Translations under genes and position numbers: made by a program
In this document: positions 1 to 64,000 of the stretch, piece after piece
How the letters are laid out: every line of letters starts with the position of its first letter
Numbering within the stretch: position 1 is the stretch's first letter
Assembly (NCBI GenBank): GCA_944382715.1
Contig: CALWNC010000003.1
Span: 19,856-83,855, forward strand
Origin: an uncultured Clostridia bacterium
Lineage (GTDB): Bacteria > Bacillota > Clostridia > Christensenellales > UBA1242
Reading direction: 5' to 3'
DNA: 64,000 bases
Notes under the pieces: generated by a model
The model's input: the letters and a program-made list of their open reading frames with translations, nothing else
What the model was told of the DNA's origin: nothing
The model's database searches: none

Positions 1-1
1 A

Positions 2-1576
2 ACGGAGTGCTCAATTGCACATACAAGATGGGCAACAAATGGAAGGGTTACAACGCAAAACTGTCACCCACATTTGTCAAAAGATGGAAACTGGGCAATT
101 GTTCACAATGGAATTATTGAAAATTTTGAAGCTTTAAAAGATGGTCTTAAAATGCCTCCAGAGAGCGACACAGACACAGCAGTTGTTGCAGAAGGGCTTG
201 ATGAAGCAAATGCAATTTCAGTGCAAGATTTTATTTCATATTTTAGAAATGTTACGGGTTCATTTGCAATTGTTGCAATGAATAAAAATGTGCCAAATGC
301 GCTTTATCTTGCAAAGCGAAAAAATCCACTCTATATAGCAAAGTCAAATGATGGTGATTTTTTGGTTGCCTCAGACCCAATTTGTTTTGAAAGCTTTTCA
401 AACAGTTATTTTTCTCTTGATGACGATGAATTTGCATTAATTGAAAGCAAAACCATATGCTTTTATAACTCCAAAAAAGAAATAATTGAAAAGAAGTCTG
501 TAAAACTTACAGAAGAATTTGAAATCGCAGAAAAACAACATTTCTCTACATTTATGCTTAAAGAAATTTTCGATGAAGAAGATGCACTTAAAAATCAAGT
601 AAAAACTTACAGAGATAAAAAAATTTTAGAGCAGTTTGATAAGGACTTTTTATGTAAATTTAATAGCATTGTGCTTATTGGCTGTGGAACGGCTTATCAT
701 GCATGCAAAATGGGGGCAAAATATTTTCAAAAAATATTAAAAGTCAATGCAACAGCAGAGATAGCAAGTGAATTTATTTATAGTAAGCCATGCTTTGCAA
801 ACAATGATACGCTTGTGATTTTAGTCAGCCAAAGTGGAGAAACGGCAGATACATTAAAGGCTCTTGAAATTGCAAAAGAAAAAGGTGCAACAGTTTTGGC
901 ATTTACTAATGTATCCTATTCAACGCTGGCAAAAAAAGCCGACATAAATTTGCCAATTTGTGCAGGAGTTGAAATTGCAGTTGCTTCTACCAAGGCATAT
1001 GTCTGTCAGCTTTCGGCACTATATTTACTTGTGTCATATTTTGAAAAAGATAGCAAAAATGATTATTTTGTAGATATTGAGAATGTTTCTAATAAAATTT
1101 TACAATTTAACCAAAATAATTTAAAAAATCTTGCAAGTAAAATTTACATGGAAGAGAAATGTTTTTTTATTGGTAAAGACCTTGACTATATAACTGCACT
1201 AGAAAGCGCTTTAAAAATTAATGAAACAACTTATATAAATTCAAATTGTTATCCTTCAGGTGAGCTCAAACATGGTTTTTTGGCTTTAATTGAAAAGGGA
1301 ACTCCTCTTTTTGTGTTTGCTACACAAAAAGACCTAAAAGTTAAGACATTAAATTCGGCAGAAGAAGCATATTCAAGGGGTGCAGAGCGAATTTTTGTTA
1401 CAAATGATGAGAAAATTAAGGCAAAATATACAATCTTTGTTGATGAACAAAATGAACTTCTAGCACCACTTATAGCAATTGCACAATTGCAGTTTCTTGC
1501 GTGTGAAATTAGCAGGTTAAAAAATATTGACCCAGACCAGCCTAGAAACCTAGCTAAAAGCGTTACGGTTGAATAA
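2..1576 (+). CDS. glmS: Glutamine--fructose-6-phosphate aminotransferase (isomerising), 5' end outside window
   Basis: Frame is open from the window edge and reads 'IAHTRWATNG...NCHPH'. SIS-domain motif 'VSQSGETADTL' is present. C-terminal 'LAKSVTVE' is typical of GlmS. Confidence 0.95.
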   Translation, partial: TECSIAHTRWATNGRVTTQNCHPHLSKDGNWAIVHNGIIENFEALKDGLKMPPESDTDTAVVAEGLDEANAISVQDFISYFRNVTGSFAIVAMNKNVPNALYLAKRKNPLYIAKSNDGDFLVASDPICFESFSNSYFSLDDDEFALIESKTICFYNSKKEIIEKKSVKLTEEFEIAEKQHFSTFMLKEIFDEEDALKNQVKTYRDKKILEQFDKDFLCKFNSIVLIGCGTAYHACKMGAKYFQKILKVNATAEIASEFIYSKPCFANNDTLVILVSQSGETADTLKALEIAKEKGATVLAFTNVSYSTLAKKADINLPICAGVEIAVASTKAYVCQLSALYLLVSYFEKDSKNDYFVDIENVSNKILQFNQNNLKNLASKIYMEEKCFFIGKDLDYITALESALKINETTYINSNCYPSGELKHGFLALIEKGTPLFVFATQKDLKVKTLNSAEEAYSRGAERIFVTNDEKIKAKYTIFVDEQNELLAPLIAIAQLQFLACEISRLKNIDPDQPRNLAKSVTVE

Positions 1577-1668
1577 TAAACTTACAAAATTAATAAAAAT
1601 GTAAAAAATCTTTCTAAAATCGAATAAAAAATTCAATTTAAGAAATTTATAAATAATTATCAATTTAT

Positions 1669-1697
1669 TTGCACTATCTCTAAAATTTTGATATAAT
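1669..1697 (+). promoter_or_regulatory. Sigma-A-type promoter candidate for dut
   Basis: TTGCAC (1669-1674), 17-nt spacer, TATAAT (1692-1697), with TG one base upstream (extended -10). It lies ~20 nt before the dut SD/ATG. Confidence 0.5.
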
Positions 1698-1716
1698 TGT
1701 TTTAGAGGTGTAATGT

Positions 1717-2250
1717 ATGAAGTGTGATGATGACAAAATTTATTTTGCAAAAATAAGACCCGAGGCAACTATTCCGACAAAAAAACAGGAAGATGCAGGC
1801 TATGACGTATATGCGTGCTTTGACGGAAACTATTTCGTGATTGAACCATATGCGACAAGACCCGTTCCAACTGGAATAGCCTCAGCAATTTCTCCAAAGT
1901 ATTACATTCAAGTTGAAGAGCGTTCAAGTACAGGGAAGCTTGGAATTAAAAGAAATGCAGGCGTTATTGATTCGGGATATAGGGGGGAATATTTCATATT
2001 AACTTATAATACAAATAATGTCCCACTTGTAATTACTAAATTAAACCTTGATGAGATTCCAAACGAATTTATGGTAGATGGGAAAACTTATCATAAGGGT
2101 AGCACAATTTTCTACCCAGCCAGTAAGGCAATTTGTGAACTTGTCGTTCATATTCTTCCAAGTTTAGAAACGGTTGAATTGTCTTATGACGACTTACTTA
2201 AAATTGAGTCAGAGAGGGGCACGGGTGGATTTGGAAGCTCAGGTAAATAA
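1717..2250 (+). CDS. dut: dUTP diphosphatase (trimeric type) with an internal ~25-aa insertion
   Basis: Motifs 'DAGYDVYA', 'RSSTG', 'GVIDSGYRGE' and C-terminal 'ERGTGGFGSSGK'. SD AGAGGTG lies upstream of the ATG. Confidence 0.9.
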   Translation: MKCDDDKIYFAKIRPEATIPTKKQEDAGYDVYACFDGNYFVIEPYATRPVPTGIASAISPKYYIQVEERSSTGKLGIKRNAGVIDSGYRGEYFILTYNTNNVPLVITKLNLDEIPNEFMVDGKTYHKGSTIFYPASKAICELVVHILPSLETVELSYDDLLKIESERGTGGFGSSGK

Positions 2251-2420
2251 AAAAGTGCACTAGAAAAAGGTTTTGCATTATTCACTTTGCAGATTAGTTA
2301 AATGAAAGTGTATTTTTAAAAATAATTTATAAAAAGATTAATTTTAAAAATACTAAGACTAGACTAAATTAAGAAATAATTATTTAGAGATTTTATTATA
2401 GTGGTTTTTGGGGTTTGATT

Positions 2421-3116
2421 ATGGGAAAGATTTTTATTGAGAAAAAAGAAATTAAATTTAAAGTTAAAGAAACAGTTGAAGATACTTCTTTTGATATTGT
2501 TGACGGCAAGTATGTAGAAAATACTAAGCTTAATAGAAAGTATGTGTCTGATATGTATTCTTATCTTGACTTTACTGTGCTTTTTGCAATGGAAAACTTG
2601 TTTGATGAGTATTACACAAAAATAATACTTTTTAATGATGAAAAGCGAATTGGTTATAACCTAGTTAGTCTGTCAAGTAATCTTGACATTTCAGTTAAGA
2701 GAATTTCTCCCAAAAATTTCTTGGTGCTTGGTATAAATAAAGATCAGGAAACTCAGGGTCAAGCAAGTTTTTGTAGTTTGCTTAATGATGGAACTGTAAA
2801 TGAAGTGACTTTAAATTTCAACTATATAAATCAGTATAAAGTCATTGAAGGAAAATACTTCTTGCTTAACTTTATTGAAACTTTAAGGCTTCCTTCCGAG
2901 GACGGAAAAGATGATGCCACTTACTTTAACACTATTGCCGTTTATAGAGATGATGGCTCAATTCTCAGAATTTTGGTTGAAGAAAAACTAAAAACCAAAA
3001 GAGAGCTTGTCTGTGATATTGATAAGGATATGATTTTAATCTACTATAAAGACGATGGTTCTATCGTTAAAAAAATTGCCATTTCCGAAATCCTTTTAAC
3101 ACACGATACTAAATAA
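2421..3116 (+). CDS. Hypothetical protein (231 aa from the ATG at 2421; the ORF is open from 2415)
   Basis: Long ORF with protein-like composition and no motif I recognise. The start choice is uncertain because the SD is weak. Confidence 0.55.
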   Translation: MGKIFIEKKEIKFKVKETVEDTSFDIVDGKYVENTKLNRKYVSDMYSYLDFTVLFAMENLFDEYYTKIILFNDEKRIGYNLVSLSSNLDISVKRISPKNFLVLGINKDQETQGQASFCSLLNDGTVNEVTLNFNYINQYKVIEGKYFLLNFIETLRLPSEDGKDDATYFNTIAVYRDDGSILRILVEEKLKTKRELVCDIDKDMILIYYKDDGSIVKKIAISEILLTHDTK

Positions 3117-3118
3117 AA

Positions 3119-3263
3119 AAATTGAATTTTTTACCTAAATTTTACTAAAAAACATTAGATTTTGCAATTTTTTTGAATTTATATTATTTTTTAAAAAATA
3201 AATTACGCATTTTTTTAAAAAAAGTACACTTTTTGATTTTTATTATATTAAAAAATTCAATTT
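3119..3263. repeat. Inverted pair of the 15-nt word TAAAAAATTCAATTT flanking a T-tract-rich spacer; a third direct copy lies at 1625-1639
   Basis: AAATTGAATTTTTTA at 3119-3133 is the exact reverse complement of TAAAAAATTCAATTT at 3249-3263. The same 15-mer occurs at 1625-1639. The core AAATT-N-AATTT is itself near-palindromic. Confidence 0.6.
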
Positions 3264-3371
3264 ATCTTTATTTTTATTTATTTTATTTGATTTATTTTTT
3301 TAGGTATATTAAAATAAAATTGTTAAAAATTATAATACTAATAATGAAGATTATTATAAGGAAGTAGAGAA

Positions 3372-4451
3372 ATGTCAAATTTAGAAAATATTCATGGTTT
3401 GGGAAACAATGGAGAAAATAATGTTCAGCAGGGAACTGGAGAATCTGGCTATACACGAGTTATTGGACTTGATGTTGCAAATTCTACTCTCAAAATCTGG
3501 ACAAATGAATTGAATTTAAAATATGTTAATACTATTCGCCAAATAAATGACGCAGGTCTAGTTTATTCTTTTAAAACGGACTATCAAATGTATGTATATG
3601 ATAAACAAGTTTACGAAGTTGGTGTGCTTTCTGCAACGGGCTCAGGTGGAAGAGGAATCTCTAGGTACGGTTCAGAGGAGTATAAAATAGAGGCACTTAT
3701 TGGTATTACTGCTTGTCTTAAAGAACTACCTAATCTTGCTGACCATGAGGTTTTAAGAATTGTTACGGGAGTTCCAAGTAACCTTGCAAAAAATCAAAAG
3801 ATTATTTCGCAAATTAAACAACTTTTGACGGGAATTCATGAAGTTAAGTCCGTTACTTGGGAAAGTGTAAGACCAATAACTTTTGAAGTTCGTGAAGTTA
3901 TTGTTGTTCCACAACCACTTGGGACAATGTATGACTATGTCTATGATCCAGAAGTAGATGCACTTAATGAAAAACTGCTTGATCAAAGGGCAATAGTAAT
4001 TGATATTGGCTGGGGAACAACCGACATTGCCTTTCTTGAAACTGCAAGGGTTCGTTCAACTTTTTCATTTAATATTGGCACATCAGATTATATCTCTGAA
4101 CTTCAAGAAGATGTAAATAGTGATTTGCCAGAAGCTAGCATTTTTTCACTGGCACCACACGAACTTGACGAGGCACTTTTAGAGTCGCCTATAGTTGAAA
4201 CACCTTTCGGCGAATTTGACCTTTCTGCATATGTTGAAAAACATACAAGAAATCAGGCAAAGAGAGTGTATCAAGAAGTAATGGGGCTTGGTCTTGAATT
4301 TAATAAATTTTATAAGATAATTCTTACTGGTGGTGGAGCACTACTTTATGAAAAATACCTGCGGGAATTTTTCAATGACCCAAGACTTATAATTCAAGAA
4401 AATGCCGTTATGGCAAACTGTCGTGGATTTTGGTTACTTGGTAATTACTAA
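3372..4451 (+). CDS. ParM/StbA (Alp)-family actin-like ATPase
   Basis: Actin-fold motifs occur in the canonical order: 'VIGLDVANSTLKIW', 'VVPQPLGT', 'VIDIGWGTTDIAF', 'ILTGGGALLY', 'ANCRGFW'. SD AAGGAAG lies upstream. Confidence 0.8.
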   Translation: MSNLENIHGLGNNGENNVQQGTGESGYTRVIGLDVANSTLKIWTNELNLKYVNTIRQINDAGLVYSFKTDYQMYVYDKQVYEVGVLSATGSGGRGISRYGSEEYKIEALIGITACLKELPNLADHEVLRIVTGVPSNLAKNQKIISQIKQLLTGIHEVKSVTWESVRPITFEVREVIVVPQPLGTMYDYVYDPEVDALNEKLLDQRAIVIDIGWGTTDIAFLETARVRSTFSFNIGTSDYISELQEDVNSDLPEASIFSLAPHELDEALLESPIVETPFGEFDLSAYVEKHTRNQAKRVYQEVMGLGLEFNKFYKIILTGGGALLYEKYLREFFNDPRLIIQENAVMANCRGFWLLGNY

Positions 4452-4466
4452 TAGGAGGAAGAGATT

Positions 4467-5369
4467 ATGACATTAAATGAAGTCGAACAGGCAATAAGAA
4501 ATTTAATTACAAATCAGCCAATGGTTACCACTGGGCCATCGGGAGACGTTGTTAATAGTATATTGTCTGTAATTAATTCGTATAGAAACTTTAGATTTTT
4601 AATTCAAAGTCACCCAGCACAAGACTCTTTTAAATTCAATTCCTTGAATCTTTCTCAAAGAATGGAGTCAGACCTTTCAAATGTAATTTGTCAAACTCTT
4701 CAAGAACGCGGGATTAATCTGATGATGTATATGCCAGCAAGCCAGTTTGGAATGAATCAAAATCCTTATCCTTATAATATGACAAATAACGTTGGTGCAA
4801 ACCTTTCACCAAATATGAGTTCTGGAGTTCTTGGTGGTCAAGTGGTGTACAATAATCAGGTGTCACCAAATAACCCATACTTTCAAGGTATGAGTGGTCA
4901 AATGCAACAGACAATGCCACCTTATCCACAGCCACAAAATTATCCAAATGCTGGGCCAAGACCGGTTATGATGATGAATAACCCAGTTCAACCTATGAGA
5001 AATGGGTCTCAGCACTATCCAAAAACCTCTGCACCAACGCAACCAATTTCTTTTGGCGACCTTAATGGAAAATCAAAAGCAGAAATGCGCGGCAATCCCG
5101 TTCAATCAAGACCAGTTCAGCGAAAACCAGAATTTTCTGTTCCTGCTCGTGAACAGAAGATTCGCAAAAATAATACTACTGGCTCAAAAATTAATACGGT
5201 TTCAAGACCAGAACCAGTAAAGCAGGAAGAAAAACCTCAAGTTGCTAAGCAAATTGAACCTGCAAAACAAGAAGTTCGTGTTGAAGAACCTGCAAAACAA
5301 GAAGAGCAACAACCAAATATAGTAAAGGCAACGGGAAGAGATTATTTGCTAGAACTCTTAAAGAAATAA
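4467..5369 (+). CDS. Hypothetical protein with P/Q/N/M-rich low complexity and EPAKQE repeats; candidate adaptor of the actin-like ATPase
   Basis: Strong SD (TAGGAGGAAG) 15 nt after the upstream stop. The exact 19-nt repeat gaacctgcaaaacaagaag occurs at ~5256 and ~5286. The C-terminal tip reads 'GRDYLLELLKK'. Confidence 0.7.
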   Translation: MTLNEVEQAIRNLITNQPMVTTGPSGDVVNSILSVINSYRNFRFLIQSHPAQDSFKFNSLNLSQRMESDLSNVICQTLQERGINLMMYMPASQFGMNQNPYPYNMTNNVGANLSPNMSSGVLGGQVVYNNQVSPNNPYFQGMSGQMQQTMPPYPQPQNYPNAGPRPVMMMNNPVQPMRNGSQHYPKTSAPTQPISFGDLNGKSKAEMRGNPVQSRPVQRKPEFSVPAREQKIRKNNTTGSKINTVSRPEPVKQEEKPQVAKQIEPAKQEVRVEEPAKQEEQQPNIVKATGRDYLLELLKK

Positions 5370-5447
5370 TTCAATTAGCTTTTAAATGGGTCTATTGTTT
5401 ATTTTTTCATTCTTGCTTTTATATTAATTTAATATTAGATAAAAAGA

Positions 5448-5475
5448 AGTCTAAGGTTTACTTAGGCTTTTTTTG
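5448..5475 (+). terminator. Rho-independent terminator
   Basis: AGTCTAAG / CTTAGGCT stem (one G-U pair), 5-nt loop, followed by a T7 run. Confidence 0.6.
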
Positions 5476-5796
5476 TTTGCGTATTTTTAACTTGACCATA
5501 CAAATTTTTAAATATTTCAATTAAATTTTTTTATAGTAACAAAAAGCAAAAGATATTTTTATTAGAATTTTTAAGTTTATCTTTGAATATTTCTTATTAA
5601 AAGCAACTAAACAGACCATACTAAATTAGATAAAATACAACAACATTCGACAATTTTAACTTAGTTATTGATTTTATTGACAAAAAATGACATAATAGAA
5701 TGTGTAAAATAATTTTTAAACTAAATTTTATAAAATTAGTAAATTTAACTTAGCTATGATTAACAATAATTTTTGGCAAAGATTCATTTAGGCTAG

Positions 5797-5825
5797 TTGA
5801 CAGTGATTGTTGTTTATATCATAAT
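5797..5825 (+). promoter_or_regulatory. Sigma-A-type promoter candidate for cls
   Basis: TTGACA (5797-5802), 17-nt spacer, CATAAT (5820-5825). It lies just upstream of SD AGGGGA and the ATG at 5839. Confidence 0.45.
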
Positions 5826-5838
5826 ACATAGGGGATTT

Positions 5839-7563
5839 ATGAAAAAATTACTTAGAATACTATTAAGACTGCTTCTTATTTTGCCAGCTATTGCCTTTCA
5901 AGTACTTTGGTATGTTATAATTTTAGTTTGGCTAGATCAATTTACAGTTTATTTAAATATTTTGTCAATTGCTTTGCAAATCATATTTATTTTAGATATT
6001 TTAAATCAAAGGGGAGAATCAAAATATAGACTGCTTTGGATTACGGCAATCTGTCTTGTTCCAATCTTTGGAATATGGCTATATCTTTTTAGTGGAAATA
6101 AACGCTCTTCGCGTCCCATTGCAAAACGAATAACAAAGCGAAACAAAGTAGCCACTGCAAAACTGGAGGGCTTGGATATTGAAGGACTAGTGAAGGGTGG
6201 GGACATAACCTATCAAACATTATATATGATTCAAAATCTATCACATATGCCAGTTAATGCTGTTACAAATGCGAAGTACTATAGTCTTGGTGAACTAATG
6301 TATGATGATATGATACAAGACTTAAAAAATGCAAAATCATACATATTTCTTGAATATTTTATAATAGAAAGGGGTAAATTTTGGGATAAAGTAGTAGAAA
6401 TTATGCTTCAAAAGATTAAGGAAAATGTCATTGTCAAGGTTTTATATGACGATATAGGTAGCATTTCTACTCATTCATTAAGTGAATGGGAATCTTTAAA
6501 GAAAATGGGCATTGACATTGCAACATTTAACCCAATCACAGCGGTAAAACTTACACTAAATAACCGAGATCATAGAAAGATGATGATTATTGATGGTAAA
6601 GTTTGTTATAGTGGTGGCGTCAATATTGCTGATGAGTATATAAATCAAAAGAAAAGATTTGGGCATTGGAAGGATATTGGCTTTAGAATAACTGGCAATG
6701 CAGTTCAAAGTTACACACATATGTTTACACTATTTTGGAATGCCTATTCTAAAAATCTAATTAATGATGGAGATTTTATTAGCTATGAAGATGAAAGTAA
6801 ATTGTCTGTAAATTATGTCTATAATAAAAATACAATTTCAAAGACTCTTAATAATGATAATATTGAATTAAAAAATGGGCAAAATGCAGTTTTTTATGAA
6901 AATTCACTTGTGGATAGTGCAAATTTAACTAAATTTACTGCAAATTCTTACTATAAAAGTGAAAATAATACTTTAGAAAATGAAAATAAAGGGAAAACTG
7001 AAAATGATATTAATGATGATAGGGGCGTAGTTATATCCTATTATGATTCCCCAAATAACACAGAACAAATAAGTAATAAATATTTCATAAATATTTTAAG
7101 TAGTGCAACTAAATATGCTTACTTTTACACGCCCTATTTAATAATAGATGATTCATTAAAAGAAGCATTTATAAGTGCAGCTCAAAGGGGCATTGATGTT
7201 AGAATAATCATTCCGGGAATTCCAGATAAAAAAGTCATTTATTTTTTGACAAGAAAGTATGCTGAAGAACTTTCTAGTTATGGCGTTAAAGTTTATGTGT
7301 ATGATAGTGGGTTCGTTCATGCAAAGGCAAGCATTGTAGATGATAGAATATGTTCAATAGGTTCGGTTAATCTTGATTATAGGAGTTTATATCTTCACTT
7401 TGAAAACAATTCTATTTTTACAAGTAGCAAACTACTATTTGATTTAAAAGAAGATTTCTTAAATACACAAGAAAAATCAACAATTATTGAATATAAAAAG
7501 AGTAAGAATATTTTTAAAAAACTTTTGAGAGTAATTGTAGATATATTTGCACCATTCTTATAA
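5839..7563 (+). CDS. cls: Cardiolipin synthase (PLD superfamily, two HKD motifs) with an N-rich inter-domain insertion
   Basis: 'HRKMMIIDGKVCYSGGVNIADEY' and 'HAKASIVDDRICSIGSVNLDYRS'. Two N-terminal TM helices. The start was moved to the ATG at 5839 behind an SD. Confidence 0.9.
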   Translation: MKKLLRILLRLLLILPAIAFQVLWYVIILVWLDQFTVYLNILSIALQIIFILDILNQRGESKYRLLWITAICLVPIFGIWLYLFSGNKRSSRPIAKRITKRNKVATAKLEGLDIEGLVKGGDITYQTLYMIQNLSHMPVNAVTNAKYYSLGELMYDDMIQDLKNAKSYIFLEYFIIERGKFWDKVVEIMLQKIKENVIVKVLYDDIGSISTHSLSEWESLKKMGIDIATFNPITAVKLTLNNRDHRKMMIIDGKVCYSGGVNIADEYINQKKRFGHWKDIGFRITGNAVQSYTHMFTLFWNAYSKNLINDGDFISYEDESKLSVNYVYNKNTISKTLNNDNIELKNGQNAVFYENSLVDSANLTKFTANSYYKSENNTLENENKGKTENDINDDRGVVISYYDSPNNTEQISNKYFINILSSATKYAYFYTPYLIIDDSLKEAFISAAQRGIDVRIIIPGIPDKKVIYFLTRKYAEELSSYGVKVYVYDSGFVHAKASIVDDRICSIGSVNLDYRSLYLHFENNSIFTSSKLLFDLKEDFLNTQEKSTIIEYKKSKNIFKKLLRVIVDIFAPFL

Positions 7564-7589
7564 AAATAAATATATATTAGTAAAAAAGG

Positions 7590-7619
7590 CTGTAAATACT
7601 AATTTTACAGTCTTTTTTT
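7590..7619 (+). terminator. Rho-independent terminator after cls
   Basis: CTGTAAA / TTTACAG stem followed by a T7 run. Confidence 0.5.
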
Positions 7620-7688
7620 CTAAAATTTGCAGTTTTTTAGATAAAGAAATTATAAATAATTTTATTTATTTGTGTAATACTAAAATTA

Positions 7689-9158
7689 ATGGAACAGAAA
7701 AAAGTAAGTAAAAAGAAATTAAAAAAAGTTAACTACACAGCCGAGTTAAGAGCAATGTTTGATAGTGAGAACTTGGTTTTTGAATCAAAAAAAACTTTGG
7801 GTGGCGAAAACTACTCAATTTTTTACATTGAAAGTTTAATAGATAAAAAACTATTAAGTGTAGCAGTACTTGCTCCCATTGAAAAATTAGATAACAAAGA
7901 TATTAAAGAAGGAGAAACTGCGTTTGATGTAATAAAGGGAGTTATAGCAGTGTCTTCAATTGAAGTATGTGAAGATATAAATAAAATTCGTGATAATTTA
8001 TTTTCTGGCTTTGCAATTATACTTTTTAGTGACAAGGCAATTTGCTGTCCAATTTATGCACCAGAAAAGCGTGGAGTTCAAGAGCCCCCAAATTCAAAAG
8101 TAATAAAGGGACCTAGGGAAGGATTTGTTGAAGATATATTTACAAATACTGGGCTAATTAGAAAAAGAATTAGAACTCCAGAACTAAAAATTAAAGAAAT
8201 TTTTGTTGGAGAAAAGAGTAAGACGAGAATATCAGTGTTTTATATTAGTAATGTTGCAAAGCCTGAACTTGTAGATGAAATTACTAAAACTATTGAGTCA
8301 ATAAGCATTGATGCAATTATAGATTCTTACTACATTGAGTCTTTTCTTGAAGGTGATAAGCTAAAGTTTTTCAGGAGACTTGGAAACACAGAAAAACCCG
8401 ATGTTTTCTGTGCTAAAATTTTAGAGGGAAGAGTTGGAATTTTAGTGGACGGTTCACCCGTTGCCCTTACTGCACCTTTTGTTTTACTTGAAGATTTGCA
8501 AAGTGCAGGCGACTATTATACAATCCCAGCAATTGCAACATTTACAAGGGTTATGCGAATATTTGGACTATTAATTGCAATTTTAATGCCTGCAGTCTAT
8601 GTTGCACTTCAAAGTTATAACTATAGAATTTTGCCAATAAATTTTTTAATTACGATACTTAGTAGCATTGAGGGATTGTCAATTCCACCTTTGCTTGAAA
8701 TTTTATTTGTTATATTTTTGTTTGAGATTATAACGGAAGCCAGTCTTAGAATGCCCGACCCACTAGGTATGGCTCTTTCAATTATTGGTGCGTTGGCACT
8801 TGGAAATACTGCCGTTGATGCGGGAATTATATCCCCACCAAGCATTGTAATTGTGGCAGTGTCTAGTGTGTCACTTTATATCATACCAGACCAAATCTCA
8901 GAAACTAGACTGTTAAGGTTAATCTTTACTGCTGTTGGTGGAATAATTGGCCTTTACGGAATCTTTGTAAGCATTGTAATTTTAACAACCTACCTTTGCT
9001 CAATTGAAAGCTTTGGCGTTCCATATCTTGCACCTTATGCCCCTAATGTAAGGGAAGATAAAAAAGACGCTTTTGTGAAAAAATCAATTCAAACAATGAA
9101 GCATAGACCAGAAATTATTGCGGGTAAGGATAAAGTAAGACAAGGAGATAAAAAATGA
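7689..9158 (+). CDS. Spore germination protein, GerA/GerKA (A-subunit) family
   Basis: Typical A-subunit layout: a soluble N-terminal half ('GPREGFVEDI', 'IRKRIRTPELK') followed by C-terminal TM helices. First gene of an A-B-C operon. No obvious SD precedes the ATG. Confidence 0.85.
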   Translation: MEQKKVSKKKLKKVNYTAELRAMFDSENLVFESKKTLGGENYSIFYIESLIDKKLLSVAVLAPIEKLDNKDIKEGETAFDVIKGVIAVSSIEVCEDINKIRDNLFSGFAIILFSDKAICCPIYAPEKRGVQEPPNSKVIKGPREGFVEDIFTNTGLIRKRIRTPELKIKEIFVGEKSKTRISVFYISNVAKPELVDEITKTIESISIDAIIDSYYIESFLEGDKLKFFRRLGNTEKPDVFCAKILEGRVGILVDGSPVALTAPFVLLEDLQSAGDYYTIPAIATFTRVMRIFGLLIAILMPAVYVALQSYNYRILPINFLITILSSIEGLSIPPLLEILFVIFLFEIITEASLRMPDPLGMALSIIGALALGNTAVDAGIISPPSIVIVAVSSVSLYIIPDQISETRLLRLIFTAVGGIIGLYGIFVSIVILTTYLCSIESFGVPYLAPYAPNVREDKKDAFVKKSIQTMKHRPEIIAGKDKVRQGDKK

Positions 9159-10240
9159 CATCAAGACAATTTTATTTTGTAATAATAGTTTTTACTATCT
9201 GCTTAAAAATCCAAAAGATGCCATGTCTTCTGTATAACTATCTTGGTAAGGACAGTTTCTTTTTAATTTTATTATTTTTAGTGCTTGATTTAATTGGAAT
9301 AATAATAGCATATCTCTTTGCGAAAAAAATGCAAAAAAATGACCTTTTAAGAGCAAAATCACTTTCACCATTTGGTTTTGTGGTAAAATTTGCATTAATA
9401 TTAACTACATTTTACTTTTTTATGCAAGCAATGCTTTTTTATGAAGCAATTCAAGATTTATTTTCACATATCTTATTTGATAATTTGTCGTGGACGCTTT
9501 TTAGTTTATTTTTAATATTTGCAATTTTCTATCTAGCAAGCTCTGGACTTAAAATAATTGGTAGAAATTTTGAAGTCTACTTTGCAGTCATTATTCTTTC
9601 GCTAATTGTCTTAGCAATTTTTGGCTCAATGCATACGGACTTTACTAGCATTTTACCACTTCAAACACTATTTGCTAAAAATTTTTGGGAAGCATTCAAA
9701 ACCTTTAATCTTTGGTTTGGTGATTTCGTACTCATTTTCTTTTTAACTATAAACTCAAAGGAAACAAAACTAAAATTCACAGTTTTAAGCTATGTCATTT
9801 CAATGCTGTTTGTAATGCTATTATTTTTAGAACTAAATGGATTGTTTTTTGATTTTACACCCGTTCAACCAAGCTTAATTAGTATAATATCTGAGCAGGC
9901 TCTTCTTGGGGTTGACATTGGTAGACTTGACTGGTTCTGCATACTAATCAGCGAAATGGGAACCGTACTTTGCTCTGCACTTTGTTTATGCTTCGCCACA
10001 AAGTCAGTTAAATTTGTTTTCCCAAAAGTAAAACCAAATATTGTGCTTTTTTGTTTTAGTGCAGTTCTTTATCTCACAGATGTATTTTATCTTGTTGACA
10101 GAAATGCAAAAACTGAGCTTTTTATGAACTTTGGTGATATTTATGCTCTCGTACTAAAAATTGCAATTTTTGTTATTTTAACCATAATAAATGTTCATTT
10201 TTGCTTAAAACAATCAAAAAAGAAGAGGGCAAATGTATGA
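9155..10240 (+). CDS. Spore germination protein, B-subunit (APC-like permease) family
   Basis: Multi-pass membrane protein of ~360 aa. Its ATGA start overlaps the A-subunit stop. Position is between the A and C subunits. Confidence 0.8.
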   Translation: MTSRQFYFVIIVFTICLKIQKMPCLLYNYLGKDSFFLILLFLVLDLIGIIIAYLFAKKMQKNDLLRAKSLSPFGFVVKFALILTTFYFFMQAMLFYEAIQDLFSHILFDNLSWTLFSLFLIFAIFYLASSGLKIIGRNFEVYFAVIILSLIVLAIFGSMHTDFTSILPLQTLFAKNFWEAFKTFNLWFGDFVLIFFLTINSKETKLKFTVLSYVISMLFVMLLFLELNGLFFDFTPVQPSLISIISEQALLGVDIGRLDWFCILISEMGTVLCSALCLCFATKSVKFVFPKVKPNIVLFCFSAVLYLTDVFYLVDRNAKTELFMNFGDIYALVLKIAIFVILTIINVHFCLKQSKKKRANV

Positions 10241-11631
10241 AACAATATGCTAAAAAACATTTAGGTCTTATAATATTTTTAATAATAGTTTTGGTCTTTC
10301 CAATAAGCTTGTCAAATCAAGTAAAGTTAAATATGCGTGTAATTGTAACTGGCATTGCCATTGATAAAAACGAAGATGAATATGAAGTAACTGCTCAAAT
10401 TATTAATGCTAGCCCCGGTACAGAAAGTCCCGGTCAAAGTGCAGAGATTAACTTTTTAACGGATACGGGAGAAACAATCTCAAAGGCAATCTCAAATTTA
10501 ATGTATCGTACGGGTAAAGTATCGGCGTTTTCCCATACAAGCTTTGTTATTCTGGGAGAAGATGTTTTAGAAGAAGATGCAACAAAATGCTTAGATATTT
10601 TTGCTCGTGATAAAATCATAAAAAACTCAGCACTTTTACTCTTTGCAAATGGCAAGGCTAAAGATGAAATTCAAAAGACAAAGGATCTAGAACTATCCGT
10701 TGGTCTTGGACTTCAAAAGGTTTATACTTTTAAACAAGAAGAGTGTCACGGACTTATGGTTACAATCTTAGATTTTTTAAATAATAGTAAAATGTATGGA
10801 AAGACTTCTGTTGCAAGTATAGTGAATCTTGGAGATAGTAGTATTCCTTCATCAAGTGAAAGTGGGGAGAGTGAAACTGGGCAAAGTGGCTCTGGGTCAA
10901 GTTCACAAGGTTCATCAAGTGGCTCTGGGTCAAGTTCGGATAGTTCAAGCCAAGATTCCAGTTCATCTAGTAGCTCTCAGCAAAGCAGTTCAAATGAAGG
11001 TGAAATGGAGGGTGGAAGCTCGTCGGGTAGTTCCAGTGGCTCTTCTAGTGGCTCGGGTAGTGGTTCTTCTAGTAGCTCAGGAGCAGGAACTATGAGTTTT
11101 AGATCAAATGCTGGCATTAAGGTTTTTAAAAATGGCAATTTTGCATTTGACATTACAGATGATGACCAAATTTTAGGATTTATGATTGCCACAAACAAGA
11201 CAAAGACTTGCTATCTTGATATTGACAACATAGAAAGTGAGAGCTTTAAAGATACTAAAATGACCATAATTATTAAAGACAAACATGTTTCAAAAAAAAT
11301 TCGATTTGAAAATGGATTCCCACGACTTGATTTAATTGTGTCAATCAATAATTCAGAAATCAATGAAATTTTATCTGTAGATATCCACCCAAATATTGAT
11401 GAAGAGGAATATGACGCAATAGAAAACGCAGTAAGAAAAACCGTATCTGACTATATAAGTAGTGCTTTTGAACTTTCAAAAAGCAATGGTGCAGATATTT
11501 ATCATGCCTATGAAAGTGCATATAAGTTTAATTATAGGGAACTTGAAAAATACTATAAATTTGATGAGGACAGTTTTATTCAAGATTTAAAATTAAATGT
11601 AAAAGTAGAGATTAGAAAGCTTGACTACTAA
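10237..11631 (+). CDS. Ger(x)C-family germination protein with a ~85-aa Ser/Gly-rich insertion and no lipobox cysteine
   Basis: The ATG at 10237 overlaps the B-subunit TGA. 'RVIVTGIAIDKNEDEYEVTAQII' and the C-terminal domain are typical of GerxC. The signal-anchor region 'LVFPISLSNQV' contains no Cys. Confidence 0.78.
   Translation: MKQYAKKHLGLIIFLIIVLVFPISLSNQVKLNMRVIVTGIAIDKNEDEYEVTAQIINASPGTESPGQSAEINFLTDTGETISKAISNLMYRTGKVSAFSHTSFVILGEDVLEEDATKCLDIFARDKIIKNSALLLFANGKAKDEIQKTKDLELSVGLGLQKVYTFKQEECHGLMVTILDFLNNSKMYGKTSVASIVNLGDSSIPSSSESGESETGQSGSGSSSQGSSSGSGSSSDSSSQDSSSSSSSQQSSSNEGEMEGGSSSGSSSGSSSGSGSGSSSSSGAGTMSFRSNAGIKVFKNGNFAFDITDDDQILGFMIATNKTKTCYLDIDNIESESFKDTKMTIIIKDKHVSKKIRFENGFPRLDLIVSINNSEINEILSVDIHPNIDEEEYDAIENAVRKTVSDYISSAFELSKSNGADIYHAYESAYKFNYRELEKYYKFDEDSFIQDLKLNVKVEIRKLDY
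10884..10937 (+). repeat. Exact 21-nt direct repeat (period 33 nt) inside the Ser/Gly-coding tract
   Basis: aagtggctctgggtcaagttc occurs at 10884-10904 and again at 10917-10937. Confidence 0.8.
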
Positions 11632-11711
11632 TGTGACAAAATATGAATAAATGATAATATTATTATTTTATAAATAGTATTGGTTTTAAAATTAATTATT
11701 TTTGAATTGAT

Positions 11712-11744
11712 AAAAGCCACCTTGCAATTGCAAGATGGCTTTTG
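11712..11744. terminator. Bidirectional terminator between the ger operon (+) and rpsR (-)
   Basis: AAAAGCCACCTTGCAATTGCAAGATGGCTTTT: an AGCCA-CTTGCA / TGCAAG-TGGCT stem flanked by an A-run and a T-run. Confidence 0.6.
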
Positions 11745-11783
11745 TCTAATTTAATTATTAATACTTTTAATTATAGGCAAAAA

Positions 11784-12053
11784 TTACAGTGTTCTATAAG
11801 GAAGAAGTGCCATAACTCTTGCTCTTTTAATGGCATTGGTAAGTTCTCTTTGATGTCTTGCACAGATGCCAGTTGTTCTTCTAGGAATGATTTTACCCTT
11901 TTCAGTCATATACTTTCTAAGTTTTACTGCATTTTTATAGTCAATAGTTTCATTTTTTTCTGCACAAAAGAAACAAACTTTCTTTGATTCCTTGTGGAAC
12001 TTATTAGGATTTTTATCATCATAAGAAGAGTCTTTCTTCATTTTTCTATCCAT
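11784..12053 (-). CDS. rpsR: 30S ribosomal protein S18
   Basis: '[54 protein letters not shown]'. AGGAG lies 8 nt upstream of the ATG. Confidence 0.95.
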
Positions 12054-12064
12054 ATTATTCTCCT

Positions 12065-12499
12065 TTAAAATGGTAAATCGTTATCATCAATTGGTGTAAA
12101 TGTATTAACAACATCACTTTTTCCAGTTGACTTTGAACCAGTTGGAACATCTGGGGTAGAAGTTTCTGTGTCGCCACTTGAACTTTTAGATGTTAAAAAC
12201 TCAACCTCTTCTGCCACGATGTCAGTTGCATATCTTTTAGTCCCATCGCCAGCTTCATAGCTTCTCGTTTGAATAGAACCAGAGATTCCAACCTTACTGC
12301 CTTTTTTGAGATATTTGTAGCAATTTTCTGCAGCTGCACGCCAAACTACAATATTAAAAAAGTCAACTTCTCTTTCACCATCACTTGATGAAAATCTTCT
12401 TTGAACGGCAAGACCAAATCTACAAAGTGAAATACCATTATTTGTAGTTACAAGTTCAGGGTCTTTTGTCAAATTACCAATTAATATAACTTTATTCAT
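12065..12499 (-). CDS. ssb: Single-stranded DNA-binding protein
   Basis: OB-fold N-terminus '[16 protein letters not shown]' and acidic tip 'DDNDLPF'. The start was moved to the ATG at 12499 behind GGAG. Confidence 0.95.
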
Positions 12500-12513
12500 A
12501 ATATTCTCCAATC

Positions 12514-12795
12514 TTATTTAGCAACAATCATAAATCTAACGACATTTTTGTTGATATTTAACTTTTCAGTTAATGTTTTTGGCAAGCTGTCTTCTGCTTC
12601 AAAGTTCATTAAAACATAATAACCTTCTTGCTTGTAGTTAATAGGGTAGGCAAACTTACGCATTCCCCATCTGTCTGGTTCTTGCGAAACACCACCATTA
12701 TTATCAACAAGTGCTTTAACATTTTGAACAACTTGTTCTTTCTCTTCATCAGCAACGGAACTGTCAATGATGTAAAGAAGCTCGTAGTTTCTCAT
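12514..12795 (-). CDS. rpsF: 30S ribosomal protein S6
   Basis: 'MRNYELLYIIDS...RWGMRKFAYPI'. AAGGAGGAAA SD lies upstream of the ATG at 12795. Confidence 0.92.
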   Translation of the reverse strand: MRNYELLYIIDSSVADEEKEQVVQNVKALVDNNGGVSQEPDRWGMRKFAYPINYKQEGYYVLMNFEAEDSLPKTLTEKLNINKNVVRFMIVAK

Positions 12796-12822
12796 AATAT
12801 TTCCTCCTTTTGGACTCATTCG

Positions 12823-12842
12823 GTTTTAGGCTAACCTAAAAC
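12823..12842 (-). promoter_or_regulatory. 5'-UTR hairpin of rpsF (candidate S6:S18 autoregulatory leader)
   Basis: Perfect 8-bp stem GTTTTAGG / CCTAAAAC with a 4-nt loop. It lies between the predicted promoter and the rpsF SD. Confidence 0.35.
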
Positions 12843-12858
12843 AAGGAATTGTAGCAAT

Positions 12859-12887
12859 ATTTTAGCATAAAAAAAAATAATTTGCAA
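12859..12887 (-). promoter_or_regulatory. Sigma-A-type promoter candidate for rpsF-ssb-rpsR
   Basis: On the minus strand: TTGCAA (12887-12882), 17-nt spacer, TAAAAT (12864-12859), preceded by TGc (extended -10). Confidence 0.5.
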
Positions 12888-13420
12888 GTATTTTTATAAA
12901 ACTTTATTTTTTAAGAAAAATTACACGAAACTAAGCCAAAAAGATTTAATGTTTTTGTTTTATATTTATTTAAAATTGTAATAAATCAATAAATTTAAAT
13001 TCTTTTTTACATTTTAAACAAATAAATAAAAAATAAATATCATAAACATAATTTTAAAAAATAGTACATAAAATAGAGAAGCGGGGGAAAAATTTTAGAC
13101 AAATAAGCGTGGTCATAAATTTTTAATAAATTTTAGCCAATTTGCACTCTAGGCACACAATCAAAGTTTAAAAATCCATCAGTTGCTGTCAAATTTGTTT
13201 CAGTTCCCTGTTTGATGACAAATTGTTGGTATTATAAATTATATATTTTTTTTGTAAAATTAAAAAAATTTTAACGCATAATTGACAATTATCAAAAAAA
13301 TAATATAATATATGTTATAAGCACACTTAAAATGGCATATATTGTTGGTTTTAAATGTATTTTACGGATAAAGAAACGCAGTGCCTACAAAGTGTGAAAA
13401 AATCTAAATGCGAGGTCGAA

Positions 13421-16315
13421 ATGGCAAAGAAAGGAACAACAATTGATACTGAAAATTCGGAAGTTTTAGCTGAGAAAGAAGTTTCTAAACCTAAAAGAAC
13501 AACTAGGGCAAATTTAGCAGACGACACTTTAGCAACATCTTCGCCAAAGCGAACTCGAACTAAAAAGCCTACTCTTGAAAAGGCGATAGAACTTCAAAAT
13601 GAGCAAGTAGAAGTTGCAGAAGACCTTCCAAAATTTGAATTTGAAAAATCACAGTCAGAGGATAGCTCTGCAAAACCAGAAACGGGAAAAGAAACTAAGG
13701 AAGAGTCACAAGCTCCAGTTCAAGAAACAAGCGTAGCAAAGGAAACTAAACCTAAAAAGGTTGAAAAATCTTCAAATAAAAAAGAGGACGACAAAAAGAA
13801 AAATACTGCTAAAAGTCATGCAAATGATAAAAAGGCTAAGCAAAAAGAAAAACAGAGAGATGACGATGATGAGCCAAAACTTAGTGACTTTTTTAAGCTG
13901 TTTGAAAATAAAAATAAAAAGAAAAAAAATAAAAATATTGTACCTAAGAAAGTTAGAAGAATAAAACCCGACTATCAAAATGGACTTTCTCATGACCAAA
14001 TTCAAGAGAGAATAGAAAAGGGTCAAATTAACATAGTCCCAGATAAGAGCGTAAAGACCATTTGGAGCATTGTTAAAGAAAATGTATTTACATTTTTTAA
14101 TATGCTTTGTTTCTTGGTTTTTGTGGCACTTGTAGTCGTAAATATTATGTATGACCAGTCGTGGAGCAATGTATTTTTTATGCTCATCATTGTCATTAAC
14201 ATAATTATTGGAATAGTTCAAGAAATTAGGGCTAAAAAGACCATTGAAAAACTGTCATTACTCACTGCACCAACAGTCAAAGTTGTTCGTGACGGAGTGG
14301 AAGAAACCATTGCACAAGATGAAGTTGTGCTTGATGATATTGTAATTTTGTCTACTGGAAAACAGATTGTTGCAGACTGCATTATCGTTGAGGGGAACGT
14401 CGAAGTAAATGAAAGTATTTTAACGGGTGAAAGTTTGCCAATAAAGAAAAAGGTTGGCGATACAATCTTAGCGGGAAGTTATATTGTTGCAGGAAAGTGT
14501 CACGCAAGAGTGGACAAAGTTGGTCTTAATAACTATATCCAGCAGTTGTCACTTTCAGCAAAAAGATATAAAAAGCCAAAGTCAGAGCTTTTCTCTTCAC
14601 TAAAACTCATTGTAAAAGTGATTGGCGTTGTAATTGTTCCTATTACCGTTTTAATGTTTTTTAATAACTACAATCAGCCGAATAGTACCATTGTGTCAAC
14701 CATAACCACAACGGCAGGCTCGGTTATTGGTATGATTCCTGCAGGTATGTTTTTGCTTTGCTCAGTATCATTAACTGTTTCAGTTATTAAGCTTGCAAAT
14801 AAAAAGGCACTTGTTCAAGACCTTTACTGTGTAGAAATGCTTGCAAGAGTAAATGTCCTTTGTCTTGACAAGACGGGCACAATTACTGACGGTACTATGA
14901 AGGTTTACAACTGTGTTCAGTTAACCAGCACTGAAAATACCATTAAGCGTATTATGGGTTCAATGCTTTCAGCACTTGGTGATAACAACCAAACCAGTCA
15001 GGCACTCATAAACTTCTTTGGATACAATAAAGAACTTAAACCAACCATAACTTTGCCATTTAGTTCTACTCGAAAACTTTCAGCCGTCACCTTTGACGGT
15101 GCAGGCACATACATTATGGGTGCACCTGAGTTTGTTATGCCTAATATGAAAAATGACAAGATTAAAAATATGGTGGAGCAATATTCAAAAGACGGTTATA
15201 GAATTTTGCTTTTAGCACACTCTCCAAACTCTATCGTAAAAGAAACCATTCCAGACAAAAAAGAACCAATTGCAATTATAGTACTTGAAGACCACATTCG
15301 AGAGAATGCCGCAAAAACTATTAATTGGTTTAAAAATAACAATGTAAAGGTAAAAATTATCTCAGGCGACAACCCTCTCACCGTTTCAGAAATTGCAAAG
15401 AGGGTTGGAGTTGAAGGTACGGACTCATTTATAAGCCTTGATGGACTTAATGAAAAGCAAGTTATTGCAGCTGCAAATAAATATACTGTATTTGGAAGAG
15501 TTACTCCAGAGCAAAAGGCACTTTTAATCAAGACTATTAGAAATGATGGCAATACCGTTGCAATGACGGGTGACGGCGTTAACGATATTTTGGCACTTAA
15601 AGAAGCTGACTGTTCAATTGCAATGGCAAGTGGAAACGAAGCCGTTAGAAGCGTAAGTCATATGGTGCTTATGAATAGTGACTTTTCAAGTATGCCGGAT
15701 ACGGTTTTAGAGGGAAGAAAAGTTATTAACAATGTGCAAAAATCATCTTCACTCTTTTTTATGAAAACTCTGTTTACACTGATTTTCTCACTTCTTGTGC
15801 TAGTTTTAAGACAGCCATATCCGTTCACCACTTCAAGAACACTTTTGTTTGAGTGGTTCATTATTGGTATTCCTTCGTTCTTCTTGGCATTCTTGCCAAA
15901 CAACAAGCCAATTGAGGGTAAATTTATATACAACCTTATCAAAAATGCACTTCCGGGTGCTCTAACTCTCGTTTTAAATATCGGTGGAATCTATCTATTC
16001 AACTTTTTGGTTAATGGCTCAATTTCTGCAAATATGGAAAATGTTTCCACAATGGCAACTTTAGTTTTAACTTTCGTCGGTCTTGCAATGCTCTATAGGC
16101 TTTGCAAACCATTTAACGGATTTACTACAACAATCTTTATAGTTATGCTTGCACTTTGCTTTATTTGCATATTTATGTGGCCTGAGTTTTTTGGTATTAT
16201 TCCAGTACTTGATCTCGGTCTTACTAATATTCTATTTATTATTTGTCTTTCATTTGCTGCACCAACAGAAATTAGTATATTCTATAAATTCTTGAATCGT
16301 ATGCGTCTTGAATAA
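13421..16315 (+). CDS. Cation-transporting P-type ATPase (HAD-IC) with a ~200-aa lysine/glutamate-rich N-terminal extension
   Basis: 'ILTGESLPIKK' (TGES), 'CLDKTGTITDG' (phosphorylation site) and 'MTGDGVNDILALKEADCSIAM'. About 10 TM helices. The start is set at the ATG at 13421 behind GAGG. Confidence 0.9.
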   Translation: MAKKGTTIDTENSEVLAEKEVSKPKRTTRANLADDTLATSSPKRTRTKKPTLEKAIELQNEQVEVAEDLPKFEFEKSQSEDSSAKPETGKETKEESQAPVQETSVAKETKPKKVEKSSNKKEDDKKKNTAKSHANDKKAKQKEKQRDDDDEPKLSDFFKLFENKNKKKKNKNIVPKKVRRIKPDYQNGLSHDQIQERIEKGQINIVPDKSVKTIWSIVKENVFTFFNMLCFLVFVALVVVNIMYDQSWSNVFFMLIIVINIIIGIVQEIRAKKTIEKLSLLTAPTVKVVRDGVEETIAQDEVVLDDIVILSTGKQIVADCIIVEGNVEVNESILTGESLPIKKKVGDTILAGSYIVAGKCHARVDKVGLNNYIQQLSLSAKRYKKPKSELFSSLKLIVKVIGVVIVPITVLMFFNNYNQPNSTIVSTITTTAGSVIGMIPAGMFLLCSVSLTVSVIKLANKKALVQDLYCVEMLARVNVLCLDKTGTITDGTMKVYNCVQLTSTENTIKRIMGSMLSALGDNNQTSQALINFFGYNKELKPTITLPFSSTRKLSAVTFDGAGTYIMGAPEFVMPNMKNDKIKNMVEQYSKDGYRILLLAHSPNSIVKETIPDKKEPIAIIVLEDHIRENAAKTINWFKNNNVKVKIISGDNPLTVSEIAKRVGVEGTDSFISLDGLNEKQVIAAANKYTVFGRVTPEQKALLIKTIRNDGNTVAMTGDGVNDILALKEADCSIAMASGNEAVRSVSHMVLMNSDFSSMPDTVLEGRKVINNVQKSSSLFFMKTLFTLIFSLLVLVLRQPYPFTTSRTLLFEWFIIGIPSFFLAFLPNNKPIEGKFIYNLIKNALPGALTLVLNIGGIYLFNFLVNGSISANMENVSTMATLVLTFVGLAMLYRLCKPFNGFTTTIFIVMLALCFICIFMWPEFFGIIPVLDLGLTNILFIICLSFAAPTEISIFYKFLNRMRLE

Positions 16316-16638
16316 GCTTATATTTAAAAATTGTAACTAAGAGTAATGAGTGATACTTGTAACTTGAATTTATTTGATAATATTAAATAACATTAGAACA
16401 CAAATTTCTTTAAAATTTATATTTCTTATGGGACAACAATAAAGCAAGTAGCTAACTATGTTTAAAAAAATTTAATTTATTTTAACTTTAAATAGTATTC
16501 AATAAATAAAACGCAAAATAAAAAGCCATTAAATTTGGGCAACCCCTAAGTTTAATGGTTTTTATTTAATCAATTTAATTATTTTTTATACCTTAAATAA
16601 AAGTGTTGTGGCATAATAACATTTTATCAACTAAAAAC

Positions 16639-17274
16639 TTATAACATTCTTGCTTCTTCTTGTGGTGGAAGGTCTTTCATATTTTTAAGTTCATCTGCAT
16701 ACTGCTTGATTATTTCTGAATGTGGAGATTTTGTAGCCTGCAATTTCATTGATGCAATGATTTCTTTTCTTGCTTTTGGGTATTGAACGCCATATTCATA
16801 TTTTAAGCAATAGTCATCACCATTTTTAATAGCACTTTCAATGAATTTTCTGTCGGCAAAATCTACAGTTTCTAAAAAGTTTTTAATGTATCCAATTGAG
16901 TGGAAATTTGCAAAGTTTTCATTAATAAGTTTTTTTTGCTTGTCATCAAATTGGACCCGTTTAATATAGTCAAAAATAATTCTCCTGTCTGGGCAATATT
17001 CATTCCACTTCTTTAAAAATATTGGGGTAATTTTATATTGTGTCTTGTTAATGAGTGAAAGGGTGCTCTTTTGCTCATCAGTTAATTTTTGCTTGTTTTC
17101 CAAAATTGCCTTGTTTTTTTGTAGGTAAAGTGTGATTGAATAAAGTGCATAAGTATTGCAATGTTTTGCAATGTCCAACAAAACTGCAGGGTCCCTGTTA
17201 CCTTCAAATTCTGCAATAAATTCTCTGTGCAACTCTTGAAAGTTAACATTGTCATCATAATCAAAGTATCTCAT
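16639..17274 (-). CDS. Hypothetical protein (211 aa)
   Basis: Long ORF with protein-like composition and no recognised motif. A hairpin at ~16523-16565 (CCATTAAA / TTTAATGG) lies downstream. Confidence 0.55.
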   Translation of the reverse strand: MRYFDYDDNVNFQELHREFIAEFEGNRDPAVLLDIAKHCNTYALYSITLYLQKNKAILENKQKLTDEQKSTLSLINKTQYKITPIFLKKWNEYCPDRRIIFDYIKRVQFDDKQKKLINENFANFHSIGYIKNFLETVDFADRKFIESAIKNGDDYCLKYEYGVQYPKARKEIIASMKLQATKSPHSEIIKQYADELKNMKDLPPQEEARML

Positions 17275-17577
17275 AATTTTTCTCCCTTAGTTTAACCTTA
17301 ATTTGTTTTAGTATAAATCTCAAATCAATTTTTGTCAATACTTAAAAAAAATAACAATGTATTTTTCTAAATGTTTATAATTACGAAAAAATGTTAAAAT
17401 TTGACAAAAATCTATTATTATTTATAATGGAAATGTATTTTAGATTGTCGTTGCCCTAGTACAAAAAATATTAAAGAATATACAAAATTTAAATTTGCAA
17501 TAAAAAAAATTAATCAGCATTTAAATTTTTCTGTTATTATAAAGAAAAATGAAATAATTTCACTTTAAGGAGAATTT

Positions 17578-19308
17578 ATGGTCGAAAGAACTAAAAAGAC
17601 TGTCAGCAAAGCAAGTGCCAAAAATATTAGCATTGATGGAAGAGTTCTTCCAAATAATTTTGAAGCTGAGCAAGCTGTGCTTGGCTGTGCACTTATTGAT
17701 AGTGAGGCCACACTTTTAGTGGTTAGTAGACTCACTGAGATAGATTTTTATAATGAAACGCACAGAAATATTTTTATCGCAATTCGAGAGCTTTTTAAAA
17801 AGCCAGCTCCCGTCGACTTTCTTTCTGTCGCTGACGAACTTGAAAAAAAAGGACTTCTTTCTAGCATTGGTGGAATAACCTATCTTTCAACACTTTCAAA
17901 CTTAGTTCCGTCAGCTGCAAGTTGCTCACACTACATTGATATTTTGAAGAGAAATTCAATTTTAAGACAGTTAATTCAAATTAGTGGCAATATCGTTGAG
18001 CGTGCCTATGACAAAGATGCCGATATCAACCTTGTTGGTGTTGCAGAGCAGTTAATTTATGAAATTGCAGAAAAGGGACAAAGTGGTGCACTTGAAAAAA
18101 TTGATACTTCGGTTCAGTCAGTAATTGATAATTTTGAAGAAATCCACAGAGAAGGTGGGAGCGTTCATGGACTTAGAACGGGCTTTTATCAAATTGACAA
18201 GGCAACTAATGGACTTCAAAAAACCGACCTTATAATACTAGCAGCAAGACCGGGTGTTGGTAAAACTTCTCTTGCCATGAATATTGCTTCAAATGCTGCC
18301 ATTTATTCTCACGCAAAGTGTGCTATATTTTCACTTGAAATGGGTAGAGAGCAACTTGCTAGAAGAATGCTCTGTTCGGTTGCAAATGTTTCAATGGCAA
18401 AAGGCTTGCGAGGTGAGCTTGATGCAAGCGACTGGGAAAAAATTTGGAAGGCAAAGAAAAAACTTGACGAGGCTGAGATTTACATAGACGACAATGCAAT
18501 GAATACGCCTTCACAAATCCTTTCAAAGTGTAGGAAACTCAAAAGAGAAAAGGGTCTTGACCTTGTAGTAATTGACTATATTGGTCTTATGAAATCAGAC
18601 GAAAAGACGGACAATCGTCAAAATGAAGTTGCAAGCATTTCAAGACAACTTAAAATACTTGCAAAGGACATAGAAGTTCCAGTAATTACTCTTTGTCAGC
18701 TCAATCGTTCAATAGAGCAGGCAGAAAATAACAAAGACGGAAAGCCAAGAAAACCAGTTCTTTCTGACCTTCGTGAATCAGGTTCTATTGAGCAGGACGC
18801 AGATATGGTTTGGTTTATTCATAGAGATATGACCCGAAATGAGATTGATAAAGAGCCTAATCAAAACTACACAGCTGAGCTTATCATTGCTAAATTTAGA
18901 AACGGACAACCGGGTAGTGTTTATCTTGGCTGGGACGGTTCAAGGACAAGTTTTGTTAATCTTGAAAAAGATGCCAATGAGCAGAGCATAGTAAATGCTT
19001 ATGAGAGCAATAATTTAGGTAGGAAAAAGTCAACCGAATCTATTGACGATATCAAAAGTAAACTCAGTTCAATTGTTAATGAAATAACAACAAATGGCGT
19101 GAAAATGGACGAAAATGATGGGGGAATTAATGAAAGTGAAGTAAGCCAAATTTTTGAAGAGAGTTTCTCCGAATTGTCAAATTTAACTCCACCACCAGAA
19201 ACCGATGATAATGATTTGAAAGATAGCGAACCTTTAAATGACGATGATGGCTTAAAACTGAAAGACTTTAGTGACGTGAACATTTCTACTGACGATGACT
19301 TATTTTAA
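17578..19308 (+). CDS. dnaB: Replicative DNA helicase with a ~115-aa acidic C-terminal extension
   Basis: 'NNFEAEQAVLGCALID', Walker A 'ARPGVGKTSLAMNIA', 'QLNRSIEQ' and 'LRESGSIEQDADMV'. SD AAGGAG lies upstream. Confidence 0.95.
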   Translation: MVERTKKTVSKASAKNISIDGRVLPNNFEAEQAVLGCALIDSEATLLVVSRLTEIDFYNETHRNIFIAIRELFKKPAPVDFLSVADELEKKGLLSSIGGITYLSTLSNLVPSAASCSHYIDILKRNSILRQLIQISGNIVERAYDKDADINLVGVAEQLIYEIAEKGQSGALEKIDTSVQSVIDNFEEIHREGGSVHGLRTGFYQIDKATNGLQKTDLIILAARPGVGKTSLAMNIASNAAIYSHAKCAIFSLEMGREQLARRMLCSVANVSMAKGLRGELDASDWEKIWKAKKKLDEAEIYIDDNAMNTPSQILSKCRKLKREKGLDLVVIDYIGLMKSDEKTDNRQNEVASISRQLKILAKDIEVPVITLCQLNRSIEQAENNKDGKPRKPVLSDLRESGSIEQDADMVWFIHRDMTRNEIDKEPNQNYTAELIIAKFRNGQPGSVYLGWDGSRTSFVNLEKDANEQSIVNAYESNNLGRKKSTESIDDIKSKLSSIVNEITTNGVKMDENDGGINESEVSQIFEESFSELSNLTPPPETDDNDLKDSEPLNDDDGLKLKDFSDVNISTDDDLF

Positions 19309-19413
19309 TTGAAAAATAAAAAAAGTTTTGAAATTTTGAAACTGTAATGGTAAAATATATACATAAAAAGTCTTATTTGAAAAGGCAATAATTTTTAAAT
19401 TGGGAGAAAATCA

Positions 19414-19641
19414 CATGAATCATCAATGGTATAACTTAAAAGAGTTTGGTGACAAAGAAAAAGAATTTTAGATGCAGTTAATGCAGTTGTAACTGAAGAA
19501 GAAAAAATTTATGGTTATAATGGAAATTTTGAAGAGAGAATGGCTAGACTTGAAAATGCTTACAATTCTTTTGTAAAGTATTGCAAAGAAGGTGTGGCAA
19601 AAGATAATGCTAAGTTTTCACAAGGCGAAAGAGAAATGTAA
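19414..19641 (+). pseudogene. Small (~75-codon) gene apparently split by a frameshift in an A-rich run
   Basis: SD GGGAGAA plus the ATG at 19414 give 18 codons, then TAG at 19468. The overlapping frame is open from 19452 ('...RILDAVNAVVTEEEKIYGYNGNFEERMARLENAYNSFVKYCKEG...') but has no start codon. I could not fix the exact 3' end by eye; it lies at or just before the terminator. Confidence 0.35.
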
Positions 19642-19659
19642 TTTTAGTTTACAAAAAAA

Positions 19660-19690
19660 GTGCATAGGTTTTGTTCCTATGCACTTTTTT
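19660..19690 (+). terminator. Rho-independent terminator
   Basis: Perfect 9-bp stem GTGCATAGG / CCTATGCAC, 7-nt loop, T6 run. Confidence 0.7.
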
Positions 19691-19923
19691 GTTATTTTAT
19701 AAATTAATGAAACATAAAGTATTTTAAAGATAATCTTTAAATATAGTAAATGTATAATGGATTAAAAATACAATAAGCACTAAAATAAAACAATTAATGT
19801 CAAAATCTCATAATATTAGACAAAATATTACAATTTATTGATTGTATCTATAAGAAAAAAAAATAAAAGCTGAAAAAATCATACAATAAAGAAATTCATA
19901 CGAAAATAGATAAAAACTTACGG

Positions 19924-19958
19924 TAACAAATAAAATTTACTTCTAACAAATAAAATTT
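19924..19958. repeat. Direct 15-nt repeat TAACAAATAAAATTT x2 (20-nt period) in a long intergenic region
   Basis: Exact copies at 19924-19938 and 19944-19958. Confidence 0.7.
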
Positions 19959-20178
19959 TACAATATTCGACAAAAATATAAAAATTTAGTAAAATTTTTA
20001 ATAATATTCGGACCTTACTTTGCGTAATTTTAATTGTCTTAAAATTTTTGTGAAATTATATTAAATTTTTTACTATAAAAATTTTAAAATTAGTTTTTGA
20101 TTTTAAATTATAGTTTGACAATGCATACAATAATTGTTATACTATAAACAAAAAGATATATAATGTGCGAGGTGTAAA

Positions 20179-21810
20179 ATGTCAAAAAGATTTGTAGCTA
20201 CATTTTTTCTAGTCCTAGCATGTATTTTAATTGTTTGCTTTATATATGTCTTGCTACTATTCTTGCTTCCGGGGGTTTCAATGTTTGGTCTTAAATACAT
20301 TGGACTTGGGACTCATCACAAGACGACGGGCAAGGTCATTTTGTCTGAACAATTAAATTCAGAGGGCGATAAGGTTGGAGTGTTTTCTGGAATAATTCTC
20401 AATAACTATGAAGTTCCCGTTAATGTTATTTTTTCAGAGGATTACACTTATTATTTTGAATATGAAGATAATTACAATGGAATTACCAATTCAAAAATTA
20501 CAGACCCAGAGTTAAGTTTTTCTAAAGATGAAATGGGAAATATTGTTATTGATGTAAATGAATATCACACCTTTCTTTATGAAACTGCAACTTCTACAAG
20601 ATATATCAATATTTATATCCCAATTCAAACTGTTGGACAAACTGACAAGTACGCTTTAAACCTTACAATAAATTCAAATAAGTCGCCTGTGACTTTTAAA
20701 ATGGAAACTTCAGGTTACTTGACTCCTGCAACTTTTAATAATTTAACAATAAATTCAAACGGAAAGATAAATTACGAATACAATGTTGAAGCAGTAAATT
20801 ATAGTTATAAGACATCAAGCTCAATTGAAATTGATGAAGAAAAAGATGTTACTATTAAGGCGACCAACTATGAACTAAACAGTACTGATGGAAAAATTGT
20901 GGTTAAAACACCAGTTAGTGGAGATTTAACTTGCGCAACAAAACTTGGAAGAGTACTTCTCATTTCTTGTAGAAACTTAACGGCAACAACTTCTTTTGGT
21001 GATGTTGGGTATGCTGGGAGTGATGACGGCAGTGTTACGGTAAGTGGGGTTGTAAACATTACAACTCGTGCAGGTAATGTAACACTCGGCAATGTAAATG
21101 GTCAATCAAGAACAAACTCAATTACCACATCATCTGGAAATATAACAATCAATATTATTTTTGATGGAACTATTTCAACTCAAAGAGGCCAAGTTAATAT
21201 CAATTCAGTAAGAGATTTTGAAGTAACTTCAACCACGGGCAAAATTACTATTCAAGAAGTTAAACAAGAAATTACTGCAAGGTCTACTAGGGGTAAAATT
21301 ACACTGGGCGGCGAAAATATGCTCGTGTCTAATGTTGATGTATATTCTACGCTTGGAAAAGTTACAGTTACCAGTGCTACTGGAAATGTTAATATTGAAA
21401 CAATTTCTGCAGATGTAGAATTTACAAACACAGACAGCAAAAATATTGCCATTAATTGTGGTGGAAAGCTTTCTGCAACAGACCTTCGTGGGAATGTGAA
21501 TGTTTATGTTGGTGAAGCCATAGAGTATATGTCATTTGCAAGCGTCAAAGAAGGCAACACAGAAATTGTTCTTGGCAGTGAGTGCAGAGAGGCTTATGTA
21601 TATATTAGTGCAACTGAGCTTTCAGAAGTTAGTTACTATGTTCAAGGTAGCACTATTGAAATTCAAGAATACAAAAATGCTGAATGGCAACAAACTGGTG
21701 GAAATCATCAAGATGTTTATCAATCAAACACCTCACTTAGTCCATACAGTTTCACTATTGACAGCGACAATGCAGTTATAGTTTTAAGATTTACACTTTC
21801 AACTTACTAG
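20179..21810 (+). CDS. Membrane-anchored beta-helix repeat protein (DUF4097 / 'putative adhesin'-like)
   Basis: N-terminal TM segment 'FVATFFLVLACILIVCFIYVLLLFLL'. The C-terminal half carries many repeats of [ST]xxG[KN][IV]T[IVL] ('TTGKITIQ', 'TRGKITLG', 'TLGKVTVT', 'ATGNVNIE', 'SSGNITIN'). Confidence 0.6.
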   Translation: MSKRFVATFFLVLACILIVCFIYVLLLFLLPGVSMFGLKYIGLGTHHKTTGKVILSEQLNSEGDKVGVFSGIILNNYEVPVNVIFSEDYTYYFEYEDNYNGITNSKITDPELSFSKDEMGNIVIDVNEYHTFLYETATSTRYINIYIPIQTVGQTDKYALNLTINSNKSPVTFKMETSGYLTPATFNNLTINSNGKINYEYNVEAVNYSYKTSSSIEIDEEKDVTIKATNYELNSTDGKIVVKTPVSGDLTCATKLGRVLLISCRNLTATTSFGDVGYAGSDDGSVTVSGVVNITTRAGNVTLGNVNGQSRTNSITTSSGNITINIIFDGTISTQRGQVNINSVRDFEVTSTTGKITIQEVKQEITARSTRGKITLGGENMLVSNVDVYSTLGKVTVTSATGNVNIETISADVEFTNTDSKNIAINCGGKLSATDLRGNVNVYVGEAIEYMSFASVKEGNTEIVLGSECREAYVYISATELSEVSYYVQGSTIEIQEYKNAEWQQTGGNHQDVYQSNTSLSPYSFTIDSDNAVIVLRFTLSTY

Positions 21811-21940
21811 ATTGCACCATAATTAAAAAAATATGTCAATTTTTGATAAAATGTTAAATTTTGGAATTAATTTAGGGGATATATCATAATTTTTAATTAT
21901 AATATATCCTTTTTTTTGTAAAAAATATTTTTAAAGGGTA

Positions 21941-21969
21941 TTTACAAACTGGTTTTTTTATGATAATAT
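21941..21969 (+). promoter_or_regulatory. Promoter candidate upstream of the HicB-like operon
   Basis: TTTACA (21941-21946), 17-nt spacer, TAATAT (21964-21969) with a TGn extended -10. Confidence 0.35.
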
Positions 21970-22090
21970 CTACTTACAATAATTTATACATTTTGTATGC
22001 AATTAAAAAAAATTTAATAAATTATTGGACATTTAAGTTTGTAGGTAGTAAAATCATAATATACCGTATTTTAAATTTTGTGAGGGCGAA

Positions 22091-22429
22091 ATGAAAAGAT
22101 ATATTTATCCAATGGTTTTATTTACAGACGAAAATGATTTATACACTGCTTTGTATCCTGACTTAAATCTTCTTGTATCTGGTTCAACCATTGAAGATGT
22201 TTATTCAAGGGCAAATGATTATTTGGAGTTTTACATTGTTTCATCGCTCAAATTTGGTACTCCAATTGCAAATATGTCAACCTTTGCAGAAATTCAAGCC
22301 TTAAATCCAAAAAAGATAGTGCTTCTTGGTTCAGCTCAAGTTGACGAAGAAGAGATTGTACTTACAAGACAGGAACAAGTAGAAAAGAATTTCTTGAATG
22401 AATTTTTATTCACGGAGGGAAATAGGTAA
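22091..22429 (+). CDS. HicB-like (antitoxin-fold) domain protein, 112 aa
   Basis: 'YIYPMVLFTDENDLYTALYPDLNLLVSGSTIEDVYSRANDYLEFYI' follows the pattern Y-P-x-x-[FL]...Y...[FY]PDL....G.T.E[DE] that I recall for the HicB N-terminal domain. SD GAGGG lies upstream. Confidence 0.5.
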   Translation: MKRYIYPMVLFTDENDLYTALYPDLNLLVSGSTIEDVYSRANDYLEFYIVSSLKFGTPIANMSTFAEIQALNPKKIVLLGSAQVDEEEIVLTRQEQVEKNFLNEFLFTEGNR

Positions 22430-22431
22430 TT

Positions 22432-22731
22432 ATGGACGAAAGAAACGAAAATTTTCAAGGTGATTCAATTGACGCTGACCAATTTTTCGGTCAAGTTCCA
22501 AAACCATTAGAACTTGCGTTTGTTGGTGCTTGTCTTGGTGCTCCTATTCAATATAAAAAAGAGAAGGCTACTGGGCTTGACCAAATCTGTATGCTTGTAC
22601 CAACAAAGTCTGGATTTCAACCTATAATGGTTACCTTTGGGAAAGAAGACAGTGTTGGTAATGGTGCTTATGAGGCAGTTTACCATCAACTTGGACTTGA
22701 AAAGATATTGAATTTAACAAAAAGGAGATAA
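22432..22731 (+). CDS. Hypothetical protein (99 aa), translationally coupled
   Basis: The ATG lies 2 nt after the upstream TAA, and a GGAGGG SD sits inside the upstream gene. No recognised motif. Confidence 0.6.
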   Translation: MDERNENFQGDSIDADQFFGQVPKPLELAFVGACLGAPIQYKKEKATGLDQICMLVPTKSGFQPIMVTFGKEDSVGNGAYEAVYHQLGLEKILNLTKRR

Positions 22732-22733
22732 TT

Positions 22734-23018
22734 ATGGTAAATATAGTTGACAGGGAGTGTGTTGACGCACTTGCAGAAAAATTTTATAGGAATGCAGGCT
22801 TTGGACTTGGAAAGGGTAATGGTTATGAGCAGACTATCTTACAGCCAAGACTTGAAGAGTTGGAAGAAAAAGTAAAAGATACTTATCCTGAATATTATAG
22901 TGCTTATGCAAATGTAAAAGAGGCCTTTATTACAAGATTTAGAGCGCTTTACTCTGAAGAAAAGAAAACTGCTGGTGGTAGCACCAAAGAAAATAGTGCT
23001 GCTGTTCAAGCAAAATAA
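22734..23018 (+). CDS. Hypothetical protein (94 aa), translationally coupled
   Basis: The ATG lies 2 nt after the upstream TAA. SD AAGGAGA. No recognised motif. Confidence 0.6.
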   Translation: MVNIVDRECVDALAEKFYRNAGFGLGKGNGYEQTILQPRLEELEEKVKDTYPEYYSAYANVKEAFITRFRALYSEEKKTAGGSTKENSAAVQAK

Positions 23019-23110
23019 TATTTTATTTTGTTTTTATAGTTTTTAATGCCCCGAAAATTTATCTCGCTTTCTACTATATAATTTAAGATTAATTTTATTG
23101 GAGAAAAAAA

Positions 23111-23659
23111 GTGGCTATTGATTTGCACAAACTCGCACTTTCAGTTGGCTTTGAAGTGGTTTGCGTTGATGACGATTACACAAACTATGAATATATGGTC
23201 AGAATAAGGGATAATGAAAGTATCTCTTATGTTTTAAACCTTAAAAATGAACCTGAATTTTCTGAGGTTGACGATATTATTGGCTCTATTATCATAATGC
23301 TTCCTAAAAAACTTAGGCGAAAAGTTAAAAAGCTTATGCGTAAAAAGGACGAGAACAATATTGATAATATAATTGATTTACTCTGCTTTACTATCACTCA
23401 GTACAAAAGTAAAACAAAGTACAGTATGCTCAAAGAATATGGTGACCTTATTGGCATAAATATTGAAGATTATGGTTATTATTTTACTTACAAAATGCCA
23501 AAAAAGAAATATATTTCTATACTTGCACTCATTGAAAGCAAGCTTGCAATTGAAGATGCTCCTATAGTTGGAAAAATTAAAAAGCTAGAATATAAGATTG
23601 GATATGTTAAGCAGAATAATAGGCGTTTAGAAATTTTAGATAGTCAAAAGACTGCGTAA
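23111..23659 (+). CDS. Hypothetical protein (182 aa)
   Basis: GTG start behind GGAGA. Protein-like composition. Followed by two hairpins (23653-23670 and 23701-23725). Confidence 0.55.
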   Translation: MAIDLHKLALSVGFEVVCVDDDYTNYEYMVRIRDNESISYVLNLKNEPEFSEVDDIIGSIIIMLPKKLRRKVKKLMRKKDENNIDNIIDLLCFTITQYKSKTKYSMLKEYGDLIGINIEDYGYYFTYKMPKKKYISILALIESKLAIEDAPIVGKIKKLEYKIGYVKQNNRRLEILDSQKTA

Positions 23660-23700
23660 ATATTTACGCAAAATTTTTGCAAAATAATCTTAGACAAAAA

Positions 23701-23725
23701 ATCAATCACTTTGATTGATTTTTTC
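23701..23725 (+). terminator. Rho-independent terminator
   Basis: ATCAATCA / TGATTGAT stem, 3-nt loop, T6 run, preceded by an A-run. Confidence 0.55.
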
Positions 23726-23770
23726 TTTTTGTTTGGTTAAACTAATTTTAATAAATAATAGGGGCAAGTT

Positions 23771-24388
23771 ATGGGGGATATTAGAGAGTTTTACAATAAA
23801 ACTGCAATTTCTTGGTCTTGGGAGTGGCTTAAAGATAAAAGGCAATCAAATGTGTGTCAAACTTTTTATAGTATGTTTTCAAATGCTGGCACGCTTTCGC
23901 CAAAAATTTTAGATGTTGGTTGTGGGTTAGGTTATGATAGTTATCTTTTAAGTGAACTGGGTGCAAGTGTAATTGGTGTTGATTTTAGCGAAAAATCTAT
24001 TGAAATTGCAAGGCAAAATGTACAAAATTGCGATTTTTTTGTTTCGGATATTACAATGCCACTTGATAATCTAGGTCAGTTTGACGGGATTTTATGTCTT
24101 GGTGTGATAGATTATGTGGACATTATGAAACTGGGAGAAACCTTTCAAAATTTCTGTGGTATTATGAAAAAAGGTGCACTTTTATTAGTATCAGTTCTCG
24201 ACGGAATTGGTAAAAATGAACAGAAGAGTAATTTTAACATTGATGGAGAATCTTATGACTTAAATTTTTATTGCTATGACATAGAACAAATTTGTGCTGT
24301 ATCATTTCCAAAACTAAAACTTGTTGACAGTTTATACTTTGATGATTACCGCGATGGTTGGAGATATTATGTTTTTTTGAAAGTGTAA
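23771..24388 (+). CDS. Class I SAM-dependent methyltransferase
   Basis: Motif I 'ILDVGCGLGYDS' and motif II-like 'VIGVDFSEKSIEIAR' / 'FDGILCLGV'. Confidence 0.8.
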   Translation: MGDIREFYNKTAISWSWEWLKDKRQSNVCQTFYSMFSNAGTLSPKILDVGCGLGYDSYLLSELGASVIGVDFSEKSIEIARQNVQNCDFFVSDITMPLDNLGQFDGILCLGVIDYVDIMKLGETFQNFCGIMKKGALLLVSVLDGIGKNEQKSNFNIDGESYDLNFYCYDIEQICAVSFPKLKLVDSLYFDDYRDGWRYYVFLKV

Positions 24389-24647
24389 AACAATACACCT
24401 TATTTGAAATTCAAACATTATTTTTTACAAATAAAAGGGAAATATTCATTCTTTTATTTGAAGTAATATGATATTTTTTATTTTTGAATATTACAGTAAT
24501 TTTACTCATTTACAAAGTTTTTATTTGAATTTAAAATTTGTGAATTTTTTAATTTAGTAGATGAACTTTTGATTACTAAATCTATTAATTAATATTTTGA
24601 GAAGCAATCTATTAATTTTAATTTTTGACTTTTCATTTTTTGAAATA

Positions 24648-24676
24648 TTGACATTGTTATGGCAATTGGATATAAT
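24648..24676 (+). promoter_or_regulatory. Consensus sigma-A promoter
   Basis: Perfect TTGACA (24648-24653), 17-nt spacer, perfect TATAAT (24671-24676). It lies inside the 5' end of the tracked ORF, so the real start is downstream. Confidence 0.6.
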
Positions 24677-24712
24677 ATAACCAAAGGAAATATTTTTGTA
24701 AGGAGAAATGGT

Positions 24713-25417
24713 ATGGAATTAGAAAAAATTGAATATACCGAAGCAGATGTAAAGAAAATGGCAGTTAATGCTTATCAAATGAGAGAACTTTGCAGAGCAA
24801 AAGATGTAATGGCTTTTAATAGTGTTTACAATAATTGCTCAGATCTTGAAAAAGTTAGTCCAGAATGTTCTAGAGAACTTAAAGAAAAGGCAAAAAAACA
24901 ACAATTAAAATATGCACAAACAAAAGACCCTAATTGTTTTGCTCAATTAATTAGCGATATTGAAGAACTTTATGGTCGTGCATTTAAACTTATGATTGAA
25001 AACTTAAAGTCAGCAAGCAAATCTTCTGCATCAAAGTCTGAGCATAGAGTTTCTTCGCCAGTTCGTGAAGCAAGTTATGGTGTTTTAGAAAATTCAAGTT
25101 ATGGCAGAGAAACTTTAAATTCAACCGATAAAATTGCAACTCAGCCAGAAAAAGTTGAAAAACAAGAAGCACGAGAAAAGAAAAAAGGTCTTTTTGACAG
25201 AAGTAAACCAAAAAGTAGTGTAGAAAAAGTTTCACTTTCAGAGCTACAAGAGGTTCAAAGTGAACTTGATAATGCAAACACAAATAGTATGACAGAAAGT
25301 GAAAAAGAAAAGATGGAAGCTTACAACAAAAGTATTGAGGCAAGAGTTAAGGAAAAACAAAGTTCTTCAAGTATGTCATCTTTAATGACAATGGGTAGAC
25401 AAAGGTCTAAAAACTAA
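24713..25417 (+). CDS. Hypothetical K/E/S-rich protein (234 aa)
   Basis: The ATG at 24713 lies 7 nt after AGGAG (24701-24705) and downstream of the consensus promoter. No recognised motif. Confidence 0.55.
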   Translation: MELEKIEYTEADVKKMAVNAYQMRELCRAKDVMAFNSVYNNCSDLEKVSPECSRELKEKAKKQQLKYAQTKDPNCFAQLISDIEELYGRAFKLMIENLKSASKSSASKSEHRVSSPVREASYGVLENSSYGRETLNSTDKIATQPEKVEKQEAREKKKGLFDRSKPKSSVEKVSLSELQEVQSELDNANTNSMTESEKEKMEAYNKSIEARVKEKQSSSSMSSLMTMGRQRSKN

Positions 25418-25460
25418 TTTTTGTTTTGTTAAATAGTTTAAACTATATAAACACAATGAA

Positions 25461-25489
25461 AGCACTCTATTTTAAGAGTGCTTTTTTTG
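25461..25489 (+). terminator. Rho-independent terminator
   Basis: AGCACTCT / AGAGTGCT stem, 6-nt loop, T7 run. Confidence 0.65.
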
Positions 25490-25689
25490 TAAAAATTTGT
25501 CTTGAAGATTACGAAGGAATAATTTTAATGAAAATAAAAACAATTAAATTTTTATTTGAAAATAGACACAAATAGCCACAATTTATTAATAAGTATTTAT
25601 AAATCTTTCATTAATCTAATTTTTCGCCACTATCTGTAGTTCATTTTATAAATTTTTAGTTTTTTTTAGAAAAATTATCATTATTTTTA

Positions 25690-25718
25690 TTGACTTTACA
25701 CTCAGTTTAGGATAGAAT
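25690..25718 (+). promoter_or_regulatory. Promoter candidate for the str operon
   Basis: TTGACT (25690-25695), 17-nt spacer, TAGAAT (25713-25718). It leaves a ~130-nt structured leader before rpsL. Confidence 0.5.
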
Positions 25719-25855
25719 AATAGGGCATATGAATTTATGTTTGACATTATGTCTTTTTTTTATGTCGGTGCGTAAAGAAAGGAAACGAATGTTCAAGAAT
25801 TTCCTCGTTTGGGTTTCAGAGAAAATTCACCAAATTTACACAGGAGGTAAAATTA

Positions 25856-26233
25856 ATGCCAACCATTAACCAAATTATCCGTCATGGTAAAGGTAGAGAA
25901 AAACAAGTTAGCAAAGCTAAATGCCCTGCACTTGATCGTTGCCCACAAAAGCGTGGTGTTTGTTTGAATGTTACAACAACTTCTCCTAAAAAGCCAAACT
26001 CTGCTATGAGAAAAATTGCCAGAGTTAGACTTACTAATAGACAAGAAGGTACCGTTTACATTCCAGGTGAAGGACACAACTTACAAGAGCACTCAGTTGT
26101 TCTCATTCGTGGTGGCCGTGTTAAGGATTTGCCAGGTGTTCGTTATCACATTATTCGTGGCGTTCTTGATACAGCAGGTGTACAAAACCGTAAGCAAGCT
26201 AGAAGTAAATACGGTGCTAAGAAATCTAAATAA
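25856..26233 (+). CDS. rpsL: 30S ribosomal protein S12
   Basis: '[11 protein letters not shown]...[10 protein letters not shown]...[23 protein letters not shown]'. Confidence 0.97.
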
Positions 26234-26262
26234 TTAATTACAAATTTATAGGAGGAAATTTT

Positions 26263-26733
26263 ATGTCAAGAAGAAATAGAGCTGTGGTTCGTGATGTTGT
26301 TGCTGACCCTATCTATAATTCAAAAGTTGTAACTAAGGTTATTAACCAAGTTATGCTTGACGGCAAAAGATCTATTGCGCAAAAAGTAGTTTACAGTGCA
26401 ATGGAAACTGCTGGCAAAAAACTTAATGCCGAACCACTTGATGTTTTTACAAAGGCTCTTGAAAATATTAAACCAGTTCTTGAAGTTAAAGCACGTAGAG
26501 TAGGTGGTTCTACTTATCAAGTTCCTATGGAAATTCGTGCTGAAAGAAGACAAACCCTTGCAATTCGTTGGCTCGTTCTCTATGCAAGAGCTAGAAGTGA
26601 AAGAACTATGGCTAACAAACTTGCTGGTGAACTCGTTGATGCTTACAATTCAACTGGTGGTGCGTTTAAAAAGAAAGAAGACGTTCATAGAATGGCTGAG
26701 GCTAACAAGGCTTTCGCTTCTTATCGTTGGTAA
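26263..26733 (+). CDS. rpsG: 30S ribosomal protein S7
   Basis: '[27 protein letters not shown]...[15 protein letters not shown]'. Confidence 0.97.
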
Positions 26734-26880
26734 GCTTTTTCGGGCTTTTTCATAAAAATATTTAAAATTAATTTAAATTTAACTTAAAAATATTTGTTAA
26801 ATTTTTTAAAATTATGTATACTTAAAACATAGGCTGACTAAGAGTTGTCAGCTTAGAAATTTGTTAGGAGAAAATTATTT

Positions 26881-28953
26881 ATGCCTAGAGATTATGCTAT
26901 TGACAAAGTTCGTAACATTGGTATTATGGCTCACATTGATGCCGGTAAAACTACTACCAGTGAAAGAATTTTGTTCTATACAGGTAAAACACATAAAATC
27001 GGTGAAGTTCACGATGGTGCTGCTACCATGGACTGGATGGCACAAGAGCAAGAAAGAGGTATAACCATTACTTCTGCTGCAACAACTTGTATTTGGAAGG
27101 ACCATAAGATTAATCTTATTGATACCCCAGGACACGTTGACTTTACAATGGAAGTTGAGCGTTCACTTCGTGTTCTTGACGGTGCAGTTGAAGTCTTTAC
27201 TGCAAAGGAAGGTGTTCAAGCTCAGTCAATCAAAGTTTGGAATCAAGCAAATAAATATGGTGTTCCTAGAATTGCTTATGTTAACAAAATGGATACTCTC
27301 GGTGCTGACTTTTTCTACGCTGTTAGCCAAATGCACGAAATGCTTGGTGCAAATGCCGTTCCTATTGAACTTCCAATTGGAAAAGAAGATACTTTTGAAG
27401 GTGTTATCGACCTTGTAGAAATGAAAGCCATCTATTTTAGAGATGACGAAGGTAAAATATTTGATATAGTTGATATCCCAGCTGATATGAAAGATTTGGC
27501 TGACGAATATCATCAAAAACTTGTTGAATCTGTAGTTGAATCTGACGATGCTCTTCTTGAAAAATTCTTTAGTGGCGAAGAACTTACAGTTGATGAAATT
27601 AGAAAAGGTATCAGAAAATCTACAATTTCACTTTCAATGCTACCAGTTCTTTGTGGTTCATCTTACAAAAATAAGGGTATTCAAGAACTTCTTGATGCCG
27701 TTGTGTATTATCTTCCAAGCCCTGTGGATATTCCACCTATGGCTGGTAAAGATATGAAGGGTAATGACATTACTTGCCCTGCAGATGATAAAGCTCCACT
27801 TGCTGGTCTTGCATTTAAAATTGCAACTGACCAATTTGGTAGACTTACATTCTTTAGAATTTATTCTGGTAAGATTACTTCAGGTTCTTATGTATTAAAT
27901 ACAACAACTGGAGAAAAAGAAAGAATCAGTAGACTTGTTAGAATGCATTCAAATTCAAGAAGTGAAATTTCTGAAGCTTATGCTGGTGATATCGTTGCTA
28001 TTATTGGTCTTAAAGATACATCTACTGGTGACACACTGTGTGACGAATCTCACCCAGTTCAACTTGAAAATATGGACTACCCAGACCCAGTTATTAGTAT
28101 GGCTATTGAGCCAAAAACAAAGGGTGATCAAGAAAAAATGACCAATGCACTCTTAAAACTTTCTGGCGAGGATCCAAGTTTCCACTTCTCAACAAATAAG
28201 GAAACTGGTCAAACAATCATCGCTGGTATGGGCGAACTTCACTTAAATATTATGGTTGACCGTATGAAGAGAGAATACAACGTTGAATGTAATGTTGGTT
28301 CTCCTCAAGTTGCTTACAAAGAAACACTTCGTGGTTCTATTGAAGCCGTTGGTAAATACATCAGACAATCTGGTGGTAAAGGTCAATATGGTCACTGCGT
28401 TGTTAAGTTTGAAGGTTTGGAACCAGGTGAAGGTTACAAATTTGTCGATGCAACTGTCGGTGGTTCAATTCCAAAGGAATACATTCCAGCAGTTGATAAA
28501 GGTATTAGAGAAGCCGCTCAAAGTGGTGTTCTTGCAGGTTATCCTACAGTAGACTTTAAAGCAACCGTTGTTGACGGTAGTTATCACGAAGTTGACTCTT
28601 CTGAAGCTGCATTCATGATTGCCGGTTCTATGGCATTCAAAGAAGCATTCAAGAAAGGTAATTCAGTAATTCTTGAACCTATTATGAAAGTAGAAGTTCA
28701 AGTTCCAGATAAATATTTGGGAGATGTTCTAGGAGATTTATCTCGTAGACGTGGAAATGTGCTTGGCACAACTCTAAAAAATGGCAACCAAACCATTGAA
28801 GCAGAAGTTCCACTTTCAGAAATGTCTGGATATGTTACTGATTTGAGATCACTCACACAAGGTCGTGGTGACTCAAGTATGGAACCATGTAAATATGCAG
28901 AAGTTCCAAGAAATATCGCTGAGAAAATAATCGGCGAACGTGCTAAAAACTAA
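26881..28953 (+). CDS. fusA: Elongation factor G
   Basis: '[21 protein letters not shown]', '[11 protein letters not shown]' and 'NKMD'. Position is after rpsG. Confidence 0.97.
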
Positions 28954-28991
28954 AAGCTAAAAATTTAAAATAAAAAGGAGATAAAAAATTT

Positions 28992-30200
28992 ATGGCAAAA
29001 GCTAAATTTGAATCAAAAAAATCACACGTAAACATTGGTACAATTGGCCATGTAGATCATGGTAAAACCACACTTACAGCTGCTATCACAATGATTCAAG
29101 CACACAAATTCGGTGGTGAATCAAAGGATTACGGCCAAATTGACTCAGCTCCAGAAGAAAGAGCAAGAGGTATCACAATCAATACTGCACACGTTGAGTA
29201 TGAAACAGATAATCGTCACTATGCACACGTAGACTGCCCAGGACACGCAGACTATGTTAAAAATATGATTACTGGTGCTGCTCAAATGGACGGTGCTATT
29301 TTGGTTGTTGCTGCAACTGATGGTGTTATGCCTCAAACTCGTGAACACATTTTGCTTGCTCGTCAAGTAGGTGTTCCTAGAATCGTTGTATTTATGAACA
29401 AAATTGACCAACTTGGTGGCGACACAGAACTTGCTGACCTTGTAGAAATGGAAGTTCGTGAACTTCTTTCTAAGTATGAATATGATGGAGATAACACTCC
29501 AATTATCCGTGGTTCAGCTTACCTTGCACTTGAAGCAGCAAAAGCTGGCAACTTTGATAGTCCAGACTGCAAGTGCATTGACGAACTTATGGAAGCTGTT
29601 GATAACTGGATTCCAACTCCAGATAGAGCAACTGATCAACCATTCTTAATGCCAATTGAAGACGTATTCACAATCACCGGTCGTGGTACTGTTGTTACTG
29701 GTAGAGTTGAAAGAGGTACTCTTAAAAATGGTGACACAGTAGAAATCGTTGGTCTTGAAGATAAGCCAAAGACTTCTGTAGTTACTGGTATTGAAATGTT
29801 CAGAAAAACTCTTGATGAAGCTATCGCTGGTTACAACGTTGGTGTTCTTTTAAGAGGTATTGATAGAACAGATGTTCAAAGAGGACAAATCCTTGCTAAA
29901 CCAGGAACAATTCATCCACACACAGAATTTGAAGCACAAGTTTATGTTTTGACAAAAGAAGAAGGTGGTCGTCATACAGCATTCTTTAATAACTATCGTC
30001 CACAATTCTATTTCAGAACAACTGACGTTACAGGTTCTATTGTTCTTCCAGAAGGAACAGAAATGGTAATGCCTGGTGACCACACAAAGATGACAGTATC
30101 TCTTATCGCTCCAGTAGCTATTGAAGAAGGTCTTCGTTTCGCTATTCGTGAAGGTGGAAGAACTGTAGGTTCTGGTGTTGTTTCAAAAATTATTAAATAG
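28992..30200 (+). CDS. tuf: Elongation factor Tu
   Basis: '[19 protein letters not shown]', '[26 protein letters not shown]' and 'NKID'. Confidence 0.97.
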
Positions 30201-30240
30201 TTTTTGAATAATCAAACTTTACAATAAAATTTAAATAAAA

Positions 30241-30288
30241 AATCTAAACTAGTATTACTTAAAGGTAATTATTGGTTTAGATTTTTTT
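30241..30288 (+). terminator. Rho-independent terminator after tuf
   Basis: AATCTAAAC / GTTTAGATT outer stem with inner pairing, followed by a T7 run. Confidence 0.6.
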
Positions 30289-30312
30289 ATTAAAATATTA
30301 AATAATTAAAAA

Positions 30313-31092
30313 GTGAGGGAAAAATTGAAAACAGTTAGTATTTTATCTAGTGAAAATTGTAAACTCAGTGCAGTGTATAATGAGTTTGATGACAATGACT
30401 GTGTAATAATGTGTCATGGGATAAAAGGTAACAAAACGGAAAAGGGGAATTTTTTACTTTTAGAGAACAAGCTAAATAGTGCAGGAATCTCATCAATTCG
30501 TTTTGATTTTCGTGCCCATAATGAAAGTGAGGGGGAGTTTGTAAATCTTACTGTTAGTGCAGAAATTCAAGATCTTGAAAATGTAATTAATTTTGCAATT
30601 TCTAGGGGAAAAACTAATATAATTTTACTTGGTGCAAGTTTTGGTGGAAGTATAGTTGCACTTTTAGACTTTGAAAAATTTAAATCAGTTTCTGCATTAA
30701 TTTTTTGGTATCCAGCACTTAGATATGATACATCAACATTATTTTCAGCTCAAGATTTTAAAGATGCTGAAACCATAGGTTATATTGAAAAGTGGAACTC
30801 AGCTCACACCAAAAGTTATAAGTTTGGAAAAGAATTTCTTCGCGAAAGAAAAACTTTTAAGCCGTGGGAAAGGGTAATAAATTGTAGTTTGCCAAAACTA
30901 TTTTTGCATGGTGATGCAGACAAAGATACAGATTTGTTTCAAAATTCTATTCAGATTTCGGCAAAATCTCCAAATTCTAAACTTAAAATCTTAAATGGCT
31001 TAGACCATTGCTTTGTTGGTAATGAAAAAGTAAGATTAGAAGCAATAAATATTACATTTGATTTTATCAAAAGTGCAATTAAAAAAAATTAA
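30313..31092 (+). CDS. Alpha/beta-fold hydrolase
   Basis: Nucleophile elbow 'GASFGGS', 'HGDADKD' and 'LDHCF' (Ser-Asp-His order). The real start may be the TTG at 30325, behind GAGGG. Confidence 0.7.
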   Translation: MREKLKTVSILSSENCKLSAVYNEFDDNDCVIMCHGIKGNKTEKGNFLLLENKLNSAGISSIRFDFRAHNESEGEFVNLTVSAEIQDLENVINFAISRGKTNIILLGASFGGSIVALLDFEKFKSVSALIFWYPALRYDTSTLFSAQDFKDAETIGYIEKWNSAHTKSYKFGKEFLRERKTFKPWERVINCSLPKLFLHGDADKDTDLFQNSIQISAKSPNSKLKILNGLDHCFVGNEKVRLEAINITFDFIKSAIKKN

Positions 31093-31319
31093 TTATATTT
31101 TAAACGCAAATTTTTAATAAAATTATTTATTATAAATCTTATAATTTTAGTTAGTCTTCAAGTACAAACACATTTTTAATCAAAAGCCTTTATTTGTAAA
31201 TTTTATTACCCAAGAAAAAATCTTGCTTTTTAAATTTTTACTGCACATAATATAATAATAAAGGTAAGTATTGACTTTTTATATGGACATGTTATAATAT
31301 TATTATAATGAGGTGAAAA

Positions 31320-32075
31320 ATGAAAAAGAATTTAAGATTTATGTATGATGGATATGGAGATGACAGAGAGCATGAAGAATATAGAGAGATTACTATGTAT
31401 GTAGAAGATGAGGTACAAAGAAAGCTAGAAGAAGTTCTTTCAAAAGACAAAGAAGCTGTTGAACTTAATGAGAAAATGAAAGAAAATAATAAGACTTACT
31501 TTGATAAAAATAATGAGTCTTTGTTTCAGAGCGACTATGGCTTTACTGACGATTGGGGAGAAGATTACCCTGATTATTGTTTCAATCAGTCAAAATATGA
31601 TTCTTACTTAAAATATGTTCATAATTTTCCTGAAATTTTGGACAAATTAAATCAAGAAAAGGCAAAGCTTGAAAGTGGATTTCACTTTAATAAAAAGAAA
31701 AAACTTGCCGACATTGCCTATAGAATTGAAGAAGCACACAAAATTAGAGAAGCTTGTTTGAAAGTTTACGAGAGAGAAAAACGCTTTAAAGAAACTTGGT
31801 ATAAAGACGGCAAATTTGTTGACTTAAATGCTGAATATAAAGAAAAATTGAATGAAATCAAGAACAGATATGTAAAGCAACTAGCTGAAGAATGTATAGA
31901 TAGACACCCTGAACTTATGATGTATGAATTTGAGGGGACACACTTGACACCATTGGTTGAAAAAGCTATTACTGAGGCACAAAAAACGAGGACACTTTCT
32001 ACTGAAAAAACTAAAAAGGCTAAAGAAACGGAAAAAGTTAACGAAGAAGAAGTTTCAACAATGGGAATGGAATAA
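31320..32075 (+). CDS. Hypothetical K/E-rich protein (251 aa)
   Basis: SD GAGGTGA precedes the ATG. No recognised motif. Confidence 0.55.
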   Translation: MKKNLRFMYDGYGDDREHEEYREITMYVEDEVQRKLEEVLSKDKEAVELNEKMKENNKTYFDKNNESLFQSDYGFTDDWGEDYPDYCFNQSKYDSYLKYVHNFPEILDKLNQEKAKLESGFHFNKKKKLADIAYRIEEAHKIREACLKVYEREKRFKETWYKDGKFVDLNAEYKEKLNEIKNRYVKQLAEECIDRHPELMMYEFEGTHLTPLVEKAITEAQKTRTLSTEKTKKAKETEKVNEEEVSTMGME

Positions 32076-32081
32076 AAATTA

Positions 32082-32140
32082 AAACTAAATCAAATGATCT
32101 AATTATAAAATTAATAATTGTTTGATTTAGTTTTTTTTGA
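32082..32140 (+). terminator. Rho-independent terminator (long-loop hairpin)
   Basis: AAACTAAATCAAA (32082-32094) pairs with TTTGATTTAGTTT (32121-32133), then a T-run. Confidence 0.5.
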
Positions 32141-32777
32141 GTAGGAAAACAATTATATGCTAAAAGATAAGCTTTTTTGTCAAATCAAAATTGATTATAT
32201 GTAAATTTTTAATGTATATTTTTTTATTAATACTTAAAAATTTGGCAAAAAATTATAATCAAAAAATGAAGCTTAAAGCGAATGGCAGTAAAACTATAAA
32301 CAATCAAACACATAATATTAATGTTTATAAAAATACCAAAGTTAAAAATTAATACTAAAAGTGATACATAGAAATAACCATAATACTAAAAGTTCAATAT
32401 AAAAATCCCGACTAAAAACTAACACATAAAGTGTATTAAAATTAAAGATAATATTAATAAATTTAAAAAACATTTTTGTTAAAAACTTAAGGCAAAAATT
32501 AATATTAAAAAGTGCATAACAATAAAAATTTTTATCTTAGAAATGTTATTTATCTAGTTATTTGTTTTTATGATTAAAATTTATTTTACTTATTTTATAA
32601 TTTAAAATGTAAAATTTAAATCTTTAATTTAAAAATGCAATTTAATATTATAATCTAAATATAATTGGGCTTATATTTTGATTTTTGATTAGAATTTGCA
32701 GTTTTTTATGCTTGATATATTAAATTTTATTATTTAAGATGCAAAATACTGCAATTCTATGTCAAAATTTATAGAAT

Positions 32778-33740
32778 TTACATAAAAATATTATTAAAAA
32801 ACTTTGAAATAATTTTGTTTCCAAATAAAATCATTAAAATAAAGGCATAAAGAAAACATATAATTATAAAGTAATTAGTATTAATAAAAAGAAAAGGTTT
32901 CATTGGTACAATTTTAAGTAAAAAAGAATGTAAGATATATATTGGCATTGTGTTTTGTCCAAGTTTAGTTATTGGAAAATTTTTATTGGGAATAAGTAGC
33001 ACAAGCAATAAAATTATAGAAAACGAGATTGCCATAAGCCCAATTCTTATAAGGACATTAAAATTCCCCATATTATATGAGTATGACCCATATAGAGCTG
33101 ATATTGGTGGGTCAAGTATTAAAATTATACCTAAAATTAGAAAAAATACAGAAAATATCGCAATATTTATAAATATTTTGCAGTTATTTAAATTATTTAA
33201 ACAATTAATGTGGGTATTAAATTTCTTACTTTTTCCAAGATAAAAGCCCAATACAAAAAATGGATAAAAGTAAAACATTCTTTGTAATGATAAGAAATAG
33301 CCCAAAAAGTCTACAAATCCAGCACCAAGCGAAAGTATAATTGATAGAATAAAAATCAAAATCTTTTTTGTTTTAGATTTTGTATTAATTATGGGAATAC
33401 TAAAGTAATAGATTATTATTACAAATAAATACCACAAAACCCATTCAGGTGAAAGGTATGATTTTAGGGTGTTAAAAGCTATAAGGTAATATATAATCCA
33501 AAATGATTGAAAATAAAAATAGGGTATAATAAATTTTTTTAGTAAAGAAGAAAAATTAAATTTTGCAAAGTAGCCAGATATAAAGATAAATGTGGGCATA
33601 TGAAAAGAATATATTACAGTGTATAGGTATCTTGTAATTTCACTATTTAAGGAAAACTCTAAAAGATGCCCAGTAATAACAAAAAACATTAACAGAAATT
33701 TGAGATTATCAAACTTGTAATTTCTAGTACTTATACACAT
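32778..33740 (-). CDS. Acyltransferase family 3 membrane protein (O-acyltransferase-like)
   Basis: N-terminal 'RNYKFDNLKFLLMFFVITGHL' (R..DxxK...H motif), 'HMPTFIFISGYF', and ~10 TM helices. Confidence 0.7.
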   Translation of the reverse strand: MCISTRNYKFDNLKFLLMFFVITGHLLEFSLNSEITRYLYTVIYSFHMPTFIFISGYFAKFNFSSLLKKFIIPYFYFQSFWIIYYLIAFNTLKSYLSPEWVLWYLFVIIIYYFSIPIINTKSKTKKILIFILSIILSLGAGFVDFLGYFLSLQRMFYFYPFFVLGFYLGKSKKFNTHINCLNNLNNCKIFINIAIFSVFFLILGIILILDPPISALYGSYSYNMGNFNVLIRIGLMAISFSIILLLVLLIPNKNFPITKLGQNTMPIYILHSFLLKIVPMKPFLFINTNYFIIICFLYAFILMILFGNKIISKFFNNIFM

Positions 33741-34017
33741 TTTTCCAACTATATATTAACACAATTTGCACACAAAAACAAATTTATAAAATTCAATTAA
33801 TTAAATTTATTAGCTCTTACAAATTGGTTTACTTTTTTTGATTTTATATAAGTTTTTAATTTAAAAATTAATTGCAACAAATAAGGTATTTAATTATACT
33901 AGAATTAGAAATAAATATTAAATTTGAAGTGAGTAGTAAACAAATTATTTAAAAAAATCGCAAACTATTAGTTCAAGCTTTAAAATTTATAAAAAACACA
34001 AAATGGAGAAATAAAGT

Positions 34018-37000
34018 ATGAAAAGTCTCAATAAAATATTTTCCTTTTTATTTTTAGTTGTGTCATCGTTTCTTTGCTATGTAATGGTTAATTCTAATAC
34101 GACAAATGAAATTGTTGTTGCCGATGGCACGAATAAATTGACCTGTGAAGTTGCTTCTGATAACTTATTAAACGACAATGAATATGTTAGTTTTTATAAA
34201 CTTACAAATGATTTGATTGAGAGTTACTCGGCAATAGGTGGTGGTACAAATCTTTCAAATGCGTTTGACGGGAATTGGAATACCTACTGGCAAACGGCAA
34301 CTGAAAATTCGGGCACTTTTAAAAATGACATCGTAGTTAACTTTAAAACGGAAGTGATAATAGACAGAATATTATATGCATCATCATCTGCAAGACTTGG
34401 TCATGGATATCCTACAATTTTAAACATTTATATTGCTTCGTCAAGTGACGATGAACTTGAGCTTTATGGCACGGTAAATAGCAGTGCAACAAATAGTAGA
34501 GTAGTATTTTATTTTGATAGCCCACAAGTAGTAAAATCATTAAAATTCGAATTTTATGAAGTTAATACAATGCACAACTGGGTTGCAACTTGCAAAGAAT
34601 TGCAGTTTTTAACGCCAGAATCGGCAGAATGTGAAGTAATTAGAAGTGGCGAAATTTTTACAGATTACACTCAGACTTCACTTGCTGATGAATATAAAAG
34701 CACGCAGGCTATTGACAGTTTGGCTGAAAGCACTAAGGACTTACCAAATTTTGACAGTGCAATTTCTCCAATACTTGACAGAGCAAGGGCGATTATTGAT
34801 GGATATGTAACTTTTGACACTCGCAGAGAATTTTCTACAAGTAGCACAGCAACTAATCAGATAATGCAGTGGGGAGATATGCGTGCATACGCATCAAACA
34901 CTCTTCAAATGTCATCTTTTGGAATAAACAGACAAGTTAGTGGAATAGCTGGACTTGCAGGTGAACAAATTGTGATTTATGTTGAGGCTGATGAAGGTGA
35001 CCCACTGCCATCAATTGCATTTACCCAAAGCTATGGAGCTTGGCAGAGTTGGAAAAGTGAGGTAAAACTTTCGCGTGGTAAAAATGTGTTTACTTTTCCA
35101 AATTTAATTACTTCAAATTATAGTAAAGAGGTTGTTGCGGGGGGACCTATTCATATAATTAATCCATACCTTCCTTCCGAGCAGTCGTCAAATGTAAAGA
35201 TTTACATTGAAGGTGGAAATTTTTATCCAGTATTTAGAGATGGCGATGATGAAACAAGTTTTAAAATGTATCTTGAAGATTACACCAACAAGCTTAATGA
35301 TGCAAGTAATCTAAGTGTTCAGTTAGATGTTTTTGAGGTGGTCTGTGACAATGTAATATTATCTTCGCTTTCAAGTTTGGCATATAACAGTTATATTGTT
35401 AATGGAAATTCACCACAAAAAAACTGTGATACTTGGAATGACTATATGTACAAACTCATAACATTTGCAGGTGTTTCATTTGATGAAAACGATGAAAATT
35501 ATAATGAAAGGAATACGCATCTTTATACAAATATTAGAGTGGTTCAACCATGGCCGGGAGCATATGCCTTTGCGGCTGACGACCACATTGGCATAATTGA
35601 TTCAAGCACATTTCATCAACTTGTAAATAAGGCAATAACTGGCTGGGCATTTGCTCATGAAATTGGTCATGCCCTTGACAACAATCAAAGAACTTGGGGT
35701 GAAGTTACAAACAATATGTGGGCATATTATGATGCATTACTTGAAGGCGACTATGATAGGCTCCCTTTAAATCAGGTTTACTTGCAGTTATCTTCTGATT
35801 TTACGCTGACAAATTCGGCTTTTCAATCTTTTGGTGATAACTGTGTTATCTGGATGAGCATTGAAGCTGGATTTCCAGGCTACTGGGGAAATCTTGAAAA
35901 CAAATATAGGTTTGAAACGACAGGGAAAAATCTGGGCAGAACAGAAAGAATGATTTACTATTCTTCTCTTGCAACGGGTTATGACCTTTCAAGCTACTTT
36001 GAAAGGTGGGGTTTTTATATGAATAGTGATGGAACTTACAGTGCAAGTAACCGCTTTACTACTGGTGGTGCTTCGTCAACTTTCACAGAACTTATGCAAG
36101 AGGCAATAGCTTCAAATAAAATAAATACTGAAATAAAAAAACTTTGGTATCTTGACACCAATCAGTTTGTATATTTGTTTGCAAATGACTATAAGCTTGG
36201 CGACTGGGCAAGCCTTTATAACGAAAACACTACCACTGAGATATTGGAAATTGTAGAGACTAATGGAAGTTATACTTTATATTTGCCAGATGTCAGTGAT
36301 ATTGCACACCTTGGCTATGAAATTTCAGTAAAAATTGGTGATGAATTTAAAGTTGTTGGTTTTACTTATGGCTCTAGTTTTACAGACACTACTAGTTATG
36401 ACACTACTCCAACATACAAAGTCTGCGCCTATGATAGATGCTTAAATACAACGGCTTATGTTGAAAAATCATATATTCAGGTATCTGATGAAAATGTATG
36501 TATGGTTAATGATACATATTTTAATTCAATATCAGACGCAGTAAGTAGTGCAAGCGCAGGTGACACGATATATCTTCTAAAGAGTACTAGAGAAAGTGGC
36601 ATTGTTATTGATAAAAACTTAACACTCACAGTTGCAGATGGGATTACCGAAGATATAATAGTTTATAGACTTGGCATAGGTGATTTATTTGTAATAAATA
36701 GTGGTGCTACTCTTACGGCTTATGGAACTGACAATGCCAAATTAATTATAGATGGAGATAATATTACTCAGTCGGGAACTTTAATAAGCGTTAGTGGAAC
36801 TTTGATTATAACTGGCAATACAATTTTGCAAAATAATATTTGTACGGGCAGTGGTGGTGCTATTTTTGCAAAAGGTGAGGTTAGACTTACAAATGTTGAG
36901 ATTAGAAATAACAAAGCCGTGAATGGTGGCGCAGTTTCTGGAAATAATGTTAGAACTTACTATACAAATGTTGTCTTTTCGGGCAATACTGCTACAAGCA

Positions 37001-39792
37001 ATGGTGGTGCAATTTATAATATCGGAACTATTGAGTTTATAAACTGCAACTTCATTTCTAATACTGCAAGCAGTAATGGTGGTGCAATTTGCAACACCAG
37101 TGGTGGTGTTATAACTTTGACTAATACCAGTTTTTTAAATAATTTTGCAGTAAATGGTGGAGGGCTTTTTGCAGACGGCAAGTCTACATTAAATAATACG
37201 ACATTTTCTAATAATACGGCATCGAGCAATGGTGGAGCGATTTACTCATCATGTTCAAATAGTGCTAGAGTTGTTTATGTTTATGGTGGAAATTTTTCAA
37301 ATAACACTTCAAATAATGGTAGTCTGTTTTACTTAAATAACGGAGAGTTTAACATTGGAAGAGATTCGGGAACTTCTTCAATGCCAATACTTTCGGGAGA
37401 AATATATATTTCTGGTGCAAATCTTACCATTCATAGTGAAATGTTTGACTCTTCAAATGTTACATTTGTGCTTCAATCAATTTCAAATGGGAAGAGGTTG
37501 TTTGCAGTTAATGGCTTTAGTATTTCTGATGAAGTTATTCAAGCAATTAGTGTAAAAAATGCTGTTTGTTATAAAGATAGTAATATTGTTCGCGTAAACT
37601 TAGCCTATATCAATTTGATAGTTTCAATTTCTGGCAACGAAACAATAGTTTCACTTCCAGTAGGGGAAATTACTCTAGATGAAAGTTTACTTGAATTATC
37701 CGAAACCGACTATGTTTCAAGTTGGGTTTATAATAGCACAACCTATCAAACGGGCGATGTAATTGAAGTTTATGAAAATTCCACAATTTTTGTCACCTTG
37801 GGCAAAAAGCTGGAAATAACACTTTCTGATGGTGCAAAATCAGAAACAGTTTATGTAAAGCCAAATGAATTTTATTATTTGCCACTTTACTCGCCATCTG
37901 GTGACGAAGTTATCATGTGGAAAAATGGTGCGTTGGAGTATTTACCTGCTACAAGCATTCTTGTAACTGAAAATGTTCAATTTGTTGCAACAAAAATTAA
38001 TAGATTTACAATTTTGTTTAAAGATTACGATGGTTCAATTATAAGCTCAACAACTTATAAGTATTGGGATACAGTTTTTATTCCAGCTAGTCCTACAAGA
38101 GAGGGTGATGAAAATTGCAGTTACGAATTTGCAGGCTGGTCACCAAATGTTATTACAATATGTACAGGCAACGCAGAATATATTGCTACATATAACACAA
38201 TATATAAAAGATTTACAGTAATTTTTAAAAATTATGATGGTTCAATTCTAAGTGAAACAATCTATAATTATGGTGACAGAGTTATTATTCCAAGTGACCC
38301 AACAAGACCAAGCGACAAAATTTATGAATATTTATTTAATGGCTGGGACAAAGTGATAGAAACAAACTGCACGGGCAATGCCGAGTACACTGCAACTTAT
38401 TCAAGCACTTTTATTGAATATAAGATAGTTTTCAAAGATTATGACGAAACGGTGCTGAGTGAAAATATCTACCATTATGGGGATAGGATAGTTATACCAA
38501 ATGACCCGACAAGACCAAGTGACAATGTTTATAATTATGTGTTTATGGGTTGGACTCCAGAAGTTGAAAAAATTTGTACGGGAAGTGCCGAGTACATGGC
38601 GACTTATGAGGGGTCACTTAATATGTTTTCAGTTGTTTTCAGAGATTATAACGACTTTTTGCTTAGTGTAAAACTTTATAACTACGGAGAAACAATTGAA
38701 TTGCCAAGTGATCCAACGAGAGTTAGTGATAATGTTTATAGTTATGAGTTTGTAGGTTGGTCTCCAGAAGTTGAATTAGTTTGCACTGGTATTGCTGAAT
38801 ATAAGGCAGTATACAGAGAGATTTACATTGATTATACCGTAGTATTTAAAGACTATGACGGGGAAATTCTTAGCCAGAAAACTTATCATTATGGTGATAC
38901 CATTATAGTTCCAAGTAATCCAAATCGCGAAAGTGATGAAAAATATAACTATTCATTTAGTGGCTGGGATAAAGAGATAGAAAATTCTTGTACGGGCAAT
39001 GCCGAGTACACCGCAACCTATTCAAGTAGTCCTATTGAGTATACAATTATTTTTAAAAATTATGACGGAATAATATTGAGTGAGAATGTCTATAATTATG
39101 GAGAAACAATTGAATTGCCAAGCAACCCAGCTAGACCAAGTGATGGTGTATATGATTATATATTTAGTGGTTGGGATATGGCAGTTGAAGAAGTTTGCAC
39201 GGGAAATGCCAACTACACTGCAACTTATGAACGCAAATTCATTGAATATAAAATAATATTTAAAAACTTTGACAACTCAGTCATAAGTGAAAAAACATAT
39301 CATTATGGAGATGAGATTATCATTCCAGAAACTCCAACAAAAGTTTCAGATGAAGTTTACAGATATGTATTTAATGGCTGGACACCAGAAGTATCTAAGT
39401 ATTGCACAGAAAGCATATCGTACACGGCAACATTTATTTCAGTGCTCCACACTAGTGTAATAATAACTGTTGAGAATGGAACTATAAATGGGAGTAATGA
39501 AAATTCGCAGGTAGTTCAAATTGGCGATGTTGTGACGCTTATGGCAAGTCCAGCAGAAAAGGGCAAAGTTTTTGTTGGTTTTTATAATGGCACAGAGCTT
39601 TTAAGTAGTTCATCAACTTATACATTTGTAGCGAGTGAAGATATACTAGTAGTCGCAGTATATCAAGATCAGGAGGGGATTAGTCCAACAATCATAGTGA
39701 TAATTATTGTGATTTCTGTTATAATAGTTTTAATTACTTTGACGGGTATAATAACATACATAGTTACAAAAAAGAAGAAAATTCAATCTTAA
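34018..39792 (+). CDS. Giant surface protein: discoidin-like domain, M60-like (enhancin-type) zinc peptidase, Pmp-type GGAI/FxxN beta-helix, 7 Listeria-Bacteroides repeats, C-terminal TM anchor
   Basis: Signal/anchor 'IFSFLFLVVSSFLCYVMVNS'. 'NAFDGNWNTYWQT' (F5/8 type C-like). 'FAHEIGHALDN...WGEVTNNMW' (HEIGH at 35655-35669). 'FSGNTATSNGGAIYN', 'FISNTASSNGGAICN' and 'FSNNTASSNGGAIYS'. Repeats of the form 'F.V.FK.YDG...S...Y.YGD....P..PTR.SD..Y.Y.F.GW'. C-terminal 'IIVIIIVISVIIVLITLTGIITYIV' followed by KKKK. Confidence 0.85.
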   Translation: MKSLNKIFSFLFLVVSSFLCYVMVNSNTTNEIVVADGTNKLTCEVASDNLLNDNEYVSFYKLTNDLIESYSAIGGGTNLSNAFDGNWNTYWQTATENSGTFKNDIVVNFKTEVIIDRILYASSSARLGHGYPTILNIYIASSSDDELELYGTVNSSATNSRVVFYFDSPQVVKSLKFEFYEVNTMHNWVATCKELQFLTPESAECEVIRSGEIFTDYTQTSLADEYKSTQAIDSLAESTKDLPNFDSAISPILDRARAIIDGYVTFDTRREFSTSSTATNQIMQWGDMRAYASNTLQMSSFGINRQVSGIAGLAGEQIVIYVEADEGDPLPSIAFTQSYGAWQSWKSEVKLSRGKNVFTFPNLITSNYSKEVVAGGPIHIINPYLPSEQSSNVKIYIEGGNFYPVFRDGDDETSFKMYLEDYTNKLNDASNLSVQLDVFEVVCDNVILSSLSSLAYNSYIVNGNSPQKNCDTWNDYMYKLITFAGVSFDENDENYNERNTHLYTNIRVVQPWPGAYAFAADDHIGIIDSSTFHQLVNKAITGWAFAHEIGHALDNNQRTWGEVTNNMWAYYDALLEGDYDRLPLNQVYLQLSSDFTLTNSAFQSFGDNCVIWMSIEAGFPGYWGNLENKYRFETTGKNLGRTERMIYYSSLATGYDLSSYFERWGFYMNSDGTYSASNRFTTGGASSTFTELMQEAIASNKINTEIKKLWYLDTNQFVYLFANDYKLGDWASLYNENTTTEILEIVETNGSYTLYLPDVSDIAHLGYEISVKIGDEFKVVGFTYGSSFTDTTSYDTTPTYKVCAYDRCLNTTAYVEKSYIQVSDENVCMVNDTYFNSISDAVSSASAGDTIYLLKSTRESGIVIDKNLTLTVADGITEDIIVYRLGIGDLFVINSGATLTAYGTDNAKLIIDGDNITQSGTLISVSGTLIITGNTILQNNICTGSGGAIFAKGEVRLTNVEIRNNKAVNGGAVSGNNVRTYYTNVVFSGNTATSNGGAIYNIGTIEFINCNFISNTASSNGGAICNTSGGVITLTNTSFLNNFAVNGGGLFADGKSTLNNTTFSNNTASSNGGAIYSSCSNSARVVYVYGGNFSNNTSNNGSLFYLNNGEFNIGRDSGTSSMPILSGEIYISGANLTIHSEMFDSSNVTFVLQSISNGKRLFAVNGFSISDEVIQAISVKNAVCYKDSNIVRVNLAYINLIVSISGNETIVSLPVGEITLDESLLELSETDYVSSWVYNSTTYQTGDVIEVYENSTIFVTLGKKLEITLSDGAKSETVYVKPNEFYYLPLYSPSGDEVIMWKNGALEYLPATSILVTENVQFVATKINRFTILFKDYDGSIISSTTYKYWDTVFIPASPTREGDENCSYEFAGWSPNVITICTGNAEYIATYNTIYKRFTVIFKNYDGSILSETIYNYGDRVIIPSDPTRPSDKIYEYLFNGWDKVIETNCTGNAEYTATYSSTFIEYKIVFKDYDETVLSENIYHYGDRIVIPNDPTRPSDNVYNYVFMGWTPEVEKICTGSAEYMATYEGSLNMFSVVFRDYNDFLLSVKLYNYGETIELPSDPTRVSDNVYSYEFVGWSPEVELVCTGIAEYKAVYREIYIDYTVVFKDYDGEILSQKTYHYGDTIIVPSNPNRESDEKYNYSFSGWDKEIENSCTGNAEYTATYSSSPIEYTIIFKNYDGIILSENVYNYGETIELPSNPARPSDGVYDYIFSGWDMAVEEVCTGNANYTATYERKFIEYKIIFKNFDNSVISEKTYHYGDEIIIPETPTKVSDEVYRYVFNGWTPEVSKYCTESISYTATFISVLHTSVIITVENGTINGSNENSQVVQIGDVVTLMASPAEKGKVFVGFYNGTELLSSSSTYTFVASEDILVVAVYQDQEGISPTIIVIIIVISVIIVLITLTGIITYIVTKKKKIQS
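38002..39450 (+). repeat. Seven tandem 207-nt (69-aa) coding repeats (Listeria-Bacteroides / Flg_new-type)
   Basis: Repeat starts at 38002 and 38209 give a 207-nt period. Long near-identical stretches recur between copies, for example tgYacgggcaatgccgagtacacYgcaacYtattcaag at ~38370 and ~38990. Confidence 0.85.
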
Positions 39793-40122
39793 AAATTTAT
39801 ATTGCAGTAATTGTAAATTTAATTAATTTTTAATAAAAAAAATACAGTTTTATAATTTTTGATTTAAATTTATGTCAACAAATTATAAAGCTGTTTTTTT
39901 AATTTAAACTAATGTTATAAAAATTCTTTAAATAATTAAGATTTTTGATATACATTTTTTGATAGAACTTATCATTTATTTATACAAACTTGAAAAAATA
40001 TCAATTTATAATGTAGAATTTATATTAATAATTATAATAAATAACATTTTTATGTAGTTTATAAAAACTATTTTTGTAGGTTACTTGTGAACAAATCAAA
40101 ATTTTATGTAAATTTTTTTAAT

Positions 40123-40146
40123 AAAAAAAACTAGCACAAGCTAGTT
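40123..40146 (-). terminator. Rho-independent terminator for the 40220-40639 gene
   Basis: AACTAGC / GCTAGTT stem. The A8 run on the plus strand is a T8 run on the minus strand. Confidence 0.5.
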
Positions 40147-40219
40147 TTAGTGACATCAAAATAATAATAGCCAATAGAGACTTTTGTATTTTGATTTAAA
40201 TTTCACAGCGAAAATAATT

Positions 40220-40639
40220 TTATTGTCTTTCAAGTTCTGAGCTGTCCATTTTTTCTTGCATGTTTACACTATTTGAACTAGCAACCATTTTTTCTTCTTG
40301 TCTGCTTTCAACAAATGGTTTTCCAGCATCATAGTAATCAGTGATGTTTTCAAACTTTTTAATTCTTTCATACACTGCTCTGTATTCTGGAACATATCCC
40401 GTAATTGCCTTTACATAATCGTCAAAATTATAATTAGCATAAAGGTGACTTAAATCAGGTCTTTTGTAGGTTTCATATGCAAGCTTAATCTGCTTAACCT
40501 TTTCTTTAATTTCGTTAATCAAAGCCGTTGCTCTAAGGTCAGTTTTGATTTTCTTGTAAGAAGACATATCAGAAGCTATTTTTTCAAGCTGAGCAATTAC
40601 ATCTGGTATAATTCTATCTAAATCTTTTAATGATGTCAT
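40220..40639 (-). CDS. Hypothetical protein (139 aa from the ATG at 40639)
   Basis: A GGAGG SD lies upstream of the ATG at 40639; the tracked ORF start at 40654 contains that SD. No recognised motif. Confidence 0.55.
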   Translation of the reverse strand: MTSLKDLDRIIPDVIAQLEKIASDMSSYKKIKTDLRATALINEIKEKVKQIKLAYETYKRPDLSHLYANYNFDDYVKAITGYVPEYRAVYERIKKFENITDYYDAGKPFVESRQEEKMVASSNSVNMQEKMDSSELERQ

Positions 40640-40769
40640 AACTTTAACCTCCAAATTCTACTATGACTATATCACATTTTTTTATTCAAGTCAATATTGA
40701 TTATAAATTTTTCATCTAAATCATAAAAAAATCTTTTTAGTTAAATTTAAATAAATTTAATAAAAAATA

Positions 40770-40798
40770 TTGACTAAACTTGATTAAAATGTTATTAT
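40770..40798 (+). promoter_or_regulatory. Promoter candidate for rpoBC
   Basis: TTGACT (40770-40775), 17-nt spacer, TATTAT (40793-40798) with a TGn extended -10. This gives a ~200-nt leader. Confidence 0.5.
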
Positions 40799-40997
40799 TG
40801 TTTAGTATACCATAATTTATGCTCAGAGTATGTGCTCTTGAAATTATTTTATGGAAATTTGGTCAAAAAATGTAGATATAATCGTAATCTTTTGTCCTTT
40901 TTTACGGTTATATAGAATCGACTATTTTTTTGGCTTAGCTTTTTTTGGTACTCGAATTTTCAAAAGTGACTATCTAATATTTTTTATGGAGGACTAC

Positions 40998-43900
40998 ATG
41001 AGTAGTAACTTAAACATCAAAACAGAAATGTTCGGAATCACGGAGAGACACAAGTTCGGAAATATTCAAGAAGTTAAAGAAATTCCAGACCTTGTAGAAG
41101 TTCAAAAAAATAGTTACAATAACTTCATAACAAAAGGCATTCGCGATGTACTTCGCGATTTTTCTCCTATTACCGATACAGACAACTTGAATCGTTCAGA
41201 TGCAAGAGAAGACAACACCGATAGCCGTGTAGAGCTTTATTTTTTGGATCATAGGCTTGACGGCAAGTCAAAGTATACTGAGGCTGAATGTAAAACTAGA
41301 GATGCAACTTATTCTATGCCTTTAAAGGTAAAGGTTCGTTTAGTTTACAAAGAAACTGGCGAAGTTGTTGACCAAGAGGTCTATATGGGAGATATTCCTC
41401 TTATGACCGAAAATGGTTCGTTCATTATTAACGGCGCCGAGCGTGCCATCGTTTCTCAACTTGTAAAAAGTCCAAGTGTATATTGCAGTGAAGGGCTTAA
41501 CAAAGCAGGCAAAAATGTTGTAGAAACAGACATTATTCCAGCGCGTGGTGCTTGGATTGAATGGGAAGAAGATAGTTCAGGCATTTTGTGGGTTCATGTA
41601 GACCGTTCAAGAAAAATGCTAGGAACTATATTTTTAAGGGCACTGGGACTTTCTTCTAATGAAGAAATTCTCAATATGTTTGACAATGACGAAACTATTC
41701 AAAGAACACTTGCAAAAGATACAACAACCAATACAGAAGATGCTCTTGTTGAAATTTCAAAAAGACTTCGTCCAGGTGAAGTATTTAACGCAAAGGCCGT
41801 TAAAAAAGATTTGGAAAAGAGATTTTATTCAACTCGTAGATATGATATTACTGGCGTTGGTAGACATAAATTCAATCAAAAGCTCTCTATTGCAAATAGA
41901 ATTGAAGGCAAGACACTTGCAGAGGACATTGTTATTAATGGAAAAGTATATGCTGCTGCAGGTGAGGTTTTGGACGAAGAGAGAGCAAGATATGTTCAAA
42001 ATGCTGGTGTAAATAAAGTTGCAGTTGAGGGAAAACTTGGAAAATTCTATGTACTTGGCAATAACAGAGTTGACCTTGTGGCTTACACTGGACTTGATGC
42101 AGAAAAGGCTGAGATTGATGAAGATGTACATCTTCCAACTCTTCTTACAATACTATCTAACTGTAAAACTGAAGAAGAAAAGCAAAAGGCCATTGAAGAT
42201 AACAGAGATGAACTTATGGGTAGACACATTTTGCTTGACGATATTCTCTCAGCAGTTAACTATCATCTTTGTTTAAAGCAAGGTCTTGGTAACTACGACG
42301 ATGTTGACCACCTTGGAAATCGTAGAATTAAAACAGTTGGTGAACTTTTACAGGCACAATTCTTTATTGGAATGGCAAGACTTGAAAGGGTTATTTCTGA
42401 AAGAATGCAGGTTCAAAATGTTGAGGAAATAAGTCCTAGTACACTTATTAATGTTCGTCCAATTAGTGCCGCAATCCGTGAATTTTTTGGTTCAAGCCAA
42501 ATGTCACAGTTTATGGAACAAACCAACCCTATAGCGTCTTTAACTCATAAGAGAAAGATTTCTTCTATTGGTCCAGGTGCACTTACTCGTGAAAGAGCAG
42601 GGTTTGATGTTCGTGATGTCCACTACACTCACTACGGTCGTCTTTGCCCTAATGAAACTCCAGAAGGTCAAAACATTGGTTTGATTAACTCACTTGCAAC
42701 TTATGCAAAAATTGATAAATACGGCTTTGTTGAAGCCCCTTATAGAAGAATAGATAAAAATACTGGCAAAGTTACTGACGATGTGGTTTATATGACTGCT
42801 GATGTCGAAGAAAAATATGTTATTGCTCAGGCAAATGAACCAATTGCAGAAGACGGCACATTAAAAAATGAAAGAGTTACTTGTCGTAAAAAGGGTGAAA
42901 TTACCGAACTTCCAAGAGAACAGATTGACTTTATTGATGTTTCTCCAAAGGAACTTGTTTCTATTGCTACAACCCTAGTTCCATTCATTGAAAACGATGA
43001 TACTACTCGTGCGATGATGGCTTCAAACATGCAGCGTCAGGCAGTTCCATTACTTAAGACAGAAGCTCCAATTGTTGGTACTGGCACAGAGCATAAGATT
43101 GCAGTTGATAGTGGCGTTATGGTTATTTCCAAAAACGATGGTATTGTTAAATATTTATCTGGTGAAAAAATTGTTGTTGCAACTGCAGAAGGCGATGAAA
43201 CTTATGATCTTATTCAATTTGTTCGTTCAAACAATGGTACTTGTATGCGTCAAAGACCAATAGTTAATCATGGTCAAGCAGTTAAAAAAGGCGATGTTTT
43301 GGCTGATGGCCCTTCAACAAAGGACGGAGAACTTGCAATTGGTAAAAATATTCTCGTTGCATTCATGCCTTGGGAAGGTTATAACTTCGATGACGCTATC
43401 TTAATTTCTGATGAACTTGTTGAAGATGATGTTTTAACTTCAATTCACATTGAAGAATATGAACAAGATGCAAGAGATACAAAACTTGGACCAGAAGAAA
43501 TCACAAGAGATATTCCTAATGTTGGTGAAGATGCACTTTCAAATCTCGATGAAAATGGTATTGTTAGAATTGGTGCAGAAGTTACAACTGGTGACATTTT
43601 GGTAGGTAAAGTTACGCCAAAAGGTGAAACAGAACTTACCCCAGAAGAAAGATTACTTAGAGCAATTTTTGGTGAAAAGGCAAGAGAAGTTAGAGATACT
43701 TCACTTAGAGTTCAGCACGGTGAAGGTGGCGTTGTTGTTGATGTTAAAATCTTCACCCGTGAAAATAAAGATGAACTTGCAACTGGTGTAAATAAACTTG
43801 TGCGTGTTTACATTGCTCAAAAGAGAAAAATGAGTGTTGGTGATAAGATGTCTGGTAGACACGGAAACAAAGGTGTTGTTTCAAGAGTGCTTCCAAAGGC

Positions 43901-44723
43901 AGATATGCCATTTATGCCAGATGGAACGCCAATTCAAATTCTTCTAAATCCTTTGGGCGTACCTTCTCGTATGAACATTGGACAATTACTTGAAGTTTCT
44001 CTTGGTTTTATTTCAAAATCTCTTGGCTGGAAAATTGCCACCCCAGTATTTGACGGGGCTAAGGAAGCTGATATTCAAGAATTATTCAGACAAAATAACT
44101 TCCCAGAAGATGGAAAAGTACAACTTTACGATGGTAGAACGGGTGAACCTTTTGAAAACCGTACAACTGTTGGAATTATGTACATGCTTAAACTCCATCA
44201 TCTCGTTATTGATAAAATGCACGCGCGTTCAACTGGTCCATACTCACTTGTTACTCAGCAACCTCTTGGCGGTAAAGCTCAGCTTGGTGGTCAGAGATTT
44301 GGTGAAATGGAAGTTTGGGCTCTTGAAGCATATGGTGCATCAAACATTTTGCAAGAAATGTTAACTGTTAAATCTGACGATGTCGTTGGTAGACTTAAAA
44401 CTTATGAGGCTATCGTTAAAGGCGAAAATATTACAGAACTTGGTATCCCTGAATCATTCAAAGTTTTGATAAAAGAGCTTCAAGGACTTGCACTTGACAT
44501 TAAAGTGCTTACCGAAGATAAGCAGGAAATTGGACTTAAAGAACTTATGGAAGATGAAAGAGATATGTCTGATTCAATTAAAAATAAGCAAAATAAAGAT
44601 GAAGAAGAGATTGAAGTTGATATGGGTCAAGAAGAAGAATTAAACCTTGGAGAACTCGTTGATGATAGAAATCTTGACAGCGGAGATGCTGGTGACTTAT
44701 TTGATTTTGATGATGACTTATAA
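40998..44723 (+). CDS. rpoB: DNA-directed RNA polymerase subunit beta, with an acidic C-terminal tail
   Basis: '[15 protein letters not shown]', 'RHGNKGVVS' and '[18 protein letters not shown]'. The start is set at the ATG at 40998 behind GGAGGA; the 49 codons upstream in the track are hydrophobic junk. Confidence 0.97.
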
Positions 44724-44744
44724 TAAAAAATTAAGGGGAAAATT

Positions 44745-47700
44745 ATGTTTGAATTAAACAATTTTGACTCAATGCAAATCGGTATTGCTAGTCCTGAAAA
44801 AATTCATCAGTGGTCTTATGGTGAAGTTACAAAGCCAGAAACCATTAATTACAGAACGCAAAAGCCAGAAAGAGATGGTCTTTATTGCGAGAGAATTTTT
44901 GGACCAACAAAAGACTGGGAATGTCATTGTGGAAAATATAAGAGAATTCGTTACAAGGGTGTCATTTGCGATAAGTGTGGCGTTGAAGTCACTAGGTCAA
45001 AAGTTAGAAGAGAAAGAATGGGACACATTGACCTTGTAACTCCAGTTTCTCACATTTGGTACTTTAAAGGTGTTCCTTCAAGAATTGGGACAATTTTAAA
45101 TATCTCTATTAAAAAACTTGAACAAGTTTTGTACTTTACTTCTTTCATTGTAACTGACCCGGGTACAACCGAATTTGAATATAAGCAAATCTTAAATGAT
45201 AGGGAATATCGTGAGGCAGTTGAAAAATATGGTCCTAAAGCTTTCAAAGCTGGAATGGGAGCCGAAGTTATAAAAGAACTTCTTTCTCAAGTTGACCTTG
45301 AAAAAGAGTCAAAAGAGCTTAAAGAAGAACTTAAAAAATCGAAAGGTCAAAAGAAACTTAATCTTGCAAAAAGACTTGGTTTGATTGATTCATTTATCCG
45401 TACAGGTGCTAAGCCTGAGTGGATGATTCTTGATGTAATTCCTGTTATTCCACCAGAACTTAGACCAATGGTTCCACTTGATGGTGGAAGATTTGCTACA
45501 AGTGATGTCAATGACCTTTATAGAAGAGTTATTAACAGAAATAATAGACTTAAAAAATTAATTGAGCTTGGTGCTCCTGAAATTATTTGTAGAAATGAAA
45601 AGCGTATGCTTCAAGAAGCTGTCGATGCTCTCATTGATAATGGTAGAAGAGGCAAGCCAATTAGTGGTGCTGGCAATAGAGAACTTAAATCACTTTCAGC
45701 ACTTCTTCGTGGTAAACAAGGTCGTTTCCGTCAAAACTTACTTGGTAAGCGTGTTGACTACTCTGGTCGTTCCGTTATTGTTGTCGGACCAAGTTTAAAA
45801 ATGTATCAGTGTGGACTTCCAAAAGAAATGGCTCTTGAACTATTTAAGCCATTTATAATGAAAAGGCTCGTTGATTTAAATCAATCTCACAACATTAAAA
45901 GTGCTAAGCACATTGTTGAAAGGGCAAGACCAGTTGTTTGGGACGTTTTGGAAGATGTTATTAAGGATCACCCAGTTTTGCTTAACCGTGCTCCTACACT
46001 TCACAGACTTTCAATTCAGGCTTTTGAGCCAGTTCTCGTTGAAGGCGGGGCTATGAAACTTCACCCATTAACTTGTGCAGCTTTCAATGCTGACTTTGAT
46101 GGTGACCAAATGGCTATCCATGTTCCACTTTCAATTGACGCTCAGACAGAAGCTAGATACTTAATGATTGCCTCAAACAACATCTTAAAGCTTTCTGATG
46201 GTGAACCTATTTCCGTTCCTTATCAAGACATGCTTTATGGTATTTATTACCTAACCGTAGAAATTCCTGGCGAAAAGGGTGAGGGCAAGTGTTTTGCCGA
46301 TGTTGATGAAGCAATTATGGCTTATGAAACGGGCAATTGTTCTCTTCACTCAAAAGTTAAAGTTAGAATTCAAAAAGAAATTGATGGAGAACTTAAATCA
46401 GGCTTGATAGATACCACTGTTGGTAGACTTATTTTAAATAAAGTTATACCAGAAGGTATTGGAATTGCCAAGAGAGAAACTCCTGAAGATATGCTTAAAA
46501 ATGAAATTGAGTTTGCCATTAACAAAAAGCAAATGAAAAAGATTATTAAGGCTTGCTATGTTAACCTTGGTTCAACAAAAACTGCAATTATGCTTGATAA
46601 AATCAAGGAACTTGGTTATAAATACTCTACACTTGCCTCACTTACTGCAAACCTATTTGATATTCGTGTTGCAAAAGATAGAGATAAGATTATTGAAGAG
46701 GCCGATGTATCAGCTGCACTTGTAGCTAAACAATTGAAGCGTGGTCTTATCACAAAAGAAGAGCAATCTACAAAGCTTCTTGACATTTGGAGTAATGCTC
46801 GTATGAAGATTACCGATGAAACTATGGAAGCTTACGAAAATAATAACCCACTAAAGCTTATGGTTGACTCTGGTGCGCGTGGTTCAAAAGATAATATGTG
46901 TGACCTTTCAGGTATTCGTGGACTTATGATGAGCACTTCAGGTAAGGTTATTGAAGTTCCTATTCGTTCAAGTTTCAGAGATGGTCTAAGTGTTATTGAA
47001 TACTTTATTGCAACTCGTGGTGGTCGTAAAGGTATGGTCGATAAGGCTCTTAAAACTGCCGATGCTGGTTACCTTACCCGTCGTTTGGTCGATGTTGCTC
47101 AAGAAGTTGTTATTGATGACGAAGATTGTTTTGCTACTCTTGGCGAAAAAGTTAAGGGTATGGAAATCTCTGCTATTTATGATGAAGATAGCATGGTAGA
47201 ATCTATTAGTTCAAGAATCTCTGGTAGATATACCGTTGACGACATTGTTAACCCAGAAACTGGCGAAGTTATTGTTGGTGCAGACGAAATGATTTCACCT
47301 GAACAAGCTGAGGCAATTGAAAAGGCTGGCATTGAAAAGGTTACCATTCGTACTGTATTTACTTGTAAATCGAAATATGGCGTTTGTGCAAAATGCTATG
47401 GTCGTGATATGTCTTGTAGGTCAAGAGTTAAAGTTGGTGAAGCTGTTGGTGTTATTGCTGCACAGTCAATTGGTGAACTTGGTACTCAGCTTACCATGAA
47501 CGTCTTCCACGGTGGTGGTACTGTTACACAAGACGATATTACAGCAGGTCTTCCAAGAGTTGAAGAAATCTTTGAAGCAAAAAAACCAAAGGGCGTTGCC
47601 GTTATTTCTGAAAGTCGTGGTGAAGTTACAAAGATTGACCCAGCAAAAGGTCAGGTAACTATTATGACTGATGACCAAAATGAAGTGGTTTATTCAGTTC

Positions 47701-48314
47701 CAGATAAGGCAAGATTTAAAGTCGCAGTTGGTTCACATGTTGAACCGGGTGAGAGAATTACAGAAGGTTCAATTAACCCTCATGACATTTTAAAAACTCG
47801 TGGTCCAAAGGCAACTCAGGACTATATGATTGTCGAAGTCCTCAAAGTTTACCACAAAAGTGGTGTTGATGTTAATGATAAGCACCTTGAGATTATTATT
47901 AGACAAATGCTTAGAAAGGTTAGAATTGAGGATTCTGGTGATACAACAATGCTTCCGGGCGACTATGTAGAAATGTTCAAGTTTGAAGAAGAAAATGAAA
48001 GAGTTCTTGCAGAAGGTGGTGAACCTGCTACTGCAAAGAGAGTTCTTTTGTCTATTACAAAGTCATCACTTGCAACTGACAGCTTCTTATCTGCCGCATC
48101 ATTCCAAGAAACTGTAAGAGTTTTGACCGATGCTGCAATTAAAGGTAGTGTTGATAATCTTGTTGGACTTAAAGATAACATTATTATTGGTAAGCGAATT
48201 CCTGCTGGTACTGGCTTAAAGAGATATAGAGATGTTACCCCAACGGAAGTTTTAAATTACTCTGATGACGACTCAATTGTTTTGGGCAAAAACGAAGAAA
48301 ATATCGGAGCATAA
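44745..48314 (+). CDS. rpoC: DNA-directed RNA polymerase subunit beta'
   Basis: Zn-finger '[23 protein letters not shown]', '[16 protein letters not shown]' and '[17 protein letters not shown]'. Confidence 0.97.
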
Positions 48315-48540
48315 AAAATTTCACAATTTATGTGGTTTTTAAATATTATACAAAAAGTATAGTTATAGCAATAAAATAAAAACCACATATATTTTTCTAA
48401 GATTAGTGTTTTGTAATTAATTATTAAAATAATAACAAAAATACTTCTTTTAATAATTGACTAAAAACATTATTAAATCTAGTTTTCAATATAAGCTTGT
48501 AAACTTAAATAAATTTAAATATTAAAATTTAATATTTGTA

Positions 48541-48610
48541 ATAAGAGAGTAGTTTGCTAGAAATAGTTACTGGTCTACATATTGGACGAAAGTTCAGGCT
48601 CAGTATTAAA
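48541..48610 (+). ncRNA. Candidate yybP-ykoY (Mn2+) riboswitch aptamer
   Basis: 'AGAGAGUAG' resembles the conserved GGGGAGUAG element, and 'CAUAUUGGACGAAAGUUCAGGC' follows it. It lies directly upstream of a strong terminator and mntP. Confidence 0.5.
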
Positions 48611-48659
48611 AAACGAGACTTATGATAACAGTTTTTGTTACCAGAAGTCTCGTTTTTTT
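48611..48659 (+). terminator. Leader (expression-platform) terminator upstream of mntP
   Basis: 11-bp stem AAACGAGACTT / AAGTCTCGTTT followed by a T7 run. Confidence 0.7.
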
Positions 48660-48748
48660 GTTTATTGTGTAAAAGTTAGCTAATTTAAAGACAATTAAAC
48701 AATAAAAATAACAAAAAGTGGTAAAAAAGTAGTTTTGGAGAAAAGTAT

Positions 48749-49321
48749 ATGTTTCAGTTTTTATTTACATCACTGGTTCTAGGTGTTGGGCTTGCGATGG
48801 ACGCGTGTGCAGTTTCAATGGCAAATGGCTTTTCAGAGCCAGATATGAAAACCAAAAAAACAATTTTAATTGCATTAGTGTTTGGTCTGTTTCAAGGTCT
48901 AATGCCACTAATTGGATATTTTATAGGGTCAACGGTAATTACATATATTGAAAAATTCATACCTTGGATTGCCCTTATAATTTTGGGATTTCTTGGTGGA
49001 AAAATGCTTTTTGATGCTGTAAAACATCAAGAAAATCAAGAAGAAACAATAAAAGAAAAATTAACATTTAAGGGTTTGATAATTCAGGCACTTGCAACTT
49101 CAATAGACGCTCTTTCTGTCGGAATAACCATTGCTGACTATGCAGTTAGTGAAGCAATAATTTGCTCAAGTATTATAGGGGTTGTTACTTTTGCAATCTC
49201 TTTTGGCTCAGTTTTCATTGGTAAAAAATTTGGAACCAAGCTAGGCACAAAGGCAGAGATATTTGGTGGAATTGTACTAATACTTATTGGCATTGAAATC
49301 TTTGTTACTGGAATTATTTGA
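48749..49321 (+). CDS. mntP: Manganese efflux pump MntP family
   Basis: 'LGVGLAMDACAVSMANG' and a second half-repeat 'LATSIDALSVGI'. Six TM helices in 190 aa. Confidence 0.85.
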   Translation: MFQFLFTSLVLGVGLAMDACAVSMANGFSEPDMKTKKTILIALVFGLFQGLMPLIGYFIGSTVITYIEKFIPWIALIILGFLGGKMLFDAVKHQENQEETIKEKLTFKGLIIQALATSIDALSVGITIADYAVSEAIICSSIIGVVTFAISFGSVFIGKKFGTKLGTKAEIFGGIVLILIGIEIFVTGII

Positions 49322-49504
49322 CAATTACATTTTATTTGTGTTAACCTTTATGTAAATTTTGTAAAATAGTTAGAAAAAAATCAAAAAAACAAAATAAAAT
49401 TTAATATAAAAACTTAAATTAATACACCAAGAAAATTAATTTGAAAATATTTAAATTGTATTTTTTGGAACTATTTTAATTCAAAATAACAATTGAGGTT
49501 AATT

Positions 49505-50635
49505 ATGAAAGAATTTATCTATCCTGATTTTAAAAATAATGTTGTCAATGTTTCAGCAACTCTTGCAGAATTTTTAGGTGTTAAAAATGAAAACCCAACA
49601 TTAGAGATTTTAAAAAGAGAACTAAAAAAGGACTATAAAAATGTCGTCTTTATTTGTTTTGACGGACTTGGAATGTATCCACTTAGAACAAACTTAAAAG
49701 AATCTGACTTATTTTTAAGAGAAATAAAGTGCGTGTTAACTTCAACATTTCCATCAACAACTACAAATGCGACAACATCACTCCTTACAAATACTCTTTC
49801 AAGCACTCATGGTTGGTTTGGTTGGAGTGTTTATTTTAAGCAGTTAAATAAAAATATTGATATATACTTAAGTAAAGATTCGTGGACGGGAGAAATTGTT
49901 GACAGTAAAAAAATTCCACTTTCACGCCTAGAGTATTACTTTGATAGGGCAAATACTGATTATTCCATTTCAACACTTTTTCCAAGTTTTGTGGAGGTTT
50001 CGCACGGAGAAAGAAATGTTGTTTTTCAAACGGAAACAGAATTTTTTAATAGTTTAGCAAATATCTGTAATAGAGAGGGGAAGCAGTTTTGCTATGCATA
50101 CTACCCAGACCCTGACCACACTATGCACAAAGAGGGAGTTAAAAGCAGTGTAACAAAATCTGTCATTGAAAGTTTGCAGAGCAATATGCAAAATTTACTA
50201 GACAAAACAAATGATACCCTTTTTGTAATAACGGCAGACCACGGGCAAATTGATGTTACTGGTTATGTTGAATTTTATAAAGATGAAAAGTTGATGAGTA
50301 TGCTTAAAATCTATCCATTTTTAGATTCTAGGTCACCTGCTTTTGCTGTTAAAGAAGGAATGCACGAGCAATTTGAAAGTTATTTTAAAAGCAAATATTC
50401 TGCAGATTTTGAATTACATAAGGTAGATGAATTAATTGCAAATGGAATTTTCGGAAAAACTGAAATGCTTCCAGAGATTCGGGCTAGACTTGGAGATTAC
50501 ATTGCATTTGGGACTTATACTCACAAACAGGGAATTTTAACTAAAAAGAGCGAGCATTTCAAGGGTCATCACACTTCTGTTACAGAAGAAATGGAAGTTC
50601 CATTAATTCTCTTGAATAATAAAAAATACTATTAA
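49505..50635 (+). CDS. Alkaline-phosphatase-superfamily protein (nucleotide pyrophosphatase/phosphodiesterase-like)
   Basis: 'VFICFDGLGMYPL', 'TSTFPSTTTNATTSLLT' and 'ITADHGQ'. The ATG at 49505 lies behind GAGG. Confidence 0.7.
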   Translation: MKEFIYPDFKNNVVNVSATLAEFLGVKNENPTLEILKRELKKDYKNVVFICFDGLGMYPLRTNLKESDLFLREIKCVLTSTFPSTTTNATTSLLTNTLSSTHGWFGWSVYFKQLNKNIDIYLSKDSWTGEIVDSKKIPLSRLEYYFDRANTDYSISTLFPSFVEVSHGERNVVFQTETEFFNSLANICNREGKQFCYAYYPDPDHTMHKEGVKSSVTKSVIESLQSNMQNLLDKTNDTLFVITADHGQIDVTGYVEFYKDEKLMSMLKIYPFLDSRSPAFAVKEGMHEQFESYFKSKYSADFELHKVDELIANGIFGKTEMLPEIRARLGDYIAFGTYTHKQGILTKKSEHFKGHHTSVTEEMEVPLILLNNKKYY

Positions 50636-50833
50636 AAGTAACCATTATTAATATGTTAGTGTTAGTTTATACACTAGGTATGTATTTCTAATAAAAATTA
50701 AATTAGTAAAAAACTAACTGATTTTTTTGAAATTTAAAATAGAGCTTTTATAAAAACTAATATTATATTGAAAAAGGATAATTAATAAAATTAATTATCC
50801 TATATCAATTCATATTAAATATAATTTCGTTTT

Positions 50834-51319
50834 TTACCAAGTAAACGCAACCACTATAATGACCAAAATGTCCCACACTGCCATAGAATAATCAAACACA
50901 AGGAAATTGTAAACAATCGAGAGTAAACTTGAAGATATATTCATTATTTTAAAGACTTTTTTGTCCTTTTGCAATGCTCCATAAATATATGTTATTCCTC
51001 TTGCAATTAAAAAGAAACTGAGTAGCAAGTTATTTGAAAAGACAATACAAAGCAGAGTGTATAAAATTAAGGTGCTAAATGGAATAATTTTTTTCTTTTC
51101 AAGTCCAAATTCTAAAACTGTAAAACAAACAAGCGAGCGAATAACGCCAACAAGAGATATTAGCATATGGGAAGCGTTTGATAAAATTAAATAAAAAACA
51201 CAAAAGAATAAATTTGAAATTGCATTAAAATAAAGATTAGTTTCTTGCTTTTTTAATATTCTTCCAAAAGTTGTGAAAAAAATTCCCAAACTAAAAGTTA
51301 TTTCTGCAAAAATAACCAT
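50834..51319 (-). CDS. Small multi-pass membrane protein (possibly YgjV-like)
   Basis: 161 aa with ~5 hydrophobic segments. Hairpin GGATAATTAAT / ATTAATTATCC (50773-50801) plus a T-run lies downstream on the minus strand. Confidence 0.5.
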   Translation of the reverse strand: MVIFAEITFSLGIFFTTFGRILKKQETNLYFNAISNLFFCVFYLILSNASHMLISLVGVIRSLVCFTVLEFGLEKKKIIPFSTLILYTLLCIVFSNNLLLSFFLIARGITYIYGALQKDKKVFKIMNISSSLLSIVYNFLVFDYSMAVWDILVIIVVAFTW

Positions 51320-51418
51320 ACTTTCTCCTGCGTAAAATATTTAAAATGTAATAATAGGTTAAATTTATTAAAATTATCACAATTTATCATAATTATGTTT
51401 GTAAAAATATCATATAAA

Positions 51419-52189
51419 CTAATTATCTTTTTTGTCAAGATTTGAGGTAAAGTTTTTATCTAAAAATCTCTCTTTAAGAGTATTTACAGCATTTAAATAG
51501 ATTTCTTTGTCTTGGTCATTTAAATAACCAACAAAATTTTCTGCAACTATGTCAATGAAATTATTCTTTAATACTTGCTCTTTTAAAAAGTCATATCTAA
51601 CATAGTAAAGACAAGCAGTGAGCATTAATGCCCTGTCCATTTTGGTTTTAGGTGAGTATATCCAAAGACGCTTCATTTGTAAAAAGTCACTTAGAATTTC
51701 TTGAGTGTAGCCATCTTCGGTCACTGTCATTCTTTGAGCACCATTTGCCGTATTTAAAATGTTTGCATATGCGTCTGCATTTAAGATAATCTTGTTAAAA
51801 AGTGAAATTCTTTCATTTTCACCTTCATATTGTTTTGTGTGATATTTAACTGCAAGCTTTACCGTTTTTAGATCTTCAGCGTCAATCATTGACAGGTCAA
51901 ATTTGTCGCAAAGCTCATAAGACAATTCGCCATGGTCAACACTTTGCTTGTCGTTATAAGTGTGATACAATTTCCACTGCTCAAATCTTCCAATATCGTG
52001 AAGAATTCCTGACAAGTAGGCGAGATTTCTATCTTTTTCGTTTAAGTTTAACTTGCAGGCAATGGTAAAACAAGTATCTGCAACCGTAAAGGTATGTATA
52101 ATTTTTCTAATTATGTTGTCATCACTTGTATCATATTTTAAGACAAAATCAAAAAATTGATGATTAATATTTTGAACAAAATCTTTCAT
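51419..52189 (-). CDS. HD-domain phosphohydrolase
   Basis: 'HTFTVAD...LSGILHDIGRFEQW' (H...HD motif). Confidence 0.75.
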   Translation of the reverse strand: MKDFVQNINHQFFDFVLKYDTSDDNIIRKIIHTFTVADTCFTIACKLNLNEKDRNLAYLSGILHDIGRFEQWKLYHTYNDKQSVDHGELSYELCDKFDLSMIDAEDLKTVKLAVKYHTKQYEGENERISLFNKIILNADAYANILNTANGAQRMTVTEDGYTQEILSDFLQMKRLWIYSPKTKMDRALMLTACLYYVRYDFLKEQVLKNNFIDIVAENFVGYLNDQDKEIYLNAVNTLKERFLDKNFTSNLDKKDN

Positions 52190-52339
52190 ATTCCCTCAAC
52201 CATAAATTAATAAATTGATTGTCAAATTAACTTTATAATTTAAGTTTATAACAATATACTAATTTTTGCAAATAAATGTAAAAATTATATTTGAAAATAA
52301 TAAATATTATGTTAAAATTAATTTTGTTAGGAGAGATTT

Positions 52340-52732
52340 ATGAAACAAATTGAAGTTGTCGCAGGTGTTATTGAATATAACGGAAAAATACTTTGTATGA
52401 AAAGAGCCAAAGGTAAATATGAATATGTATCTTTAAAGTGGGAGTTTCCTGGTGGTAAAATTGAGGAAGGAGAAACAAAAATTCAGGCACTTAAAAGAGA
52501 GCTTTCAGAAGAAATGGAAATGAGTGTTGATGTGTTATCTCATTTGGTAGATATCAACTATGTTTATCCTGACTTTGAAATGAATATGTATGTATATAAG
52601 TGTATTGCACATAGTGATAAATTTGTTATGAATGTTCATGTGGATTCTGCATGGTTAGAAATTAATCAGCTTAAAAATTTGGAATGGGCACCAGCAGATG
52701 TTGAAATTGTGAATATTTTGCTAAAAAAATAA
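52340..52732 (+). CDS. NUDIX hydrolase (MutT-like)
   Basis: Nudix box 'GGKIEEGETKIQALKRELSEEMEM'. Confidence 0.85.
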   Translation: MKQIEVVAGVIEYNGKILCMKRAKGKYEYVSLKWEFPGGKIEEGETKIQALKRELSEEMEMSVDVLSHLVDINYVYPDFEMNMYVYKCIAHSDKFVMNVHVDSAWLEINQLKNLEWAPADVEIVNILLKK

Positions 52733-53021
52733 ATTAAAATTTTTGCTGAATACCTTACTTTTATTTTTATTCTAGCTCAATTTTTGTAAATAAATGATTT
52801 TTGATTAAAAATTATATTATATCTTTACAAAAATTAAGCCAAAAGGAATTTATAATAAATACCAAAAGTAAAATTTTTATTTATCGTTATACAATACCAA
52901 TATCAAAACTTTAAGCTACCAAATTTTCTTAATATTTTGATTTATAAGTTGTTGAAATTTTTAGTTATTATACAAATATATTGAATAATTAATTTGAAAT
53001 TAAAATAAAAATAAAAAAAGA

Positions 53022-53057
53022 TAGAAAGCTTTAATAATTTTCTATCTTGTAAAAATA
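53022..53057 (-). terminator. Rho-independent terminator
   Basis: AGATAGAAA / TTTCTATCT stem. The A-run on the plus strand is a T-run on the minus strand. Confidence 0.5.
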
Positions 53058-53147
53058 TTTGATTTTAGTTACATTATATACAAATTAAATATTATTAATT
53101 ATTGGATAAATTATGAAAAAATAGAAATTATCAACTGCAATCTTATC

Positions 53148-54053
53148 TTATAGAGTCATAGATTTTTCATTATTAATTCTATTTTGCAAGTCATATGTAA
53201 TTCTATATTTTTTTCCTGAAAGTCCTGTTATTTCACGTATAGGAAGAGTCGCTACATTTGTTAAGTTTTTATCGTATACTTCTGCGGGAAGAGTGTAAGC
53301 AATAGGATTGTATTGATTGTTTTTATCTGGTGGATTCATAACCGAGCAATCAAATATTATCGACTTGTTGTCTAGTTTAAGCAAATTAAATGAATGAATT
53401 TGATTTTCTCCATTATTTGAAATTGTAGACATGATTATTTTTGAGTCAATGCCCAAAAACTTAAAAAGCTGGTGAGCCATACATGCTCTTTCTACGCACC
53501 AAGCTTTTTTACTTCCTCTAAAATTTGATATTTTATTTTTTTCATTTTCATCAAGTTCGTAACCTGGCTTCAAGAGTGCAAGCCTATCAAAGTCATTACC
53601 CTGTACTTTTGCACCACCAATATAATCAAACACTGCGTTACTAACAGCATTTAAAATTTTTTCTGTATCGTTAAAATTTGATATTTTGCTCAGTTCAAAA
53701 GCCAAATTTTCATATATTTCTTTTTCGTCATCAAAGTAATAACTGTATGTAGGCCAACCATTTGATATTGTGATTGAAACGTCATTAGGGTCTAAAAAAA
53801 AGTCATATGCACGAATTGTAAAGTCATTTTCACTTCGTGGCGGAACTATATATTTTGAATAGGTTTTGTCATTTTCAGGCAAATAAATTTTATTTTTAGT
53901 AGTATTTCCACTATTTACAACTGCGTTTGTTTTGATTGCTTGAAACTTGTTTTTATATTCTTCTTTTTCTTTTAAAATACGCTCTTTAATAATTTGATCA
54001 AGATTTTCTAAAGATTTAGAATTTATCATATCAAAAATGAGTTTTTTGTCCAT
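53148..54053 (-). CDS. Hypothetical protein with a transglutaminase-like Cys-His-Asp core
   Basis: 'KKAWCVERACMAHQLFKFLGIDSKII...NQIHSFNLLKLDNKSIIFDCS' matches the C...(GI)...H.[FW]...D spacing of the transglutaminase-like / papain-fold core. Confidence 0.45.
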   Translation of the reverse strand: MDKKLIFDMINSKSLENLDQIIKERILKEKEEYKNKFQAIKTNAVVNSGNTTKNKIYLPENDKTYSKYIVPPRSENDFTIRAYDFFLDPNDVSITISNGWPTYSYYFDDEKEIYENLAFELSKISNFNDTEKILNAVSNAVFDYIGGAKVQGNDFDRLALLKPGYELDENEKNKISNFRGSKKAWCVERACMAHQLFKFLGIDSKIIMSTISNNGENQIHSFNLLKLDNKSIIFDCSVMNPPDKNNQYNPIAYTLPAEVYDKNLTNVATLPIREITGLSGKKYRITYDLQNRINNEKSMTL

Positions 54054-54204
54054 ATTGTCCTCTTAAAAATATTCTATCATAAACTTTAGAATAAATCAAT
54101 ATTGACATAAATTTTTATGGAAAACTCAAATTAGAGATTGTTAACATATTAAGTTGTTTGAATTAATATGGGAAAGCATTATAAGCAATTATAGTTTGAA
54201 ACTA

Positions 54205-54239
54205 CAAAAAAAAAGATATTAACTAATTGCTAATATCTT
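54205..54239 (-). terminator. Rho-independent terminator after the 470-aa gene
   Basis: AAGATATTA / TAATATCTT stem. The A9 run on the plus strand is a T-run on the minus strand. Confidence 0.55.
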
Positions 54240-54280
54240 TATTGTTTATATTTTTTTAGTGAGTGTAGCTTACTGAATTT

Positions 54281-55693
54281 TTAGTTGCCTTTTTCAAAAC
54301 TGTTTATTGCATTGCTAAGTTTTTCTCTTGCATTTGCAGACTCATCAATATTTTGCTGATGGGCAACAATTTCTTCTTCCTTTTGTTCAATTTTTCTATC
54401 TTGAATTTTTTCGTATGTTCTGTGCCCAGCAACTTTTCTACGAAGTATACTTGTAAGCGATTTTGATAAGTTTTGCTTCTTTTGGTTGATTTCTTCTGCC
54501 ATGTCCGGTCTTGCACTTGCAATTTCATCGAGTTTTGCTTCATAAGAAGATACACCATCAAAGAGTTTATCAAATTTATTGTTCTGTTCAATTGACTTCC
54601 AAAACCTGTTTGCCGGTTTTTCGCCCTTTAAAAGTGCAATTAAAACTCTGTTAACATCTTCGTCAATTTGAAGTCCTTCTGAAATGTTGACACCAGCAAC
54701 TACATTTTGGTTTAATCCTGAGCCGTATTTCATTGCCTTTATTCCAATTGGGGAAGCATCTAAAACTCTGTGTGGGTCAGAGAACTTTTTATAGCGTTTG
54801 CCTTCATGGTATAAAACAATGCCATTATTTTTTCTTGAACGATTTGCAATAACTTCTCCAAGAGCATTTGGCTTTGAAATCTCAGAGTATTTACCACCAG
54901 AAACATTTTTACCATTCTTATTTAAAATTTCTTGCTTGCCATTTGTGTGAGTAACTTTGTAGTTATCTTTATCAAATCTTGTAATATCATAGTAAAAAGG
55001 ATTTGTCTTTTCAAAGTTTGCAGGTAAAAGAGAATAGACATCTCTGTAAAAGGTTTCTTGCCCGTTTAAATAATCATTGTCCTCTTTAACAGATGTTGCA
55101 ATTCTAACCCCATTTTCATCTGGAGAGGTGATTTTTCTAAATTCTTGATAAATTTCAGTTCCATCTTTATTAATTATGTAAACATTTGAAGTATTTGCAT
55201 CAATGGCAATTCTAAGACCATTTTTGTTCACAGTGGTTAGCATTTTAAAAAGATTAGAAATCTCTTTGTTTGAGTTAATTAAAAAGGTTCTCTCAGTTTC
55301 TCTATTACTGTGAACATCATTAGTTTCATCTTTTGTTATATTATAATCTCTTGTGCTAATTTGATTTAAAAATACTTGGGTAACTCCATTTTCATCAGCA
55401 GTGGCATAAACTTCTTGATTTTCTGCCTTTTCATTTGCTGAAACTCTTGGAAGAATTTTGCCACTAGCTTGACCATTTTCTTTCGTAAAGTAATATAGTA
55501 TGCCATTATTTTCAAAAAGTCTTATGCCTTCTATTTGTTTAGAAATCCACTCACATTCAGGTGAAACGATATTGCCCTTGTCATTTACTAGTACAAATTT
55601 GCCATTTCTCTTTTGAGCAAGTCTAAATAAAACTTTGTCGTCATTTGCTTTGCTTTCTATTTTTGAAAATCTTAAAAAGTTAAATAAATTCAT
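54281..55693 (-). CDS. Hypothetical 470-aa protein: N-terminal 'NG' beta-repeat region (WG-repeat-like) and C-terminal coiled-coil tail
   Basis: Recurrent 'NGKFVLVNDKGNIV', 'NNGILYYFTKENG', 'KNGLRIAIDANTSNVYIINKDGTEI', 'ENGVRIATSV', 'TNGKQEILNKNGKNV' and 'NNGIVLYHEGKRY'. AGGAG lies 7 nt before the ATG. Confidence 0.55.
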   Translation of the reverse strand: MNLFNFLRFSKIESKANDDKVLFRLAQKRNGKFVLVNDKGNIVSPECEWISKQIEGIRLFENNGILYYFTKENGQASGKILPRVSANEKAENQEVYATADENGVTQVFLNQISTRDYNITKDETNDVHSNRETERTFLINSNKEISNLFKMLTTVNKNGLRIAIDANTSNVYIINKDGTEIYQEFRKITSPDENGVRIATSVKEDNDYLNGQETFYRDVYSLLPANFEKTNPFYYDITRFDKDNYKVTHTNGKQEILNKNGKNVSGGKYSEISKPNALGEVIANRSRKNNGIVLYHEGKRYKKFSDPHRVLDASPIGIKAMKYGSGLNQNVVAGVNISEGLQIDEDVNRVLIALLKGEKPANRFWKSIEQNNKFDKLFDGVSSYEAKLDEIASARPDMAEEINQKKQNLSKSLTSILRRKVAGHRTYEKIQDRKIEQKEEEIVAHQQNIDESANAREKLSNAINSFEKGN

Positions 55694-55777
55694 AAATTGT
55701 CTCCTTTATTAGTCAAACCAAAACAATTTGTAAAGTTTGATATTTTTTCAAAAAGGTAAATTTTATTTTGTCTTAAT

Positions 55778-56167
55778 CTAGTAATTAAAATCAATATCAT
55801 AGTTAGCATTTAAAAAGGCAAGCAGTTTAATTGTCTCACTATCAAGGGAAAGGTAAGGTTTGTCAAGCATTTTTGTAAAAACAATATAAAAGTAGCATTC
55901 TCCCTTCCATTCTCTTAAGATTTCTGGAATTGCTTTAAAATTGTCTTTAAGCGAAAGTAAAAATTCTTTAAAAAGCTTATCAGTATAAAAACTTTTAAAT
56001 GTATCTGTTTTATAGAAAAATTTTGCAGTTTTTATTGGGCCTTTAGATTCACTTAATTTAACAATTTTTTGAGGTTTTAAACCGATTAATTTTTCTAATT
56101 TTTCAACAGGTGCATCACTTTCAAATGTAAGTGACAATTCAAAATAAAATTCGTTTTTAGTATCCAT
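55778..56167 (-). CDS. DUF4279-like small protein
   Basis: 'FYFELSLTFESDAPVEKLEKLIGLKP...' and the C-terminal '...YFYIVFTKMLDKPYLSLDSETIKLLAFLNANYDIDFNY' match the layout I recall for DUF4279. The start is ambiguous (56167, 56179 or 56197). Confidence 0.45.
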   Translation of the reverse strand: MDTKNEFYFELSLTFESDAPVEKLEKLIGLKPQKIVKLSESKGPIKTAKFFYKTDTFKSFYTDKLFKEFLLSLKDNFKAIPEILREWKGECYFYIVFTKMLDKPYLSLDSETIKLLAFLNANYDIDFNY

Positions 56168-56186
56168 ATTCACTCTCATTACACTA

Positions 56187-56381
56187 TTAACATTCAAAAA
56201 ATTGGTCTTTGCTCATACCCGTATCTACAAATAGCTTTCCCGATTTACCCAAAATAGTTATTGTGTCTTCATTGTAAATGTCATAACTTGAAAGATTTTT
56301 GCAACTGAACTTTTTTACTTCATGTGCATCAATGCCATTATTTTTTTAAAAATATTCTGTAAATTTTTTAAACCCACTCAT
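56187..56381 (-). pseudogene. 64-codon reading frame interrupted by an in-frame TAA at codon 12
   Basis: Minus-strand ATG at 56381. The frame reads 'MSGFKKFTEYF*KNNGIDAHEVKKFSCKNLSSYDIYNEDTITILGKSGKLFVDTGMSKDQFFEC*'. The TAA at 56348-56346 sits inside a T/A homopolymer context. Confidence 0.35.
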
Positions 56382-56406
56382 AGTGTATACCTTTTTATAT
56401 AATTAT

Positions 56407-56434
56407 ATTATAATAAAATTTATTAAAATTTCAA
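56407..56434 (-). promoter_or_regulatory. Promoter candidate for the minus-strand accessory cluster
   Basis: On the minus strand: TTGAAA (56434-56429), 16-nt spacer, TATAAT (56412-56407). It lies between the eno terminator and the small ORF. Confidence 0.4.
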
Positions 56435-56453
56435 TGAAAAAAAATATTTTCAA

Positions 56454-56487
56454 TAAAAAAATCTGTAGTAAATTGTTTCCTACAGAT
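56454..56487 (-). terminator. Rho-independent terminator after eno
   Basis: ATCTGTAG / CTACAGAT stem. The A-run at 56455-56460 is a T-run on the minus strand. Confidence 0.6.
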
Positions 56488-56505
56488 TTTTCTTTTTTAT
56501 GAAAC

Positions 56506-57813
<1,308 letters not shown>

Positions 57814-57959
57814 TTATCTCCTTTTTATAATGACTAAGATTAGTTTAAAACATTGTTTAAATGTTTGTCAAGCAAAAAATATTGTTATAAATAACAATAA
57901 ATATAAGCTTATGAAAATTAAGTTTTTAAATAATTAACCAAAAAAAATTTTATATTTGG

Positions 57960-57988
57960 TTGACAAATAAATTTTGTCAGTGTAGTAT
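57960..57988 (+). promoter_or_regulatory. Promoter candidate for the aspS operon, overlapped by a 7-bp inverted repeat
   Basis: TTGACA (57960-57965), 17-nt spacer, TAGTAT (57983-57988). TGACAAA (57961-57967) and TTTGTCA (57973-57979) form an inverted repeat. Confidence 0.4.
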
Positions 57989-58124
57989 ATAATATATTAA
58001 TAAAGGACAAATGCTGAGATTATGATTTTTGTAAATATTAACAATAATAACAATAATAATTCAAGCAACTTCACAAATTAATTGGTGGGTCCTTTTGTTA
58101 TTGTAAATTTATTGTAAGAAATTT

Positions 58125-58152
58125 AGGAGCAGGGAAACACCTGCTCCTTTTT
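58125..58152 (+). terminator. Intrinsic terminator/attenuator inside the aspS leader
   Basis: Perfect 9-bp stem AGGAGCAGG / CCTGCTCCT, 6-nt loop, T-run. No plus-strand gene lies upstream, so it must act on the leader transcript. Confidence 0.7.
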
Positions 58153-58318
58153 CGTTTAGGAGGGAGTATGAGAAATAATATTAACGCCCGTTGGGGCGAA
58201 ATTAGTTAAAGAAAAAATAATTAAAATTTTGTTAAGTTATATTAAAATAGTTTAATTGTATTTTAACAATGAATAATAATCAAAAATTACATTATTATTT
58301 TTTAAGGAGAATAGTATT

Positions 58319-60067
58319 ATGGAAACTATACAAAGTAAATATAGAACTCATACTTGTGGACAGTTAAGAAAAGATGACATTGGTAAATCGGTGGTTTTAA
58401 GTGGTTGGATAGATACAATCAGAGATCACGGTGGTATAACATTTATAGACCTTCGCGACCATTATGGGAAAACTCAGCTTGTTGTTTATAAGTTGCCAGA
58501 TTTTAGACTCCCAAGGGAATCAGTAATACTTGTTACTGGCAAGGTAAGGGCAAGAGATGATATTAACTATAATGAAAAAATATTAACGGGAGAGATAGAG
58601 GTTGTTGTAGATAGTGTTGAAATGCTTGGCGAGTGTATACAAAATCTTCCTTTTGAACCTTCAGAAAGCAAAAAAGTTAATGAAGAAGTTAGACTAAAAT
58701 ATAGATATTTAGATTTGAGAAATCCTGAAATGCAAAACAACATTATTTTTAGGTCAAAGGTAATTGCCGAGCTTAGGTCACAAATGAATATGCTTGGTTT
58801 TAACGAAATTCAAACTCCAATCTTAACGGTTTCATCTCCAGAAGGTGCAAGAGATTTCTTAGTTCCAAGCAGACTAAATCCGGGCAAGTTTTACGCACTT
58901 CCACAGGCTCCACAGCAGTTTAAGCAAATATTGATGGTTGCAGGATTTGACAAATATTTTCAGATAGCACCATGTTTTAGAGATGAAGATGCTAGAGCCG
59001 ATAGGTGTCCGGGTGAATTTTATCAACTTGATATGGAAATGAGTTTTGCAACTCAAGAAGATGTTTTTAAGTGTATGGAAACGGTTCTTCCAAGAGTTTT
59101 TGAAAAGTTTGGAAAAAGCAAAGTTGATGGTGTTCCATTTAAAAGAATTACATATAAAGAAGCAATGGACAAATACGGTACAGATAAGCCTGACCTTAGA
59201 AATCCTCTTATCATTAAAAATATTACAGATGTTTTTGCAAAAACTACATTCAAGGCTTTTGAGGGACAAACGATAAAGGCAATTTGTGCTCCAAAGGCAT
59301 CACTTCTTTCAAGACGAACATTTGATGAAGTTACCGAACTTGTCGTTCAAAACGGTGCTAAAGGACTTGCTTGGCTTAAAGTTGATGAAAATAGAGAGAT
59401 TATTGGACCAATTGTAAAGTATATGACTGATGAAGAAAAGAAGGCTTTGGTAGAAACTTTAGATGCTAAGAAAGATGACGCAATATTTATTGTTGCAGAC
59501 ACCGATGCACTCTGTGCAAAGGTTCTTGGAATGCTTAGAGGAGTGCTTTGTGAAAAGTTGGGGCTTCTTGAAACGGGTGTTTATAAATTTTGTTGGATTG
59601 TTGATTTCCCTATGTATGAAATTAATGAAGAAACGGGGAAGATTGATTTTAGTCACAACCCATTTAGTATGCCACAAGGTGGGCTGGAAGCACTAAATAC
59701 AAAAGACCCTCTTGAAATACTGGCGTATCAGTATGACATTGTTGTAAATGGAATTGAGCTCAGTTCTGGGGCAGTTAGAAATCACGACATTAAAATTATG
59801 AAAAGAGCATTTGAAATTGCAGGGTATGACGAGAAAACCATTGAAACGAAATTTTCTGCACTCTATAATGCATTTAAGTTTGGTGCTCCACCACATGCGG
59901 GAATAGCTCCGGGAATTGATAGAATGATTATGCTTTTGTTAGAAGAACCTTCAATTCGCGAAGTTGTTGCATTTCCAATGAATAAAAAAGCACAAGATGT
60001 AATGATGGGTGCTCCGGGTGAAGTCACAGAAAAACAGCTTCGTGAAGTACACATAAAATTAAGATAA
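58319..60067 (+). CDS. aspS: Aspartate--tRNA ligase (bacterial type)
   Basis: 'FIDLRDHYG', 'FYALPQAPQQFKQILM', 'QIAPCFRDED' and 'GAPPHAGIAPGIDR'. Confidence 0.95.
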   Translation: METIQSKYRTHTCGQLRKDDIGKSVVLSGWIDTIRDHGGITFIDLRDHYGKTQLVVYKLPDFRLPRESVILVTGKVRARDDINYNEKILTGEIEVVVDSVEMLGECIQNLPFEPSESKKVNEEVRLKYRYLDLRNPEMQNNIIFRSKVIAELRSQMNMLGFNEIQTPILTVSSPEGARDFLVPSRLNPGKFYALPQAPQQFKQILMVAGFDKYFQIAPCFRDEDARADRCPGEFYQLDMEMSFATQEDVFKCMETVLPRVFEKFGKSKVDGVPFKRITYKEAMDKYGTDKPDLRNPLIIKNITDVFAKTTFKAFEGQTIKAICAPKASLLSRRTFDEVTELVVQNGAKGLAWLKVDENREIIGPIVKYMTDEEKKALVETLDAKKDDAIFIVADTDALCAKVLGMLRGVLCEKLGLLETGVYKFCWIVDFPMYEINEETGKIDFSHNPFSMPQGGLEALNTKDPLEILAYQYDIVVNGIELSSGAVRNHDIKIMKRAFEIAGYDEKTIETKFSALYNAFKFGAPPHAGIAPGIDRMIMLLLEEPSIREVVAFPMNKKAQDVMMGAPGEVTEKQLREVHIKLR

Positions 60068-60081
60068 TAAGGGAGTAGGAT

Positions 60082-60357
60082 ATGGAATTTGATGTTGAAC
60101 ATTTAAGTTATTTAAGTAAACTGGAATTTAGTGAAGACGAAAAGAAGGCATTTGAAACAGAATTTTCTAGTGTGCTTGACTTTGTGGGTGAAATTAGTGG
60201 CGTGCAACTTTCAGAAGAGATTGAAAATGATAAGCCAATTTTATTATCTAATCTTCGTGAAGATGAACCTAAAGAGAGTATTTCAAGAGAGCAAATTTTA
60301 GCAAATGCTCCAAAACAAAAAGATGGGTGCTTTGTGGCACCATTGGTGGTGGAATAA
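60082..60357 (+). CDS. gatC: Asp/Glu-tRNA amidotransferase subunit C
   Basis: ~91 aa, 'HLSYLSKLEFSEDEKKAF...LREDEP'. Position is before gatA. Confidence 0.9.
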   Translation: MEFDVEHLSYLSKLEFSEDEKKAFETEFSSVLDFVGEISGVQLSEEIENDKPILLSNLREDEPKESISREQILANAPKQKDGCFVAPLVVE

Positions 60358-61775
60358 TGATAGATTATAGTAAACTTTCAATATTTGAAATTATGGATAA
60401 AATAAAAACCCATGAGTGTAGCGCACAAGAAGTTGTTGAATTTTTTATTCAAAAAACCAAGGAAAATGAAAAACTAAATGCAATAGTTGAAATATTTGAT
60501 GATGTTGTAGAAAAAGCAAAAGAAATTGATAAAAAAATACAAAATAACGAAAAATTAGGGAAGCTTGTTGGCATACCAGTGGCGATTAAAGATAACATAC
60601 TTTATAGCACAAAAAAAGCTGGCTGTGCAAGTGCATTTATGCAAGATTTTGTATCTCCATACTCTGCAACCATTGTCGAAAAACTGTTAGATGAAGATGC
60701 CATTATTTTTGGTCGAACCAATATGGACGAGTTTGCAATGGGTGGAAGTACCGAAAAAAGCGTTTATGGAGTTTGTCACAATGCAAAAAATTTTGAATAT
60801 GTAGCAGGTGGGAGTAGTGGTGGCAGTGCCGTTGCAGTTTCAGCAGGACTTGTACCTGTTGCAATAGGCACAGATACTGGTGGTTCAATTAGGCAGCCTT
60901 CGTCTTATAACGGCGTCGTTGGGGTAAAACCAACCTATGGCACTGTTTCAAGATATGGCATAGTTGCCTTTGCAAGCTCACTTGACCAAGCATCGCCAAT
61001 TACAAAAACCATTTCAGAATGTGAGTATGTCCTTAAAATTTTGGCAGGCAAAGATGACCATGACCAAACAACTATTCAAAATGATTTTGCAAGCGACAAA
61101 AAAGATAAGTATAGGCTAGGAATTTGCAAAGAAGTTGTAGAAAAATTAAAAGAAAGAGCAGAATTTTACAATTTTGAAAATGCAATTAAAAAAGTAAGTG
61201 ACAAGTTTGAAATTGTTGATGTTTCAATACCACACATTTCAAGTTCTCTTGCGTGCTACTACATAATTGCACCTGCTGAGGCTTCATCAAATCTTGCAAG
61301 GTTTGATGGTGTCAAATATACAAAAAGGGCAGAAAACTGTGAAAGTCTTGAAGATGTCTATGTTAAAAGTAGAAGTGAAGGCTTTGGGAAAGAGGTTAAA
61401 CGAAGAATTATGCTTGGTAATTTTGTTCTATCTAGTGGCTATTATGATGCCTTTTATGGCAAGGCAAAAAATGTACAAAAACTCATAAAGAAAGAATTTA
61501 AAACTGCTTTTTTAAATTGTGATGCAATTATTTTGCCTACAACACTTTCAACTGCATTTAAAATTGGTTCAAAAAATAGTGATCCTGTTGAAATGTACAT
61601 GGAAGATTTGTTTACCGTTCCAGCAAACATTGCGGGGATTCCTGCAGTATCAGTGCCTTACTCTTTGGCAGAAAATGGACTTCCACTCGGAATGCAATTT
61701 ATGGCAGATGAAATGCAAGAAAGTAAAATGTTTGAAATTGCCAAAATATTTAAATCACAGATGGAGGTGGAGTAA
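60357..61775 (+). CDS. gatA: Asp/Glu-tRNA amidotransferase subunit A (amidase signature)
   Basis: 'GGSSGGSAVAVSAG...GTDTGGSIRQPS'. The ATG at 60357 overlaps the gatC TAA by 1 nt. Confidence 0.95.
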   Translation: MIDYSKLSIFEIMDKIKTHECSAQEVVEFFIQKTKENEKLNAIVEIFDDVVEKAKEIDKKIQNNEKLGKLVGIPVAIKDNILYSTKKAGCASAFMQDFVSPYSATIVEKLLDEDAIIFGRTNMDEFAMGGSTEKSVYGVCHNAKNFEYVAGGSSGGSAVAVSAGLVPVAIGTDTGGSIRQPSSYNGVVGVKPTYGTVSRYGIVAFASSLDQASPITKTISECEYVLKILAGKDDHDQTTIQNDFASDKKDKYRLGICKEVVEKLKERAEFYNFENAIKKVSDKFEIVDVSIPHISSSLACYYIIAPAEASSNLARFDGVKYTKRAENCESLEDVYVKSRSEGFGKEVKRRIMLGNFVLSSGYYDAFYGKAKNVQKLIKKEFKTAFLNCDAIILPTTLSTAFKIGSKNSDPVEMYMEDLFTVPANIAGIPAVSVPYSLAENGLPLGMQFMADEMQESKMFEIAKIFKSQMEVE

Positions 61776-63226
61776 TGAGTTATTTAGATTCTTACGAAAT
61801 GGTTATTGGTCTTGAAATTCATGCAGAGCTAGCTACAAGAACTAAGATTTTTTGCTCTTGCAAAAATGAATTTGGTGCAAGTCCAAATAGCAATACTTGT
61901 CCAGTCTGTACTGGTATGCCGGGAGCACTTCCGATAACCAACAAAAAGGTTATTGAACTTGCGATAAAGGCAGGTCTATCCTTTGGCTGTGAAATTTCAA
62001 AGTATACAGTTTTTGAAAGAAAAAATTATTTTTACCCAGATTTAAGTAAGGCTTATCAAATTAGTCAGTTAGTTAAACCTTTAAATATAGGTGGTGGAGT
62101 TGAACTTGATAGTGGCAAGTTTATTAGATTAAATAGAATTCATGTAGAAGAAGACGCTGGAAAACTAACTCATCTTGGCAAAAGTCAAGGAACACTTATC
62201 GACTATAATAGAGGAGGAACGCCACTTATTGAAATGGTAACGGAACCCGACTTTAGAAGTGCAGAAGAAGTGGTTGAGTTTTTAAAGAAAGTTCGAGAAA
62301 TTTTAATGTTTGAAGGAATAGCAAATTGCAAAATGGAACAGGGTGGAATGAGATGCGATGTTAACTTATCTCTCAGAAGAAAAGGGGATAGTAATTTTGG
62401 GATAAGAACTGAAATGAAAAATTTAAACTCATTTAGAAGTGTTCAAAGGGCAATTGAATATGAAGCAGAAAGACAGGCAGAAGTTTTGGCGTCTGGAGGT
62501 GATGTAGTTCAAGAAACTCGAAAGTGGGACGACTTTGCTGGTGAAAGTTTTGCAATGCGTTCAAAAGAGCAGGCTCAAGATTATAGATATTTTCCAGACC
62601 CAGACCTGCTTCCAATTTTAATTTCCGATGAAGAAATTGAAAAGGTAAAGAGCGAAATGGTTGAAGTCCCTGCAAGTAGGAGAAAAAAATACACTGAGGA
62701 ATTTGGCATTCCAAAATATGACGCAGAACTTTTAACTCAAACAAAATATATTTCAGACTACTTTGAAAATTGTGTTTCCCTACTTTTTGTTCCTAAAAAA
62801 ATTAGTAACTGGATAATGGTTGACCTTTTTAAGATAGTAAAAGACCAAGCTCAAAAAGAGCAAAATCAAGAAGATATAGTTTTTCCAATATCTGAAAAAC
62901 AATTAACCAACATTATAAAAATGTTAGAGGACAGGCAAATCAATAAAAATGTTGGTTTGGAATTATTGCAAAAGGTAATTGAAACTGGCAAAGATGCAAA
63001 TGAACTTGCAAAAGAAATGAATTTGCTTGTTACAATTTCAGAGGATACAATTTTAAATCTTTTGTCAAAACTCAAATCAGAAAATTCAAAAGTTGTTGAA
63101 GATTACAAAAAAGACCCAGAAAAAATTTCAAAATTTATTACTGGTTATGTAATGAAAAACACTCAGGGTAAGGCTAATTCTCTCGTAGTTAAAAATTTAA
63201 TTCCTAAGGTCTTTTCAAAAGAATAA
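61775..63226 (+). CDS. gatB: Asp/Glu-tRNA amidotransferase subunit B
   Basis: 'VIGLEIHAEL...KIFCSC', 'NYFYPDLSKAYQISQ' and 'HVEEDAGKL'. The ATG overlaps the gatA stop by 1 nt. Confidence 0.95.
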   Translation: MSYLDSYEMVIGLEIHAELATRTKIFCSCKNEFGASPNSNTCPVCTGMPGALPITNKKVIELAIKAGLSFGCEISKYTVFERKNYFYPDLSKAYQISQLVKPLNIGGGVELDSGKFIRLNRIHVEEDAGKLTHLGKSQGTLIDYNRGGTPLIEMVTEPDFRSAEEVVEFLKKVREILMFEGIANCKMEQGGMRCDVNLSLRRKGDSNFGIRTEMKNLNSFRSVQRAIEYEAERQAEVLASGGDVVQETRKWDDFAGESFAMRSKEQAQDYRYFPDPDLLPILISDEEIEKVKSEMVEVPASRRKKYTEEFGIPKYDAELLTQTKYISDYFENCVSLLFVPKKISNWIMVDLFKIVKDQAQKEQNQEDIVFPISEKQLTNIIKMLEDRQINKNVGLELLQKVIETGKDANELAKEMNLLVTISEDTILNLLSKLKSENSKVVEDYKKDPEKISKFITGYVMKNTQGKANSLVVKNLIPKVFSKE

Positions 63227-63380
63227 CTTTATTGTACTAGGTATTTTATTCTACTAGCTTGGTGAAATTTTTATAGGGAAATTTGCAAAATTTAAAATTA
63301 ATGAGAGAATATTTGACAAAAAGGTGCGAAATTATTTAATATATAGTTATACTGCAGATAATAAGTAAATGGAGAAAAGT

Positions 63381-64000
63381 ATGAAAAAATTAAGTCAAAT
63401 TATTCTTTGTTTTGTTATGGTCTTTGTTATGTCACTTTCTTTGGTTTCATGCAAAAATAATGATGATAACACGCCAAATACTTCAATAAATACTTCAGTT
63501 GACAATGGCAGTCAAGGTGGAAATAATGGTGACGGCGGAAATCAAGGCTCAGAGGATATTGAGAATCCTAATGGTGACGGCGAAGATACTGAAGAGCCAA
63601 GTGATGATAATCAGGGAGAGAATCCTGAAAATCCACCATCTGAAGAAATTGAAAAAAATACACTTAGTGTAGATGAATTTTTATCTGAAATGAATGATAT
63701 TAGATTTGATTTTACTAACATTTTGGCAACAATTTCAAATTACGATATTGAAAGTGAAGAAACTATAAAAACATCTGCTCTTATAAATGTTTCATATACT
63801 ACAGATGAAACTACAACTTATAAAAATTATAAAGTTCAGTTAGGTCAGGGCGAAGAAATAATTGCCTTTATGAATGAAAGTATTATCTTATCGCAAGGTG
63901 GCATTAAAACCAATGAGGGAATAGTAATTGACAATGTAAACAAGCTTTACTATTACATCAATGACTTCAAAGTTTCAGACGAAGAAATAAAAAGTTATAT
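63381..64000 (+). CDS. Lipoprotein (3' end outside window)
   Basis: SD GGAGAAAAG. Signal peptide plus lipobox 'FVMSLSLVSC', followed by a D/N/G/E-rich linker. The frame is open to the window end. Confidence 0.7.
   Translation, partial: MKKLSQIILCFVMVFVMSLSLVSCKNNDDNTPNTSINTSVDNGSQGGNNGDGGNQGSEDIENPNGDGEDTEEPSDDNQGENPENPPSEEIEKNTLSVDEFLSEMNDIRFDFTNILATISNYDIESEETIKTSALINVSYTTDETTTYKNYKVQLGQGEEIIAFMNESIILSQGGIKTNEGIVIDNVNKLYYYINDFKVSDEEIKSY

What the first reader, a model, noticed from the sequence alone, without database searches (positions are those of the whole stretch)
3372..5369. Chromosomal ParM/Alp-type actin-like ATPase paired with an unrecognisable low-complexity partner: candidate new cytomotive or segregation module
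Seen: the 359-aa ORF has the actin-fold/ParM motif series in canonical order ('VIGLDVANSTLKIW', 'VVPQPLGT', 'VIDIGWGTTDIAF', 'ILTGGGALLY', 'ANCRGFW'). Fifteen nt downstream, with its own AGGAGG, lies a 300-aa ORF. That ORF has a ~90-aa globular-looking N-terminus and ~150 aa of P/Q/N/M-rich sequence. It also has two exact 19-nt DNA repeats encoding EPAKQE and an amphipathic tip 'GRDYLLELLKK'. Established: in parC-parM-parR and alp7ARC loci the DNA-binding adaptor gene lies directly 3' of the actin gene, and its C-terminal tip docks on the filament. Inference: the 300-aa protein is a functional analogue of ParR/AlpR, but it resembles no adaptor I recognise. The pair sits in a chromosome between glmS and cls with no replication, conjugation or integrase genes nearby. 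Its cargo could therefore be something other than a plasmid.
Basis: partly seen in the sequence, partly recalled or inferred. Interest (0 to 1): 0.7.

Follow-up and report, generated by a model that had tools for sequence, protein, structure and literature searches.

The report
Chromosomal actin-like filament operon with orphan tether
A group of uncultured gut Clostridia carries, in its chromosome, a very slowly evolving bacterial actin gene always paired with a previously undescribed tether protein that does not look DNA-binding, so it is probably a cell-organising cytoskeleton and not a plasmid-partition cassette.

Summary
Window 3372-4451 encodes a ParM/Alp-type actin-like ATPase (ALP), with Pfam ALP_N and MreB-like_C above threshold. 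Window 4467-5369, 15 nt downstream, encodes a 300-aa orphan partner. A conserved sigma70-like promoter and a terminator hairpin bracket the pair as an operon.

The partner has a confident three-helix bundle (aa 1-90), a roughly 190-aa disordered linker and an invariant C-terminal helix, GRDYLLELLKK. In all 29 related loci with complete downstream sequence, the ALP is followed by a partner with this tip.

The module is chromosomal and appears vertically inherited in uncultured gut Clostridia. Across nine syntenic species the ALP is 91% identical on average, against 53% for glmS. The closest plasmid and phage ParMs are at most 32% identical.

The ParR analogy holds only for the tail. The N-domain is not ribbon-helix-helix (RHH) or helix-turn-helix (HTH), it is acidic in every orthologue, and no centromere-like repeats lie nearby. 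A beta-rich orphan protein ("A") is co-conserved upstream. Relatives add a membrane protein and a further orphan.

Best reading: a repurposed ParMR-like cytoskeletal module with non-DNA cargo, comparable to the recently described CorMR. It is a new variant of a known kind. The function is inferred, not shown.

The parts
2421..3116 (+). Protein A: a 231-aa orphan all-beta protein, probably a third component of the module.
   Evidence: It has no Pfam, NCBIfam, PHROG or PADLOC hit. More than 200 homologue clusters are 70-92% identical. It lies upstream of the ALP in two unrelated genomic contexts, adjacent in the window type and with B and C between in the cassette type. AlphaFold2 predicts 19 strands at mean pLDDT 68. 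Foldseek gives only weak beta-propeller/WD40 hits (E 2e-3, TM 0.2-0.4). The true start is the ATG at 2421, because an identical 231-aa protein, P0153, exists.
3287..3315 (+). Sigma70-like promoter of the ALP-partner operon: -35 TTGATT at 3287-3292, a 17-nt spacer, and -10 TAAAAT at 3310-3315.
   Evidence: The consensus scan found it. It is the only sequence block conserved in the A-ALP spacer across 16 species, while spacer length varies from 46 to 339 nt. No iterated repeats are present.
3358..3364 (+). Ribosome-binding site AAGGAAG of the ALP gene.
   Evidence: Read directly from the sequence. Present in most of the 16 species in the spacer alignment.
3372..4451 (+). Actin-like ATPase (ALP) of the ParM/Alp superfamily, 359 aa. 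Residues 1 to about 28 form a variable N-terminal extension.
   Evidence: Pfam ALP_N scores 47.8 bits (cut-off 26.3) and MreB-like_C 38.4 bits (cut-off 27.8). PHROG 691 'partition protein' matches over the full length at 1.9e-38. Nearest solved relatives are BtParM, pCBH ParM and Alp12. The nucleotide-binding motifs are invariant or nearly so in 22 family members.
4453..4458 (+). Ribosome-binding site AGGAGG of the partner gene.
   Evidence: Read directly from the sequence; it ends 8 nt before the ATG at 4467.
4467..4742 (+). Partner N-terminal domain (aa 1-92), an antiparallel three-helix bundle.
   Evidence: AlphaFold2 pLDDT is about 92, with helices 3-16, 24-48 and 53-80. No PDB or BFVD fold match has E below 0.8. 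A profile search of 1.84 billion representatives gave only 54 hits; all but three (two repetitive ~500-aa proteins and one short fragment) start at the protein's N-terminus, in proteins of up to ~320 aa. Net charge is -1 here and -1 to -5 in 28 of 29 orthologues (+1 in L030).
4743..5333 (+). Partner disordered linker, P/Q/N/M-rich. It contains the two 19-nt direct repeats at 5256-5274 and 5286-5304.
   Evidence: pLDDT is below 50 over most of 95-285. Sequence, length (113-336 aa) and net charge (-24 to +9) are hypervariable among orthologues. The repeat was confirmed.
5334..5369 (+). Partner C-terminal amphipathic helix GRDYLLELLKK plus stop codon. Inferred docking peptide for the ALP.
   Evidence: It is invariant or nearly so in 23 aligned homologues. 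The motif GRD[YF]L[LM]x[LI]L is present in all 29 complete downstream partners. AlphaFold2 predicts a helix at 289-299. The hydrophobic moment is 0.45. Docking itself was not tested.
5441..5476 (+). Intrinsic-terminator-like hairpin (A-run, GTCTAAG stem, 5-nt loop, CTTAGGC, T-run) that closes the operon.
   Evidence: RNA folding of 5370-5490 gives -21.7 kcal/mol and a z-score of -2.7 against shuffles.

Best explanation
**What is shown.** A two-gene operon runs from the promoter at 3287-3315 to the terminator at 5441-5476. It encodes a chromosomal ParM/Alp-type actin-like ATPase with intact nucleotide-binding motifs, and a dedicated partner. The partner is a folded three-helix bundle, a long disordered linker and an invariant C-terminal amphipathic helix. 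The pairing is strict across the family. The gene pair appears vertically inherited and sits in housekeeping surroundings.

**What is inferred.**
- The ATPase polymerises in a nucleotide-dependent way, as its solved relatives do.
- The partner's C-terminal helix docks on the ATPase, as the C-terminal helices of ParR and CorR do on ParM and CorM.
- The flexible linker lets the N-terminal bundle hold something at a distance from the filament.
- That cargo or anchor is a protein or membrane component, not a DNA centromere. The best candidates are the co-conserved neighbours: the beta-rich protein A, and in relatives the single-pass membrane protein B and orphan C.

**Overall reading.** This is a ParMR-like machine repurposed as a housekeeping cytoskeletal or positioning system, in the manner of cyanobacterial CorMR. 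It uses an unrelated adaptor head and extra components. What it organises (cell shape, envelope or another structure) is unknown.
For: **ALP identity**
- Pfam ALP_N and MreB-like_C score above their cut-offs, and PHROG 691 matches over the full length.
- A profile search of the PDB ranks BtParM (6e-13), pCBH ParM, Alp12, Dh-cParM1, CorM and ParM-R1.
- The motifs GxDVANSTxK, VTGVPS, QPxGT, DxGWGTxD and GGG are invariant or nearly so in 22 members.

**Operon**
- The promoter and ribosome-binding site are conserved across species.
- The intergenic gap is 15 nt with AGGAGG, and a terminator hairpin follows.

**Partner architecture**
- Supported.
- The tip is invariant while the linker is hypervariable.

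**Strict pairing**
- 29 of 29 loci with complete downstream sequence have the partner.
- The nearest solo ALP, at 42% identity, lacks it.

**Chromosomal and vertical**
- The order glmS-dut-A-ALP-partner holds in 15 further species-level loci (glmS itself detected in 9), on contigs up to 685 kb.
- Across nine species, mean pairwise identity is ALP 91%, A 77%, dut 68% and glmS 53%. ALP divergence correlates with neighbour divergence at r = 0.45-0.85.
- Codon usage and GC3 are native.

**Not mobile**
- Plasmid homologues are at most 31.6% identical and phage homologues at most 27%.
- IMG/VR gave one hit, at 24% identity. PADLOC gave none.

**Not DNA-directed**
- The N-domain is not RHH or HTH and is acidic.
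- No iterons are present.

**Extra components**
- Searches show them.

**Precedent**
- In CorMR, a C-terminal peptide placed after a disordered region binds CorM, CorR does not bind DNA, and the system controls cell shape (10.1101/2025.06.27.661541).
- Chromosomal ParMs polymerise in vitro (PMC12270681).
Against: - No experiment or complex prediction supports tip-ALP docking.
- Polymerisation is inferred from homology of only 24-32% identity to characterised ParMs.
- The cargo is unknown. Proteins B and C are absent from the window and from its close relatives, so the membrane-anchor idea rests on more distant family members.
- Protein A has its own transcription unit, and its fold assignment is weak (pLDDT 68, TM 0.2-0.4).
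- An acidic helical bundle could still bind DNA indirectly through another protein, and a centromere could lie elsewhere in the genome.
- ALP codon adaptation is only average (CAI 0.52), so there is no sign of very high expression.
Confidence: 0.6

Rival explanations
1. A chromosomal type II (ParMRC-like) DNA-segregation system. The partner links ALP filaments to a centromere on the chromosome or on an unseen plasmid, either directly or through another DNA-binding protein.
For: - Gene order and the tail logic match parM-parR.
- The closest plasmid relative has a ParM followed by a small protein whose N-terminus looks RHH-like by eye.
- Cb-cParR binds a chromosomal parC (PMC12270681).
- The window lies in a region with dnaB, ssb and rpoBC. 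By general knowledge of Firmicutes genomes, that region is origin-proximal.
Against: - The N-domain is a three-helix bundle with no RHH or HTH match.
- It is net acidic in 28 of 29 orthologues (+1 in L030).
- Linker charge is not conserved, ranging from -24 to +9.
- The operon has no iterons, and the spacer shrinks to 46 nt in one species.
- The genomic context differs between subclades.
Confidence: 0.15
2. Reverse polarity. The C-terminal amphipathic helix is a membrane-targeting sequence, as in MinD or FtsA, and the N-terminal bundle is what binds the ALP. The partner would then tether filaments directly to the membrane.
For: - The tip is a terminal amphipathic helix with a hydrophobic moment of 0.45, comparable to the FtsA and MinD membrane-targeting sequences computed the same way.
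- CorR recruits CorM to membranes through an amphipathic helix.
- The window clade lacks the membrane protein B.
Against: - The tip is invariant, including its acidic D and E residues, and has net charge of about 0. More distant members end in acidic tails such as LLGEK, LLQEKE and LLEDRE. This is unlike basic, sequence-tolerant membrane-targeting helices (general knowledge).
- In ParR and CorR, the C-terminal helix is the part that binds the actin.
Confidence: 0.15
3. A remnant or domesticated partition cassette from an integrated plasmid or prophage, with no cellular role of its own.
For: - The ALP hits PHROG 691 'partition protein'.
- NCBI names homologues 'ParM/StbA family protein'.
- ParM genes move between plasmids and chromosomes.
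Against: - Housekeeping flanks and synteny are conserved in 15 further species-level loci of the window type.
- The ALP is the slowest-evolving gene in the neighbourhood, at 91% against 53% for glmS.
- Codon usage is native, and no integrase or replication genes were found.
- No close plasmid, phage or IMG/VR relatives exist.
Confidence: 0.04
4. The ATPase is a non-polymerising actin-fold enzyme or chaperone (sugar-kinase, Hsp70 or EutJ type), and the neighbouring gene is unrelated.
For: There are weak sub-threshold Pfam and NCBIfam hits to Ppx-GppA, EutA and EutJ over the phosphate-2 motif only.
Against: - Full-length matches go only to the ALP/ParM families.
- The partner co-occurs strictly with the ALP.
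Confidence: 0.03

Closest known systems
CorMR of Anabaena and other multicellular cyanobacteria (bioRxiv 10.1101/2025.06.27.661541)
   Same: - It is a chromosomal ParMR-type pair, vertically inherited across a clade.
- It has no parC repeats.
- The actin carries a variable N-terminal extension.
- The adaptor carries a disordered segment followed by a short C-terminal helix, which in CorR binds the actin.
- Its function is not DNA segregation.
   Different: - The ALP is only remotely related to CorM (profile E 7.8e-5 to 9rmi, weaker than to BtParM).
- CorR keeps an RHH domain and an N-terminal membrane-binding helix. The partner here has a three-helix bundle and a much longer linker of 113-336 aa.
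- This module has extra conserved genes (A, and B and C in relatives).
- The phylum is different (Clostridia).
Chromosome-encoded ParMs Dh-cParM1 and Cb-cParM (Ali et al., J Biol Chem 2025, PMC12270681)
   Same: - These are Firmicutes ParM-like ATPases encoded on chromosomes and conserved within a genus.
- They have been shown to polymerise.
- Roles beyond plasmid segregation have been proposed for them.
   Different: - Sequence relation is remote (8x1i at E 1.6e-5; 7x54 at E 6e-5).
- Those systems have ParR-like partners, and Cb-cParR binds a parC.
- Here the partner is not ParR-like and no parC is seen.
- Conservation here spans many species-level genomes of an uncultured clade.
Plasmid ParMRC / Alp7ARC / AlfAB type II partition systems (ParM-R1, BtParM of pBMB67, pCBH ParM, Alp12)
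   Same: - The ATPase has the actin fold.
- The ATPase gene is followed by a small adaptor gene in one operon.
- The adaptor ends in a short amphipathic helix.
- BtParM and pCBH ParM are the nearest solved relatives.
   Different: - The module is not on a mobile element.
- Identity to any plasmid or phage ParM is only 24-32%.
- The adaptor lacks RHH or HTH, and there is no iteron centromere.
- The ATPase evolves far more slowly than plasmid ParMs. That comparison rests on general knowledge that plasmid ParM families are highly divergent.
MamK-MamJ of magnetotactic bacteria (analogy recalled from general knowledge, not tested here)
   Same: A chromosomal actin-like filament works with an acidic or low-complexity, largely disordered linker protein that connects a non-DNA cargo to the filament.
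   Different: No sequence relation was found. There are no magnetosome genes. MamJ's repeat architecture and binding mode differ. This is an analogy of logic only.

Membership tests
ParM/Alp actin-like ATPase superfamily (Pfam ALP_N PF17989) | Family HMM match above the curated threshold | tested here: met
   ALP_N scores 47.8 bits against a cut-off of 26.3. MreB-like_C scores 38.4 bits against 27.8.
ParM/Alp actin-like ATPase superfamily (Pfam ALP_N PF17989) | Actin-fold nucleotide-binding motifs (phosphate 1, phosphate 2, adenosine) in canonical order and conserved | tested here: met
   D34-x-A-N-S-T-x-K41, D211-I-G-W-G-T-x-D218 and G320-G-G322 are invariant or nearly so in 22 family members.
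ParM/Alp actin-like ATPase superfamily (Pfam ALP_N PF17989) | Closest characterised relatives are ParM/Alp filament formers, not sugar kinases or Hsp70 | tested here: met
   The PDB profile search ranks BtParM 6e-13, pCBH ParM 3e-11, Alp12 1e-7, Dh-cParM1, CorM and ParM-R1. EutJ appears only at 7e-3.
ParM/Alp actin-like ATPase superfamily (Pfam ALP_N PF17989) | Nucleotide-dependent polymerisation into filaments | not testable with these tools
   Needs purified protein, with light scattering, pelleting or electron microscopy.
Type II (ParMRC) partition system | Actin-like ATPase and small adaptor gene in one operon | tested here: met
   The gap is 15 nt, with a shared promoter and terminator. 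The pairing holds in 29 of 29 loci.
Type II (ParMRC) partition system | Adaptor has an N-terminal RHH (or HTH) DNA-binding domain | tested here: not met
   AlphaFold2 predicts a three-helix bundle with no N-terminal strand. No PDB fold or sequence match was found. There is no similarity to the ParR-like protein of the nearest plasmid. The domain is net acidic.
Type II (ParMRC) partition system | Centromere (parC) of iterated repeats at or near the operon promoter | tested here: not met
   No direct-repeat family beyond AT-rich low complexity was found. The only block conserved across species is the promoter. A centromere elsewhere in the genome cannot be excluded.
Type II (ParMRC) partition system | Adaptor C-terminal helix binds the ATPase | tested here: inconclusive
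   An invariant C-terminal amphipathic helix is present. No complex prediction or assay was run.
Type II (ParMRC) partition system | Carried by a plasmid or phage that it stabilises | tested here: not met
   The context is chromosomal, on contigs up to 685 kb with housekeeping flanks. No close plasmid, phage or IMG/VR relatives exist.
NCBIfam PRK13917 (plasmid segregation protein ParM, equivalog) and TIGR03739 (PRTRC_D) | Score at or above the curated equivalog cut-off | tested here: not met
   PRK13917 scores 81.7 bits against a cut-off of 417. TIGR03739 scores 73 bits against 214.8.
CorMR cytoskeleton | Chromosomal, clade-wide vertical inheritance without parC | tested here: met
CorMR cytoskeleton | ATPase belongs to the CorM clade | tested here: not met
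   CorM (9rmi) matches only at E 7.8e-5, weaker than several plasmid ParMs. All homologues come from Clostridia MAGs.
CorMR cytoskeleton | Adaptor is an RHH protein with an N-terminal membrane-binding amphipathic helix | tested here: not met
   There is no RHH. Residues 3-16 form helix 1 of a confidently folded bundle.
CorMR cytoskeleton | Role in cell-shape control, with cortical filaments | not testable with these tools
   Needs imaging or genetics. The organisms are uncultured.

The most novel reading that the evidence does not exclude
This is an undescribed clade-wide housekeeping actin cytoskeleton of uncultured gut Clostridia, a further cellular bacterial actin system beside MreB, FtsA, MamK and CorM. 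Its filaments engage a non-DNA cargo or anchor through a new adaptor type: a three-helix-bundle head, a long disordered tether and an invariant docking helix. A small beta-propeller-like protein (A) and, in most lineages, a single-pass membrane protein (B) and orphan C act as filament partners. It may take over shape or envelope-organising roles, or position a structure not yet known.
Probability: 0.3. Interest if true: 0.8.

Novelty: new variant of a known kind. Interest (0 to 1): 0.6.

Why it matters
Until 2025, ParM-type actins were regarded as plasmid-partition motors. Only one chromosomal system, CorMR, has an assigned cellular function.

This locus offers a second, independent case in a different phylum, and it is unusually clean:
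- **Constraint.** The actin is under very strong purifying selection, at 91% identity where glmS is 53%.
- **Adaptor.** The adaptor has lost every DNA-binding hallmark but kept the C-terminal tail.
- **Partners.** Three further orphan proteins travel with it.

If confirmed, it would show that repurposing ParMR into cellular cytoskeletons is recurrent. It would define a new adaptor architecture and give a first handle on cell organisation in an abundant but uncultured group of gut Clostridia.

All components are small and soluble, apart from the membrane protein B. The central claims could therefore be tested in vitro without culturing the organism.

Tried and rejected
- **Family searches for the partner, A, B and C.** Pfam, NCBIfam, PHROGs and PADLOC gave nothing significant.
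- **Fold searches.** The partner model against PDB and BFVD returned only generic helical bundles at E above 0.8. Protein A against PDB returned only weak beta-propeller hits.
- **PDB sequence profile of the partner.** Nothing found.
- **parC-like repeats in 3100-3380.** Only AT-rich low complexity was found. The 64-aa ORF at 3173-3367 was dismissed as spurious because the spacer is not length-conserved.
- **Alternative promoter.** The better-scoring TTAAAA-16-TATAAT at 3309-3336 is not conserved across species. The conserved TTGATT-17-TAAAAT was preferred.
- **B and C homologues or B-type motifs in the window and close loci.** None found.
- **Codon adaptation as a sign of high expression.** The ALP is average.
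- **Rfam and tRNA scans of the window.** Empty.
- **Literature search for this clade plus actin-like proteins.** Nothing found.
- **Not possible with the tools.** An ALP-tip complex prediction could not be run because the structure jobs were exhausted.
Full report
**1. The observation**

Window 3372-4451 (+) encodes 359 aa with the actin-fold motif series in order. Window 4467-5369 (+) encodes 300 aa ending in GRDYLLELLKK. The gap between them is 15 nt and holds AGGAGG at 4453-4458. The exact 19-nt repeat GAACCTGCAAAACAAGAAG occurs at 5256 and 5286. It lies in a linker that is hypervariable among orthologues, so I read it as a local slippage duplication with no special meaning.

**2. The ATPase**

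- Pfam places it in ALP_N (47.8 bits, cut-off 26.3) plus MreB-like_C (38.4 bits, cut-off 27.8).
- PHROG 691 'partition protein' matches over the full length at 1.9e-38.
- The NCBIfam ParM (PRK13917) and PRTRC_D equivalogs match far below their cut-offs.
- A family profile against PDB sequences ranks BtParM (3js6, 6e-13), pCBH ParM (3e-11), Alp12 (1e-7), Dh-cParM1, Cb-cParM, CorM and ParM-R1. EutJ appears only at 7e-3.
- The phosphate-1, phosphate-2 and adenosine motifs are invariant or nearly so in 22 diverse members. The first 20-35 residues are variable.

It is therefore a ParM/Alp-type actin-like protein with an intact nucleotide site. Polymerisation is inferred.

**3. The partner**

No library recognises it. 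AlphaFold2 with a 23-sequence alignment gives the following:

| Region | Prediction |
|---|---|
| Helices 3-16, 24-48, 53-80 | Confident antiparallel three-helix bundle, pLDDT about 92 |
| Residues 95-285 | Disordered |
| Residues 289-299 | Helix |

Foldseek against PDB and BFVD finds nothing better than generic helical bundles at E above 0.8. It finds no RHH or HTH fold.

The alignment shows a conserved N-domain, a linker with essentially no conservation, and an invariant tip GR(D/N)YL(L/M)ELLKK. Across 29 orthologues:
- N-domain net charge is -1 to -5 in 28 of them (+1 in L030).
- Linker length ranges from 113 to 336 aa.
- Linker net charge ranges from -24 to +9.

A profile of the N-domain against 1.84 billion representative proteins finds only 54 hits. 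All but three of them (two repetitive ~500-aa proteins and one short fragment) start at the protein's N-terminus, in proteins of up to ~320 aa. This is a narrow orphan family.

**4. Conservation and context**

- **ALP homologues.** They number more than 130 clusters at 55-91% identity, many on contigs of 70-685 kb from uncultured gut Clostridia MAGs. Some of these are labelled Christensenella sp..
- **Pairing.** In every locus whose downstream region is complete (29 of 29), the ALP is followed within 14-193 nt by a partner ending in GRD[YF]L[LM]x[LI]L. The other four loci are cut off by contig ends.
- **Family boundary.** The nearest ALP outside the family (42% identity, L037) has no such partner.
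- **Window-type synteny.** In 15 further species-level loci the order is glmS-dut-A-ALP-partner (glmS itself detected in 9).
- **Cassette-type synteny.** In the subclades at 55-67% identity the cassette is usually A-B-C-ALP-partner (some loci lack A or C), set in different surroundings. B is a single-pass membrane protein with a K/E-rich tail that carries short conserved motifs. C is an orphan of about 155 aa.
- **Evolutionary rate.** Over nine syntenic species, mean pairwise identity is glmS 53%, dut 68%, A 77% and ALP 91%. ALP divergence correlates with neighbour divergence at r = 0.45-0.85.
- **Composition.** Codon usage and GC3 are native.
- **Window content.** It carries glmS, dut, cls, gerABC, rpsR, ssb, dnaB, rpsL-rpsG-fusA-tuf, rpoBC and eno, and no mobile-element genes among the ORFs scanned.
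- **Mobile-element relatives.** The closest plasmid ParM is 31.6% identical and the closest phage ParM about 27%. A scan of IMG/VR with the two most conserved peptides found one hit, at 24% identity.

The module is chromosomal, appears vertically inherited and is under strong constraint.

**5. No centromere**

The A-ALP spacer (3117-3371, 12% GC) has no repeat family beyond AT-rich low complexity. Its length ranges from 46 to 339 nt across 16 species. The only conserved block is TTTATTTGATTTATTTT...TATATTAAAAT, which is a sigma70-like promoter (TTGATT-17-TAAAAT, window 3287-3315), together with the ribosome-binding site. A terminator-like hairpin follows the partner at 5441-5476.

**6. Protein A**

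The 231-aa orphan at 2421-3116 is itself highly conserved. It lies upstream of the ALP in both synteny types, directly adjacent in the window type, which argues for a functional link. AlphaFold2 predicts an all-beta protein of 19 strands at pLDDT 68. Foldseek gives only weak beta-propeller hits, so the fold call is tentative.

**7. Mechanism**

*Shown:* a dedicated operon for an actin-like ATPase plus a bundle-tether-helix protein, strict co-occurrence of the two, an invariant tip, and no DNA-binding hallmarks.

*Inferred:* the tip docks on the ALP, as the C-terminal helices of ParR and CorR dock on their actins. For CorR, the preprint reports that helix H5b, placed after a disordered region, mediates binding, and that CorR does not bind DNA. 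The linker would act as a flexible tether. The bundle would bind a protein or membrane partner, with A, B and C as candidates.

I put this reading at 0.6. The rivals are:

| Rival | Confidence | Main argument against |
|---|---|---|
| DNA-segregation system with indirect or distant centromere binding | 0.15 | No RHH/HTH, acidic head, no iterons |
| Tip is a membrane-targeting helix and the bundle binds the ALP | 0.15 | Invariant acidic residues in the tip and acidic tails in distant members |
| Mobile-element remnant | 0.04 | Synteny, slow evolution, native codon usage |
| Non-polymerising enzyme | 0.03 | Full-length matches only to ALP/ParM families |

**8. Comparison with the known**

Chromosomal ParMs were described in 2025. 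Dh-cParM1 and Cb-cParM polymerise in vitro (PMC12270681). CorMR controls cell shape in Anabaena (10.1101/2025.06.27.661541). The present module shares their logic but differs in four ways:
- The ALP is only remotely related to any of them.
- The adaptor head is unrelated to RHH. The ParR-like protein next to the nearest plasmid ParM shows no similarity to it.
- Additional orphan components are conserved alongside.
- The clade is an uncultured group of gut Clostridia, for which the literature search found nothing.

It fails the defining ParMRC tests for an RHH adaptor, a parC site and a mobile carrier. It also fails the CorMR membership tests. I therefore classify it as a new variant of a known kind, not a member of either.

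**9. Limits**

No complex prediction, polymerisation assay or localisation data exist. I could not determine whether these genomes carry mreB. B and C are missing from the window clade. Protein A's fold and role are uncertain.

Noticed in passing
window 2421-3116: A 231-aa orphan all-beta protein ('A', weak beta-propeller-like fold) lies upstream of the ALP in two unrelated genomic contexts, adjacent in the window type. Homologues in more than 200 clusters are 70-92% identical. It is probably part of the module.
   Followed up: partly
L004 7040-7973; L006 5015-5977; L007 4780-5991; L008 4928-5960; L009 4998-5972; L032 4491-5401: Relatives carry two extra genes between A and the ALP. B is a single-pass membrane protein with a K/E-rich tail and short conserved motifs (LAGNVF..EE; GGF..M.QFG). 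C is an orphan of about 155 aa. Neither is detectable in the window.
   Followed up: partly
L004 1-6270 and 11218-17047; L006 8515-13041; L008 8093-13038; L009 1-4203; L030 14-4489: In five of the seven loci examined with the A-B-C-type cassette, the cassette abuts giant surface proteins of about 1500-2500 aa (Big_2, Flg_new_2, Glug or LRR-like repeats). Whether this is coincidence or a functional link is unknown.
   Followed up: no
window 34018-39792: A 1924-aa protein carries F5/8 type C, Peptidase_M60, Chlamydia PMP repeat and Listeria-Bacteroides repeat (Flg_new) domains. It looks like a giant surface glycoprotease or adhesin-like protein, 29 kb from the module.
   Followed up: no
L032 5424-6440 and 7528-8640: The ALP gene is tandemly duplicated (ALP-partner-ALP2) in one MAG, next to nusG-rplK-rplA.
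   Followed up: no
window 10201-11631: The GerAC-family germination lipoprotein carries a low-complexity S/G-rich insert of about 75 aa between its N- and C-terminal domains.
   Followed up: no
window 1-64000: There are no tRNA genes and no Rfam family at gathering threshold in 64 kb, even though the window spans rpsL-rpsG-fusA-tuf and rpoB-rpoC. Window 32001-33000 has only 18% GC.
   Followed up: no
L037 5001-5984: The nearest ALP outside the family (42% identity) is a solo gene between the ftsY-ylxM-ffh operon and an ankyrin-repeat protein. It has no partner with the GRDYLL tip, which marks the family boundary.
   Followed up: partly
L038 3968-5539 (plasmid CP074574.1, Mycoplasmatota bacterium): The closest plasmid ParM (31.6% identity) is followed by a 174-aa protein with an RHH-like N-terminus (HPISLRLN...) and an amphipathic C-terminus. 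This is a canonical ParR-like layout, unrelated to the partner's N-domain.
   Followed up: partly
window 3173-3367: A 64-aa TTG ORF lies in the 12%-GC spacer. It is almost certainly spurious, because the spacer is not length-conserved among species.
   Followed up: yes
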